From Adineta vaga (taxonomy: Eukaryota; Animalia; Rotifera): 64,000 bases of DNA. Location of the stretch: positions 13,454,001 to 13,518,000 of the forward strand of contig CP075495.1 in assembly GCA_021613535.1 (NCBI GenBank), written 5' to 3'. Each line of letters begins with the position of its first letter. Positions within the stretch are counted from its first letter, which is position 1. Below, one piece after another: positions 1 to 64,000 of the stretch. Under the pieces are notes generated by a model. The model had not been told where the DNA came from. It was given only the letters and a program-made list of their open reading frames with translations, and made no database searches. The position numbers and the translations under genes were made by a program.

Positions 1-1855
1 GTTTCGGCATCTATAATAAAACGAAGAGATACGGAATACAATTTACGTTGAATTTCTCTGCAAAAAATATTGTGCATATGTTTGAAATATATTTAAAACA
101 AGGGAAACAAATAAGTAAACATTTGTTGAGCTATCCAAGGTTCTTCTTCTTCTCCTTCTTCGTTCTCGTCAAATGTTTGGCCAATTGGGATGAAGTTTTG
201 AAGGAAAACGATAAAATGACATCTATCAACAAGAGAAAACTGATTGATGAAAATTTCATCTTTCTTTCTTTACTTTGAATCATTTCGTATCGTTCTATAA
301 AAGTGGTAATTATTTCTATATGTACATAATCGAACTTAATGACCTTCAAAAATGATGTAGGCGCTTTTGTAATAGTAATTGGAAACGTCAATAAAAATCT
401 GAATTTTTCACTATAATGTCATTATTTTAATACCATGAATATTGATACTTATCGATCAAGATATGTATAACGTTGATTATCTGTTTGTTTGATTTTACTC
501 TGAAAATACAGACAGACGAACGAAAAGAATAAAAGCACAATAGTTTGTTTTCACGCACGTGTCTCCTTTGTTTTTCTTTTCCTCTACTATGTAAACTTAG
601 AACAGAATACACATTCACACAAAATATCTTTCATATTATATAGAAAGGCGTATCGTCGAGATTCACATTTACAAATAACAGAATATGATTTTTAAACGAC
701 TTTAAAAAAAAATACAATATAAAGAGAAAAAAACTAAAAAAGTCTAGTCTTTTAACAGGATTGTTGTTATGGATATAAGTGGCGTTCTATTTAAATAACC
801 AAACAAGATCAAGCAGACATGGTTGTAAGCAATACTTGTGAACGTTGACACAGACACATTGACAATGTTTTCCTCGGTCTTGTTGTCTTGCCTATTTTTC
901 CCTAGATTCGATCGCATATCTTGTGTCATGATCTGTAGTTGAACAGAAGAATTAGAAACTGAAATCTTTAACTTGAGAATGATACTCACTATATAAGCTC
1001 AATATGATCATAGTATTTGAGCTGTTTAGAAGAACTGAACATTCAAATTTGTTTTACTGTTCATAGTGGTCTCTTGTGTTTGTACGCAAGTTGTCTATGC
1101 TATTACATGTCATCCAATGGAAATAGTACTTGATCTGTCGTTTTATATCAATTCTCATAGCAAAATGAATTGGTTTTTTTGGATGTCTTTTATATGCTTA
1201 CAAGTTAGGTTCGACTTTTCCGATCAAAGTATCAGAAGAGACGTTTCAGGAAAAATTGTCATTAAATTCATTTCTTGTGTATAGATAAATGGAATCGTCT
1301 GATTATTCACTAACAGACATAAAGATAACATCATATGGTATATTTTGCAAGACGTATATCTTCAAAAGGATAAATTAAATCTCATCATATATTTTAATTT
1401 TAACAGCCATTTATTGCATTGTACAGAGATCAAAATTGATGTCTATAAAAATAAACATTGCATGCTGAACCGATCTGATTATGGAAATTTTAGTTCAGAG
1501 AGTAGGCAACGAAAAGATAAATAAACGAGACATTCGTCTGATTGTCCACACATCGTTCATATCTTAATTTATTAACTTAATTCATTGTAATAATAGTGAT
1601 AAATTACTTTTATTTGGTTTCGATGTAATACCGATATAGAAATCAACTGAACATAGAGCAGATTTCTTATGAACTCTTTTATTTACTTCTTTTCTTTCTT
1701 TTCCGTTTGGACATGTGCTTATCCCAATTTCACATATATACGCATCTTTGTAAAACAATAGACAGTGGCGACGTATATGTATATGTTAATTATCATTTGT
1801 TGTGGTAGTTTCAAATCGAATGATGACTCAGTAATCTCTTCTCTTCTATTGTATT

Positions 1856-1861
1856 GTAAGT
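1856..1861 (+). promoter_or_regulatory. Canonical 5' splice donor (GTAAGT) upstream of the UQCC2 start
   Basis: GTAAGT at 1856-1861. Candidate acceptors at 1890 (atacag) and 2291 (tttgtag). Confidence 0.45.
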
Positions 1862-1909
1862 AGAAATTCAGTTCAGTAATATTTATACAGCTTCTTTTTC
1901 CTAAAATAA

Positions 1910-2245
1910 ATGACACAACGTTCTGCATCACAACTCTATTTTGATTTAATTCGTCTATTTAAACAATGGCCAATTGATAAATCAAAAACAGGTCGTGATC
2001 TTGGTGAAAAATTACGTGAACAATTTTCGAAATCATTTGCACTTGGTGAAAATTCTCAAGTGAATGTCAACGAATGGAATCATTTTTACGATAATATGAA
2101 ATTACTAATATCCAATGATATTAAAAATCGTTATCCACGAGATCGTAATTGGACAGCATCGGGTTTAAGTCGTGAACAATTACGCTTTATACTTTCGAAT
2201 AAAAGTCTTCAAGCTAATAAAGATTTCATGAAAAAAATGAAATAA
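1910..2245 (+). CDS. UQCC2: Ubiquinol-cytochrome c reductase complex assembly factor 2 (intronless CDS, 111 aa)
   Basis: LF..WPID.SK.GRDLGE.LR, F..GENSQV and RYPR...SGLS.EQ...ILS match the UQCC2/MNF1 family pattern. AATAAA (2241-2246) overlaps the stop codon. Confidence 0.9.
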   Translation: MTQRSASQLYFDLIRLFKQWPIDKSKTGRDLGEKLREQFSKSFALGENSQVNVNEWNHFYDNMKLLISNDIKNRYPRDRNWTASGLSREQLRFILSNKSLQANKDFMKKMK

Positions 2246-2261
2246 AACAAAAAAAACAATT

Positions 2262-2291
2262 GCTTTTTGTTTTTCCTATTTTCCTTTGTAG
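2262..2291 (+). promoter_or_regulatory. Polypyrimidine tract and AG acceptor 3 nt before the urease ATG
   Basis: gctttttgtttttcctattttcctttgtag|atcATG. Confidence 0.7.
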
Positions 2292-2294
2292 ATC

Positions 2295-5200
2295 ATGCGA
2301 TTAACAGAACGGGAATTTGAAAATTTAAAAATTAGTTATGCTGGTCTTCTAGCACAAAAACGTCTTGCTCGTGGTGTACGTTTAAATTATCCTGAAGCAG
2401 TGGCACTTATATCTTCACAATGTCTAGAAATTATTCGTGATGGAAAATCAACGTTAACGGATATTCAACAAAAAGCAAAGAAAATGCTTGGAAAAAATAT
2501 GGTATTAAATGGTGTTCCACAAATGATAAAAGAAATTAATCTTGAAGCAACATTTCCAGATGGTGTGAAAATCGTATGTTTACTTTTGATTATCGATTGT
2601 TTTCATTTTCATATCATCTTTATCAAAGGTAATGATTCGAAATCCAATCTGTACGGATATGGGTGATTTAGAAATAGCTTTCTATGGAAGTTTTCTGCCA
2701 CTTCCATCGACCGATTTATTTCAGGTAAAGAAATTCAATGAATGAGAAAAAAATGATTTCATTTCTTTTGCTTTTTATTTATAGAAAGGAAATGATGCAG
2801 AATCAGGCCCTCATCCAGGTGAAATATTTCTAAAAGATACTCAACCAATTATCCTTAATGCTGATCGAGATAGTATATTTATTACTGTGACAAATGAAAG
2901 TAGTGAACTTATATCAGTTGGAAGTCATTATCATTTTGTTGAGACAAATAGACATTTAGCATTTGATCGAACACTTGCTTATGGAATGCGTCTAGTAAAG
3001 AACATAATTTATAAATCTTTCCAGCAAATTTATTTGTCGTTTTCATAGAATATTCCTGCAGGTGATATTTTAACATTTAATCCTGGCGAACAAAAAGAAG
3101 TTCCACTTATACCTATTGGTGGACAAAGGTAAATACTACAAATGAACTATGTGATTGCAAGGAATTAGTATCTTTCTATTTTATTTAGAATAATTCATGG
3201 TGGTAATGGACTCTTTGATGGCCCTGTGAATGATGAAAATTTGAAAAAAAATCAAAAAAATTTACGTAAAAATAATTTTCTACATGTTGATGAGAAAAAT
3301 AGTGTAGAAAAAGTGAATCGTATTTCAACAAAATATCCTCTTGCTCGAGATTTATATCTTGGTCGTTATGGACCAACTACAGGTGATCGAGTAAGTAGAT
3401 TTCGATTACATAATAATGAAGAAAAAAAAAAGATCTACTACTATTTATTTGATGTATACATAGATTTTACTTGGTGATACAAATTTAGTTGTACAAGTGG
3501 AAGTTGATTTAACAACTTATGGTGAAGAGTGTGCGTTTGGTTTAGGAAAAGTTAGTGAAGATTTGGTACTAGGGAAAAAATAATAAAAAGAGATCCTTTA
3601 GGTTTTAAGGGAAGGTATGGGTCAAGCATCAAATACACGAAATGATGTGGCATTAGATACAGTGATAACCAATGTTGTTATTATTGATGCTATTCTTGGT
3701 ATAATTAAAGCAGACGTTGGAATTAAAGTAAAATTATTGATTGAAATTTTGTGCTTTTCTATTCGATAATCAATTGTTTAGGATGGTGTCATTGCAGGTG
3801 TTGGAAAAGCTGGAAATCCTCAAACAATGTCTGGTGTTACTGCGGTATGTTGATAATATTTGCGATACTTGTACTATATAGATTACTACATTTTTAGGGT
3901 ATGATTATTGGTGTTGGAACTGAAGTAATTCAAGGTGAAAATCTAATCTTAACACCTGGTGGTATTGATCCTTGTGCTTATTTTACTTCTCCTGATGTGA
4001 TAACAGAAGCATTAATGAGTGGTGTAACAACAATGTTTGGTGGTGGCACAGGAATGAATGGTAGTGTAACAATGTCGACACCTGGTCCAAATCATATTAA
4101 ACATATGATTCAAGCAACAGATGATTATCCATTGAATTTTGGTTTCTATGGAAAAGGAAATACATCAAAACCAGAAGGTTTATCCAAAGAACTTGAAGAT
4201 CAAATTGTTGCTGGTGCCATTGGGTTTGTATTTATTTTTTCTAAAACTAAATGAAATGAATTTTTTGTTTAGTTTACGATTAGATGAACGATGGGGTGCA
4301 ACACCTTCAGCTATTGATACTTGTTTACGTGTTGCTGAATTTCATGATATTAGTGTACGTTGTTTTCTTTCTCATTTAAATAACCTTTCCTCACTTTACT
4401 TTTTCTTTCTTTCTTTAGGTTCACGCTGATTTAGATAGTTTACGAGAAGCTTACAGTTCTCCTGATGCTATTGGAATATTTCGTGATCGCGTAGTTTTAA
4501 TTCCATGTACAGAAACGGCTGCAGCTCGTGGTAATTTTTTTGATTTACTTCAACAACCAAATGTGATAATAACATCATGCAATAATAAAGCAGCTGTATA
4601 TCGTCAACCTGGGTAAAAATTTATTTTCAAAAATATTCCAATACATTTCTTAGGTTTCTTTTTTTTTGTAGAGAAAATCAAAAACAATTAGCTGTAGAAG
4701 ATTTTCTTCATGATATTGGAGCAATAAGTATTATTTCATCATCATCACAAGTAATAGCAGAATATTTTGTGAATATCATTAGTAAATTAGTTGTTTGATT
4801 TTTATAGTCAGGTGGTCATGTTGGTCGAATCGTACCACGAACATGGCAAATAGCTGATAAAATGAAAGCTATTACTGGTTATTTATCAGAAGATAAAGTA
4901 TGATAACTGATTGTTTTGAATCGACCGAAATAATCAATTAAATTTGTTCTTCTTTTTTTTCCGCGGATAGGAAAATTCAAATGACAATAATCGTGTTCGA
5001 CGTTATATAGCTAAATATACGATAAATCCAGCATTGACACATGGTTGTGCTCATGTTATTGGTTCTATTGAACAACATAAAATGGCTGATCTTGTACTAT
5101 GGCAACCAATGTTCTTTGGCGTTAAACCAGAAATAATCATTAAAGGTGGTCAAATCTCTTGGTCTCAATCTGGCATTGGTATCTATGCTGATATTCGACC

Positions 5201-5575
5201 AGAACCTATTTGTTTACGAAAAAAATTCGGTGCTGTTGGTCGAAGTCCTAATGCAAATTCTGTCGTATTTGTTTCTAAAGTAATTATTTGATTTGGAATC
5301 TTTATAATGTCAAACAAAACTTTCATTTGTTCATTAAGGCATGTGCAGAATTAAGTGCATCAAATTCATATGGTATATGTAAACATGTCGAAGCCGTCCA
5401 TGATATTCGTATGATTACACGTTTACAAATGATTCGAAATGACAATACACCAAAAGTTGATGTTGATCCAACAAGTGGTCAGATTACCGTTGAAAAAGAC
5501 GGAGAAAAAGTTGTGAATGAACCATTACCACTTGCTGCTCGTTTACCATTAGCTCAACGTTACTTTATGTTTTGA
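2295..5575 (+). CDS. Single-chain (gamma-beta-alpha fused, plant/fungal architecture) urease homologue with a degenerate active site; multi-exon
   Basis: Gamma: [21 protein letters not shown]...EATFPDG. Linker: YGSFLPLPS. Beta: [27 protein letters not shown]. Alpha: [56 protein letters not shown]. Hand-splicing across the short GT-AG introns keeps the frame open to the stop at 5575. Confidence 0.95.
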
Positions 5576-5753
5576 ATGTTCTTTGTATTTGTGTATTTGT
5601 TAATTCTAAAGCATAGATAACTAGTCAGGATAGAAAAATGTTCATTCCTATATATGTTGTTTTTATATGAAATTTTGCATCATATTCTCTCCTTTTTTTA
5701 ACGTTATTCCATCGTCAGATTTAATATGAATTCTTCTCCTCCAGATAGATAAG

Positions 5754-7406
5754 ATGAACGACGAGATAAAACATTTTCCAGAAAATGTTCAAAAACTATT
5801 AGCAGATGCACGAATACCAATTGAGCAATTGAAACCAATTTATTATGAATTAACCATTGGTGAACATTTTCCAGATGATTCTATTCGATTGATTGAAGTT
5901 AACAATACATTAATTGAAGAATTAGATAAGAATAAAAAGTAATGAATTCTTATCTGATGACTTAATGAAAGTTCAATATCATTTGAAACTATCTAGACTA
6001 GTCATTCGTGGTACACATGATGATTTTGCGACATTGTGTACATCAGAACAAGCTTTTGAACTGAAAACAGCTGAAACATCGAATACCTTATTACTTGCTA
6101 GTCCACTTGATTCATCGTTGGCAAATAAAGAAAATGGATGTGTTTCATTGAAAGTAATATCTTTTCGTATGTGAATTCAATTTTGAAATAACCAAAACAA
6201 GGTATTATTCAGGTCAATACAATTCTACATGCAAAATATGAATTAACTCCATCTGTACCGAAACTAAAACGAATACGTCAATTACTAGAAGAAAAACTAT
6301 ATCGAGGTCATTTTGATGATGATGAAGATACTTTTACACGAAAAGTATTTGCATGTTATGATTTTCTTCGAAATACTCATTTTTTTCTCCTATATAGATT
6401 ACATTAAATGATCTAAAAAATGAAGTACAAGCGAGTGATCAAGCTATCGATGTTTATTTGAAAAAACTCAATGTTATTACAGTCGATGGTTGGTGAATTT
6501 GTAATCTTTTATTTTCAAATATAATCATACTTTTTCAGGTCATCTACGTTTATTGGATTTCGATTTTCGTACTAAACTCATTGAATACATTTTTTCATTA
6601 ATATCAATTCATGATTGGTCAAACGAGAATATTCCAATTGATAAATGTGCTTCAGAAATGAAAGAAATGTGTCCAAAGTAAACAAAGAATAAAATATCTT
6701 TTGTTTTTCTTCAATAAAAGAATCGATGATTATAGATCTGTTGCCAAACAATTTCTCGAACAAATTGGTACAATTTCAACAGATGGTAAATCAATTTTTT
6801 CGGGATGAAAATGAAATTTTTTCGATTGAATCTATTTTCAAGGTAATTCCATTGCTTTGAATGCCAATACAATATCCATTCATTATGCATTAGATTTATT
6901 ACGAAACTTAGAAAAAGTAATAGTAAAAAAATTGTATATATAGAACGAAAATTGATTTTATTTTTGTATTAGATGAAATTATCTGAATTTATGACATGTT
7001 GGAGAGAATGTGTTCCAAGTGAATTTCCAATTAATTTAGAACAATTAATAGTAAGCAATTGCTCATACTTATTTGATTAAATTAAATAAGATTTTGCTTT
7101 CTATTAGGGATTTGTAATTCATTCTGAAGATACAATTGCTTACATTGATGTTGATGATCTCAGTGAAAAAGCGGATGAACGGTAATAGATTTATTGAATG
7201 AAAAACAAATAATATTAACAACTGTATTCTTTATTTTTAGAATTAAAACATTATTTTCTCGTAAGAATCTTTGGACATTATTAGAATTAGAACCATTCTT
7301 GTCAAATTTAACAACATCAAGTGCAGAATTCATTACTTTATTAGCAACACATACACGTAGTATTATGAAAGATGGACAGAAATATTATGTTCCTAAATAT
7401 AGTTAA
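5754..7406 (+). CDS. DSCC1: Sister chromatid cohesion protein DCC1; multi-exon
   Basis: LVIRG..DD.A.LCT....ELK.AETSNTLLL, VQASD, and C-terminal RI..LF....WTL.ELEPF motifs of Dcc1. Confidence 0.9.
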
Positions 7407-7540
7407 ATTCTTCTTTGTCAGATATTTAAATAGATAAAACAAATAAAAACAGATCTAAATTAACAAGATTTCTTTTTTTTCTTCAAATGATTTATTTAAA
7501 TATTACAAAATTGATTGATATAAAAATAAAAAATAAAATA

Positions 7541-8059
7541 TCATACATTAGATGGAATACGATAGAGTGGTTCACGTGGTGGTGGTCTTGTTGGCATTGG
7601 TACTGTATTATCGGTGGTCTTTGGCTCAACAGGTTTCCATTGTTCTTGATAAAGTGCTGCTAAACCATATGCACCTGCGCCAATAATTAATGATATAGCT
7701 GGTACAATTGTTGATATGAGAAAAAGACATGGTAAACTAAGTAAAATATATACAGCAAAACGAATAAAGTAATTTCGAGTCAATGCTCCTAATTTTGTCA
7801 ATAAAATCGATGGATATTGTTGTAAAGGTCGTGCTTTTGATTTTTTTACAATACGTCCACTACGTGGATATTCAATTAGAATAATAAATAAAGCAAGAAT
7901 AAATCCATAAATAGATATTTGCCATAATGAAAAGCGAAAAATCATTGTTAAAATACTGAATATTCCAAGAATATAACCGGTTATTAGCACATGTTCATTT
8001 GCCCACATGGCCCATTCAATTGTACTGGTAGGTAATACTGGTTTTGGCGATGTTGACAT
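7541..8059 (-). CDS. CYBA: Cytochrome b-245 light chain (p22phox), intronless CDS
   Basis: IEWAMWANE, IEYPR, RNYF.R, EQW.P and C-terminal Pro-rich PTRPPPR motifs are diagnostic of p22phox. Confidence 0.92.
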   Translation of the reverse strand: MSTSPKPVLPTSTIEWAMWANEHVLITGYILGIFSILTMIFRFSLWQISIYGFILALFIILIEYPRSGRIVKKSKARPLQQYPSILLTKLGALTRNYFIRFAVYILLSLPCLFLISTIVPAISLIIGAGAYGLAALYQEQWKPVEPKTTDNTVPMPTRPPPREPLYRIPSNV

Positions 8060-8208
8060 GCCTTTGTTGTTGTTGTTTTTTCTTCTTTTTCTATCTAAAA
8101 ATATTTCAATAGATATATTCAGACCAGATCAAAACGATTTACAACATTTAAAATGACTAGTTATCAAAAATAGAATACATTAGGACAGAAAGAAAAGAAA
8201 TTAAAATC

Positions 8209-9196
8209 TTATGATTGAATAGCTCGTAAATTTGTTTTTGGTGAAGCTATTTGTTGTTGTTCTTCACCATATGAAACAAAGAATTCTTTTAATGCAACAT
8301 ATTCTTTTAATCGTGCTGGTAATAATAATTGTGATGTTTTCTTCCATGTACGTTGCCCTAAACTTGTACGTATTCGAAGACGACATAATTCTTTCAGGTT
8401 TTTAACACGTGTAAATTCATTCCAAAGTATACGTTCAATTTCAGGATATTTAGCTAATTGTTTAGCAAGACATGGCGTTGAATAAAGTTCTTCGATATTT
8501 ATTGTACATCCACATTGTACAAGAAGTTTGATATTTTTCAAATTTTCATTCAATATTGCTAACATTAATGCATTGAAACCTATGTTTTTGAACAAAAAGA
8601 AAGAAATAGTACGAACAAGAGTCCATTTCTTACCATCTCGATCACGATTATTTAAATCACAACCATGTTTAACAAGTACTCGTAAAACTTCGTCATGATT
8701 TCTAGCAGCAGCAACATGTAAAGCAGTCCAACTTCGTGTACATTCATTTAAATCACAACCTCCTTCAATAAGCATTTCTGTTAATGTAGAATTATTTCCA
8801 CATGCCGAAACAAATAGTATAGTTTCATTGAATTGATTACGTCCTTTATATTCAATACCAGCTTTTAAGAACATAGTAGCGATATCTTTATGACATTTCC
8901 ATACCGCTAAAAAACAAATAAACAAACATTTTTTTTGTAAAAAATTCATTTGAATTATTATAATTACCAAGATCAAATGCTCGTGCTGTTCGTTTATCTC
9001 TTGGTACACAACCACGACTGAGTAAAAGTTCCACCACTTCAGTTAAATTATATAATGTTGCGAGTTCAAGAGATTTAAAATCATTTTTAATAAAATCTGA
9101 ATCACTATTATAGATAATTTGTTTGATTTTCTTCACATCTTTACGACGGATTGCTTCATGTAAACATTCACGTTTCACTGAATGATGATTACCCAT
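8209..9196 (-). CDS. Ankyrin repeat and SOCS box protein (ASB-like); 3 exons; possible N-myristoylation (MGNHHS)
   Basis: Ankyrin repeats (TALHVAA..NH.EVLRVLVKHGCDLN). C-terminal SOCS box LKELCRLRIR...LLLPARLKEY. Two short introns join ORFs 8888..9196 and 8209..9015. Confidence 0.85.
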
Positions 9197-9838
9197 GGAT
9201 TACTGTTTTGAAGAGATTGCCAAAGAAAAACAAGAAGATCTTATCAATTAAATAGAATATTGATGTTCGTTTTTTGAATTTAGTGTCGAATTCATAATCA
9301 ATATCCAGAAAAAAACATTCACTCTTGTTATACTCTAATTGAATTTTTTTTCTTGTCTATTGCGAACGAACGATATGAGACGATGATGATTTATCATTAT
9401 CATATTGTTGACATTTCAATATTGAACGAATGAGAATTATTCCATGAGATGTCAGACAATATCGGTCTACTATTCCATATTCCATAATTGAATATAGCAC
9501 TACATAAATAGATTTCAAAAATATATTAAAAGAAAGTTTTAATTACATTAATTGTTCATATCTCAACTCATAAAACTTGTTATCTTTTATACATATAGAA
9601 TGATCCAAATCATTGTCAAGATTTTTATTACTTTCTCATATCGTCAAGATAATCTATATATATACAAACACACACGCACACACATATGTACATGAACTCG
9701 AATAAGAAATCTGACTGAAGCAATAGATTATACACACACACACACACACACAAGTACAAAATGAAAAATAAAAAACTAACATAATCGCAAAACTCTGCAC
9801 ATAGAAAGAAATACTAATTGTTTTCTTTGTTTTTATTT

Positions 9839-12800
9839 TTATAATTGTTCGGTTGTTACCAATGGTGCTGAACCAGATGATCTTCCTTGTAAAAATATAT
9901 AAATATCAGCAAATGACGGACGATATTGAGCATCACGTTGCCAACATTCGCACATCATATCATAGATTTCTTTTGAACATAATTCGGGTTGAGGTAATGA
10001 AATAAGAGGAATGATCGATGGTTGTCCCTGAGAAAGTGAAGCAAATTGTTGAACAAGTTGTTCATTTGTTAATGCATGATAAGGACGTTCTCGAGCATAA
10101 GTATATAATTCATAAAGTGTAACACCAAATGACCAAACATCTGATTTAAGTGAAAATTGATTGAGAAATATTGTTTCCCATGCAGCCCATCGTAAAGAAA
10201 TACGTGATTGTAAACGACCAACACGTGCATAATCATTGGCATAGTCGGATTTGATCATTGCTATATCTGTTATATGTATTTGAAAATTGGCGGTTGATAT
10301 TAAACAATTTCTTGCTGCTAGATCACGATGAATAATAGAATTTGATGCTAAATATTTCATTCCTGATGCTATTTGACAAGCTAATGATAGTAGAAAACTT
10401 GATGCTGAACAATTATCCATCGGTATCGATTGTTGACGAAGATATTGATATAAATCAAGTGAATAATATTCAAATATCGCAACTGTTCGTTGATTATTTA
10501 AAACACCTAATAATGAACATACATGAGAATCATTAATGAGTGATAATAGTTCAATTTCTTTCCAAAATAATGATCTAAATCAAATGAATTATTAATTTCA
10601 AATAGATATTTCAACAAATAAACTTACTTTTGTCTCTCATCTGTATTTTCATTTAGTGATTTAACAAGAACAGTTTGTTTTTCATTAGTAATCAATTTCA
10701 TTTCAGCTATATGAATACTTCCAAATAGACCATCACCAATTTTCTCCATTATATTTATATCATCTGAATTGATTTCTTTTATTGCTGTTAACTGATTATC
10801 AATCATCGAATTTAATTTCATCATTAAACTATTTCCACAACTACTTTCAATAGAAGAAAATTCTTCAGCGTGTGGGGGTAATATGCGATTCGCATTGATT
10901 GGTATCGGTGGTTGACAATGTTGCATAGTTAAATATTGTTGATGAATACAACAATGTTGTGATGGAAGTGGTTTTAATGTTGGATAACAATTTACATTTG
11001 GTGGACGAACTAATCGAGGACTACATGTATATGATGACGTAGATGATAATGGTGTGATATATTTTTTATGATGATTTAAATGTGGACTATGAGTAAATGT
11101 TGAATAGAAATTAATATCAGGTATGGCATATTCACGATCATCAATAGCACTCGTCATTGGTGCATTTAAATCATGAAATTCACGTATAGGTAAAGTTGGA
11201 TAAGTATAACACGAAGAATTATTACATGGTTTTTCTGTTAATTTTTGAAATTGAAGTTTTTTCTTTCGTCGTATAAGCCATACTAATGAAACAATAAGAA
11301 GTAGACCAATTGCTAAAGATGCTCCAATAAAAAATGCTAAAGATAATTCTGTAGTAATTAAATTTGAAAAATGTGTAGATGGTAATGATTTTGTTGTTGT
11401 TTCAATTGATGATGTCGTTTGTAAAACATCACGATTACGTTTACGTTGATCTGTAACCATTTTCATTGAATCAGATAAAAGTTGTTGTTTCGGAAGAAGA
11501 TCTGTAAATGATGAATCATCAAGAAGTTTATTTACAATTTTTTCATTATATATTTGTGAATCAAATGTTATTTCACTAATTAATAACCATTTCGAATCAA
11601 AATATAAATCTAATCGTACATATTTCGCAATATGATTATTTAATTGAATTAATATAGGACGAGCAATTTCATAATATTCATCACGAATTTGTTCGGATAT
11701 AATTGCATTTGTATAACTTGTTCGTTCACCAGTTAAAGAAAATGTAACTACAGCTGTTTTAAAAAGTGATATTTGTTTTGAAAAAACATTATTTGTATGA
11801 ATTGTAACACGATTCATTTGACGAATATAATCAAATTGAAATATAATCGTTACATGTGTATTCGAATCATTTGACCAACCAACCCATGCTTGTCGACCAT
11901 CAATTGATGACATATCTTCTGTACCTGTAATACCATCAGATAATTGTCCAAGACCATCAATTAACATATTCGTTTCAGGTAGATATTTCCCATCGTAAGT
12001 ATCGTCACCTAATGAATTTATATCTGTTCGTCCTTGTGGCATTGTATATGAAACAATACCATCCGAAAATAAACAACCATAACTAAAGAATAATAATAAG
12101 AAGAAGAAGATGTAATAGGTTTATTTTAGATTGAAGTGAATATTACATACACTTCAATACGCATACAAACAGTTCGAGTTTGTTTACTAACAGGATAAAA
12201 ACGAAGTCGTCTAGCAACAATAGGTGGATCTAGAAATGAATGATAAATTTCATCTTTTAATCAAATATTTTATTGAAGAATTTTCACATACTTAATGGAC
12301 GAATTTCTCCCATATAAGTATTTTGATTAGCATGTATCCATGATGAATTCTTTTCATTACTATTAATGATTTGAGGTTTATATTCAATCCATGAGATTAA
12401 ATCACTATTATCAAGTTGATTTGATCGAGTATACATTAATATATAATAATCGGCATATTCTTTTCCTCGTCCATTATCAAATCTACCTTGTGTTTCCACT
12501 TGTGTTAAATAAGTTAGATTTCCGAAATCAATTTCTAACCATTCATTTGGTACTGGTGTTATTTGATTCAATGGACACCATGCTCCACCATACTGTTCAG
12601 TTCGAGCTCTAGAGAGACAAAATAGAAAAAGAATATATATAAATATATCTTTTTGTCATGCAATAGGATGCCTAAGGGATAGATTTCATATGTTATTCTT
12701 TCTCCATGTCATTTCTTCTTGCTTGTTATGCAGAAATTACATGTGATGTTCTCATCATCCATGTAAGAACAAGGTTCTTCTTCTGTCAAATGACAAGTGA

Positions 12801-13160
12801 ATGATGAGTAGTCATCATCAATGTCTTATTGTTGATGTAGTATTCAAGAGTAGATGAAAATCAATGATGTAATTCCATCTGTTGCGTGTAATATATAGAT
12901 GTTCACTTACCGACTAGCTTTTGGTCCAACACTATTGGAATCATAACTACTAGATGCAGATAATGCTAAATCAGATATCGAACCTGATTGCATACCTAAT
13001 GCTGTTTGACAACTAGATAGTTTTTCTATTGATTAAGAAAGACAAAATAAATATAAAGCAAACAAATAATATTAAATAGAAATTCTTTACTTAATTCGAG
13101 AGATGATATTGTTGAAATAGAGAATAAAACAAATGATAAGAATAATAATGTTTTCATCAT
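9839..13160 (-). CDS. DDR: Discoidin domain receptor-type tyrosine kinase; about 6 coding exons
   Basis: Signal peptide MMKTLLFLSFVLFSI. Discoidin domain (C..ALGMQSG.ISD..LSASSSY, GGAWCP, EWLEIDF, VETQGRF, CMRIEVYGC). DS-like domain (GLGQLSDG, WLLISEITF). TM segment, then kinase (GDGLFG, HRDLAARN, KSDVWSFGVTLYE). Confidence 0.92.
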
Positions 13161-16100
13161 GATCCTTTTTAGTTAGAATGTTAGGATTAAAAGACGAACA
13201 TATCTAGAAAAAAAAAAGAAGAAGCAAATTAGTTTGATTATGATGATGATCGTGTAAGAATAGAAGGAAATCGAAGAACCATTAGTAAAAGCCACAGGAT
13301 AGATAGGTAGGGGTGCATCATATGTATGGCTCCATTTAACCATCAATATAGAAGAAAAGGTTACTTGCATAATGTCAAACAAGAATAAAAATAAATATGA
13401 GTAAGTCTTGATGCAATAATATATTGAATATAGCATGAACATTTTTTTCTATTTATCTAAATATTATCGCTTGCTTTAGGGTTTAGTCGTTTCTTCTCTA
13501 AACTGAATCATAAAGAATTACTACTGCTCAATCCTTACTCTTTTTTTTCACTTAATTAGAAAACATGAAAAAGCTACATAAAAAAAAGAGAGAAAGAAAG
13601 ATGAAAAATGTCTGTGCAAGCGGGCATTTATCAACAGGGGTAATAACAATAAGCGTTATCGGAAAAATGTACGCACACACACATACGCATAAGTCAGGAC
13701 ATGCAATATGCTTGTGATTGAACTGATGCCGACATTGTTGCGGCTTTCTCTCGCTTGTCAATAAGACGGGCATATAAGCAATGTGAATAGACAAGGCAAA
13801 GAAAGAATATTTGTTGATCAATTGGAAAGTCACGTACAGCTCATCGCGACGATCGAAAGCAACAGTGTTATGTTATGTATTGCTCAAACAAATAAACAAT
13901 ATTTACACTAAGCGTAAAGAAAAGAGAAAAGAAGAAATGACAATTGATAGATAGAAAATAAAACTAAAGAAGAAAAAGATGTGAGAGCAGGTTCTGTTTA
14001 TATAAATTGTGTTTATAATCTATTTGATGTTTCAATGAACGCGATATGAATAAATAAAATACCTTGAAACAAACAAGCGGAAAGTTATTTTTCCTCTTGT
14101 TCTCTTTCAAAGACACACACACACAAACCGGAATTCATCTGTTTCATTTCATAGCTCATAGATACTTACTCAGTTCTTTCATGTTTAAAAATAGAAAAGA
14201 AAATGATGAAGAAGACACACAAAGAAGAGAGAGAGAGAGAAAGAAGCAAGAAGCAAGAAACAATGAGAGTGCATCACTATATAGGTGAAGAATGTTCGAC
14301 CATGCACGAAACTCGTTATTAAGTCGACATCTTCATCACCCACAGATTGATGACTACATCGTTTTATATATATATATGTATATATGTGCGTGTAGAGAGA
14401 TTGTCTAAACTAAAATATGATCGATGGTTGGTCATCGTTTTAATCTCTTCGTATTGCAGAATGATGTTGACTGGTCAGATGATCGATGCGCTATGAGTCG
14501 TTTTCATGCGTGTTGGATGAACTCAAATCGACATACAAAAGAAAAGGAAATATAAAAAGTCAATTTTATGATCATGTGGGAAAGGGAATAAGAAAACGAG
14601 AGGGAAAGGGTGAGTTAGAGAGAGACATACATACATCTATAGAAAAGAATGAAAAGATAGACAGACATATCATCGTCATGGTTGATTAGTAAGAATGCAG
14701 TAGTCTATATTTCAAAGTCGATAGACACGCTTACATATGATAAGTCTTACATCATTGTCATATTATGTGTATGTGTAACTTTATAATTAGATGAACATGA
14801 ATATGAGAAGAGATATATGAATAAGATGAACAACATAAAAAAGATGATCACTGACAAGAGAAGAAAAGAAATCTTTACGTACGTGCGTGTGTGTGAACAA
14901 CACTTCGACACGGTCGGTGATGGTAGTGGACGCACACTGCTTTCTTCTTCTTTTGGTCGATGAACATCTATGTTGGGTGTGCTTATTTCTTTTTTTCTTT
15001 TTCTTTTCGTCTCTCTCTCTCTCTCTCTCTGTTCTTCTTCTCTGCTTTGCGCTCACAACCATATACAATTAGTCGTCGATAATCGTCATCAGAACGACGA
15101 AGATAGAAAAGAAGAACATGAAGACGTATAGTAGGAGGATAATAACAGACACCATCAGCACCAACCGGAAAATGATGACTTGTAGCACATGAACATGAAA
15201 AAGAAGAAGAAGACGAAGACGATGATGTCGAAGAAGAGAAAGCAGTGATACTAACTGAGAGAATAACCTTTTTACTAGAAAAGGAATAGCAGCTCGTTGC
15301 TTTCCCATGATGACCGGCACATGTATGTATTTAGGCAAACAAATTGAATTTTGTCAATGAGAGAAATGGAGAAGACAAGATTATTCAAGCCGGAACAAAC
15401 AGACCTTGGCACGATCGAAAACTCTTCATATGCAAACATGAATAAAGAAAAAAGAAAGACAGGAAAAATGTTATTTTATGCAATGAAGTTTATCTTTTCT
15501 ATTATTTGAATATAGTTTTTTTGTATTAGTCAGTAACAAATATTTCTATAATAGTCAAAGCAAATGATGTTTGTTTGCGTCATAGGAGATAGTTTCGTTG
15601 ATTAGTAGTCTTATTGAAATTGACGGCGATGAGAAGACATCGACTATAGATCTAGTTGTCTCTTTTTTTTTTCTTTATTTATGTTCAGAGAATGATGTAA
15701 TCATGCATCATCTCGTTTTTCTATTTGTAAAGATTCACACATTTGTTCACTGCACCTGAATACAATTGAATATAATTGTAAGAAAAGAAACGATGATTTC
15801 ATTATAAGTCTTAGAGAAAAAAAGACGCAACCATAGATGACACTTACTTCTTAATTTTCCTGATTATCATTTCATATTTATCGATCTAGGATTCACGGTC
15901 AACTGTTTTTCGATTGTCTTATCTTTTGAAGTTCATGTCTACTCTTACAAATTAAAATGTTCATGAACCAAATTTTTGACGTGTGAATGTGCGACAAGGA
16001 AGAAAGAAATGGCCCAAAGCGGGTCAGCTGTTACTTACATACTGAATAAACTATACATATACACATATATCGAGTATTATTAGGCCATCTACAAACGAAG

Positions 16101-18253
16101 AGTATGAGAGAAAAGAGGCTGCTCAAGTGGGTAACTCGAGTGATAGAGAAAAAGAAGAAGAAGGATGATGACGATGGTGATGGTGATGACGACGATTGTT
16201 CTCACCGTTGTCGATCGACGAGCACCACTCTGACGACGATACTTAGTTGGTTGATTAAAAAAAAGAGCTTGCATGGCTAATACATATATAGAATGAATGG
16301 ACAAGCATCTACCTTATGAACAAAGGACATCGTCGCATGCAATTAGAACATGAGAAGTAGATGGACAGTCATGCATACGTATATAACGTTATAACAATGA
16401 ATGAACGGTATATGTATCGACATATATATATGGTATCAAGGAAAAACAATCAACTCACGACCTTTTACTAATTATAGAGTGAACCATCACTCAAGTGAAT
16501 TGATTATCTTTTAGTAAAGATATACGTTCATGTGAACATCATTCAATAAATAAATGAACATTCTTTCGACTTTATTTTCTCTTATCAGTAATAAAATTTG
16601 TATATATACAAATCTTCTCCGATAATAACCAGAAAGATAAAACAAAAAAAGAAAAGAAAAGAAAAGAAATAAAATTACGTTTTCTGCTATTCTGATTTGA
16701 CAGTCTCGTGCGTCTTGTGTAAAGAAAAGACGAGAATATTCATTATCTTAATAAAAATAAATTTGATTATTACAAATATATACGTGTATATAATCATGTA
16801 ATAATCAAGGAAAAGAAAAAATAAATTTATTTGATTGAACAGATGTTTTACCATCGTTTATTGAAATTTTCTCAAGTGCAATCTTACTATTGTATATAAT
16901 TAGAAGAAACAAACAATCATATTCGGCTTTAAAAAAAGAGAGACAGACAGAGGATTACTATACACTATATGTCGTTCATGCATGTGATCAGGGATGGATT
17001 ATATTTGGAGATTGGTTGATTAGTTATGACTGCTGCTAGGTATAGATATAGACTCTATTGAAAAAAAATCTGAAGTAGAGATACCTTTTCTTTATTTTTC
17101 TTTTTTTATGCTCATTCGTAGGTAGAAAATGGATGCTGTGGTCGTTTATTAGTAAGCCGGAGGCAATAAGCACTAAGCAAAAAAAAGAGGAGAATTATGA
17201 TCATTAGAGTAACAAGCAATCATCCTCACATATCTGTATGAATGTATTTCATTCATTTCTCACTTGAACAACTAACTCATGTGTTTGTCTTTGAAATACG
17301 CAGGCATCCTCTTCCGTTCATATATATATATATATATATAAATATTGCCTCCTATGTGCTCGATTTTTTTTTCTTTGAGCCGTCATTTTTCGTTGTTAAC
17401 GAGTAGACATTGGCATTAGATCGTTCAACTAACTAACTAATCAACTAATAACTAATTAACATAATCAATCAATGAAGCAAGGTTTTTCTATTCACATGTA
17501 TATGAACAACCTTGACATCGAAGTCAAGGTGGAATGACAAATTTTGTTTGTCATAATGTATGTACATATCTCTATAGCATCTATTGAGATTCGTGTCTTT
17601 CATCAATTTTAACTCTGAACAATTGAATTCAACTATTGAACAAATGCAAACATTGTATTTTAAAGAAGATCAACAAAATCTATCAAAAGTACACTTACTC
17701 ATATCGTCTTCAATTTGAATAGCTTCCATCTATCGATGATGATTTCAAGTTCTTTCTTTTTCACTCAAAAATCTATTGTTCATTCACCGTACAAACATCC
17801 GTCATCAGTTTGAATACAGACATGAGAGAAAGAGAAAATATATGCTCAAATTTCTTTCCTCTCTTTTCCTTTTTTTTCTATGCTGAGACAGAGGTCATCC
17901 AACTCGCATATATATCTCTTCTTCCGGAATAGTGATGTGTGCATGAGCGATGAACAAGTTGGCGACAACATCTGTTCAATGAAAAAAAAACTCGAACATA
18001 ACAGTCATATAACCGGTTATTGGTACTTTCGTTCCTTTTCTTGTGTTAACATACAAATTTATAAAATAAAGACGATACATTTATATGAACATCATCAAAA
18101 CATGAATAGATGATTAATAATAGATTGTTTGAATACATTTGTATCACAGAGAAGAAGAAGAAGAAAAAACACTGATTTGAAATCAAATTTTTAGAAAAGA
18201 AGTGAAACGTCATTGATACACTTTGTATGATTAGTTCAATGTCATTCAACCAG

Positions 18254-20524
18254 TTGTGACTCCATTCGTTGTTGTCATTGCTGAAGTAGTTGTGGGTGAT
18301 GTAGTTATTGTCGATAATAGCGTAGCTATAGAATAAAACAAAATACGCGCCATAAAAATATGTTATCATCTGTGCGTAGTTTTCGTATTTCTTCACAATG
18401 TTAATTCATCTACTGATAATTATAATTAGTCAAACTGTGAAAATCTTGTCTCTGAAAATTTGTAAAACTCATCTAACAAAATGCAATAATACAATACAAA
18501 AAAGTGACGCCGCATACATAATAATCGATCTATTCATTTTCGATGGTATTTTCATTAAAAGTTGCCGATTATCAAAACGATTTCCATATGACAAAAAATA
18601 AAATAATAAATGCTCTAAGATGTTATTCGAATGAACTAGTGAATATATTTATATATCCATTTCCCGTGTTTATAAAGAAGAACTATGATAATATGTTAGT
18701 TTTCGATATACAATTCTTTTCTTACTTGAAGTACTCTTTACATTTGTTCAATACTATTTTAATAAAGAATATTGAGAATCAACCTTGTTCTATGAAACTA
18801 GAGTCATTGGAATGGATAGTTGATATTAGAAAAACTTTTTTCGATAAGCAACGACTGACTTTTCTCTATTTCTTCTTTCATTTTAATAATTGCAGAAATC
18901 TTGAAGTAAACTCGCCACATATTCTAATGTGAAACACTCTCCTGCATTTAAGAAAAACTAATGAATACCTGATGTTGCAAGGACAGACATTGATGTTATA
19001 TCTGTGTGACTCATTCCAGTTGTAGCAGTTGAAGCACCATCTAAATATACATAGATATATCTTCTTCTTTTTTACATACATTCATCATACTCATTGAGTT
19101 GGATGTTGTGTCTGACATCCACGGCTTCGTTTCAGTTGGTGATCTGTTAGTCGAATATATTGTAATTGTCGTCATCGTTGCAGTCATAGATATACTAGTA
19201 GACCCTATCATACTTGTGAATGCTGCTCCTGTAGTTCCTGGCATACTTGTGACTGCTGTTCCCGTAGTTCCTGGCATACTTGTGACTGCTGTTCCTGTAG
19301 TTCCTATCATACTTGTGACTGCTGCTCCTGTAGATCCTGGCATACTTGTGACTGCTGTTCCTGTAGTTCCTGGCATACTTGTGACTGCTGTTCCCGTGGT
19401 TCCTGGCATACTTGTGATTGCTGTTCCTGTAGTTCCTATCATACTTGTGACTGCTGCTCCTGTAGATCCTGGCATACTTGTGACTGCTGTTCCTGTAGTT
19501 CCTGGCATGCTTGTGACTGCTGTTCCTGGCATATTTGTGACTGCTGTTCCTGTAGATCCTGGCATACTTGTGATGGCTGCTCCTGTAGTTCCTGACATGC
19601 TTGTAACTGCTGTTCCTGGCATATTTGTGACTGCTGTTCCTGTAGATCCTGGCATACTTGTGATGGCTGCTCCTGTAGTTCCTGTCATGCTTGTAACTGC
19701 TGTTCCTGGCATATTTGTGACTGCTGTTCCTGTAGATCCTGGCATACTTGTGATGGCTGCTCCTGTAGTTCCTGACATGCTTGTAACTGCTGTTCCTGGC
19801 ATATTTGTGACTGCTGTTCCTGTAGATCCTGGCATACTTGTGATGGCTGCTCCTGTAGTTCCTGACATGCTTGTAACTGCTGTTCCTGGCATATTTGTGA
19901 CTGCTGTTCCTGTAGATCCTGGCATACTTGTGACTGCTGTTCCCGTGGTTCCTGGCATGCTTGTAACTGCTGTTCCGATAGTTGCTGGGATACTTGTGAC
20001 GGTTGCTCCCATGGTTCCTGCATACGGTTGTGACTGCCCATGGTTCCTGGCATACTTGTGACTGCTGTTCCGTAGTTCCTGGCATACTTGTGACCGCTGT
20101 TCCGATAGTTGCTGGGATACTTGTGTGATGCTGTAGTAATTGTTGCAGTATGGTAGATGCTGTAGTAATTGTTGCAGTATTAGTCGATGCTGTAGTAATT
20201 GTTGCAGATTGGTAGATGCTGTAGCAGTTGTTATTCCTGTTGCAGTATTAGTCGATGCTGTTGCACCTGTGGCAGTGTTGGTGATACTGTAGTTACAGTT
20301 GTAGTGTACGTTGATGCTGTAGTCGCTGACGTAGTTGTTACCGCTGCTGCTGTTGTTGTTGTTGAGGTAGTGATTACTGTGGTAGTAGTTACTGTCGTGG
20401 TTACTGTTGTGTCTGTGTTAATACTGCTTTTTGTATATACAGGAATAAGTCCTAATACAATTACTACTGTGGCAAAGCCAGAAAACGCACCCACACCTAA
20501 TAATACAGTTTTTAATGCAACCAT
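18254..20524 (-). CDS. Mucin-like Thr/Ser/Met-rich tandem-repeat protein with N-terminal hydrophobic anchor; apparent frameshifts at ~20030-20285; 3' end uncertain
   Basis: N-terminal MVALKTVLLGVGAFSGFATVVIVLGLIPVY, then Thr runs and 11-aa repeats TAVTSMPGTTG. Further Thr-rich exons at ~18970-19040 and ~18254-18327 have GT/AG boundaries. Confidence 0.65.
19204..20125. repeat. Coding minisatellite: 33-bp unit with a 90-bp higher-order repeat (about 5 copies, 19501-19950)
   Basis: Unit cctggcatacttgtgactgctgttcctgtagtt. Lines 19561/19741 and 19621/19801 are identical, consistent with 90-nt periodicity. Confidence 0.95.
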
Positions 20525-23500
20525 CTGAAATTGATACTAGAATATTATATTCAAAGATTGAGGAAGATGGAAGTCGAGAAAAATGTTGTAAACGTTTCGA
20601 AAGTGATATTATTTGTTTTTCTAACATGTATAATGACATCATTTTTCATTCTCTGATTCTCTCTTTTCTCATCTATGAAAGATTCTTCCAGAAGAACAAA
20701 CATTGTGTGTTCCGTCAGCCGCACAATATCCTGCTTCATTAGGAGCCGAAAGGAGATTTTTAAAAGAAAATATCTGCAGAATGATAATTTTTTGACATTA
20801 ATAATACGTTTGCTTTCTCTTATTCGTTGTATGGGAAGAGGAGTTTTCTTTACCGACCAGTCGGATATTCTTTCATAACATTAGTATGTAATGACAGCAA
20901 AAAAGAACAGAAAAAATAGATTTAACAAGAAAAAAGATAGTTATTAAATTATTAAAGAAAAATTACAGCGAGCTCAGATGTCTATTCTAAATTTCATGAC
21001 ATATTCACCTTACTCTAAACGAGTACTCATATCTGGTTGCTAGCATGGACCGAGTACAACATCTTTTGCAATTTAGAATATCATTGCTTTTACGATAGAT
21101 ACCTGTTGACAGAAGATGACTAAAAGCCGTCGATAAAATTTTTATAATATTTAATTATGACTATTCTGTTTAGCTAACAGATAAAATAAAACGAAACAAA
21201 GTCATTATAGAAGTAAGCACAAATGAATATTCTTCAAAATAGAAAAGATTTATATTCAATATAAAACAACTTATAATAAGATTTATGGTCATTGTGCATC
21301 GTAGTTTTTTTTCATCTTTCTTATGATCGTTATGTTATAACAATTCGACTGATTTCATTCAATTTTCCGTTTGTTTGACAGGTTGATAACATGGAAAATA
21401 TTACAATTCATTTATCAATAATTAATCAGCACTCTTTCAGACATGCTATGAAAATTTTAGAAAATTTTAATGATTAAATATATTCATTATATTTTTGTAA
21501 AATTTAGAAATGTTCACACTATGGATAAGATATCATTAATGAACAATAAGTGTCGGATTCAATGAATATTCTGCTGGATCAAAGAAAAATTTTCACGTCA
21601 AGAATATCATATTATTCACCTGGTTAATATTAATATTCTCGAAGCTCATATATTAATAAAACAAACGAGTTTTTTAGAAAAAAACGTAGGATATAATGAG
21701 CTTTATTTGTCGTTTTACTTGTCAAACATAGTTCTTCTCAGGTGTTGCTAATGGTGATGTCTTTTCTGTCATATACATTCTTATGTGGAAATTAAAGTGA
21801 ATATAGAAATTTGTTGTTTTTGTCACTAACTACGAAATTCTTCGAAAATTCTATTAATTAATCTTATAAAATATCTCTTTAATACATTAAATTAGAAGAT
21901 GTAATGATATCAAAACTAAAATACAATTTACGGTAGATACTATTTTACTGTTTCTGTTTATTGTATTGTTTATTGAATGCTACTACAATTCTAAAAGTCG
22001 TTAAGATTTCTCCGGCAACTCGTCCGGCGCGTACATAGGAATTCATTTCTGCAACAATCGTTTGAGTTATTTACTAAAAATTAGGTTCTTTTTCATGCTC
22101 ACATTCAAATAATTGGCTTTTCTTTTCGTTTTAAACTTATCTTTGATAATAGAAATGAAGCACCAACACTCAATTTACTCTGGAATAATGATAATTAAAA
22201 TAAGTTTCCACTACGTAATAAATGCAAGAATCAGACTGCTGATAACAAAAAGGATAGCGAATAGTATGACGAAACTTGATATATTCCATTACTTCATTTC
22301 TGGTTTCATTTTTAAAAACGACTTTATCTTGAAACCAGGTTTACCAAACCCTCCTGATTTTAATTTTCCCTCATTTGACAATCGATGGCATTTTTCATAT
22401 TATAGAAACGTTAAGAAAAGAATGTACTGAGTATCTAAAGGATATCATAAGAAATAGGAAAACATTTTGCTTTTGATACCTTCTCGTCAACTATAAAGTC
22501 TTTTGATTAAAAAATAATTTTACACATTTACCAGTTGTTTGTATCAGAGATGTCTTAACTATTCATATAAAAACTATACAAATAAGCCTTGTGAGATTTT
22601 CATTTCTTCAAGTTTTTATTTAGTTATATGAAATTCTTTTATTGGTAAGCTGTCAAAACTTTATGATTCATTCTTTTACTGCCTGATTGAATCCAAGTGA
22701 TGCATTTTGTCTAGACTAACTCTCTCCGTCAAGTTCAAGTACCAAAAATGTAAAATTTCAAACAGAATTGAGTGATATATTACTGATAAAATCGTAACTA
22801 TCTTACCATGAGTATATGACAGAAATGTAAAGATGATCTTGGTAATCCGTTCTATAAAAAAATCAAACTTTATTGAATCTATTAGGCTATTCAAAGAAAT
22901 TATAGTTGTCGTTAGTGAGACGTGCATCTGCTTTCTGACAGTACACGATATCATTAGTTTAATATGAAATGTTAACAGTGAGTCAAAAGTTAAATCTCAT
23001 CTAGTAATAATTATGCAATAGCTCTTAAATTTCTAAAAATAACCTCGTGGTTTCTCAAATTTTGATTTGACAAGCCTAACTTTTATCGAAATTTTTTTTG
23101 TTGATAATTTTATATACATGGTTTTAATTCTTTTATTCCAGATAGAAATGCGTAAAATACTTTACGCATTTCCTTCTTCGATTATATCTCGTCTTTCTCT
23201 CTCTCTCTTTCTAATTCGATACATTCTCATACCATACAGAAATTTCTCTATTTGTTTCCTTTTTTCATATAGTAAATACGATATTTTGTTAAAAGAAATT
23301 GTCAATTTTTATTATTCACATAATTGTGTGTTTTGCTCATTATTTTCCATCAATTCATAAGAAACAAACAATCTGATTTAAATGTCAATATTTTTAATTG
23401 TATAAATATTGTTGAAAAGTTTTGATAATGATTTTAAACTTCATCATACATTTACGTCAATTCTTTCGAAGATGTTACTCTAATATCAGTAATGCATTAA

Positions 23501-23772
23501 CAGTTCTAACAACGTTTAAATACGATTCATGTGCGCAGTTTCAGATGGTAACAAACATTATTTGCATATCTCACTCATTGTGATTTAAATCGATATCTAC
23601 AAATAATATATTCCAGTTAATAACTTCATGATTATTTTGTTTTCTAATAAACTAAAGAGAGTAGAACCATAGGTTACCAATAGTTTATCCGTACTGAGTA
23701 ATCTTTAATAATGTCTAATATTCTGTTGTTTGTTATTGTATCGTACTTTTTATTATGTAATAGAAGAAAGAA

Positions 23773-24411
23773 ATGAATCGATTACTATCTTATTCTTTCC
23801 TTCTTTACATTACAATGTCTTTGTCAATGGGAGTAGCAAAAAAGAAACTATTATTTGAATTGTTCTTTTCAAATTATTATCTGTACGACAGATGTATTTA
23901 ATAATCGATGCCATAACGAACAAGCTAGAAATACAATGAAAATGATAGTTTAACGATCGTTCAGATGATTGATATTGAAGAAACAACGTTGAAAAATATT
24001 TTTTCAGGTATTTTCTAATCTTTATTTATTTTTCTATGTAATTAAACATCTTGTTGAATTTTAGAATCAGTCGAAAACAAATTTATCAATGAAATCTATT
24101 TATATATCGGTGCATGTACCATGATTCTAATTGTACTCTATTGTGTTATTAAAATGATTAAGAAATGTCAGAAAAAAGAACAAAGTATATCATAAAAATT
24201 ATCTATCTCCTTTTAAAAATATTTATTTATATCAGATACACAATCAACAACACCAATCATAAGCGTAACATCGATTCGAAGAAATTCATCCGTGCGAAAT
24301 TCATTAGTTCCTATTCGTCGAACAAGTCTGGATGTTCGATTTCTAATGGAAACACGAGCACGACGTTTATCGCAATCACATTTAATTCCAATAATATCCT
24401 TTGAAATTTAA
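23773..24411 (+). CDS. Small orphan single-pass membrane protein (4 predicted exons, roughly 140 aa); not in the ORF track
   Basis: Signal-like MNRLLSYSFLLYITMSLSMG, TM segment IYLYIGACTMILIVLYCVI, basic tail ending ...IISFEI*. Frame-compatible GT-AG junctions and AATAAA just after the stop. Confidence 0.55.
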
Positions 24412-24543
24412 TATCTTCTAACTATGAATAAACTATAATAATTTAATCAATCAAACAAATGTTAATGAGTTCACCAGATGACGGTTCTTTTCAAATTCTT
24501 TGTTATAAATAAATCAAATATCGTATACTTTTATTCAGTAACA

Positions 24544-25844
24544 ATGTTATTCATCCGGTTGATTCTTTTACTAATTTCTTCATTTCACTCATCATCTACT
24601 ATTGAATTACATATTCACAAACGAATAACTGAGATTCGTCAATATTCTAAAGGTAATGGTATTTATACTCACTTATTTTCCAATAATGAATATGCCAATA
24701 TCATCGATGAATCTATTCATTGGAATGGTACAAGATATCTTAAACAAGAATTATTTCATACTAATGATACACTGAAAGATACATTAGTCATAGTTAAACA
24801 ACAAACAACATGTGATTGTAAAACAATACAAGCTAAAATTATTGATTCTCAAACAATGTTATTAGAGAATCTTGAAACAGGAACTTATTTTTATGCTGAT
24901 AAATATTCAATTGAATATAAATATAAAAGACCGAGTCATAATGGTGTAACATTAATGATATATTTTGATGATACAACAACGTATTATAATGGAACATTAT
25001 CCTATTTAATAAAGAGTATAACATGGTTACCAAATTATGAATTATCAATGACAAATATTGATTGTAAGTTTTAGATCAAATGAATTGAATGTTTATCATT
25101 GATTTTATAGTTTGTCATCTTCGAGGAGATGCACTCATTCGTAATCATCAACAACAAGAGTATGAAGTTCATAATACGTATCTATACAGTGGTGATATTC
25201 AATTAATTAAAAATCCATCATTAAGTATTCTTCCAAAAACCAATTCTAGTATAAAATCTATTGAATTCAATAGTGAACAAAAAGGTTTCTATTCTTATTC
25301 ATTTAAAACTCCATATCATTTACGTGCATACAGTTCTGTTCGTTTACCATTTCTAAATATAATTCCGCAATGTCAGTTTTCTTATAAAGCCACTGTAAAT
25401 ATTCATCATGGACAATATAAAGGTATTTTTTCTCGTCAATATAGTTTTATATCAAATCAATTTTTACCAGCTGGAATTGTAACTATTCGAGATAATCAAA
25501 TATTAATTGGTCAATCAAATCTACCTGATGTTCCAGAGAATTCTACACAATCAATTAGTCTCGGTCATGATTATGATGTTCGTTATTCGATAAACAGTAA
25601 TTTACTCTCATCAGATGAATTAGAAACAAAAGGTCGATCACGTACATATGACGTTTCTATTATGTTATCCAATTTGAAAAAGAAAGAAATCTATACTCAT
25701 TTTGAATTACATGGTTTAACACGATTGATTCTACATGAAAGTACATGTTTATCAGGACGAATTGATGGAAAGATGTATATTTTATCAATCGTATTAAGAC
25801 AAGGTGAAAATTATCAATGTCAATTGAATTTAACAATGCAGTAG
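24544..25844 (+). CDS. Secreted DUF4139/DUF4140-like protein of bacterial type; 2 exons (intron 25064-25110)
   Basis: Signal peptide, then ELHIH...EIR, LSYL.KSITW.PNY.L, A.IRN, LYSGD, YSY....P..L, LPAG.VTI....LIGQS.LPD.......SLG.D.DV. These are patterns I recognise from bacterial DUF4139 proteins. Confidence 0.7.
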
Positions 25845-26221
25845 AATTTATATTCTTCATCATTTAGATAAACAGTTCATTTTCAGTTGCTCTTCTTTTT
25901 CCTGTAAAAAGATCATTTCTCTTGGAATACTCATCTTTTGGATTAGATTTTTCTTTTCAGAAAATAATCTAGTTGAGAAAACCTGAAAACATATCTGTAA
26001 GAGAAATTAATCCGTCTTATAGAAGTTCGAAAAAATGCTAATCTATTCTATTGTTCATCGTGTAATCGTTTAATTAGAACTATGTTTGTTCCATGATTAA
26101 TGTTCTTATGTTGAAAATAGTTTTCATCCGCTTCAAATATCAAAGATATCCTCGATGAAGGTACACATAAATTGCCTCTTGACTAGAATTGCATTCGAAC
26201 AGAATATTAATTATCAGTTAA

Positions 26222-26467
26222 AAGCGTAAACTTTGTTCTATTCTCCTACTCTGATCTTCTCCTTTTTCTAGTTATTGAATGAAATCATCTTTTTGATTTC
26301 GTAACAAATTTTCAAAGAAGAACATATTCTAATATTATTTTTGTAGTTATATCATATTTATAATGTCGTTCATGTATATTATTTCATTATATAATATGAT
26401 GCATACAAAGTAAATCTATTGCAAGTTTTTATAACACACTGCAGTCTAACACTTCAATGTCAGTTAG
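26222..26467. repeat. Dispersed direct repeat, copy 1 (paired with 29125-29253); carries an extra ~110 nt internal segment
   Basis: 35-nt identical core aatgaaatcatctttttgatttcgtaacaaatttt at 26278-26312 and 29181-29215. Shared tail ...cactgca.tctaa..cttcaatgtcagttag. Confidence 0.85.
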
Positions 26468-26526
26468 GGTGTGGGTGTGGGTGCCTGTCAAGCTATACAA
26501 TTAACCAACACACACACCCACACCCT
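26466..26526. repeat. Inverted repeat made of TGTGGG-type telomere-like units
   Basis: agggtgtgggtgtg (26466-26479) and its exact reverse complement cacacccacaccct (26513-26526). Confidence 0.85.
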
Positions 26527-26834
26527 CAAGAACTGTAAAATTTGTGATATATAATAATCAAATAATTTTGCTTCATCTTTTTTATTCTTTATTCGTATGT
26601 ATAAAAAAACAATTTTTAATTAAATTAACGAAAAAAAAGAATAAATCTATGTTAACATAAATTTTGAGATACAAATCTTTAGATATCAGACCAATGTGAA
26701 ACACAAAAAATTATAAAAAAAGAATAAACTTTTTGAACCTCGACTATGTTGATGGAGAACTTTCAATGAACTGAAATAGATACAAAAATCTATATTTATT
26801 TTATACCATATAATGATCCATAATCGATATCTTT

Positions 26835-27832
26835 CTATTCCATTGATGATGATAACATTGATTGATCATTTAATAAAATATTATTCTGAATCAGAAGAAA
26901 AAGTCGTATTATAATACGTATACAATATAATTCATGATTAGCGAATTTCTTACGTGACTATCGTCTGATAATATCATTGGCCGCAGATTTTCTAATAGTA
27001 TTACATCATCATTAACGTTATCATTATCAAGTGTCACTATATATCAAACATAACAAAATTTTTCTTTTATTGATATAATTATACTCACTTTCATTGAGCC
27101 ATATTTTTACAAGATCATTTTTATTCAAATTGATTTTTTCTGCTAAATCAGTTCGAACTCTTGGTAAAGATAATGATGAAGAAGAAGAAGAACAGGTATT
27201 ATTTTTATCATCATCATCATTGTCGTTGTATGCCGATGGAGGATTGAGTTCCTGAATTATTCTTGCTTGTTCTTCTGTTTCTTCAGTTTGAATTGCAAAA
27301 AGAATTTTCCGAATATACTCTAATTCTGCTTGTGGAAAATATTCACTAGATTGTTCATATGGATGTTCATCTTCATCAAGAGTTGGAATTAATATCAAAT
27401 AAATATTTTTATTCAAAGATGAACCAGTTCGTGTTACTGCAGTTATTGATCTTCGTTCTCCAAATGGTTGTTTTTCATGTACAGCAAGAAGTCTCTTCAA
27501 GACATACTCACGAGGTAAATGATCCATGAAACTAATATTACGATCAGTAACATCAGTACCATTGAATCTAGCCATAGCTAAAATTTGTACATTAGGTACC
27601 GTTCGCCAAATTAAACATGGTCTTTTTTTCTCTCTACTACCATTAGACTTGTTTGAAGATATCGATGATGCTGAAGACTGAAAATCACTTTGTACTCCGA
27701 ATATTTTTTCAGCACTGGCACGTCGACTATGAATCTCACCTATTGTTGGACGTGTTATTGTTTCACGAGCTATAATAATTCGATTACATATGTAGACAAA
27801 TCAAAGATTAACGTACCATTCGTTTTCGACAT
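26835..27832 (-). CDS. Orphan protein, 4 predicted exons, with a GEI...KKRPCLIW...VQILAMARF motif
   Basis: MSKTN| 47-nt intron (27770-27816), then a long open exon containing ORF 27027..27575, then two more GT-AG introns to TAG at 26835. Confidence 0.65.
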
Positions 27833-28629
27833 AATTGGTGTAGATTATTAATGCTTGATTCATGATACACACAGTAGAATAAATACAAAATAATTCTCGA
27901 GAAACACTAACAGAGAATAAATAAATAGAAAAGGAATAAATTGATTGGTGTACGTTTTGAATCTATAATAAATACGAGAAGAAATATGGTGTTGTTGGAC
28001 GGATGTGGGTATCAAAACAGAAGTCAATAATGCATAGAATAAATAATCATTTATTTAAATAATAGCAACAGTTAAGAAAAGAGTTGCTTTTATTTTATTA
28101 AAAAAATTTAAAGAAACTCGAACAAGAATTTCAATAACGAGTTCCATCGGACACGAAAGGATCTATTTATCCGCCGCAAAAAGTCTACTTTCTATAAATT
28201 ATTATAAAATCGATTGAATTAGTGTTGTACGACGGCTATGCGAAGCTATCGGATGCAATTACTAGATATTTCGATCTGGAAGGATCATTTTCATTTATAT
28301 AAACAATCGTAATGATCAAATTAAAAGAAAATTTCGTTCGATACCTTAATTATGATTAACCCTAGTACTCCCAAGCTTATTTTAAGCGATAAAAAATAGA
28401 ATGCATTTTGAGGAGATGTTTTATTCTTTTTTCAGTAAATATCTGATTGAAACGGTCGTAGGAAGTGAATCCAACACATCACTCCAAGAAATGTGGTTCA
28501 TTTCGTATAGGGAAAAATAAACCAATTAAAATGCAAATCCTTAGGTTACCATAGCCCAAACGTTTTATTCTTATTGAAAAACGTTTGTAAGAACATAATA
28601 AGTTGGCTATCTAAAGATTTTTTGCTCTT

Positions 28630-28805
28630 AAAACAGAACAATAACACTGATAACTGAGAACTATCATTCCCACAACAGAAAAAGCACTCACAAATTGGAA
28701 GTTCCATTCCAATAACAGAACAATTGTTGTCTGTCTCGAGAATGATAGTTCCAAGTTGTGAGCACTTTTGTTCTGTTTTGGGAATGGTACTTTCGGTATC
28801 AGAAA
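28630..28805. repeat. Imperfect foldback (MITE-like) element built of ~42-bp sub-repeats in inverted orientation
   Basis: gaactatcattcccacaacagaaaaagcactcacaaattggaa on the left pairs imperfectly with the reverse complement of gaatgatagttccaagttgtgagcacttttgttctgttttgggaatggtac on the right. Confidence 0.6.
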
Positions 28806-29124
28806 ACTATATATTTAAAATGGGCATAGTACAAACTAGCAGGTGTCACTGTAATTCATTTCATATGATCTAAAAATGGTAAAATATGAATTTAAACTCA
28901 ACTCTGGCTGACACCAACCTGGACTCACTTCATGCGATCGATTGAAACCAAGTTGTTTCTACGTGTCAAGCATGTATTTCTTTCATATGAGACAATTTTA
29001 TACCATTCACAATATCTTTCATGCTTTCGTCCGTGAAAAACAAGATTTCCATAGTATTTTCTTGGTTTTCAAAAACAGGGTCCGTTTGGATCCTGGTTGG
29101 TAATTCTAGGGTTAAATTACTTAG

Positions 29125-29253
29125 AAACGTAAACCTTCTTCTATTCTCATACTCCGATCTTTTCCTGTTTCTAGTTATCAAATGAAATCATCTTTTTGAT
29201 TTCGTAACAAATTTTTATAACTCACTGCACTCTAATTCTTCAATGTCAGTTAG
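29125..29253. repeat. Dispersed direct repeat, copy 2 (paired with 26222-26467)
   Basis: See copy 1; 35-nt identical core at 29181-29215. Confidence 0.85.
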
Positions 29254-30620
29254 AAAAGATGTTTTTCTGTCACTCTTCCTTAATATATATATTTATTCAA
29301 GCAACATAAAAACGTTTCCTCTCAGTTAGATGACATAGTACAAGTTGAAAGGTAATTCTAGTGTAGTACAAAATTAATGCAAAAGATTTCTATTTAATGA
29401 ACGATTCTAATGTCAATTTTGCTTTTATTTCTCATTCATCACTGGTTAGAATAGATTATATTGATGTCATGATTTTAATATAAATGGGTTGTAAAAATCA
29501 TGACTGTTACATCATACTCGTTTTTTCATCGACAATAGAGAGCGCTCTTAATGGACACTACGTCTTAGTTTAATCAGCATGAGAACAAAAAAGAACGTCA
29601 TGAAAAGAGAGTAATGAGTAAACATAGTAAAAATATCTTTGTTAATAGAAGAAGAAAAATTTGCATCTATCGTTCATTGAGCTTTTTTTCTATGTTCTCA
29701 TCTATTATTATTTAAATTTTTCATGTGAGAATATTATTTATTCTTTCATATTAAAGATAAAAATAACTACAAATAATAATCAGCTCAGAATAAACTATAA
29801 GTACTGTATAGAAATCGATTTATTCGAAAAAATGGAATGACGTACGTACACGATTATGATTCTTTTCAAAACTAATAGACGTAACATATTTTATTGTTAA
29901 CTACAATCTAAATTTAACCTACAAATGTCCTGAAGTAGTTCGTATATCAGTAAATTATATTCCTATAATTTCTTTTTTTATTATGAAAATTAGAATGACG
30001 AAAAACTATTCAATTGGTCTACTTTTGTTTTATTGAAATGTAATTATGAAAGCATGTGAACATGCTACAAAACACAATCACATAATTTACGCCATGGATT
30101 TTGAGCGAGACAATGAGAAGAAAAAAAACCGTTTTGAAGAAGAATGAAAAAATAAACATATATCAGCATGAAAAAAAAATAAATAAAAACAAATAAATTT
30201 TCAACGGAAAATAAACATCATCGAGGTAGTCTTTCCGATTTTGTCTTGTTATTATGAAAATTGTTCGAAGGCTTATTTGAAGAAGGAAAAAGTAAAAGAA
30301 ACGTCAATAAACTGCTTAGCAGTTTTTCTTTTTTTGTTTGTTTTTTTTTCGAAAGAGAATACGATTAAATAAACACATTGAAAAGGAAAAATAAACTGAA
30401 TAGACAACAATATTGACGAGAAATTGAACAGATAAATTACATATTTACCGGTAAACACATCATGAGATAATTGACAGAACAAAAAGAGAAAGAACTTAAT
30501 TTGTATATGTATATGGGTTTTTGTTTTGTTTTTATACATATCATCGTCATGAGCAAATTAATAACATCAATATGATGATTCTTTGCGTAGCAAAGTGGAA
30601 CGAAAAAAACATCGAGCAAT

Positions 30621-32983
30621 TTAGGAAATCATTGCTTGTTTATGTGACATAGAAACTAAATGTTTATATTGCTCAAGTGACGACCAAAATTCACCTGAAA
30701 AAGAAAATTAATTAAAACTTTATTTATATGATCATAATCATTGACATACGTTGTATTTCAATAATATTCTTTAGACTTCGTACTGCATGTGTATTAGGTT
30801 TTGCTTCAAGAGTTTCTTTACTAAATGATGGAATCTAAATTTCATCAGATGAGAATGAATTGTTGTTTTTCTTTTTTGCACAAAAACAAAATGAATTCAA
30901 TTCTTACTTCATGACTTAATAAGGCTTCAACACATGATTTTCCACATTCAGCTAGCGCATTCAATTCATAACCACCTTCTAAAACTAAGACAACTTTTCC
31001 ATCCGCAAGTTTCATCAATTGATTCGTCATATAACCAAAACCTTCAAAGAAAAACAAACATAAAATCAATGAATTTTGTCTTGTTTATTACATGTAGGTG
31101 TTAATTCATAACCACCCAATGGATGTGGATGTCCCATGCATGCATCAAAACCACTGGAAACAAGAATTAATTGTGGTTGAAATTGTTCTAAGATGGGCAT
31201 AACAACACTTCTAGATAATTTAATAGATAATTGATTTTTCTTTATTATCAAAAAATTTATTCGATTCAATGAATTACCTAAATGCTGCTAGATATTCCAC
31301 ATCTGTCATAACGGATTGTGGTTCGCCAGAAAAGGCTATATTCACGTTTCTACCTCGTCCAGCATCACATCCACACTAAAAGGCAAATCAAATATGAATT
31401 GCTTTTTCCTCATCAAAGTAAAAAGAGATTTTTTCAACAAACTTCTTCAATTCGTCCAGTACCAGGAAAATATGTTCCATTATCATAACGATGTAATGAA
31501 ATATAAAGAATATTTGGATCATCATAAGTCAATTCTTGTGTTCCATTTCCATGATGAATATCCCAATCAACAATTGCAATTCGTTCGACATTTCGATGTT
31601 TTCTCAAATATTTTGCTGTTATAGCAATAGTATTAAAATAACAAAAACCTAATGGTTTTTGTGCAACATGATGTCCTGGTGGTCGAACAAGAGCAAAGCC
31701 ATTTTTTAATTTACCATCTAAAACATGTTTGGATAATTCAATTGTATTTCCAATTGCTAAACGACAAGCACGTGCTGTATAATTTTCATTCCAAATTGTA
31801 TCATTATCATCATGAATACCAAAACCACCACATGGTAATTGAACAATAGAATTTAATCGTTGAGTTAATAATGTTGTTGATTGTTGTGTACATTGTCGTG
31901 GATCACAACCAAATAGATAAACATGTGTAGGACTAAATCAAGATTAGTTTTTTAAATCATTTCTATATTTAAATATAAATAAATTTACTTATGACAATCA
32001 GTTAACATATCAATAGTTGCACAACAACTATGAATAAGTTCACAATCATTTAATAAATTGAATTTTTTCAAATGTTCATAAATAACAAGTAGACGACGAG
32101 GATTTTCAAGATGAAGATCTGTACGTTTGCAATAACATTCATGTTTTAATATTTCATCATCATATACAATTCCTTTATAAAACAAATAACGATTTGAATA
32201 ATAGAACAAAAGTAATATTCAATTTTACCGGTAGTAAAACGCATTTGTATTGAACCTGAGAGACATCGTTTTACTTTTTTATCTGTTGTTGGTGCTAGTA
32301 CTGATAGAGATGATAATGATTTGGAATGTAATAATAAACGATCAGTTGGTATCTATTTGAAAGAAAATGAATTGAATTTTTTACAAAGAAAAAGTAGATA
32401 AACACTTCGTTTTACTTACATGTGAAGTTTTAATTGAAAAATCATTTGATAGAAAATTGAACATATGTGGTTGACTACTATGCATTGAACTATGACTATT
32501 ATGTGCACTTTGAATTTTTGCTTCTTCTAATTCTTTAGCTAACAATGCTTCATTTTCTTCTTCAACAATGAAATGTTTGGGACCAAGAATATTTGTACGA
32601 TGTTGATTGTCATGAGTTAAATTTAAATGTTTTGATTGATTTATATTTGTTCCACTAAGTGAACCTGTTGAATAACAACTATAAAGTTTTCGTTGAAGAT
32701 CATTTAAATCAAGCCATAGTTGTTCGGGAGGTGGTATTGCAATTGATTGAGAATCAAATGACATTATCGGAATAGATGGAACTAGAAAAAAGTACGAGAA
32801 AACTTGTTGTTTTATTTTTAAATTAAAGAAAATAGTAGAATTTTTAGGTCATCCATAACCTCAAGCAGAGAATTATGTAGAAAGAAGATAATCAAAAACA
32901 ACGCTTATTAGAGTACAATGCCTTTGAAATATTGTACTTTTTTTTCTAGACGATTCTCTAAGTTTAGATAAAACTTACTAGAA

Positions 32984-33014
<31 letters not shown>

Positions 33015-35140
33015 GAGCAAGAGTTGTTGAACGTACTGGATGACGTTTATCTGACATTGGTGTAATGTGTCGATGACGATGAAGAATACTCTGTCGTAAA
33101 TCAGATTTAATCTTAAAATTATTTGGTTCACGACGTGGATTTGCAAGTACAGGTTCGGACTGAAACCGTCTTAACATTTCCACGATTCTTGATCTCTAGA
33201 TAATATATATATATATATACATTCAAGAGTCTATTAACTCTTGAAAAAATTTCTATGAAACTTACCCAAGTTTTCCTTCTTTTTGTAATTTTCGACATAG
33301 AAAAGTTTTTAAATGTGTTTTAACTTCAGCTGACGCATTTGCACCTAAGATAAAGAACATTCATGTTCTAGATTAATATAGTTTACAAAATGTGATTAGA
33401 TCATACTTTGATTTTTTTTATCTTTTGTATGAACACGTAATCTCTCTTCATCAAAACGTGTTCGATCCATTGCTGACGAAGCCATAACGGCAGCTGTTGC
33501 TGCTGCTGCTGCCAGAGCTACTGTTACAGAATCTTGTCTTTCAGAATCAACCAAACGTGAATAAGGAAGCTAAATAAAACCAAACTAGTTCTTTAGAAGA
33601 AAAAAATTCCTCGTCTTGTTCCTTTGACGTACAAATAAGGATGGAAAGAAATTTTGACTTTCATTATTTGAATTATTATTACTATTAACAGAACCAAGGG
33701 AATTATTGGTTGTTAATGACGAAAGTCGACAGAGATCAACCATGAGCGATTGTTCGGTTTGTAATAAATTTGTCTAGAAAAATAAAAACGAAAATTTCAA
33801 TAATAGCGAATAATTTGAGGTGTACTGAGTACAAAATAGCAGAGATAAAAAAAGAAATATGATATACTCTTTTTTTGCAGATGCTACTAATCATTTGTTT
33901 TATCTCTGTGTGTGTTAGTTTCACTGGGGTTTTATGTAGTTTCTTTTTTTTCTTGTTCTTCTTTTTCCATTCGTATGTTTTATTCTACGTCTTTTCTTTT
34001 TTTCTTTTTTAGAAAAGATGAATGAAAAAGAAAAACATTAGTGAGAAAAAAAATAAAGATGAAACATGACAAAAACATACTACTGAGAATAAGGTTAACA
34101 AAGGTCATTATAGATTTAATAATTAATAAGATAAATTTCTACACTTCTCCAATGTAATAGAAACTTATTCATATTTATCGATCATTTGTGAACATAATTT
34201 AGAAATTTAATTGAAAAAGAAAATGATTTAATGTTTCTATTATTAAATATTTAGGAGAAAGAAGAAAAAAAAGAAAATTCGAAGTAACTCAATACTCTAT
34301 AGTCACGTAATAGTCACGATAGTTTACACATGTCATGCACGTTTCTCTTCTGCTATCAATCGTGTACTTCTATCGATTTTGAAAGAAAAATACAAAAATA
34401 CTTTATACGGTAGAATACCATCTTGTTTTTCCCTCTTCACTTAGCTTAATAACAACTCCATTTCTCTTTCTCTCTCTCGCTCTTTTTTTCGTGAGTATGT
34501 GCGTACTCGTATTCGTCAACAAACTTATTTTAAATAGTTATTTTTGTATGAAAATATATTTGAGAAGATTGCCTCTTATAATGTGTAAATATACGGTTAA
34601 TATGACATGCTAAATTTGGTACTAGTCTCAAAAGGTGTACAATATTTTTCATAAGTAATATCTGTTTTTCTTCTTACGATGAGAAAAAAACATCAGATAT
34701 AAATACACCTTTTCCCCATGTCTTTTCTTGTTTTTTTACGAATGAATAGAAGAAGTAGAGAAAAAAAGAAAGAAAGAAAATGAGAAAAAGACGAATAGAA
34801 TAAATAAATGAATGGCACAGTAAAAATAATAATCGTCACAAGAAGACATAAAACTTTGCTCGAACAGGAAGAACGGAACGCAAGCGAGAGAGACAGCGAG
34901 CGAGAAAGAAAGAATAATCACAGACTGCTAGTCAGTTGTTCAAAAGCAACAAATAAAAAAATAATAAAAACGTATTTCTTTTAGTTATGAACAATCTTTA
35001 TCGATAGATTTGTTTTTTCATAAAAAGAAAACAAAATACAAAATGAATATCGAAGTTTTATTTCTTTTCATTACCTGTTCGAATATTTCTTTATTTGTTG
35101 ATTGTGTTGAAACTGATGATGGCTGTTTCGTAACATACAT
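30621..35140 (-). CDS. HDAC4: Class IIa histone deacetylase (HDAC4/5/7-like); multi-exon, start codon tentative
   Basis: MEF2-binding-like [13 protein letters not shown], 14-3-3-type LRRFQSEP, and catalytic domain motifs TGIVYD...[58 protein letters not shown]. Confidence 0.93.
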
Positions 35141-37599
35141 TGCTATATATAGATATGGTAGATACTTTGTATAGGTATCGTCTCAAAATAATATCTATTT
35201 TTGTTTACTCCTTTATTTCTTATATCGATTAATACATGGATGATTATATTCTGTCAAACTTGTTTTTTCTCTTTCGTTACTTTTTTCTTTTTTCTCTTCG
35301 TCTTATTCTGCTTATCGAATGAATCTAAATAACATGATGTATGTTTCTTTCCTGTTTTTCAATAGACACTCATCAAGCATTCTATTTTCTTTTTTTTTCT
35401 ATTTCTGTCGATTAGAGAATCTTAAGTTTTCACCCCATGGCGATGATTGTCAATGTACGCAATATCCTCATGTCTTTCAACAGTAAAGGTCGTATTTACG
35501 AACATCGACAATTTCCAAAAAAAATATTTTAATTAACTAATAATCTCACTGAAAAAAGTGACCTTTTTTAACTAAAATATATCTATCGAGATTTGTGGCA
35601 GGTCACTTTGTGCCGTTTGACTGTCAGAAAAAGATTTTATTTAAAAATTAGATTAAAAAAAGTTACCTTTTGGCAAAGTTTTATTAATAACTATAGGTTT
35701 TTTTAAAACTATTCATGTAAAAGAAGTTTATTTCAGAAACAAAAATAAATGTGATAATAAAACATTTAAAACGGCCTATTTTCTGATCTTGACAGAACAC
35801 ACATGCATTGGATGAAGAGAGGCAAAAGAAAGAAAGAAAAAAGAAAACAAGATGTTGCTAAAAATATCTCGGCTGTTGCGATTTAGATGATTTTCTTTCA
35901 TGTTTTCGTTAAAGCGACCTCGCTCGTCCTTGTACTCTTTCTTCCCTGCTGTATACGCATGCAAAAACGTCACAGAAGATAAGATATAACTATGCTTTAG
36001 ATTCTTCTTCTTCTTTTTTTTCCTTCTCTTTTCTTTGACTATTTTTATTCTCATTTATTTTTTTCCTGAGAAAATTTCCTGTTGACAACAAAGCTGACGA
36101 TTTCTTTGAGTAATACTAATAGTAACAAGAACGTCGCAATATGTTCTCGTGACATGGATAATTTCTTGTCCTACAAAATCTATTTGTAGTCGTGCTATAA
36201 AGATACATGCTGTAAAACTAAGAAGAAGAAGAAGAAGAAGAAAAACAACAACATATATTTCTAATAATAAAAAACGAATAATATAACTCCATTAGATAAA
36301 TGATGAAAAAACATAGCTTATCTTTTCCACAAATATTCCATTGAGAACTAAAAATAGATTGGAATAGATCGACGAACGTCAATTCAATTTCAAATTGTAT
36401 CACAAAGGAAAAGCACTCAGTCTATAAATAGAAAGAATAAAAATAGCATTGAATTGAGATAAGAATAAAAAAAATCAAATATTTTTGCTAATATAATGAT
36501 ACTCGATAGAAAAATGTGATAATTACAATAAAGTATTCTACAAAAAAATGAAGGTTATTCAATGAATTCTTTTTTACATTTCACAAAGAATAACATCTCG
36601 TGCTACAGAATGAAAGAATTATTCTTAGAGTATTTTATATCTCGAAAGAAGAAAAAAGAAGAAGGTCTTAATGATCTTTAATATGTTTTACAAATTATCG
36701 ATGTGTTATCAATTTAAGGAGGTAGAGGTCGTATGAGTCTGATATTAATAGGATGAAAATTTTTTTTGATGATTGGTGTACTCATCCAACAAATTGGCAA
36801 TCATGTTTGTTTTCTTCCTTCTCTCTCTCTTACTACGACCACACACACACACACTTATTGCTTGTCGCTGACGGCGATTCTATCGATCAATTATGGTCAG
36901 ACGGATGTCCGTTCAGCATAATCGATATTTTTTATTTGAATTTTGAACGAATATATGATTTGTAAAACATCAACGATATTATGTATATCACATCATTCTT
37001 ACTAATTGTCTAAAAAAAAGCGACGCATATGATTGGTTTTCTTCTTTCTTCATCATTGATGTTTGTTGTCCTTGGACATTTGTTCATTCAGTTCTTTGTC
37101 CCTCCATTGTAAATATACAAGAAAGACTAGTCCACTAGTTAGTAGGGTTTTTTTTTCTTTCTTTTCTATATATTATACGAGGAACAAACTGTTCATAGTT
37201 TGTTTGATGTATTTATCTATTGATACCTATCTTTTCTTTTTCTTTTTTTATTAATTGAACGATTTCCTTCTTAACCATAATCAATGAAAGTTTCATTTGC
37301 AATGATTAATCTTTCTATTTAGATATTCATTTTCTCTTGACTTATTCTAATTACCATTTCTAATGTCTTGGTTAACCTTCATTGATTCTTTGTGGTATCA
37401 ATATCTTACAGAACAACGAAAAAAATTCTATTGTTATTGATTGATAGGTGGGACGGTTGTTTGTAAGTAGCTGAGAAATATTAGAACAGGCGGTAGATAT
37501 TAGTAACACATTCTCTTTTCTATGATTTATGTATAGAAAGAACAAGAAGAAAGCAACTAAACCGAAGAATATTGAGATAACAGAATAAGAGAAGAACAA

Positions 37600-40500
37600 A
37601 TGGCAGATATCCTCATTCAACCAGCTGTACCTTCTCTTTTTACCCATACTGAATCAGCATCAAGTCTTATCGTTGATTCGCCAACGGCTGATGCTAATCA
37701 TAGCACAACAATTCATCACACACGTACATCGCCGAATAATAATAATAATAATAACCATAATCATAATAACAATAGTAACAATTCGAATACAACGAATAAA
37801 TATATTGGTCATGTTAGTCGATTACGTAGTGTATTTACACAATATGCATTAACATTAAATGATTTAAAACCAGGCGAACATCGTTCCCGTTATTCTGATC
37901 ATCATCAAGATTTTGTGTCACCAACACGTGGTACTGCGGACGGAGCTGATGAAATTTCCTTATCACCACCAATGCCACAATTACCATTAGCTACAACATC
38001 AGCATCGACTATAATTGAACGTAGCCGAAGTTTATCTAATCCACGTATATTAGATAATAATACATTGAATATCAATTCAATGCGTAATGGTATATCAACA
38101 TTAACAATGAGTGAAAATTCATCAACAGCAAATAATTCTTCAAATGAAGATCATACAGTACGATTTCGTAAAGCAAAAGAAATGTTTCAAACATTAGAAG
38201 AAGAAGCAGCAACAACAACAACAACAACAACAGCAACAACAGGACGTACAGTTACGCCATTAACTACAACCAAATCAAACAGACAAAATGATCCATTCAT
38301 TAGTGAAACATATCAACCAGATTTAATGCATAATGGACAATCGCATATACCGATAATCAACAATGAACATATTCCTGATCTTATTATCGATCATCGGCAA
38401 CAACAACAACAGCAAATGAAAGATGCATCTAGAACGACTGATCTTCATACAAATCGTACTCGTGATGTTCCTGTCCAAATTGTTAATACATCATCGTCAG
38501 CATCATCACCAACACATTCGGATCGATCATTTATTTCAATTCCAATTCATCGATCAGTACCACCGCCGCCACCACTACCAACATCGACAGTTGAAACTTC
38601 AACTGCTACTGAAGATGTTCATTATGCGATGGTCAATCGTAAAAATGTAAATCCTTCTGATCAACATTATGATTTTCCCGCTGATGCAATTCAACAATTG
38701 AAAAAACAACAGCGTGAAGAACATGATCCCGATGTAAAACCATCAAATGAAGAAATAGCAAATCGTATTGTCGCATCAATTTTACCATCAAATATTCTTC
38801 GTCGTATGGATCATTTAAATACAGTATTTATTAAACCAACAACAATTGAATGTACACTACCAAAATTATCATTTCAAGAAAGTGATATACAAGAATCATC
38901 ATTAAGAGATGAAGAACGAACTGAAACGAATTCAATTGTTCAAGATCAAGAAGAGGAAGAAGAACAAAAATGGATCGATAATCCAATGTTGAATGGTAAA
39001 GAATAGAAAAAAGTTATTTTTCATTTGTTCTATTTAATATTCGATCTAATTTAGAATCAGAAAATGTTGCTGTTCCAAGTAGTGTATGCTCATCACCGAT
39101 CTTCTATGAAAAACCAGGTATACCCGAAGCAAATGATGATGAGAAAGATATAACATTATCACCTAATGGTACTCGGCGAGTTAAATTTAGTAACGCACCA
39201 ATTCGAGTAAGATCATTGTGTATGAGCTGAAAATATCAATCATTGATTTTGTTTTTTCTGTCAAGGTCTATCCAACATATTCACCAAGTGAATATAATCG
39301 ACGAAATGATGATATTGATCCATTTTCTGCGTCGGCTGAATATGAATTGGAAAAACGAATTGAAAAAATGCATGTTTTTAATGTTGAAATTGAAAAAGGT
39401 CAGTAATTGATCACCTCTCTTTTGCATTGAATTGCTTTTTTATTAATCAATTGTTTAGGTCCCGATGGTCTTGGAATTAGGTATGATATAATGTCATGAT
39501 TCTGGTAAAGTTAAACCATTTGTATTGTAGTGTTTTGGGAATGGGTGTTGGTGCTGATAGTGGTTTGGAAAAATTGGGTATCTTTGTTAAATCTCTCAAT
39601 CCGCAGGGTGTGATTGCTCGAGATGGACGGTATGTTTTAATTCATTCAATATTTAACAATATGAAGTCAATAATTTATAAATCATTTCTGTATTGTTCTA
39701 AATCTATAAAAACTTTAATCTGAACTTTTATGACACGTATGATCATAGAATTTTCTCATGAGAATATATGAGACATATATGTATTGCAGTTATTGAAGAT
39801 TATAATGTGTAATATTCATCGTTTTGTTGCCACTTTCTCTCCTTAATAGACGACAATTCTCTTGAGATTGTTCTTATTATTTATTTAGAATTCAAATAGG
39901 CGATCAGATAATTGAAGTCGATGAACATTCACTTGTTGGTGTCACACATACACATGCGACAAGTGTTTTAAAATCAACTTCAGGTTTAGTCAGGTAAAAT
40001 TAATTCTTCGTTATTTTCGTTTTTTCTTCTTATTAATTCATTAAATTTCATTCAGATTTGTCATTGGCCGTGAGAAAGATGTGGAAAATTCAGAAATTCT
40101 TCGTCTTATACAACAATCATTACAAATGGATCAAGAACGAAATGAAATGTCAAGAGCATTACAACATCATCAGGATACTTTTAATGAACGACATATGGAT
40201 GATGATGGATTTTCAAATTTAGAATTAAATGATCAAGATAAAGTTGATGATGATACAATAAAAAGTTCAAATCATCATGAATTAGCTAAAGCTCACGAGA
40301 AGAACTATGAAGTATGAAGAAAGATTTCTTTTTTTCTTCTTCGTTCTAACTTCTATGCTTGTCTTTTAGCAAATGTGGTCAATGTCTGAAAAACAATCCA
40401 AAGAAAATGAATTTGAAATTCTTAAACAACGTTATGAATCGTTAGAAAAGACATTGTCAAATGTTGAAAAAGAAAAAGAATATTTTCAAGTAAATTTGTT

Positions 40501-42042
40501 TATAGAATGAAAGAAAAATAAAATTGATTTTTTGTGTATTTTAGAAAATTTATGAACAAACGAAAAAAGATTTTGAACATATCGAAGAAAAATACTTAAA
40601 AGCTAAGAAATTAATCAAAGAATTACAAGATCGGTATGTAAACATATTCTCAATAGAATTCTCAAACTCATTTCTAGTTTTCGAATTACAAGATATCAAT
40701 TTTGTACGTACGCAGGTGAAGGTTATTTGAAGAAATAAAAGAATCTATATATAATTTCATTCTGCATATAAATCAGTTGATTTCTTTTCTTTTTGCGAAT
40801 AGAATTAGCTGAAATTCAACATCGAATAAATAATTTTCTTTTGTTTAGTGAAACGGAATTACGAGAACAACAAACTCAACAATCGGAAAAAAATGAACAG
40901 CAACAAAAGAAAATTTTTGAATTAACAAAAAAAGTTTGTAGCAATTTTCTTTAAAAAATGCATTGATAATTGAAACATATAAAATTTTAGTCCGAAGATT
41001 TGGAACGAATGTTAGCTAATTCTTCAGTAAAACATGATCATTCATCATCAATTGTAACGCGTAATACAAAATTACCTAGCACAAGTACAGAATGTGTGAT
41101 TTTACGTCCGCCAGATATACCAGAACGTATACCGATTCGATCGCGTACAAATTCCGGTCAAAATATGCTTTCGACTGAACGTTTACCAGTTCGAAATACA
41201 TCAGCAACATCGTCAGTTCGATTACCATCAACTTCCGCAGATAAATTGTCTAATAGCAAACTAACTACTCAATCAGATTTTGAAGTTGATCGTAGTCCAA
41301 TATTAAATCATAGTATACAAATGGATAAAACACAAATTGCCAAATCACGTCCAAGAAATTTACCATCGAAACGTTCATCGAATCCGTTACTTGACGAAGC
41401 AAATAATCATCCAGATGAAAACTTAGAAATCAAACATTCAACTATCAAAGTTCCTCCATTAGAAGAAACAACAAGTATATCGTACATTGAAGAATGTTCT
41501 TATTTTTTTCATTTCCCTATTTAGAACATTCATCAAAAGTTCAAAAAACAACTGCTACCGATGAGGTAAGGATTCTTACTAAACAGACATATCGAGTATT
41601 GATTATGTGTTTCTTTCTGTCAAGGTTGCTGAAGTTAAAGATTGGACATCTGATCAATGTGTTCAATGGTTAACAGCACAAGAAATGACATCATTTATAC
41701 CGATGTTTCTTAGTCGAAATATTGATGGTGAAAAACTTCTTTTACTTGATAGTACAAAGATGAAAGTAGGAAAAAGAGTTGTCATTGTTTAATGAATTAA
41801 TAAAATGAATTATTATTCGTTAGGCTATGGGAATAAAATCAAGTAAAGATCGTGATCATTTAAAATTAAAATTAAAAGAGCTTAAACATGCTGAACTCGA
41901 TCGAATGCGTGAACGACTTCTCGCTCAACAACCACCAACAACAACATTTCAACATTCAAATCATAGTGGAAATCGATTACGTTCATCAAGTATGACGAAA
42001 TTAAAAGAAAGAAGATTATTTGGTGGTAGTGGTGGAAAATAA
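37600..42042 (+). CDS. PPP1R9A: Neurabin/spinophilin-family PP1 regulatory scaffold (RVxF, PDZ, coiled coil, SAM)
   Basis: [40 protein letters not shown] ([25 protein letters not shown]), [11 protein letters not shown] coiled coil, C-terminal SAM (WT.DQC.QWL). Confidence 0.93.
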
Positions 42043-43191
42043 TCTCATTAAGAATACATTTATATTCATTGTTTCGTCTTTCTTGTTTCACTAAGAATGA
42101 CTCGAAACAAAAATCTCTTTCTCTTGACAGTTGTGATCATCCGTCCTTTGTTACTTTTGTGAACAGTAGAAAAAAAAACACAAATCTTCTCACTCCTTAG
42201 ACCCAATGCTGCTGGTCAGCTTTATGACATTCCTCACTTTTTTTTGACAAATACGAAAAAGAAAAATTCTTTTGATAATAACAAGCAGACATATGTTGTT
42301 TTTTTTGCTTCTTTGTCTTATATTCAGTGTTGTGATGATACTTGTTTTGAATAATAGAAAAAAAAAGCTTACTGAACATAAAGATGTTTCTCATTTGTGT
42401 GCTCTTCTTGTACAGCGTTATCTGTTTTCTTTTTTTTCTCTTTCGAATATCATTTTTCTTTTGTGCTATATTGCTATTACTATTACTTATTACAATTATC
42501 AATTCTTACTACAATTATTTGTTGTTAGATGTGTGGTTCAATTTTCGTCTTTTTTCTCTGTTCTTCTTCTTCTCTTTTTTGTTAACATTCTCTCGTTCTA
42601 TGAAATTGAAAAAGAGAGCTTATTGTAAGAAATAAAATGATTTTGTAATAATGAATCATTGCAAGAAAGAAGCAACGTGGCATGTCTGATGCGTGTCAAG
42701 ACAATTTGCGCAATACTTATTGTTTTCATTAAGTTATCTAGAGAAAATAAAGTTAGTTGATCAGTAGTTTCGAAGTATGCATGTAAGATATAACAACCAT
42801 TCGTATGTTGAAGAACAAAACGATGAACGAACGAAACAACTTTCTACAAAAGTGAAAAGACTGAAAAATATTGTGATAGAAATTAATCAGGAAGCAAAAC
42901 GTTCAAACGATGAATTATTGGTTTGATGAAAATATTCTTTGCTTGAGAGACATAACTAAATTGTTTTCTTCTTCTAATTTAGAACTATCCAGATTTGATT
43001 GGTTCAATCAATGATCGTGTAATTCAAGCTCGACAACGTGTTACATCTTTGTCTCGCACTGGTAGTTGGAGAATTTATTATTATTTAATATTATTCTCTT
43101 TGTTTATTTTCCTTATTATATATTTTCTTATCAAATAAAAAAAACATAGAAGACGTACATGAGATAATCAATAAATGATTTCGAAACGGTT

Positions 43192-44166
43192 TTAACGTGG
43201 AGCGAATACATTCCGATCGAATTCGCCAACATAATTTCCAGCAGGATAATACATAGCGACAGCATAAATCATTGATGAACCTTGTGCTTGACCAAAGCCA
43301 ACTTCTTGTGAACCTTTCCATACAATTTGACTGAAATGACCAGTACCCGGTTGATAGGAAGGATTACGATAATCATATTTCTTATTTTCATCATACCATG
43401 ATTGTGTCATGGTTTTACCTAAATTTCGAATGAAAATCTATGAAAACAAAATATAATGTGGAGAAACCTGTTATAGGCCATGATTGACAACGAAGATTTT
43501 CGCCAACGTTTGAATTACGATATTTAGTCTTACTATGTACAAGTGTTCCAGTTGATGCTAAGTGATTAGCTAGAAAAGAAAAATTTGAACATGAAAAATG
43601 AATGATTTCAATGTTATATACCCCATTGTTGAGCTAATTTGCATAGATCATCATTTAGTTTTAATGATTCTACACCATGATATCGTCTTAAACTATTATG
43701 AACTTCCAGTGCTTCTCGAAGAAATTCATTATTAGTTTGAGGAGCAGTTGAACGTTTTGGAGGTGTTGGTACTACTGCTGCTGTTGCTGCTGCTGATGAA
43801 GGTGAAAACGCTGATGTTAACGATGATGATAAAGGTGTTGGTCTTGATGATTGAATACTGCGATGATGTCGTGGTTCTAATGGAGGGAGATTGGTTGGAT
43901 TCGATAATGGACGAAATCCAAATCGATCAAAATCGGGTACATTATCTCGTTTTAAACGTAAATCTCGCATGAACTACGATTAAAGATGAGCATATATTGA
44001 TGATAATCGTCTTTATAATTATACGAACAAAGCTTACCTTGACCGCATCATCATCATACATATCGATCGTTTCTGTATGTGTTTTCCCATCAGTGCCTGT
44101 TACTGTTCTTGTTAATTTATAATGAGCACGAGCATTTGTATTACGTATTGATGTACTGTTATTCAT
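43192..44166 (-). CDS. CAP/SCP-domain protein (GAPR-1/GLIPR2-like) with N-terminal extension; 4 exons
   Basis: AL..HN.LR..HG...L, GENL, WYDE...YDY, TGHFSQIVWK, Y.PAGN. Confidence 0.88.
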
Positions 44167-46439
44167 AGTTTCTAGACAGATATTGTCATATAAAATGATG
44201 AAATTTTTTTTTGTTTCGTCTCCTATCTTTTTATAAGTATGTCAAGGCAATGTGACAGCTGCGTATAGCAGACGGATATATTCAATTTCGTATAGTAAAG
44301 AAGAGTGAATATATATTCTCTTTTTTCTCCTACACTTATATTTCGTTGTATATTCAAATAATACATTGAAATTTACTTTTTGTCTAAATATGTTTATCAT
44401 CAGTTTTTATATTATCATCAAGTTATGAATCAACTTGATAGACGACAGAGGTTGAATATCATGCGCTGTATTTTGCTGATAACGATATGAAGAATGAGAA
44501 AAGATGACGTCTGTCCTTTGAATTTACAAATTTGTTGATTCACTTTCATCATCTAACAATCATTTGCGCAGTCAAATTCGTTTTTTTTAACGAAGAAAAT
44601 GATAAGCAAACAGAATTCATTAGAGAGAGAGAAAGAATCGAATTTCTTCACGAAATGCGTTTAGACTAGTTATTTAATATATCTTACGTTTCATCATTTT
44701 GTTTGATAGTATTGAACTTGTTTTTGTTGTTCTATATGCTGTTGATATAGTTAAGGGAATACGTTGTTTGAGACAAACTGATACAATTGATGAATGGAAA
44801 CTATCATCTTCATCGATGATATATCACGTACAATATTGATCTTATCAACTAACTATCAGTACACCTAATGCTCATCTTGCGATGTTATTACTTTTTATAA
44901 ACCAATAAGATCGAGGGTAATATGATGCTTAGTTGTCAATTAGAATATTCTACAATGGTATCTGATTGATGTTCTCTCATCTATATTATTCGAAGTTATA
45001 GTATGATGAATTCGATGAAGGGACAATCTTTTTCCATCGACTACAACGAATTATTCTTCTTAGTTCTAAGGCATTCATTATTTTTTTCACTAGATTTCAA
45101 ATTAGTGATCGATACAACAAACATATTTAAAGAATTATGATTAGAAATAAAAACTTTTTCGTGTACGTTCAGATGTAATAAATCATCAGATCTATACAAC
45201 AGAAGATATGCTTCTATTCATTACAATTTGCTGAGAAAACACAAAAAATGGTAGAAAATTAGATATCAAAACAAAATACAAAGAAGAAAAGATAGATGTC
45301 TAGACATATCAATCTATGACAATCTACACGTACAGAAAACAAAAACCGTTGAAGTAAAAGCAATGATAGACAAAAAAGCCTAAATTGTTTCCACAAATCT
45401 TTTCATTTAGTACAAATTTCACTTATTTATCAACATAAGGTTACTCATAAGTTCTTCTTTATAAATTATAATCTCTTATCAACGTTATTTCTCGATTCAA
45501 TATGATTGTTTGAAGTGTATTCGATATTTCCAATACTTTGTAATTTCAAATAATATCGTTAAAGAAAAGAATATCTTTGACATTATATTCAATCAATGCA
45601 CTAATCAGGTGAAAATTTTCTCCAGATTTAGTCAGAAGAACGAAAGTTATATAAAATGGTTATTCATCACTTTAGTGCAGATTTGAACCTCATCACCCTT
45701 GTGTTTTGACGATTCGACTAAATTATCAAAATAGATTGCAATATCTTCTACTATTCAAAAGCATCTATTTCATCGTTGTCATCTCAGTAACTATTTCCTT
45801 CTGATTGGATTTACTCGCGATATTTTTCAGACTGATATTTGAGACTTTGTTTTGTTTATGTTGTTTCTAGACTTTCAATAGAAAGAAAAGAAATCAGTTG
45901 ATTTTGGTAAACTATCATCTTGACTAATAAATTTTTATCATTGTATTCGTACAACATGCTGCTTATTTGCATTATTTTCTTGATATAGAACTACGATTAA
46001 GACTCGATAATGATTGATCATACAATGATGTTTCATGTTTCTAAATATTTGATTCTTCTCTTTACAAGTACAACTATAATTGAAAACACTGTACTTATAT
46101 TTTTGAGAAAAATGAGATCAATATAGATTTTTTATTGCACTATCGGAGAAGATGAAAGATAAATTTCTCTATAATTATATGTATGTTTTAAGTTGTTTCA
46201 TAAAATAATATGCGTACACAACACAAAGAAAATAGCTTGTTTTTCTTAGAAGAATAAAAACAAAAACGAAACAAGAATATAATCAAAGTCAACATGCGTT
46301 TATGTGACAATAGAAGTTACGAGAATATACGACTAGTAATCAAAGAAACGAGAAAGTATAAAAACGAGTAACCAGCAAGATTATGTAAGGAAGAAAAAGC
46401 ATTTAATGTTTTGTATTTATATTTTTGTCATGAGCAACA

Positions 46440-46920
46440 TCATTTGAGATATACCATATTACGATAAACTTGACCTGCTGATAAAGCAACAATAAGAAGT
46501 GCTGGAAAGACTTTACCACCGATTAAGAAACGTAATAACATAATAACACCAAGAATTGCGGCAATCTGAAAAAAGAAAAAAGAATTTTGAAATTAAATAG
46601 TAGAAAAATAGTTTAACAAGATGATACTTACTGCTAAATTAGCAACATTATTTTGTCGACTTGGATGAGTTGCGTTGTAAATAGACCAGGCACCCAAAAC
46701 AACACCTAAATCGAAATGATTAAAACAACTATTTATCGATAGATTTGATCTACATACCTAATAAAAGAGAAACGATACTGCCACCTCGAAAATATCCGAG
46801 TAAACCGTCCAAAACTGAAAAAAAAACACACGAAAAATCAATAGTTTTTTCTTATTTTCAGTTTACAAACTATAACATACTTAAAGCAGCACCATATGCA
46901 ACACCGAATTGATCAGTCAT
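46440..46920 (-). CDS. TMEM14: TMEM14-family small membrane protein; 4 exons; not in the ORF track
   Basis: Spliced MTDQFGVAYGAAL-ILDGLLGYFRGGSIVSLLL-GVVLG...-M.LRF..GGKVFPA matches the TMEM14 pattern (G..GY...GS..SL; R.....K..PA). Confidence 0.8.
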
Positions 46921-48545
46921 ATTTTCTATTCTCGATAAATAATAATCGTTGGAAGTCAATAGAAGATTTCTAAAATAGTACAAGCAATAGAAATGTCAAT
47001 TTCCTCGGCTGTAATGAATACAAAAAAGCAAACGAAACGATAGGAATGTATGTTTATAAGTTCTAAAAATGTCTAGTACCATTCCTCTCTCATATGCGAT
47101 ATTCAGACGCAAAGACGGAGCTCTTCCACATCATTCTTAATGCACCTAGAGATACCGGCACAGTAATGCAGTTTACAAGGAAAGAACTGAGGGCAATTTA
47201 AGTCGCTAGAGGTCCCTGCTGACGGGTTTATCTACATGAACGAAACGTTGTTCTCATTACTCTCTCACATACATATTTCTAAGGACAATATGATAATGTT
47301 TTTTGAATAACAAGATAGTAAACGACTTCTTTCATGAAATGTTAATGATAGAATTGAACACTAAATCAGTGCTTTTATTTACAATAACCATTATTAATCG
47401 TTTAGTACTATGAAAAATAATTGTCAAGAATCTTTTGGTATTTTTATCAATGAATAATAAGTCTTCAATCAATTTTGTTCATACAGTATGTATATAGAAA
47501 TAACTAGCACTTAAAATGTTCAAGTATTTTTACACTTTCAATTCGAATTCCTCTTATCCTGCTTACTTATGCTAAACAAACAACGAAGTAAAATGTTCAT
47601 CGATTGTTTCTTATCTTGCTTATTCAAAAAAGTAAAAACTAAACTTTTCTCTGTTGAAAATAGTTTAACATTGAACAATCAATAAACTATTGATTCAAAC
47701 AATCTTCGTTCCTATAATGTTCTTTTTTATATGCGTTTACTTTTCAATATCATCTAACATAAACAGTTAATCTAATCATAATCGCATTGCTGAGAACTTC
47801 AACTATCATCAGAAGATATCTCTCTAATGTAGTTGATTTAAAACGATTGTCAAGGTTGACAGAATAATTAGCATAGATACTTTTATTTGTGATAATACAT
47901 AATGATTTTTCTTTTGTTTATTATTCGATCGATAAAGATGAAGATTGTTTTTTTTTTGTAACAGAATAAAATCAAATATGTGTGCGTGTATAAATATCAC
48001 CAAAAACAATGACACAAGAAGAAAAAAAAGAAAAATGACAAACGTTCTTATTGTTTTTCGGAAGAGTTAAGGAATACCAATTAGCATGTACCAAGGAAGT
48101 AACAATATTATAATGAAAACCCGATGTTTGTGATAAACGTGTACAGAAACAAAAAGAAAAACAATTTTAAAGAAAAGATCGAAGATGTTGTTTTGTTTTA
48201 ATCAAAAATCAGTCAAAATAATATTCATTTCTTTTATACCCAAAGAAGAAGACAAGAATCAGATCGAAAATGTGTTCAACTAGTTTTTGTTTTTCTCTCT
48301 GTCTCTCGACATTCTCATTGCTCACATAGCAATATGAAGGATGTTGAGGTAATTCAAACGGGAGAAAAGTCAATCTAATTGTCGCACACTGTTCAACTTT
48401 AGGAAACCAAAAAAAGAGAGAGAGAAAGAAAATGAAATAAAGGCAAAAAAGACATCGTCAAATGTATAATATGTATAGATATCTATTGCATGAGTTGAAA
48501 AAAAAAGAAACAGAAGAAAAAGCAAAGGATATTGTTGTGTATGGA

Positions 48546-49774
48546 TTATTTCGTTTCTAATTCATCTTTGGAGAGAACTTCAAAATCTTCATCAGATGAT
48601 TTCGTTGGTTTCGTACCATCTTCACTTTCAGTTATTGAACTTGACCGACTACTTGATTTATCTTTTTCTTCATTTTCATGTTCACTTTCGGTTTGAGCAA
48701 CAATATTCATTTCCACAGTTTGTTTATTTTCTTCATTGAGATTTTCTTTTTTATTTGTGAATTTTTCTTCTTCATTTTCATTGTCATTGTCATTATCATT
48801 ATCTTTCTTTACATCATTGGTTTTACTACTTGTCTTCTTCTTTCCTGGTGCATTCAATGTATATAATGGAACAAATGATTCGAAAAATCCCACATCTTCA
48901 GTTAAATTTGGTAATAACCAGAATTTAATTTTACCTAATGTCAAAAGCCAAACACCGGCAAATAAAATATATTTAAAAACAGCCAATGATAATAATAAAC
49001 CAAGTAAACTAGCCAGTACCATGGATAGATAATACACTCCTGTTCGTACTTCAGCCGGCCATAATGGAAATAGACAAACACCAATACAACCAATAACAAG
49101 TAAAGCACCCATAATATATTGTTTAATTGTTGTTGGAGAATAGATCCAAACATAGAATTCATTTGGTGAATCAACAAATAATTGTTCATCATGTAATTCA
49201 AATTTAAATTTTTTCTTCTTTGTTTTATCTTTTTCTTTCGAATCTTCATCTTTTGTTGCTATTGATTCCGTTGTTACTGCGGACTTTGATTTCCGTTGTC
49301 TTATAGCACGAGGTGTATTTGACTGAGATGTATCACCGGTTGTATTCGATGATGTTTGCTCAGATGAAGATTTATCTTCTTTATAAACTTTCACAACTCG
49401 ACGAAATAATTCCGTGTCCAAAAATTTTCGAAGCATCTATTAGATTTCATTTTAGAAGAAAAAAAAAGGAAAAATCATCTTTTTCAATTTACCTGTACAG
49501 CATCGTGTTTTGAAGAGAAACAAACAGGATGTTTACTATCAGTCTTTGAGTCACCAGTTAATGCTTTGGTACTTATTGATGACCATTTTGATTCCGTAAG
49601 ACATTCAACTGCTTTTGTTCCATTGAAATAAACAACTTGCATACCCATTAACATGCCTTTTTTTGTTGGACATTGAAAACGAAGATGTTTAGCAATAGAT
49701 TTTTCAATAGGTGTTAATTCCGGTATTTCATCAGTCGATCGACGACGTCGAGATTTTTTTCGATTGTCCGACAT
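48546..49774 (-). CDS. SEC62: Translocation protein SEC62; 2 exons
   Basis: V.YF.G.KAV.CL..SKW, Q.FVD..NE.YVWIY, CLFPLWP, GVYYLS, FWLLPNLTEDVGFFESF.PLY, C-terminal LIR-like DFEVL. Confidence 0.95.
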
Positions 49775-50966
49775 TGATTAAATTGAAATGTAAATGATCT
49801 GAATAAAATATATAAAATAACTAAAGAATTATACGTGTATAGGTATATATATATATATTACAAATGAATAAAGAAGAAAAAAAAGAAGGGTGGAGTCGTA
49901 TTAAATGAAGAATAGAGGAAAAAAAATTGAACAGTTGCATTCATATTGAAAATCACACATTGATGTAATTTGTTGTTCAATATGTACACACAAACTCCTT
50001 TTTTTCTTCTTCTTTAACACAAAGGACATATTTGACAGGTATTACGTCATCGGAATTCCCACCTTTTGAATATATCAATCAATGTGAGAAGTGGGTTCAA
50101 CTATACTATAGTATATATCTAATGTTTGTTGAATAATAGTACTTGATATGTCTACATTACTATACCTTGAGTGGGTGGAGATTGTCAGAAAAGAAAGAAA
50201 AAGGAATAAAATTATATATGGATTTATATTTGTTGTGTGAAGTTATTAAATGATTATCTAAACAAAGATTAATTTTCAAAAAATCGTTTTGTTTTATTAT
50301 TCGAGAATATAAACGTAAGTGCATATGTTGTATCGTCATCGAAGTGATAAATACTGAACGTGGGTGTAGCGGTGTGTAGCGCGTGCTTTGCTTTTTTTCC
50401 TTTTCTTGTCAATGACTCAGATTGAAGCGTTCGGAGAGCGAACAGAAGATAAGTTGATGTGGACTATGATATATGTGGCACCATCTTAGAATATTTGAAA
50501 GACAAGTTCTGTGTGAAAAAAAGCTTTTTTCTTGTAAATTTTTTCTTTGAACACTTGTAGTTTTATAAATAAAATATTCAAATAAATGATGATATGAAAC
50601 CCTCTCTGGCGACATTGAATTCGAATGGTTAGAGTAATTGACCATTGATTGGATGTGATAGATTACATACATACAATACATAGAGAATTGCATTGCATTG
50701 TAGTATATGCTTGTTAAATTGGATTTAAGTTGCAATCACTTGAAAGTTCAAGGTGGAGAGTATAACAATGCTACGTCCTTCATTTTCTTTCTCTTGCTTA
50801 GAAGTCACGTTTATATTTCAATCGATAATTAGTTCAATCATATTGATGAAGTTTTTGAATAAAAATTTGATTGTCAAATATAGAAATGAAGATTATAAAA
50901 GAAAATTTTGTTGTATTCGACAAGATAATTATTTTAAAACAAAATCAAAACTGATTGTTGTTTCAG

Positions 50967-52193
50967 ATGACAAACATTGTTCGTAATCATTCTTTAACTA
51001 ACGATGAAGTACAACGTTACTCTCGTCAATTAATTCTCTCTGAATTTGGTGTACATGCACAAGAACGTTTAAAAAATGCTTCAGCATTAATCATCGGTTG
51101 TGGTGGTTTAGGATCACCTGCTGCTCTCTATCTTGCTTCATCAGGTCTCGGTCATCTCGGTTTAGTTGATCATGATCATGTTGATATGTCGAATCTTCAT
51201 CGACAGATCATTCATCGTGAAACAACAATTGGTAAAACAAAAGTTGAGTCTGCTCAGTTAACATGTTCACAAATGAATTCTTCATTGAAAATTGATACTT
51301 ATAATCAATTATTAACATATGAAAATATTCTCGATATAGTTAAACAATATGATGTGATTCTTGATTGTACAGATAATGTCATTACACGTTATTTAATCAA
51401 TGATGCTTGTGTTCTTGCTCATAAACCATTGATTTCTGCAAGTGTTATTCGTTTTGAAGGACAATTAACAGTATGGAATTATTTGGAAAAAAATGGTCCA
51501 TGTTATCGTTGTCTATATCCTCAACCACCACCAGCTGAAACAGTTTCAACATGTTCAGATGTTGGTGTGCTTGGTCCTGTATGTGGAACATTAGGAAGTT
51601 TACAAGCATTAGAAGCTATTAAACTCTTAACTAAAATCGGTGACGTTTTATCTAATCGAATGCTTCTTGTTGATGGTCTATCAATGAATTTTCGAACAAT
51701 TAAATTACGTAATCGACAGCCTACTTGTGCAGTATGCGGAACGAATCCAAGTATTATTGATCGACCAGCTCCTCCTCCAGCTGATCAATGTACCGATGAT
51801 AAACCATGTCGAAAGAATATATTATCTCGACGAGAACGTATTACAGCAACAGATCTATCAAAATCAACTTTATCATCACCATCATTTATTATTGATGTTC
51901 GACCTGAACATGAACTTCATATCGCTCAATTTGAAAATTCATATCATTTACCAATGGATCGTCTTCTATATAATACAAATGAAGAACAATTACGTGATGA
52001 ATTACGATCAAATATTGAAAAAAATCATCAAATTGTTATTGTTTGTCGTCGTGGAAATGATTCTCAAATAGCTGTAAGACGATTAAAAGAATTACTATCA
52101 GATATAGATAATATCGACGAAAAACTCAAAGATCTCGAAGGTGGTTTTCAAGCTTGGCATACAGATATTGATTCAACATTTCCGTTATATTAA
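50967..52193 (+). CDS. MOCS3: Adenylyltransferase/sulfurtransferase MOCS3/Uba4 (intronless CDS)
   Basis: RYSRQLIL, IIGCGGLG, SNLHRQ, PCYRC...C, CAVC, and rhodanese loop CRRGNDSQ. ATG at 50967 follows a tttcag acceptor. Confidence 0.95.
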   Translation: MTNIVRNHSLTNDEVQRYSRQLILSEFGVHAQERLKNASALIIGCGGLGSPAALYLASSGLGHLGLVDHDHVDMSNLHRQIIHRETTIGKTKVESAQLTCSQMNSSLKIDTYNQLLTYENILDIVKQYDVILDCTDNVITRYLINDACVLAHKPLISASVIRFEGQLTVWNYLEKNGPCYRCLYPQPPPAETVSTCSDVGVLGPVCGTLGSLQALEAIKLLTKIGDVLSNRMLLVDGLSMNFRTIKLRNRQPTCAVCGTNPSIIDRPAPPPADQCTDDKPCRKNILSRRERITATDLSKSTLSSPSFIIDVRPEHELHIAQFENSYHLPMDRLLYNTNEEQLRDELRSNIEKNHQIVIVCRRGNDSQIAVRRLKELLSDIDNIDEKLKDLEGGFQAWHTDIDSTFPLY

Positions 52194-53220
52194 AATAAAA
52201 TAATAAAAATCTATTTTGACTTTTCACGAATTTATTTGTATATTATTCCGTTAAATATATACAAAAAGAAGAGAATATACAAATAGTAATACAAAGAATT
52301 TCACTTTTTTAACTGATATAATGTTGATGAATAGCAGCAGGAATACCAGTATACGACTGAAAATGAGAGTGACTTAATAAACGAAAGAAATTGAAAATAA
52401 TAGGTATGTATAGACGTCATAGGAGACGTAATAGATAAAAATCAATCAAGCTTATATTGAAAAGAAGAATTTAAATAGCATTCTTTTACTGAAAATACTT
52501 TTCTAATGGTGACGTATATTTTATTCGCTCTAGATCATTTCTTGAGAAAGATATATTTCTCTTGAGAATGAATTAGGATGCATACAATTAAAATGAAAAT
52601 GTTGCATCTTTATCAAAAAATTCTAATCTATTTATTCATCCATGATTAAATTGAAATAATTCTTACACAAGAGAATAGAATTGTCTTCAATGTTTGCATG
52701 AGTCTTCTAAAACTAGTGTACAAAAAAAGTAAGAAATATTTAATGAAGACATACAAGATGTAATTTGTTCAACGATGTCATCGAGAGAAGATCTATAAGA
52801 TCACATATGAAACTATATGATTAGTATAGAAAATATCAAAGAATATTAGTCTTTTCCTATACTACATAGAAAATTTTGCAAATCAATTCAACTTCAGAAC
52901 AATTTTCTTCAATAATATTGCTATTTGAAATCCATTAATCAATTTTTATTCACTAATAATTATATTCTCTTTCTAAGTTTCATCTGTAATAATAAAACCT
53001 CGTATATATCGATAGATGTCAGTATTAGACACAAGTAAAAAAAAGCATATGATCGAAGACTTCATTATGATTTGATTCCTTGCTTATACCCTTCATCTCA
53101 TAGATGTTCATGAGAACAAAATTGTTTTGACATGTTTTATTTAGTATTTGAAAATTTCTTTTCGATTCATTTTGTTTCTCTGATGATTTAGAATTAAGAA
53201 AAATTTTCAGAATTATTTTC

Positions 53221-56200
53221 ATGACAGCAACACATAATGTTTACGATGTCTTAACACAAATTTTTTCGAATTTCTCACAACAACAATATGGCAATGAAGA
53301 TAATTTGAATGATCGGTATGTTTCAATCAATAGAAATCTAATTATTTTGTTCTTTTTTTATTATTTAGACATTCATTTCCTCATCAATTAAGTGATGTAG
53401 GAGAATATCTTGATAATAAACTAGCCGATATTGCGACCACATGTCCTAATACTTCACGTGGTAAATACATATATTTATTTATTTATATTGAATATTATCG
53501 ATTGATCGATTTAGATTATGAAGAATATCGTTTGGGACCATCGACGACAAGTTTAATCTTACACGGAGCCACTGGAATTGTTCAATGTACACGTTATGAT
53601 GTAAATTTTTTGAATATTAAATCAAAACAAATATTGAAATTTGATATTTTAGTATACGGGTATCGCAAGTTTTAATACGGTTCGAGCTGATGTCTGTATT
53701 TTTCGTGGTAAATGGCAGTATGAAGTATTACTGGAAACACGAGGTGTTATGCAATTTGGTTGGTGTACAATAAAATGTAATTTTTCACAAGAAATTGGTG
53801 TTGGTGATACATGGACATCATTCTCTTATGATGGTGGTCGAATACGAAAATGGAATGTACAAAATTCCAAATATGGTGATGTAAGATTGTCAAAATAAAT
53901 TTAAAAAACAAAAACGATTCATATTTTTGTTGATTTCTTTTTAGCCTTGGTTAGCTGGAGATATTATTTCATGTTTAATCGATTGTGATGAAGGAACAAT
54001 ATCATTTAAACGGTAGATAAGATTAAGAATAGCGATGAATTCGTATGTTCTATGATTTGAATTCTTTTTTTTTAGAAATGGTGTAGATTTAGGTATTGCA
54101 TTTGATAATGTTCCATGTGGAAAAGGTATTGCATATTTTCCTGCAATATCATTATCACAAAATGAACGTGTAAAAATCAATTTTGGTTCAACACCATTTC
54201 GACATCCGACTTTGAATTATTTACCAATCGATGAAAAACCACAAATACTCATTGAACAAGCAGATTTTTTATTAAATACATTTCAACAAGTTATTCATTT
54301 TGAAAAATATCAAAGATACAATGGATCAAATAGAACAACAAATGCATTAAAAGTTTGATTTTCATTTTCAATGATTTATGAAATTTTGTTCGTATTCATT
54401 TAGTTACCACAATCAAGAACTATATCAGATCCAAAGAATGAGCCAATTCTAATGATTATTGCTCAACAAATTATTGAACGTCTCTGTCCATTATTGGTTA
54501 GTTATAGCGAAAAAAACAAAACAAAAAGGAAACCTATTAAGAAAAAGTTCTTTCAAATAGAACTAATGACATTTCATTGATGAAAAAGCAAGAGCATATA
54601 TAATCCATTTCTTTTTTCTCCTATTCAAGAAGAAAAGTTGAGGACATATGAGACTATTGAATTTCTTGCAAAATATGCACTTTTTCATACATAGAAATAA
54701 CCTTGATCACTTTCTGAATAGAACCTAAGCATTAGAAGGAAACCAATCTATTGATAATAATTTTCATCTCTTTCTCAACTGACTGACAAAGTTTTGAAGA
54801 AAGAAAGAAAAAAAAGAAAACAGAAAAGTTTTGAGATTAACCTTGACACAAACTCTTTGTCAAGGTCATACGTCTCGAGAATGTTATAAAACATACATGA
54901 TTGACAATTTCAAAAACTTTCTTATTGATTTATCTATAAGAAGAAGAAAAACCCAAGAGAAGATGACTGAATGTTTTGCACTATTGATCACGAAAGAATG
55001 TTGATTGAATTATCTTTTCTTTTTGAATAGAATTCATCTTATATTATTCAAGAATGTCTGATCTCAATGCTTCTAAAACTCAATCATGAATCTATTCATG
55101 ATGAACAAATTGAAATATCTTTATGTCTGGACTATTTCTGGGCATTCTTAGAAGTAAATTCAATTGATTTTGTTTTGTTTTTTTTCATCAATCAGAATAA
55201 ATTAAAAAAATCATTTTCATTTAGTCAAATGATTTATTGACAATCTTTACTCAATTATTTCTTTCATTAAATGTTCTCTATTTTTTTGAACCTATTCAAT
55301 TGACCTTCGATTCTCAAAAACAATATTTATATTTATTATATTCACTAATTAAACATGAAGATACTCGAAAATTATCATTGGAATCGATGTTTTTTCTTAA
55401 AGTTAAATTACCATTATTTATTGATATTAAACCACCGGATACTGAAGTTCTGAAACAAATTATACCTGATGGATGGTCAACAAAAAAACTAAATTTAGTA
55501 AGTTTAGATTGAAGAATGTATGTGATGATAAATTCGAAAATGATTTTTTATGTAGAATGATTTAGAACGTGATTTGAGTTATTTACCAGCATGTCGAAAA
55601 TTAAAAGATGATCTTAAATCATTAGAAAATATTCAAATTGAAATATTGAAAACTTTATTAAATCCATCGGATGTTCTTCAACATCCACCATCATCAAAAT
55701 ATTTATTTATAACTAAATTTCGAATATTTCTTAAAGAAAATCTCACTGAATCACCGGTAGGAAATATTTCATGGAAAAACGCTTTCAATCAAACTATTCT
55801 TTCTATTCATAGATTCATAATTATCAACCAGGTATAATAAGAAATTTCTTCCATCGTTTATTACAAGTCTTAGAATTCTATTGGAATCAATATCATGAAA
55901 TAAAATCACTTGATGAAGGTCGAGAATATTCTTTAGCATTCGATACAGCATATGTTCCAACTGAAAAATTTATTGATAATAATTTCGATTATTTCAATTT
56001 ACAAAGATTAGGTGGAATACAAAGTCATTTAGAGAAAGAATATTCGGGTAAATAGAAATCATTAATGGACGGTCATTAATTAACCAATTTTGTTTTCTAG
56101 CGGATGTTAAACGAGCAAGAGCATCGGGTTCTTCATCGGCATCGACAACATCATCGTTCTTTGCACGAGCTTTTTCTGATCAAAATTCACGACGTGATGA

Positions 56201-58684
56201 AATGTGTATGTTGATTGAAAGATAAACAAGATATAGAAACAATTCTCTCTATTCTAGCGGAAATAGTAAATGGAAGAGTTCGTTATCGACATGAATTTGG
56301 AAGTAATTTAAAACAATTGAATGCAAGTGGTTCGGAAAGTTTAACGGAACTATTGGATGGACTTATACTACTCTATCATGTTGGTGTACACAAACATTAT
56401 TTGAAAGTAAATTTCAATCGATTGATTTTGATTAGAACAAATTTAAATTGGAAATTTAGGTTGCCGAAGTTGTTGACAGTTTACGAGAATATACAGAATC
56501 ATTGAGTGATATTGATAATAAATTACTCTATTGTCGAGATGATTGTCCAGATATTCGTGATGAACTTATTCGATCGAAGAAAATCTTTGAACAACAAGCA
56601 GAAGATTTAACAAGAAAAATAGCTTGGATAACAATCAATGTATTTTCACATGTAAAAATCTATTCTTTCTTTTCTTTTTGACATTTTTGAACTTTCCTTT
56701 TGTTTCTAGGAAAAACGACGTGATATTGTTATTTTACATCGATGTGTTCATCGAACACTTCAACTTGCATCGGAATCTGGAAATCTATTTAGTTTTGTAC
56801 CTGAAATCTATCTCAATGATATTTATTTGAATACTTTTACTGCTCTCAATGTTTATTATCCATTAGAAGGTATTCAATTCATACAATTAAAATAAATATT
56901 TTCCTTCTTTTTTTGTTTAACAATAGATTCTGTAATTAGTCGAGAAATTTCAACAGATTTTGTACAATTTGTTTCTAATCATATGCAAGATACACGAATA
57001 GTGAATACAGGTAATGATATTTATCTTGTTTTAATATTGATTATAAGTTGTTTTGATTTCAATTTCAAATAGATGTTCGTGATAATATCATTCAATCATT
57101 AAGTGCATTCTGTTTTTATACAGGCTCATTACGAGCTTTAGAAAATATGCGTGAATTTAATCGAACAGTATTAATTCGAGCATTATTAACACCTTACGCA
57201 AATCGTCCATGGGCAATGACGAATCTAATTTTAGTTCGATTTTGGAAAGGATGTGGATTTGGTTTTCGTTATTCACAAGTATATCCATCGAAATTTCTAC
57301 AAAGTTTAAGAAAAGATCGAATACAAGGTAAGAAGAAAGATCTATGTGTGTATATTTTGCTTTGTTATTGTTGAAAAATAATAGATCCATCACCATCGAT
57401 TAAATATCAACAAGAAATTGGACGATATTTATTGAGAAATGTTGATGATGCCATTGTCTTTCTTAATAGTTTATTAGGACAATTGAATTGGGCATTTTCA
57501 GAATTTATGGGATTATTAAAAGAGGTAACTAGAAGAAATTGATGTTTGATGATTATTTAATTTTCTTGTATTTAGTTGGTACCAACAAAAGCTCGTTATA
57601 TGCCAACGATTGAACATCGACAAATGAAAATATGTTCGACTTGTTTTGATGTCACTGTTAGTTTATTACGAACTATTGAAATGACTATATGTGTCGCACC
57701 GAATGTTATGTTGGATAAACATTTACCTAAATCGGAAATGTTACTCATACGTCTGATTCAAGTAATACAGATTGACATTTGTTTTTTATTGAAAATATAT
57801 GAAGAATTATTCTATTTCATAGTTGCTCAGTCAAATTATCAATCGTTTAGCAACGAAAAATTATGTTTTAGAAGAAATTCAACGATTGAAAATGTCAGGT
57901 AAGATATGATCATTTCAATTCAGAAATGAAAATACTATCGATTTCGATAGCATAATTCATTTTATTATTTATTTTTAGTATTAGACAACATTCATCCTTA
58001 TCCAATATTCTCAGCTGTATGTGGTATTTTGATACATTTAATCAATCGAACAAGTACTGAAACGTATGTTATTCATTTAAAGAAAATAAACAAACGAACG
58101 AAGTATAATTTGATTTTTCTTTGAAATTTTCATTAGATCATTACGTGTATGCCGAGCCATTCATAGTGAAGCTGATCTTGATTTATCATGTCTTCGTCGA
58201 TTAATCTATGGATCTGATAGTGAAACACTCGAGCCAGGACCATCATCACGTTTTGCACTTATATCTCAACCAGAAATAAATCGAACGGAAGTCAATGAAC
58301 TTGATGAATTCTATCGTAAATTAAATGAGACATATCAAAAATTAGCTAAAACAACGACGACATCAAATGATAATGATGAATTCTTGTGTATCATATGTTA
58401 TTCACATCCGATTCAAGCAGAATTTCGTCCATGTAAACATCAAGCATGCTTGTAAGTTATCCAATTTCTCATTCAAATGATTCAATAAGGAATAAATTTT
58501 AAATTCATTTCTCCTTTGTTCTTTTTTTTCTTCTTCCATGTTTAGGTCATGTATCAATACACATTTTATGACAAGTAATGAATGTTTTTTTTGTAAAACA
58601 CGTATTGATCAAGTTGTTGATTCAATAACTAATCGAGTAATTGACAGTGTTAAACCAAATGAAAATTATACAAAAGACAAATAA
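53221..58684 (+). CDS. RNF123: E3 ubiquitin ligase RNF123/KPC1 (SPRY ... RING); many short introns
   Basis: RLGP, F.TVRA..C...GKWQYEV.L...GVMQ.GW, GVGDT..S..YDG.R.RKWN, RLGG..SHL, Y.NRPWA..N.IL.RFW.GCGF, FLNS.L.QLNWAFSEF, RING C.ICY.......F.PC.H..C..CI..H......CFFCK. Confidence 0.93.
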
Positions 58685-59159
58685 TGATATTTTTTTCTTT
58701 TCTTTTCTTTTCTTTTTTTTATATTTGTGATCTTGTTTTTCTTTCTCTTTCGTTTGCTTTGAACAGTAGGATGAATATCTATTTATTTTCTTATGTCTGA
58801 GTAAAGACATATATATATATATATATGCATATAAATATAACATGGTTTCTTGGTAATTTTTTTTCATTTCCTTTTCTTGATCATTTACAATCAAACAGCA
58901 TTCTCTTTTTCGTGTTTTTTTCTTCTTTTCTTTCGTTTTGTATTCGAGCCTTTCATTATTACATATTTCGTCTCTATACAAGTACAGAGTTTTGCTAATT
59001 TAAAAACATAATTACTTCTTTCCCCTTCTTTATCTTGGCTTCCGTCCTTCTTTTTTCTTTCTCTTCTTTCTATATATTATAAATTATGAAAAAAATATAT
59101 CAACTGTACCATGTCTTATTCTAGTTAAAGATAAAAGAATTCTAATTTAATAAAAGAAA

Positions 59160-60627
59160 ATGAAAGCACTCATTCTTGTTGGTGGTTATGGAACACGTTT
59201 ACGTCCGTTGACACTTACAAAGCCAAAACCATTGGTAGAATTTTGTAATAAACCAATGGTCCTTCATCAAATCGAAGCTTTAGCTCAAGTATGTGTTGTT
59301 GATTGATTGATTACATTTGGAATTGTATTGAATAATATAGGTCGGTGTGTCACATGTTATTTTGGCTGTTAGTTATTTATCTGATATGCTACAACGTGAA
59401 ATGGAAGTTGAAGCTAAACGATTAGGTATTAAGATAACAATTTCACAAGAAACAGAACCATTAGGAACAGGTAGATATGATTAAGAAGAAGTATTCATAT
59501 GTTATCTTGTTATTACTTTTTAGCTGGTCCATTGGCATTAGCATGTGATCATCTTCAAACTGATAGTGAACCATTTTTTGTGCTCAATTCAGATGTGATA
59601 TGTGAATTTCCTTTTAATGAAATGATTCAATTTCACAAAAATCATAATTGTGAAGGAACGATTGTGGTAAGTTTACTGAATAATTATCAAAACGAGACAA
59701 TCTTTGATATATATCTTTCTATTATTTTCAAGGTAACAAAAGTTGATGAACCATCCAAATATGGTGTTGTTGTTTATGAGCCAACTAGTGGTAAAATTGA
59801 TCGATTTGTTGAAAAACCACGTGAATATGTTTCAAATAAAATCAATGCTGGTCTTTATATTTTTAATCCATCAATTCTCAATCGTATTGAAGTAATTTAT
59901 CATAATTAAAATCATATATATACATAAGACGTTTATTTAGTTACGACCAACATCAATTGAAAAAGAAATTTTTCCTGCAATGGCTTCTGATAAGCAATTA
60001 TTTGCATTTGAATTGAAAGGTAGACTTTCTCAATTTTGAACTTTTCCGTTTCCTATGTACGATATCTTATATAGGTTTTTGGATGGATGTTGGTCAACCG
60101 AAAGATTATCTAACAGGAATGGGTCTTTATCTTAATTATACTCGACATTCACATCCCGATAGATTATCACGTGAAAATGGTATGGTAGGAAATGTTCTTG
60201 TGGTAAGAATGAATTCGTTTGATTGATTAAATATCGATAATCATTCTTTTTACGATTAGGATCCTACAGCTAAAATTGGTGATCGTTGTCGTATCGGACC
60301 TAATGTTGTTATTGGTCCACGAGTTATCATTCAAGATGGTGTATGTCTAAAAAACTGTACAATTCTTGCTGATTCGCTCATTAAAAGTCATTCATGGATT
60401 GCAAATTGTATCATTGGCTGGCGATGCAATATAGGCCAATGGGTAATGTTTCTATCGAATGATTGGCAAATGTTCGATTTGTCAATTCTATTTAGGTTCG
60501 TATGGAAAATACTAGTGTATTAGGACTCGATGTATCCATACAAGATGAATTATTTATCAATGGTGGTGTTATTTTACCACATAAATCAATTAGTGAAAGT
60601 GTTTCAGAACCAAAGATTTTGATTTAA
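59160..60627 (+). CDS. GMPPB: Mannose-1-phosphate guanyltransferase beta; multi-exon
   Basis: [76 protein letters not shown]-terminal hexapeptide repeats. Confidence 0.97.
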
Positions 60628-61656
60628 AATCAATTCAATAACGCTACGTGTGATTTTGTTCGCAACAATTCATGACTTTTTGGTAATTGTGAATCTCTTC
60701 TATTTCATTTTTAGTTTTTTAAGCAAGAAGAAAAATAGTTCATCATGACATTGATTCTATACATTTTTTCTTCTTATTTATGATGATAAAAAGTAACTGG
60801 TAATTATTAACTTGGTGCTTTCTTCATCTTTTATCGTATTTCATTCCAATCTATATGATTCATTTATTTTTTTTTGTTATTTTTCTTGCATTAATTGGCT
60901 TTTAAAAAAAATTCTTCTATTTATCTTTCACAACTAAACAAAACAAATATATAGTCACCTCTGATCTTTCTATCTCAGTTTTGTTGTACAAAGACGTCAT
61001 TTAAACTTATTTAATGTCATATGAAGACAATTATACAGGTTAATTTTTATATAATATTACAACTCGAATATTGACGAACAAGATTTGCATAGGTGTCACT
61101 TATCTCGTACGTTTATTAGATGTTGGTTGCTATACGAATTGTTATTATAACGAAATGCGAATGACTCAGTCAGAGCAACGAATAAACACAGCGAAGCATT
61201 TGTAGATGATGAAAGAACATGATTTCATTTGTTAAACTGAAACGTGCAGTATAGTCGATGCACTACAATCTTATTATATGTATGAAAAATTGTTTATGTA
61301 AATGTTGATTTGAAGAGAAACAAAACGTATAGGAATGTACTTTATGCTAATGCTTATCTCCCAGCATTTTCTGTCTAAGTAAAGAAACATGTCATTGTCG
61401 ATGATAAAGTCAGTCGTTTATTTCGAAATCTTAATGGTTATATTGTGTGTATTCAAGTGTTGATGAAGAAGAATGAAACAAAAAAGAAGAAGAAAGATAA
61501 ACTATTTTCTATCGTTTTTTGTTCTTTTCTTTTTTTTTTTTCTATAGAAATAGATATTTAAAACAAACGAACATGTTTAATATGTCTTCTTAGTTTTAGA
61601 ATTGATAAATCTATCCACCCTATAAATAGGGTTGGCAACATAGTTGGTTTTTTCCC

Positions 61657-63805
61657 ATGGATCCTACAATGTTAAAACTACTTCCATTGGATGAAATTGA
61701 TAATGAACGAATGCGTAAGTTTTAATAAATAGTTTGCTGCGATTATAATTCGTTTTTCTTTCTAGTTTTCATGACCCCGCTATTACTAACGCCACATGTT
61801 AGTGATTCAAATACATCTGATTATTTTGATTTAGAGGTAGTGTATTGCTGTGTATATTTTTGTTTTGTTTTTCAAAATAAGTTGTTTGTTTGTTTAATAG
61901 TGCTCGTTTTCGCATAAAGAATATCAACAACGTATGTTGGACCTAACCGATGATTTACAAAAGTTAGCCAATTCATCATATCATTCAGGTAAGATCAAGC
62001 GTATAGATGATTGAAAAAAGTATTAAATATCGATGATATTAAAAATCTAATCAATGATTCATATTTGATATCGATAGAAACTTATTTGACGAGAAATGCA
62101 AATAAAGAAATAAGATAATAGTTTAAAATATTATTTTCTATATAACTTAAATAATTTAATCTCTACGAAAAATTTATTCGAAGAATTCTTAATCTGATTT
62201 TTAGGTAATAATGCAAATGAATTCGATATACACGAACAACAACCAACAGAAGCTACTGATGATGGTAAATATATCTTTTGCATTCTATCTTTATTCATAA
62301 TCGATATTTTCAGATGTGAATTCTTCTCAAAGACAAACAAAAGCAACAACACCAGTAAATATTAACAATGGTTTGTCTCGTATGATTTTTATACTTTTCG
62401 AAATTTATTATTTCATTTATTTTAAAGATTCTTTTCAATCCCAATCATCACAAGAACATCATACAAAAGCTATATCAATCATACAACAAACAAATTCAAT
62501 GGCAGAAAATTTTTCTTCTGTTACGTCAGATACAGAAACTATATTAGTAGAAGAACATCATCAACGGCCTCTACTTAATTATAGTCGTAGTCTTTGTGTA
62601 CCATATAATGATGATGATGATGATAACAATGGTAGATTTTTCCAAAAACAAAACAAATTATGTGATCAACTTGTATTCTTGATTTAGATACATCAATAAT
62701 TCAGGATTCATTGACAAATACATCTGAAATCTCATTAGATTTTAGTGGAATATTAAAAAAAGATAAGAATGATCTTGGACATATTATGATCAGCTATGAT
62801 GATTCAACACGAGCAATATGTATGAAAATAGCGAAATATTTAAAAGTAAATAAAGCAAAAATTGATTTCACGTTAAACAATTTCTTATATATATATATAT
62901 ATATTAGAATCGTAATTATATTGTTTGGATTGATCAAGATAATATATCCGGTGATGTTTTGACTTCTATGGCAACTGCTGTAGAAAATTGTTTTGTTGTA
63001 TTAATGGCAATTAATGAAGAATATTATAACAGTCGATATTGTCGATTAGGTACATTGATTTGTCATCTTCGTACTTGCTTTTTTTTTGAAAGATTACTTT
63101 TGTTTTAGAAGCTGAATATTCTGTTGAAAGAAATAAAGTATCAATTCCAATGTTAATGCAAGCTGGTTATCGTCCACAAGGCTGGCTTGGAATAATCAAT
63201 GGTGCTAAATTACATATTGATTTTTCTCAAATTCAATTTGATGAAGCATTCAATTTATTAGTAAGAGAAATTGAAGCTGTTCGAACTTCGTTGGGTGCTG
63301 ATGAAAATAGTATGACATCTTATTAGTCTCTAACAATGTGAAATTTATTCATTTCTTTAATTAGTTTCAATGAATAGTAATAATTCAATAACAACAATGA
63401 ATAGTTCATGGTTTCATTCGCAAAATGTTCATGATTGGTCAATATATGATGTAATTGAATGGTTAAATCGAGAAAAACTTGAAATGTAAAATGAACTTTA
63501 ATTCATTTCAAAAGAAAAAAAATGAATTATTTTTGTTTAATTTAGGTTTGAAAATACTTTAAGTAACTTTACCGGTGCAACACTTTGGCAATTATATAAA
63601 ATTAAATTCGATGTAAACTAATTGGTCATATCATTTCGTTTGATTTTCGTTTTTTTTAATTATCTTTTAGTCACCATCAGATTATTATCGAACGGTTGAT
63701 GTTTTACTTTCACCAACAATTCCACTTCGACTTTTTCATATTTTAACATTTAATGCTGCACTTGAAAATCTTTTTTCCAAATCATCTCCATCCATACATC
63801 GATAA
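61657..63805 (+). CDS. TIR_2 (SARM/bacterial-like TIR) plus SAM-like domain protein; multi-exon, N-terminal exons approximate
   Basis: HIMISY, VWID, SMA.AVEN, S.YCRLEAEY, GWLGII.G..L.IDFS, F..L.REI, then W...DV.EWL....L......F.G..L. Confidence 0.85.
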
Positions 63806-64000
63806 AATTCATTATGGCAAATTACCAACACTAAATATACCGAGTCAATCAAATTCTTCCGATGCCAAAATTCGGATTGTATCTTGAATATATTTCTCGT
63901 TGTCTTTCGATGTATTTTTTCTGTCTTAATTTAGAATATTTTTCTATAAAAGCAACAATTCGTCTTTTTTATCGGTTAAATAAAAAAACACAAATGTACT

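Follow-up and report, generated by a model that had tools for sequence, protein, structure and literature searches.

A full-length urease-like gene of Adineta vaga lacking all nickel ligands belongs to a lineage-wide pseudo-urease clade of Syndermata

RESULTS

Gene model and transcription of the locus

An Adineta vaga gene encoding a urease-like protein (here, the pseudo-urease) lies on the forward strand at positions 2295 to 5575 of the window, i.e., the whole AT-rich, 64-kb stretch of DNA that was analyzed. Its 15 exons are separated by 14 GT-AG introns of 49 to 73 nt and form a single open reading frame of 819 amino acids (aa) with no internal stops. The encoded protein shows no differences from A. 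vaga UJR28719.1 (P0001). Profiles of the urease gamma, beta, and alpha domains all match this one chain, in that order; the protein begins directly with the gamma domain and has no leader peptide. The features of the locus are as follows.

1910..2245, + strand: UQCC2 (PF20180), the upstream neighbor, ending 49 nt before the pseudo-urease start codon
2290..2291, + strand: AG trans-splice acceptor, 3 nt ahead of the ATG; transcripts with the rotifer spliced leader
2295-2573, 2629-2724, 2785-2994, 3049-3128, 3189-3390, 3464-3550, 3602-3727, and 3782-3844, + strand: pseudo-urease exons 1 to 8
3898-4223, 4273-4354, 4419-4612, 4672-4750, 4808-4897, 4971-5279, and 5339-5575, + strand: pseudo-urease exons 9 to 15
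2295..2573, + strand: exon of the gamma domain (residues 1 to 93; PF00547 from residue 1), with the predicted homotrimer interface

All 14 junctions are spliced at the modeled places in contigs from four of four runs (four studies), so the contig sets must derive from RNA. Together with the identity to UJR28719.1, this bears out the splice model proposed in the first-pass annotation of the sequence. In two of the four runs, a loose contig end at position 2290 corresponds to the 3' terminus of the Rotifera spliced leader (sequence from Table 1 of PMC3795323). The acceptor-ATG context and the synteny of UQCC2 with the pseudo-urease gene are both retained in metagenome loci L015, L023, L027, and L029.

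Through its neighbors (UQCC2, DCC1, and CYBA), the gene was matched to FUN_005712-T1 in Table S2 of PMC12220480. Expression values in the four mean columns are about 18 to 22 (in TPM, judging from the legend of Table 4 of that paper), and the gene is slightly upregulated in spaceflight (log2 fold change of 0.23; FDR of 0.014) in this study, which may overlap the four RNA runs. The table annotates the gene with K01427, urease activity, nickel binding, and a horizontal gene transfer (HGT) flag.

Loss of the nickel ligands and of the mobile flap

Urease active sites are close to invariant. In the A. vaga protein, the six nickel ligands (jack bean H407, H409, K490, H519, H545, and D633) are replaced by C, Y, R, D, C, and S, respectively, and the substrate-binding His (jack bean H492) by D494, as mapped by alignment to jack bean urease (3la4; E value of 3e-231) and to a Canavalia urease. 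The altered sites are located as follows.

3973..3981, + strand: former HxH nickel ligands, now C407 (3973-75) and Y409 (3979-81), from the alignment
4277..4285, + strand: former carbamylated Lys, now R492 (4277-79), and substrate-binding His, now D494 (4283-85)
4428..4430, + strand: D521 in place of the nickel-ligand His (jack bean 519), from the alignment
4506..4508, + strand: C547 in place of the nickel-ligand His (jack bean 545), from the alignment
4578..4612, + strand: in-frame loss of about 27 mobile-flap residues within one exon, from the alignment; low-confidence model loop at residues 573 to 586
4742..4744, + strand: S606 in place of the nickel-ligand Asp (jack bean 633), from the alignment

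The splice model and the two alignments recover every codon substitution that the first-pass annotation had named, and its Klebsiella numbering agrees with PDB variant titles, which served for this check in place of a direct alignment. Its statement that the ligands are nearly invariant in active ureases also holds: in alignment A1, 68 of 68 non-rotifer ureases keep all six ligands and H492, and 14 of 14 rotifer sequences keep none of them. Two features had been overlooked, namely, the distribution of the loss across a whole lineage and a deletion in the mobile flap. The flap zone spans 25 residues in A. vaga versus 52 in 27 of 27 intact ureases, and the flap Cys and His are gone. Jack bean positions D494, R609, and A636 are likewise altered. 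The claim that the rest of the protein is well conserved is therefore true of the scaffold but not of the active-site face, where the flap is 27 residues shorter and these three positions have changed.

The catalytic apparatus of urease, as outlined in PMC6077230, consists of four His residues and one Asp residue on two Ni ions, a carbamylated Lys, and the flap. None of these hallmarks (four His plus Asp, carbamylated Lys, and a helix-turn-helix flap with its Cys and His) is found in the A. vaga protein, and ureolysis is not expected because the apparatus itself has been lost. By established urease chemistry, a di-nickel center should be unable to form on these residues; hence, neither ureolysis nor a need for UreD/F/G would be predicted. 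The TIGR01792 equivalog score is 545, below the cutoff of 680 (Lingula scores 908).

Alternative splicing that restores the ligands was considered and rejected, given introns of 49 to 73 nt and the lack of any intact motif in the window. A search of its six frames with five intact-ligand patterns returned no match; the RNA contigs, for their part, drop rare variants.

Distribution and origin of the gene in Syndermata

Each of the four lineages of Syndermata (bdelloids, Brachionus among the monogononts, Seison, and acanthocephalans) has orthologues without the ligands, which answers the question raised in the first-pass annotation of whether related genomes carry the same losses. The bdelloid sequences come from A. 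vaga, A. ricciae, A. steineri, five Rotaria labels, and Didymodactylos, with 819-aa orthologues across Adineta and Rotaria. Monogononts are represented by Brachionus plicatilis and three monogonont-like proteins. A search of 1.84 billion representatives yielded the acanthocephalan orthologues (Pomphorhynchus laevis, 817 aa; Neoechinorhynchus agilis, 560 aa, a truncated model) and that of Seison nebaliae (954 aa), the barrel of which aligns poorly.

The Syndermata pseudo-ureases form one clade (SH-aLRT of 100; IQ-TREE, LG+G4), which groups with animal ureases (SH-aLRT of 99 to 100), in quick LG+G4 trees whose long branches (2.8 for Seison) may distort placement. Groupings with plants, fungi, bacteria, or stramenopiles/haptophytes were rejected (p-AU of 0.002 to 0.010). 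The grouping with Lingula and mollusks, the expected relatives, was likewise rejected (p-AU of 0.009), about as strongly as the nonanimal ones, so the trees support a place among animals in general.

A horizontal, nonmetazoan origin, as flagged in Table S2 of PMC12220480, runs counter to the support for the animal grouping and to the p-AU values. Nor is the gene absent from related animals, as HGT would have it, since it is present in monogononts, Seison, and acanthocephalans, and the best three hits for FUN_005712-T1 in that table itself are from Lingula and Nematostella. On these sequence comparisons, the published HGT flag is not supported.

Purifying selection on the pseudo-urease

A metagenome scan returned 29 loci. 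Ten of these are AT-rich, intron-bearing orthologues and were used for dN/dS estimates; the 19 non-rotifer loci were left out, and the 17 of them that were checked and span the ligand motifs encode intact ureases. Compared with the window gene, 10 of 10 intron-bearing loci gave dN/dS values of 0.084 to 0.191 (Nei-Gojobori) with no stops, although the 10 values are not independent (L015 nearly duplicates L017, and L027 is close to L029). The full-length locus L015 gave 0.10 over 819 codons, and residues 400 to 620 gave 0.07 to 0.15. Intron positions and neighboring genes are conserved across the orthologous metagenome loci. In L015/L017, a single mapped acceptor has AA, which probably reflects an alignment shift. 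Synonymous changes make up 11 of 13 coding differences in the RNA runs, against a synonymous share of 23% of sites.

The truncated Neoechinorhynchus model and the very long Seison branch (2.8) could raise the suspicion that the gene is decaying or is an annotation artifact. For bdelloids, this reading is refuted by the fully spliced transcripts and by dN/dS values of about 0.1, where a value near 1 would mean a pseudogene; there are no stops, the 819-aa orthologues extend through Adineta and Rotaria, and the Pomphorhynchus and Seison proteins are full length. We regard its probability as negligible. The original proposal of a selected, noncatalytic protein with a urease fold, as opposed to random decay, gains support from the spliced transcripts, the dN/dS range of 0.08 to 0.19, and the orthologues in four lineages. 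As an intact, expressed gene under purifying selection that has lost its catalytic residues, it would qualify as a pseudoenzyme gene on sequence and model.

Predicted fold and trimer, and the search for an active paralogue

An AlphaFold2 model of the A. vaga protein (pLDDT of 85.5; pTM of 0.90) superimposes on jack bean urease with a TM score of 0.92 to 0.93, which agrees with the urease fold that had been claimed for it. With this fold and its gamma, beta, and alpha domains in order, the protein falls within the urease fold family.

Urease trimers are solved structures. Three gamma domains alone were predicted to form a trimer (score of 0.84; best control, 0.00), with at least 92% of contacts agreeing between runs and a partner pLDDT of at least 88. 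For microbes, 21 of 30 solved pairs but no single chain (0 of 23) attained the mark applied; for eukaryotes, the counts were 17 of 29 and 0 of 30. Because urease trimers have already been solved, this pass may reflect structures known to the predictor and speaks for likeness more than for binding.

Hetero-oligomers of catalytic and noncatalytic subunits are a known arrangement. PMC11271267 reportedly describes a ureohydrolase example. With the trimer-interface residues of the gamma domain retained, the pseudo-urease might act as an inactive regulatory subunit that coassembles with an active urease paralogue, one of the roles suggested at the outset. That suggestion is weakened by the searches for such a paralogue. 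No intact urease from a named rotifer or acanthocephalan was present in the best 120 of 298, of 7,995, or of 2,710 matches, even though the best 120 of one search extend to plant and fungal ureases. None of 18 sequences without an organism name that were placed in the tree joins the Syndermata clade, and the window holds no intact-ligand motif. Among about 7,700 rows of the A. vaga table (a figure estimated by proportion, about a quarter of the genes, with gene identifiers running past 28,000), urease has a single row, and UreD and UreF have none. The lack of an intact paralogue and of UreD/UreF in the data examined is suggestive only; with it, the regulatory-subunit explanation appears very unlikely.

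Replacement residues at the former active site

Regional conservation was scored at sites that do not vary among 27 intact ureases. In P0001, 27 of 35 such sites are kept in the gamma domain, 31 of 36 in the beta domain, 49 of 54 in the N-terminal arm of the alpha domain, and 36 of 43 after the barrel, compared with 17 of 38 in barrel strands 4 to 6 and 2 of 17 in the flap zone. The scaffold is likewise retained and the active face lost in Brachionus and Pomphorhynchus.

In A. vaga, C407, D494, D521, and C547 stand at positions of the former site, each on a barrel strand or following one, and might suggest that the site was rebuilt to bind metal through Cys and Asp or to catalyze a new reaction. 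The replacements differ among lineages, however, which makes a family-wide rebuilt metal site unlikely. Four residues are seen at position 407 (C, M, A in Didymodactylos, and G in four of four monogononts), position 494 is S in monogononts, C547 is confined to bdelloids, and no lineage of Syndermata has a His at any ligand position. The re-engineered Cys/Asp/His site envisaged in the first-pass annotation is contradicted by this lack of shared Cys/Asp replacements, and a rebuilt site of any kind seems highly improbable.

The open, flap-less pocket could also bind a metabolite without turnover, which would make the protein a small-molecule sensor or carrier. The remodeled region is highly conserved in bdelloids (89% in barrel strands 4 to 6 and 93% in the flap zone between Adineta and Didymodactylos, versus 72% in the gamma domain), the low dN/dS of residues 400 to 620 fits such a role, and R492, D521, and S/T606 are common to bdelloids and monogononts. 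In acanthocephalans and Seison, however, the former Lys is I, V, or S rather than the R of the other two lineages, the His519 position is C, C, or S, and the length of the flap zone ranges from 11 to 63 residues across the family. Because pocket residues and flap length vary among lineages, there is no family-wide pocket chemistry, and we consider a sensor or carrier unlikely as a general explanation. As the conservation within bdelloids is tight, the remodeled pocket may still form part of a binding site.

Newly conserved surface positions

Eleven positions are fixed in 11 of 11 non-Seison full-length sequences and are rare in intact ureases. None of them is a former ligand; K241, K242, K249, R331, D333, K478, and P731 belong to this set. 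Two elements are located as follows.

3232..3282, + strand: basic helix closing the beta domain (residues 237 to 253; K241, K242, and K249), newly conserved in Syndermata
3638..3646, + strand: R331-N332-D333 loop, variable in intact ureases and fixed in bdelloids, monogononts, and acanthocephalans

The AlphaFold2 model has a helix at residues 237 to 249. The net charge of the basic helix ranges from +3 to +5 across 13 of 13 Syndermata rows; in 27 intact ureases, it lies between -3 and +3 and is mostly 0 or +1. The Seison counterpart of R331-N332-D333 is KID.

The basic helix falls within a stretch (query residues 233 to 321) that matches PDB 2mm8, which we take to be jaburetox. This match would suit a defense or membrane-active protein that has retained the nonenzymatic fungitoxic and lipid-binding activity of plant ureases. 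PMC6077230 offers precedents, namely, ureases that are toxic to fungi and act on membranes when blocked or in the apo form, and a soybean urease that is noncatalytic. We nevertheless find this quite unlikely, as the protein starts with its gamma domain at residue 1 and lacks a leader peptide, and as its slow evolution, its synteny among housekeeping genes, and its retention in endoparasites better fit a housekeeping role. In addition, the searched supplements of a bdelloid fungal-challenge paper contain no row labeled "urease," a label that the paper may not use.

DISCUSSION

A probable noncatalytic scaffold

The protein likely has a different, nonenzymatic job. The reading that we prefer (probability of roughly 0.58) is that catalysis was lost once, in the rotifer/acanthocephalan ancestor, and that the protein now serves, without metal, as a trimeric scaffold in the cytosol, with new surface patches for binding a partner. 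Under this scaffold reading, an animal urease would have been inherited by the syndermatan stem, where the metal center and the flap were presumably lost once. The protein would since have been kept as an oligomeric scaffold, probably in the cytosol, with selection now acting on the oligomer and on the outer surface (i.e., the basic beta-domain helix, the R331-N332-D333 loop, K478, and P731). The newly conserved patches would be the sites at which the putative partner is bound.

A more specific version of the scaffold reading, which we put forward tentatively, holds that the ancestor lost nickel ureolysis together with the maturation genes and that its sole urease became an essential structural or signaling protein that acquired a new partner and may be linked to a shared trait such as the syncytial epidermis.

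Implications

Claims of nonenzymatic urease functions rest mostly on inhibited enzymes or apoenzymes tested in vitro. In the present case, the protein has been maintained by selection without catalysis in free-living, epizoic, and gutless parasitic animals, which implies that some noncatalytic function matters to the organism, and that function can be tested in laboratory rotifers. If the sole urease did become a structural or signaling protein, it would parallel CRMP among ureases and would be the first natural setting in which the genetics of the nonenzymatic role of urease could be studied without confounding catalysis.

Annotations also need correction: databases label the Syndermata proteins "Urease," and the A. 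vaga table assigns K01427, urease activity, nickel binding, and the HGT flag. Inferences of urea splitting, or of a nickel requirement for urease, in these animals should be rechecked. PMC12274423, in its accessible text, treats acanthocephalan "nickel ureases/hydrogenases" as active and does not consider the ligands.

Comparison with known systems

Within the literature searched, which did not extend to subscription papers, we found no description of this pseudo-urease. The available portions of PMC13751858, PMC8789280, and PMC8131560 contain nothing bearing on the gene. Urease terms are absent from the searched supplements of PMC12256650, PMC10809525, PMC5333405, PMC11258130, and PMC7310846; these blanks carry no weight, because even "arginase" is absent from PMC7310846.

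The closest known systems are the single-chain nickel ureases (jack bean 3la4 and intact animal ureases), with which the pseudo-urease shares the gamma-beta-alpha order, about 45 to 52% identity, and TM scores of 0.92 to 0.93. The intact animal ureases compared are those of Lingula, corals, mollusks, chelicerates, tardigrades, echinoderms, and amphioxus, and the Syndermata clade sits among them. Unlike these nickel ureases, the A. vaga protein has no Ni ligand, no carbamylatable Lys, and no H492, and its flap is 27 residues shorter. As judged by sequence and model, it is a urease by descent and fold but not by its defining catalytic features.

A noncatalytic soybean urease (Wiebke-Strohm et al. 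2016, as presented in PMC6077230) is likewise an expressed homologue without critical active-site features, for which a noncatalytic role was proposed. Soybean, however, also has active ubiquitous and embryo-specific ureases, whereas no active copy from Syndermata is among the matches listed; the Syndermata protein, moreover, is conserved across four animal lineages and carries new fixed motifs.

Several ligands are substituted also in UreC-like proteins of Thiorhodovibrio, Serratia marcescens, and Pseudomonas chlororaphis and in a urease-like protein of Radiomyces, but these have independent origins and branch apart from the Syndermata clade. A GTDB scan with P0265 for the gene context of bacterial ligand-less UreC gave 80 loci at 47 to 54% identity, and 79 of the 80 have both ordinary ligand motifs.

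CRMP/UNC-33 proteins are pseudoenzymes derived from dihydropyrimidinase, in the same amidohydrolase superfamily. As in the scaffold reading proposed here, an animal oligomeric enzyme scaffold was retained after the loss of metal ligands and was reused for binding. The parent enzyme differs, with dihydropyrimidinases matching the A. vaga model at 12 to 14% identity, and CRMPs are paralogues of an active enzyme and have known partners. Overall, a real, lineage-wide pseudo-urease of Syndermata is well supported, and noncatalytic ureases as such have precedent.

Genomic context of the pseudo-urease

The pseudo-urease gene lies in a head-to-tail trio with short intergenic gaps, being preceded by UQCC2 and followed by a DCC1-like gene, and this arrangement is also kept at other bdelloid loci.

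1910-2245: UQCC2, first gene of the trio
7541-8128, minus strand: CYBA/p22phox ORF (cytochrome b558 alpha; PF05038, E = 4e-35)

Spliced-leader ends were located at positions 2290 and 5743 in transcript contigs. The RNA-derived contig X14 spans from position 1970 through the urease gene, although contigs that cross gene boundaries are no proof of a single transcript. The three genes look like a trans-spliced operon. CYBA synteny was also found in L015 and L017, two near-duplicate bdelloid metagenome loci carrying a pseudo-urease orthologue.

Urease homologs in other organisms

Among the 50% representatives, several nickel ligands are gone in many proteins the size of UreC (P0261, P0265, P0270, P0272, P0283, P0288, P0297, P0304, and others). 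Three of these, from Thiorhodovibrio frisius, Serratia marcescens, and Pseudomonas chlororaphis, are labeled "urease subunit alpha." They are possibly overlooked bacterial pseudo-ureases. Most of the catalytic barrel is absent from the 702-aa urease-like protein of Radiomyces spectabilis (P0260), which is either a pseudo-urease in a fungus or the product of a faulty gene model.

The A. vaga protein corresponds to FUN_005712-T1 in Table S2 of PMC12220480, where it is annotated as an active urease and flagged for horizontal gene transfer (HGT); its top three matches in that table are all animal. This HGT call is likely false. A single animal clade holds intact single-chain ureases of cnidarians, molluscs, a brachiopod, a priapulid, chelicerates, tardigrades, echinoderms, hemichordates, and amphioxus, whereas the abstract of a standard review lists urease only for plants, fungi, and bacteria.

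Follow-up and report, generated by a model that had tools for sequence, protein, structure and literature searches.

The bdelloid rotifer Adineta vaga carries an expressed, intact gene for a urease-like protein in which all six nickel ligands are replaced and the mobile flap is absent. Judged from the sequence, the protein is a pseudoenzyme and not an open-lidded urease, as the six ligands are gone besides the flap. It is an ancient pseudo-urease common to all four syndermatan lineages sampled; dead ureases themselves have precedents. On balance, this intact urease-fold protein, for which no urease activity is predicted, is probably a non-catalytic oligomeric scaffold or adaptor, similar to the CRMPs among amidohydrolases. 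The window analyzed here is the whole stretch of 64,000 nucleotides, and its features are collected in Table 1.

Table 1. Features of the urease-like gene and its surroundings; positions are those of the window.
Feature	Position	Strand	Basis or remark
Urease-like gene (gamma-beta-alpha fusion; I4U23_009948 / FUN_005712)	2295..5575	+	15 exons, 819 aa
Exon 1, most of the gamma domain (PF00547, aa 1-100)	2295..2573	+	gene model, Pfam
Exons 3-5: beta domain (PF00699, aa 136-233), linker, start of the alpha N-terminal arm	2785..3390	+	gene model, Pfam
Cys407 and Tyr409, replacing nickel ligands His134 and His136	3973..3981	+	alignment
Arg492, replacing carbamylated Lys217; Asp494, replacing His219	4277..4285	+	alignment
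Asp521, replacing nickel ligand His246	4428..4430	+	alignment
Cys547, replacing nickel ligand His272	4506..4508	+	alignment
Flap remnant, aa 573-589, 17 residues vs 44 canonical, split by intron 11	4584..4693	+	alignment, model
Intron 11, 59 nt, GT..AG, phase 2, within the Gly582 codon	4613..4671	+	gene model, RNA contigs
Ser606, replacing nickel ligand Asp360	4742..4744	+	alignment
UQCC2/CBP6, upstream neighbor; stop 49 bases before the urease-like ATG	1910..2245	+	PF20180 E=2e-13; context, functional link not implied
DCC1, downstream neighbor	about 5750-7400	+	
Cytochrome b558 alpha subunit (p22phox) gene, intronless	7544-8059	-	PF05038 E=3e-35
Long open frames on both strands, Thr/Ala-rich repeats, mucin-like on minus	19044-20417	-	open frames

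The reading frame of the A. vaga gene model has no stops and no frameshifts, and the translated model shows 0 differences from A. vaga UJR28719.1 (P0001). All 14 modelled introns are spliced in the contigs of each of three RNA-type runs (X11, X15, and X17) from three studies. The run labels are "RNA?" for X11 and X17 and "?" for X15. FUN_005712 was identified in Table S2 of PMC12220480 by its neighbors DCC1 and UQCC2; the flanking entries there are FUN_005711 and FUN_005713. In that table its mean expression is 18-22, like that of its neighbors (the unit TPM is read from the legend of Table 4), and it is slightly up in spaceflight (log2 0.23, FDR 0.014). This modest expression argues against a bulk structural role.

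The original prediction was that the flap has been deleted and that its flanks are joined across a short intron. The transcripts bear this out. RNA contigs from the three studies join position 4612 to position 4672 with the predicted junction sequence, and a low-depth metatranscriptome contig (X20) has the same join; runs X18 and X19 reach only the 3' part of the gene and are uninformative on this junction. The assembly is not at fault. The DNA contig of run X2 crosses 3979-5700 with 0 gaps, and that of run X8 crosses 3880-5295 with one 1-base insertion, which is intronic. The RNA junctions and the gap-free DNA contigs of the two runs indicate that no flap exon is hidden, collapsed, or missing. 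Counted from the equivalent of PSSTN as far as "LH" in EDxLH, this segment has 28 residues in bdelloid proteins and 55 in 8/8 canonical ureases. The net loss is 27 residues, in agreement with the original figure of about 30, and it includes the equivalents of Cys319 and His320.

The loss was also thought to lie at an intron position, with exon loss as its possible origin. Intron 11 does split the remnant, but the placement of the deletion point at this intron is not established. The 17-residue remnant was scored against canonical flap segments at every cut, once with 280 segments and once with 145 distinct ones. The highest score falls on a cut immediately behind TSCN, 9-10 codons upstream of the intron, and the cut at intron 11 is among the worst. 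An equally large difference between cut points was given by 277 of 5000 shuffles (p about 0.06). The chance that at least one of the 14 introns of this gene falls in a 17-codon window is about 25%. The residual lengths of the flap region also vary between lineages: 26 in bdelloids, 24 in P. laevis, 22 in Seison (a value from manual anchoring at motifs; automatic alignment placed the segment elsewhere), and 12-16 in the monogonont type, vs 53 in canonical ureases. Exon loss at intron 11 is neither needed nor favored, and as the origin of the deletion it appears weakly disfavored. The best cut after TSCN, a weak signal, suggests that the remnant resembles a diverged second flap helix and that the first helix and the Cys-His turn were lost. 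The flap is absent in every syndermatan orthologue whose record covers this region; the Neoechinorhynchus record stops before it and gives no length.

In a nickel urease, the two Ni ions are coordinated by four His, one Asp, and a carbamylated Lys (PMC7547064). The A. vaga protein keeps 0/6 of these ligands (C407, Y409, R492, D521, C547, and S606 are at their positions), and the equivalents of His219, Asp221, and Arg336 are D494, R496, and G582. The ligand numbering is that of K. aerogenes, and it agrees with the mutant names in PDB listings. All ten key residues are intact in 279 of the 309 aligned proteins of at least 480 aa. Another 21 have 0/6 ligands (16 bdelloid, 4 monogonont-type, and 1 acanthocephalan), and the remaining 9 are fragments or show few changes. 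Seison and Neoechinorhynchus proteins are likewise ligand-less, the latter in a record that ends before the position of Asp360.

Pfam families PF00547, PF00699, PF00449, and PF01979 are all found above cut-off in the A. vaga protein. The urease-alpha equivalog TIGR01792 has a cut-off of 680 bits, which is missed by the proteins of A. vaga (545), P. laevis (400), and Brachionus (407); the Lingula urease scores 908. Based on ligands, flap, and equivalog score, the A. vaga protein is placed outside the nickel ureases, and it is predicted to be without urease activity. The UreD/UreF/UreG markers PF01774, PF01730, K03189, and K03190 are absent from the entries below gene 7,700 in the A. vaga annotation table, which runs to at least 28,500 genes, and no such accessory-protein entries are seen in the supplements for D. 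truttae, which are filtered lists.

An AlphaFold model, built on an alignment rich in canonical ureases, has pLDDT 86 and pTM 0.91, with pLDDT under 50 at aa 574-583. Its TM score to jack bean urease (4H9M) is 0.93. In the structural comparison, ureases match best (E 1e-102 to 1e-57), and dihydropyrimidinase and hydantoinase reach only about 1e-13 with 14% identity. The model made from 23 pseudo-ureases alone is poor (pLDDT 52) and unusable, as expected with a shallow alignment. In the ESM Atlas, the only matches were generic clusters of amidohydrolases and ureases. The model thus predicts that the urease fold is retained in the A. vaga protein.

Ligand-less orthologues are present in bdelloids (three species of Adineta, five named taxa of Rotaria, and Didymodactylos), in monogononts (Brachionus plicatilis and three proteins grouping with it), in the acanthocephalans Pomphorhynchus laevis and Neoechinorhynchus agilis, and in Seison nebaliae. 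A ligand-complete urease is found in 0/6 rotifer- or acanthocephalan-named proteins among the best 120 matches listed, and canonical animal ureases scored well inside the same list. A word-indexed search with the P0096 query missed bdelloid proteins, so absences from such searches are weak.

Syndermatan sequences are monophyletic in four quick trees (SH-aLRT 99-100), and long branches (Seison above all, also P. laevis) could inflate this value. The ligand-less clade groups with animal-type ureases, with support 93 in one tree and 76 in another. A spacer indel is 16 or longer in 14/14 syndermatan proteins and 15-17 in 42/43 named animal proteins; the same spacer is 12 in 38/38 plant and 25/27 bacterial proteins. 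The syndermatan proteins contain a second animal-type indel, which is also found in Vitrella and one diatom. One clade with animal-type indels across the lineages indicates that the loss likely predates the syndermatan radiation.

FUN_005712 is flagged as HGT in Table S2 of PMC12220480, yet the three best hits listed there are animals. The indels and the orthology across Syndermata suggest that this flag is a false call. Recent HGT is disfavored by the orthologues in four lineages and the two indels, but AU tests leave non-animal sisters standing: sister groupings with bacterial (p=0.32), plant (p=0.46), or fungal-like (p=0.27) ureases are not rejected. Vertical descent, unproven, appears to be the better reading.

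The gene is under purifying selection and is not decaying. In runs labelled organism A or B, 13 synonymous and 4 non-synonymous exonic variants are seen (p=4e-6). The metatranscriptome exonic variants, among the rows listed, are 26 synonymous and 8 non-synonymous (p=5e-11). The expectation for both counts is 77% non-synonymous. Protein identity to Adineta is 89-91% in Rotaria and 81% in Didymodactylos. Rotifers are reported to have lost over 2,000 ancestral gene families (PMC12460157). The persistence of a dead urease gene in four lineages despite this gene loss implies some role without nickel or urea chemistry. P. laevis is reported to be without over 20% of conserved metazoan genes (PMC7310846), and the urease-like gene is kept in it.

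Conservation across lineages was counted over seven full-length syndermatan proteins. The active-site half of the barrel together with the flap remnant (aa 501-589) contains 0/89 invariant positions, vs 134/716 elsewhere (p=7e-8). Nearly all of the 134 hold the canonical residue, and they are distributed in the gamma, beta, N-arm, beta-sandwich, and C-terminal parts. PMC7547064 describes the large interfaces of the trimer in solved ureases as alpha-alpha, alpha-gamma, alpha-beta, and gamma-gamma. Selection thus maintains the body of the protein but not its pocket. This points to an assembly that is non-catalytic and works by way of its surface, and the difference in invariant positions favors a CRMP-like scaffold rather than a ligand pocket that is open and conserved. 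Folding alone, rather than contacts, may explain the invariant residues.

The evolution of this protein could be considered as follows. The ligands and the flap are absent from the sequence. By established chemistry, without the carbamylated Lys, the four His, and the Asp there would be no dinickel site and no urea hydrolysis. The tree and the indels point to a single inactivation of an animal-type urease gene, probably in the syndermatan stem. The flap, then dispensable, may have been shortened and then have drifted to lineage-specific lengths. Based on the conservation, selection would keep the parts that in solved ureases build the fold and the trimer contacts, and the protein likely still assembles and acts via its surface. 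Replacements of K217 by Arg and of H246 by Asp are common to bdelloids and monogononts and absent in acanthocephalans and Seison; in the former two, the Arg492-Asp521 pair, a putative salt bridge, likely fills the empty metal site.

Loss of the flap was originally expected to leave a permanently open pocket, perhaps for a larger ligand or a partner protein. Across the lineages, the lack of any invariant position in aa 501-589 contradicts a pocket for a larger ligand, but such a pocket is possible within bdelloids, where 80/89 of these positions are identical between A. vaga and Didymodactylos carnosus, vs 571/716 elsewhere (p=0.02). A pure scaffold does not predict this conservation. R492, D494, R496, D521, and C547 are also fixed in 13/13 bdelloid sequences. 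These facts would fit a metal-free sensor or carrier, at least in bdelloids, that holds a metabolite (urea, a ureide, or a larger compound) in the uncovered barrel without turnover, and a precedent is claimed in the pseudoenzyme DPYSL2, said to bind dihydropyrimidines (bioRxiv 10.64898/2026.06.14.731825). Acanthocephalans and Seison have other residues where the ligands once were, and this, with the absence of invariant positions across lineages, makes such a sensor rather unlikely. The FGGGK loop of the neighboring subunit, which presumably lines the active-site entrance, is changed to FG[LIV]GK-like sequences in bdelloids, acanthocephalans, and monogononts; as a conjecture, this would narrow the entrance. 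The polar residues fixed at the former ligand positions in bdelloids might alternatively support a new reaction in the former active-site barrel that needs no metal, with Cys547 as a conceivable nucleophile together with Arg492, Asp494, and Asp521. In the other lineages, the position of Cys547 is held by Tyr, Ile, Gln, Phe, or Leu, no catalytic constellation is common to them, and we consider new catalysis improbable. The putative role with a partner protein is the half of the original prediction that fits the evidence best.

The other explanations find less room beside the non-catalytic scaffold. Plant ureases have membrane-active and antifungal side activities, reviewed among their non-catalytic properties in PMC6077230, and fungal pathogens attack bdelloids (PMC11258130), so that a non-catalytic defense protein could be imagined. 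The family PF18473, the plant-type linker present on most plant matches, is however absent from the A. vaga protein, and the gene is kept in endoparasitic acanthocephalans. The word "urease" was not found in the searched part of the fungal-infection supplements of PMC11258130, a weak point since 4 files lie outside the search, and one small supplement file of PMC10809525 contains no urease match. There is little to recommend the defense role. The conserved subunit-forming domains would also suit an inactive subunit with a regulatory role in assemblies with an active urease. This is very improbable as all 6 of the rotifer- or acanthocephalan-named proteins among the best 120 listed are ligand-less; a urease acquired horizontally from bacteria or fungi could escape such a search. 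An assembly artefact, a missing or collapsed exon, or a decaying pseudogene has next to no chance: it is refuted by the RNA junctions, the continuity of the DNA contigs, and the synonymous excess, and the same state is found in many species.

It can be speculated further that, when Syndermata arose, the urease scaffold turned into a receptor or adaptor that is non-enzymatic and essential. It would be a molecular synapomorphy, indispensable even to gutless gene-poor parasites, and the uncovered barrel mouth would have re-evolved as a binding site in bdelloids. This is doubtful as a whole. If true, the protein would be to ureases what CRMPs are to dihydropyrimidinase. It would also be a candidate drug target in acanthocephalans, as their fish hosts are likely without the gene.

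The closest known system is the canonical single-chain nickel urease (EC 3.5.1.5; jack bean 3LA4/4H9M, Lingula, Nematostella, and Mytilus), which has the same gamma-beta-alpha fusion and the same four Pfam domains. The Lingula urease is 50% identical to the A. vaga protein over 862 columns, and the animal-type indels are common to both. The A. vaga protein differs from canonical ureases in the replacement or deletion of the six Ni ligands and of the equivalents of His219, Asp221, Cys319, His320, and Arg336, in the shorter flap, and in the score below the TIGR01792 cut-off.

CRMP/DPYSL proteins (PF01979) belong to the same amidohydrolase superfamily, and in both cases the barrel is without the catalytic equipment of its parent; the A. 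vaga protein matches PF01979 and has its ligands replaced. CRMPs have no dihydropyrimidinase activity, are oligomeric, and bind tubulin and other partners (PMC4051505). They differ in being dihydropyrimidinase-derived tetramers with known partners and without gamma and beta domains. The A. vaga protein is not a CRMP by descent, but by analogy it likely works like one.

Soybean Eu5 (SBU-III) is expressed and has been suggested to be non-ureolytic through mutations including deletions (PMC5452136). Eu5, compared here by its description and not by sequence, has two active urease paralogues in the same plant. Unlike Eu5, the syndermatan gene is kept across four animal lineages, and no active paralogue was found among the best 120 matches listed.

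Bacterial UreC-like proteins annotated as "urease subunit alpha" in Serratia, Pseudomonas chlororaphis, Chromobacterium, and Martelella also have most or all Ni ligands replaced. Many of them keep a segment of flap length, and they form a separate bacterial branch in the tree, which indicates that their ligand loss is independent of the syndermatan loss. Three to six nickel ligands are lost in P0477, P0345/P0490, P0353, P0369/P0492, P0366, P0340, and P0354. The species of this set are Serratia entomophila, S. marcescens, Pseudomonas chlororaphis, Chromobacterium haemolyticum, Martelella alba (a beta-alpha fusion), Thiorhodovibrio, and Wenjunlia. Another ligand-less urease-alpha, P0372, has a C-terminal beta domain, and this alpha-beta order is the reverse of the usual one.

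Our literature search, with most subscription journals outside its scope, turned up no published description of a pseudo-urease in rotifers or acanthocephalans. Reviews, in the passages concerned, describe animals as being without urease (PMC6077230, PMC7547064). In the databases, however, many invertebrates have ligand-complete ureases, and in one whole animal clade the copy is dead yet strongly selected. Single-chain ureases with all ligands in place are annotated for cnidarians, molluscs, brachiopods, annelids, chelicerates, tardigrades, priapulids, echinoderms, hemichordates, and amphioxus. A 2025 paper puts the homologue of the acanthocephalan D. truttae among nickel ureases and hydrogenases said to support nitrogen metabolism (PMC12274423). 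The present results correct the annotation of the ligand-less syndermatan proteins, whose UniRef name is "Urease". These proteins also offer a clean natural system for the long-running question of the roles of urease apart from catalysis.

UQCC2, the urease-like gene, and DCC1 are tightly packed on one strand. An identical 9-base non-genomic leader is present at 2290 in the RNA contigs of two runs, with an AG acceptor just before the ATG. We take this leader to match the bdelloid spliced leader. It suggests trans-splicing of the transcript, perhaps from an operon.
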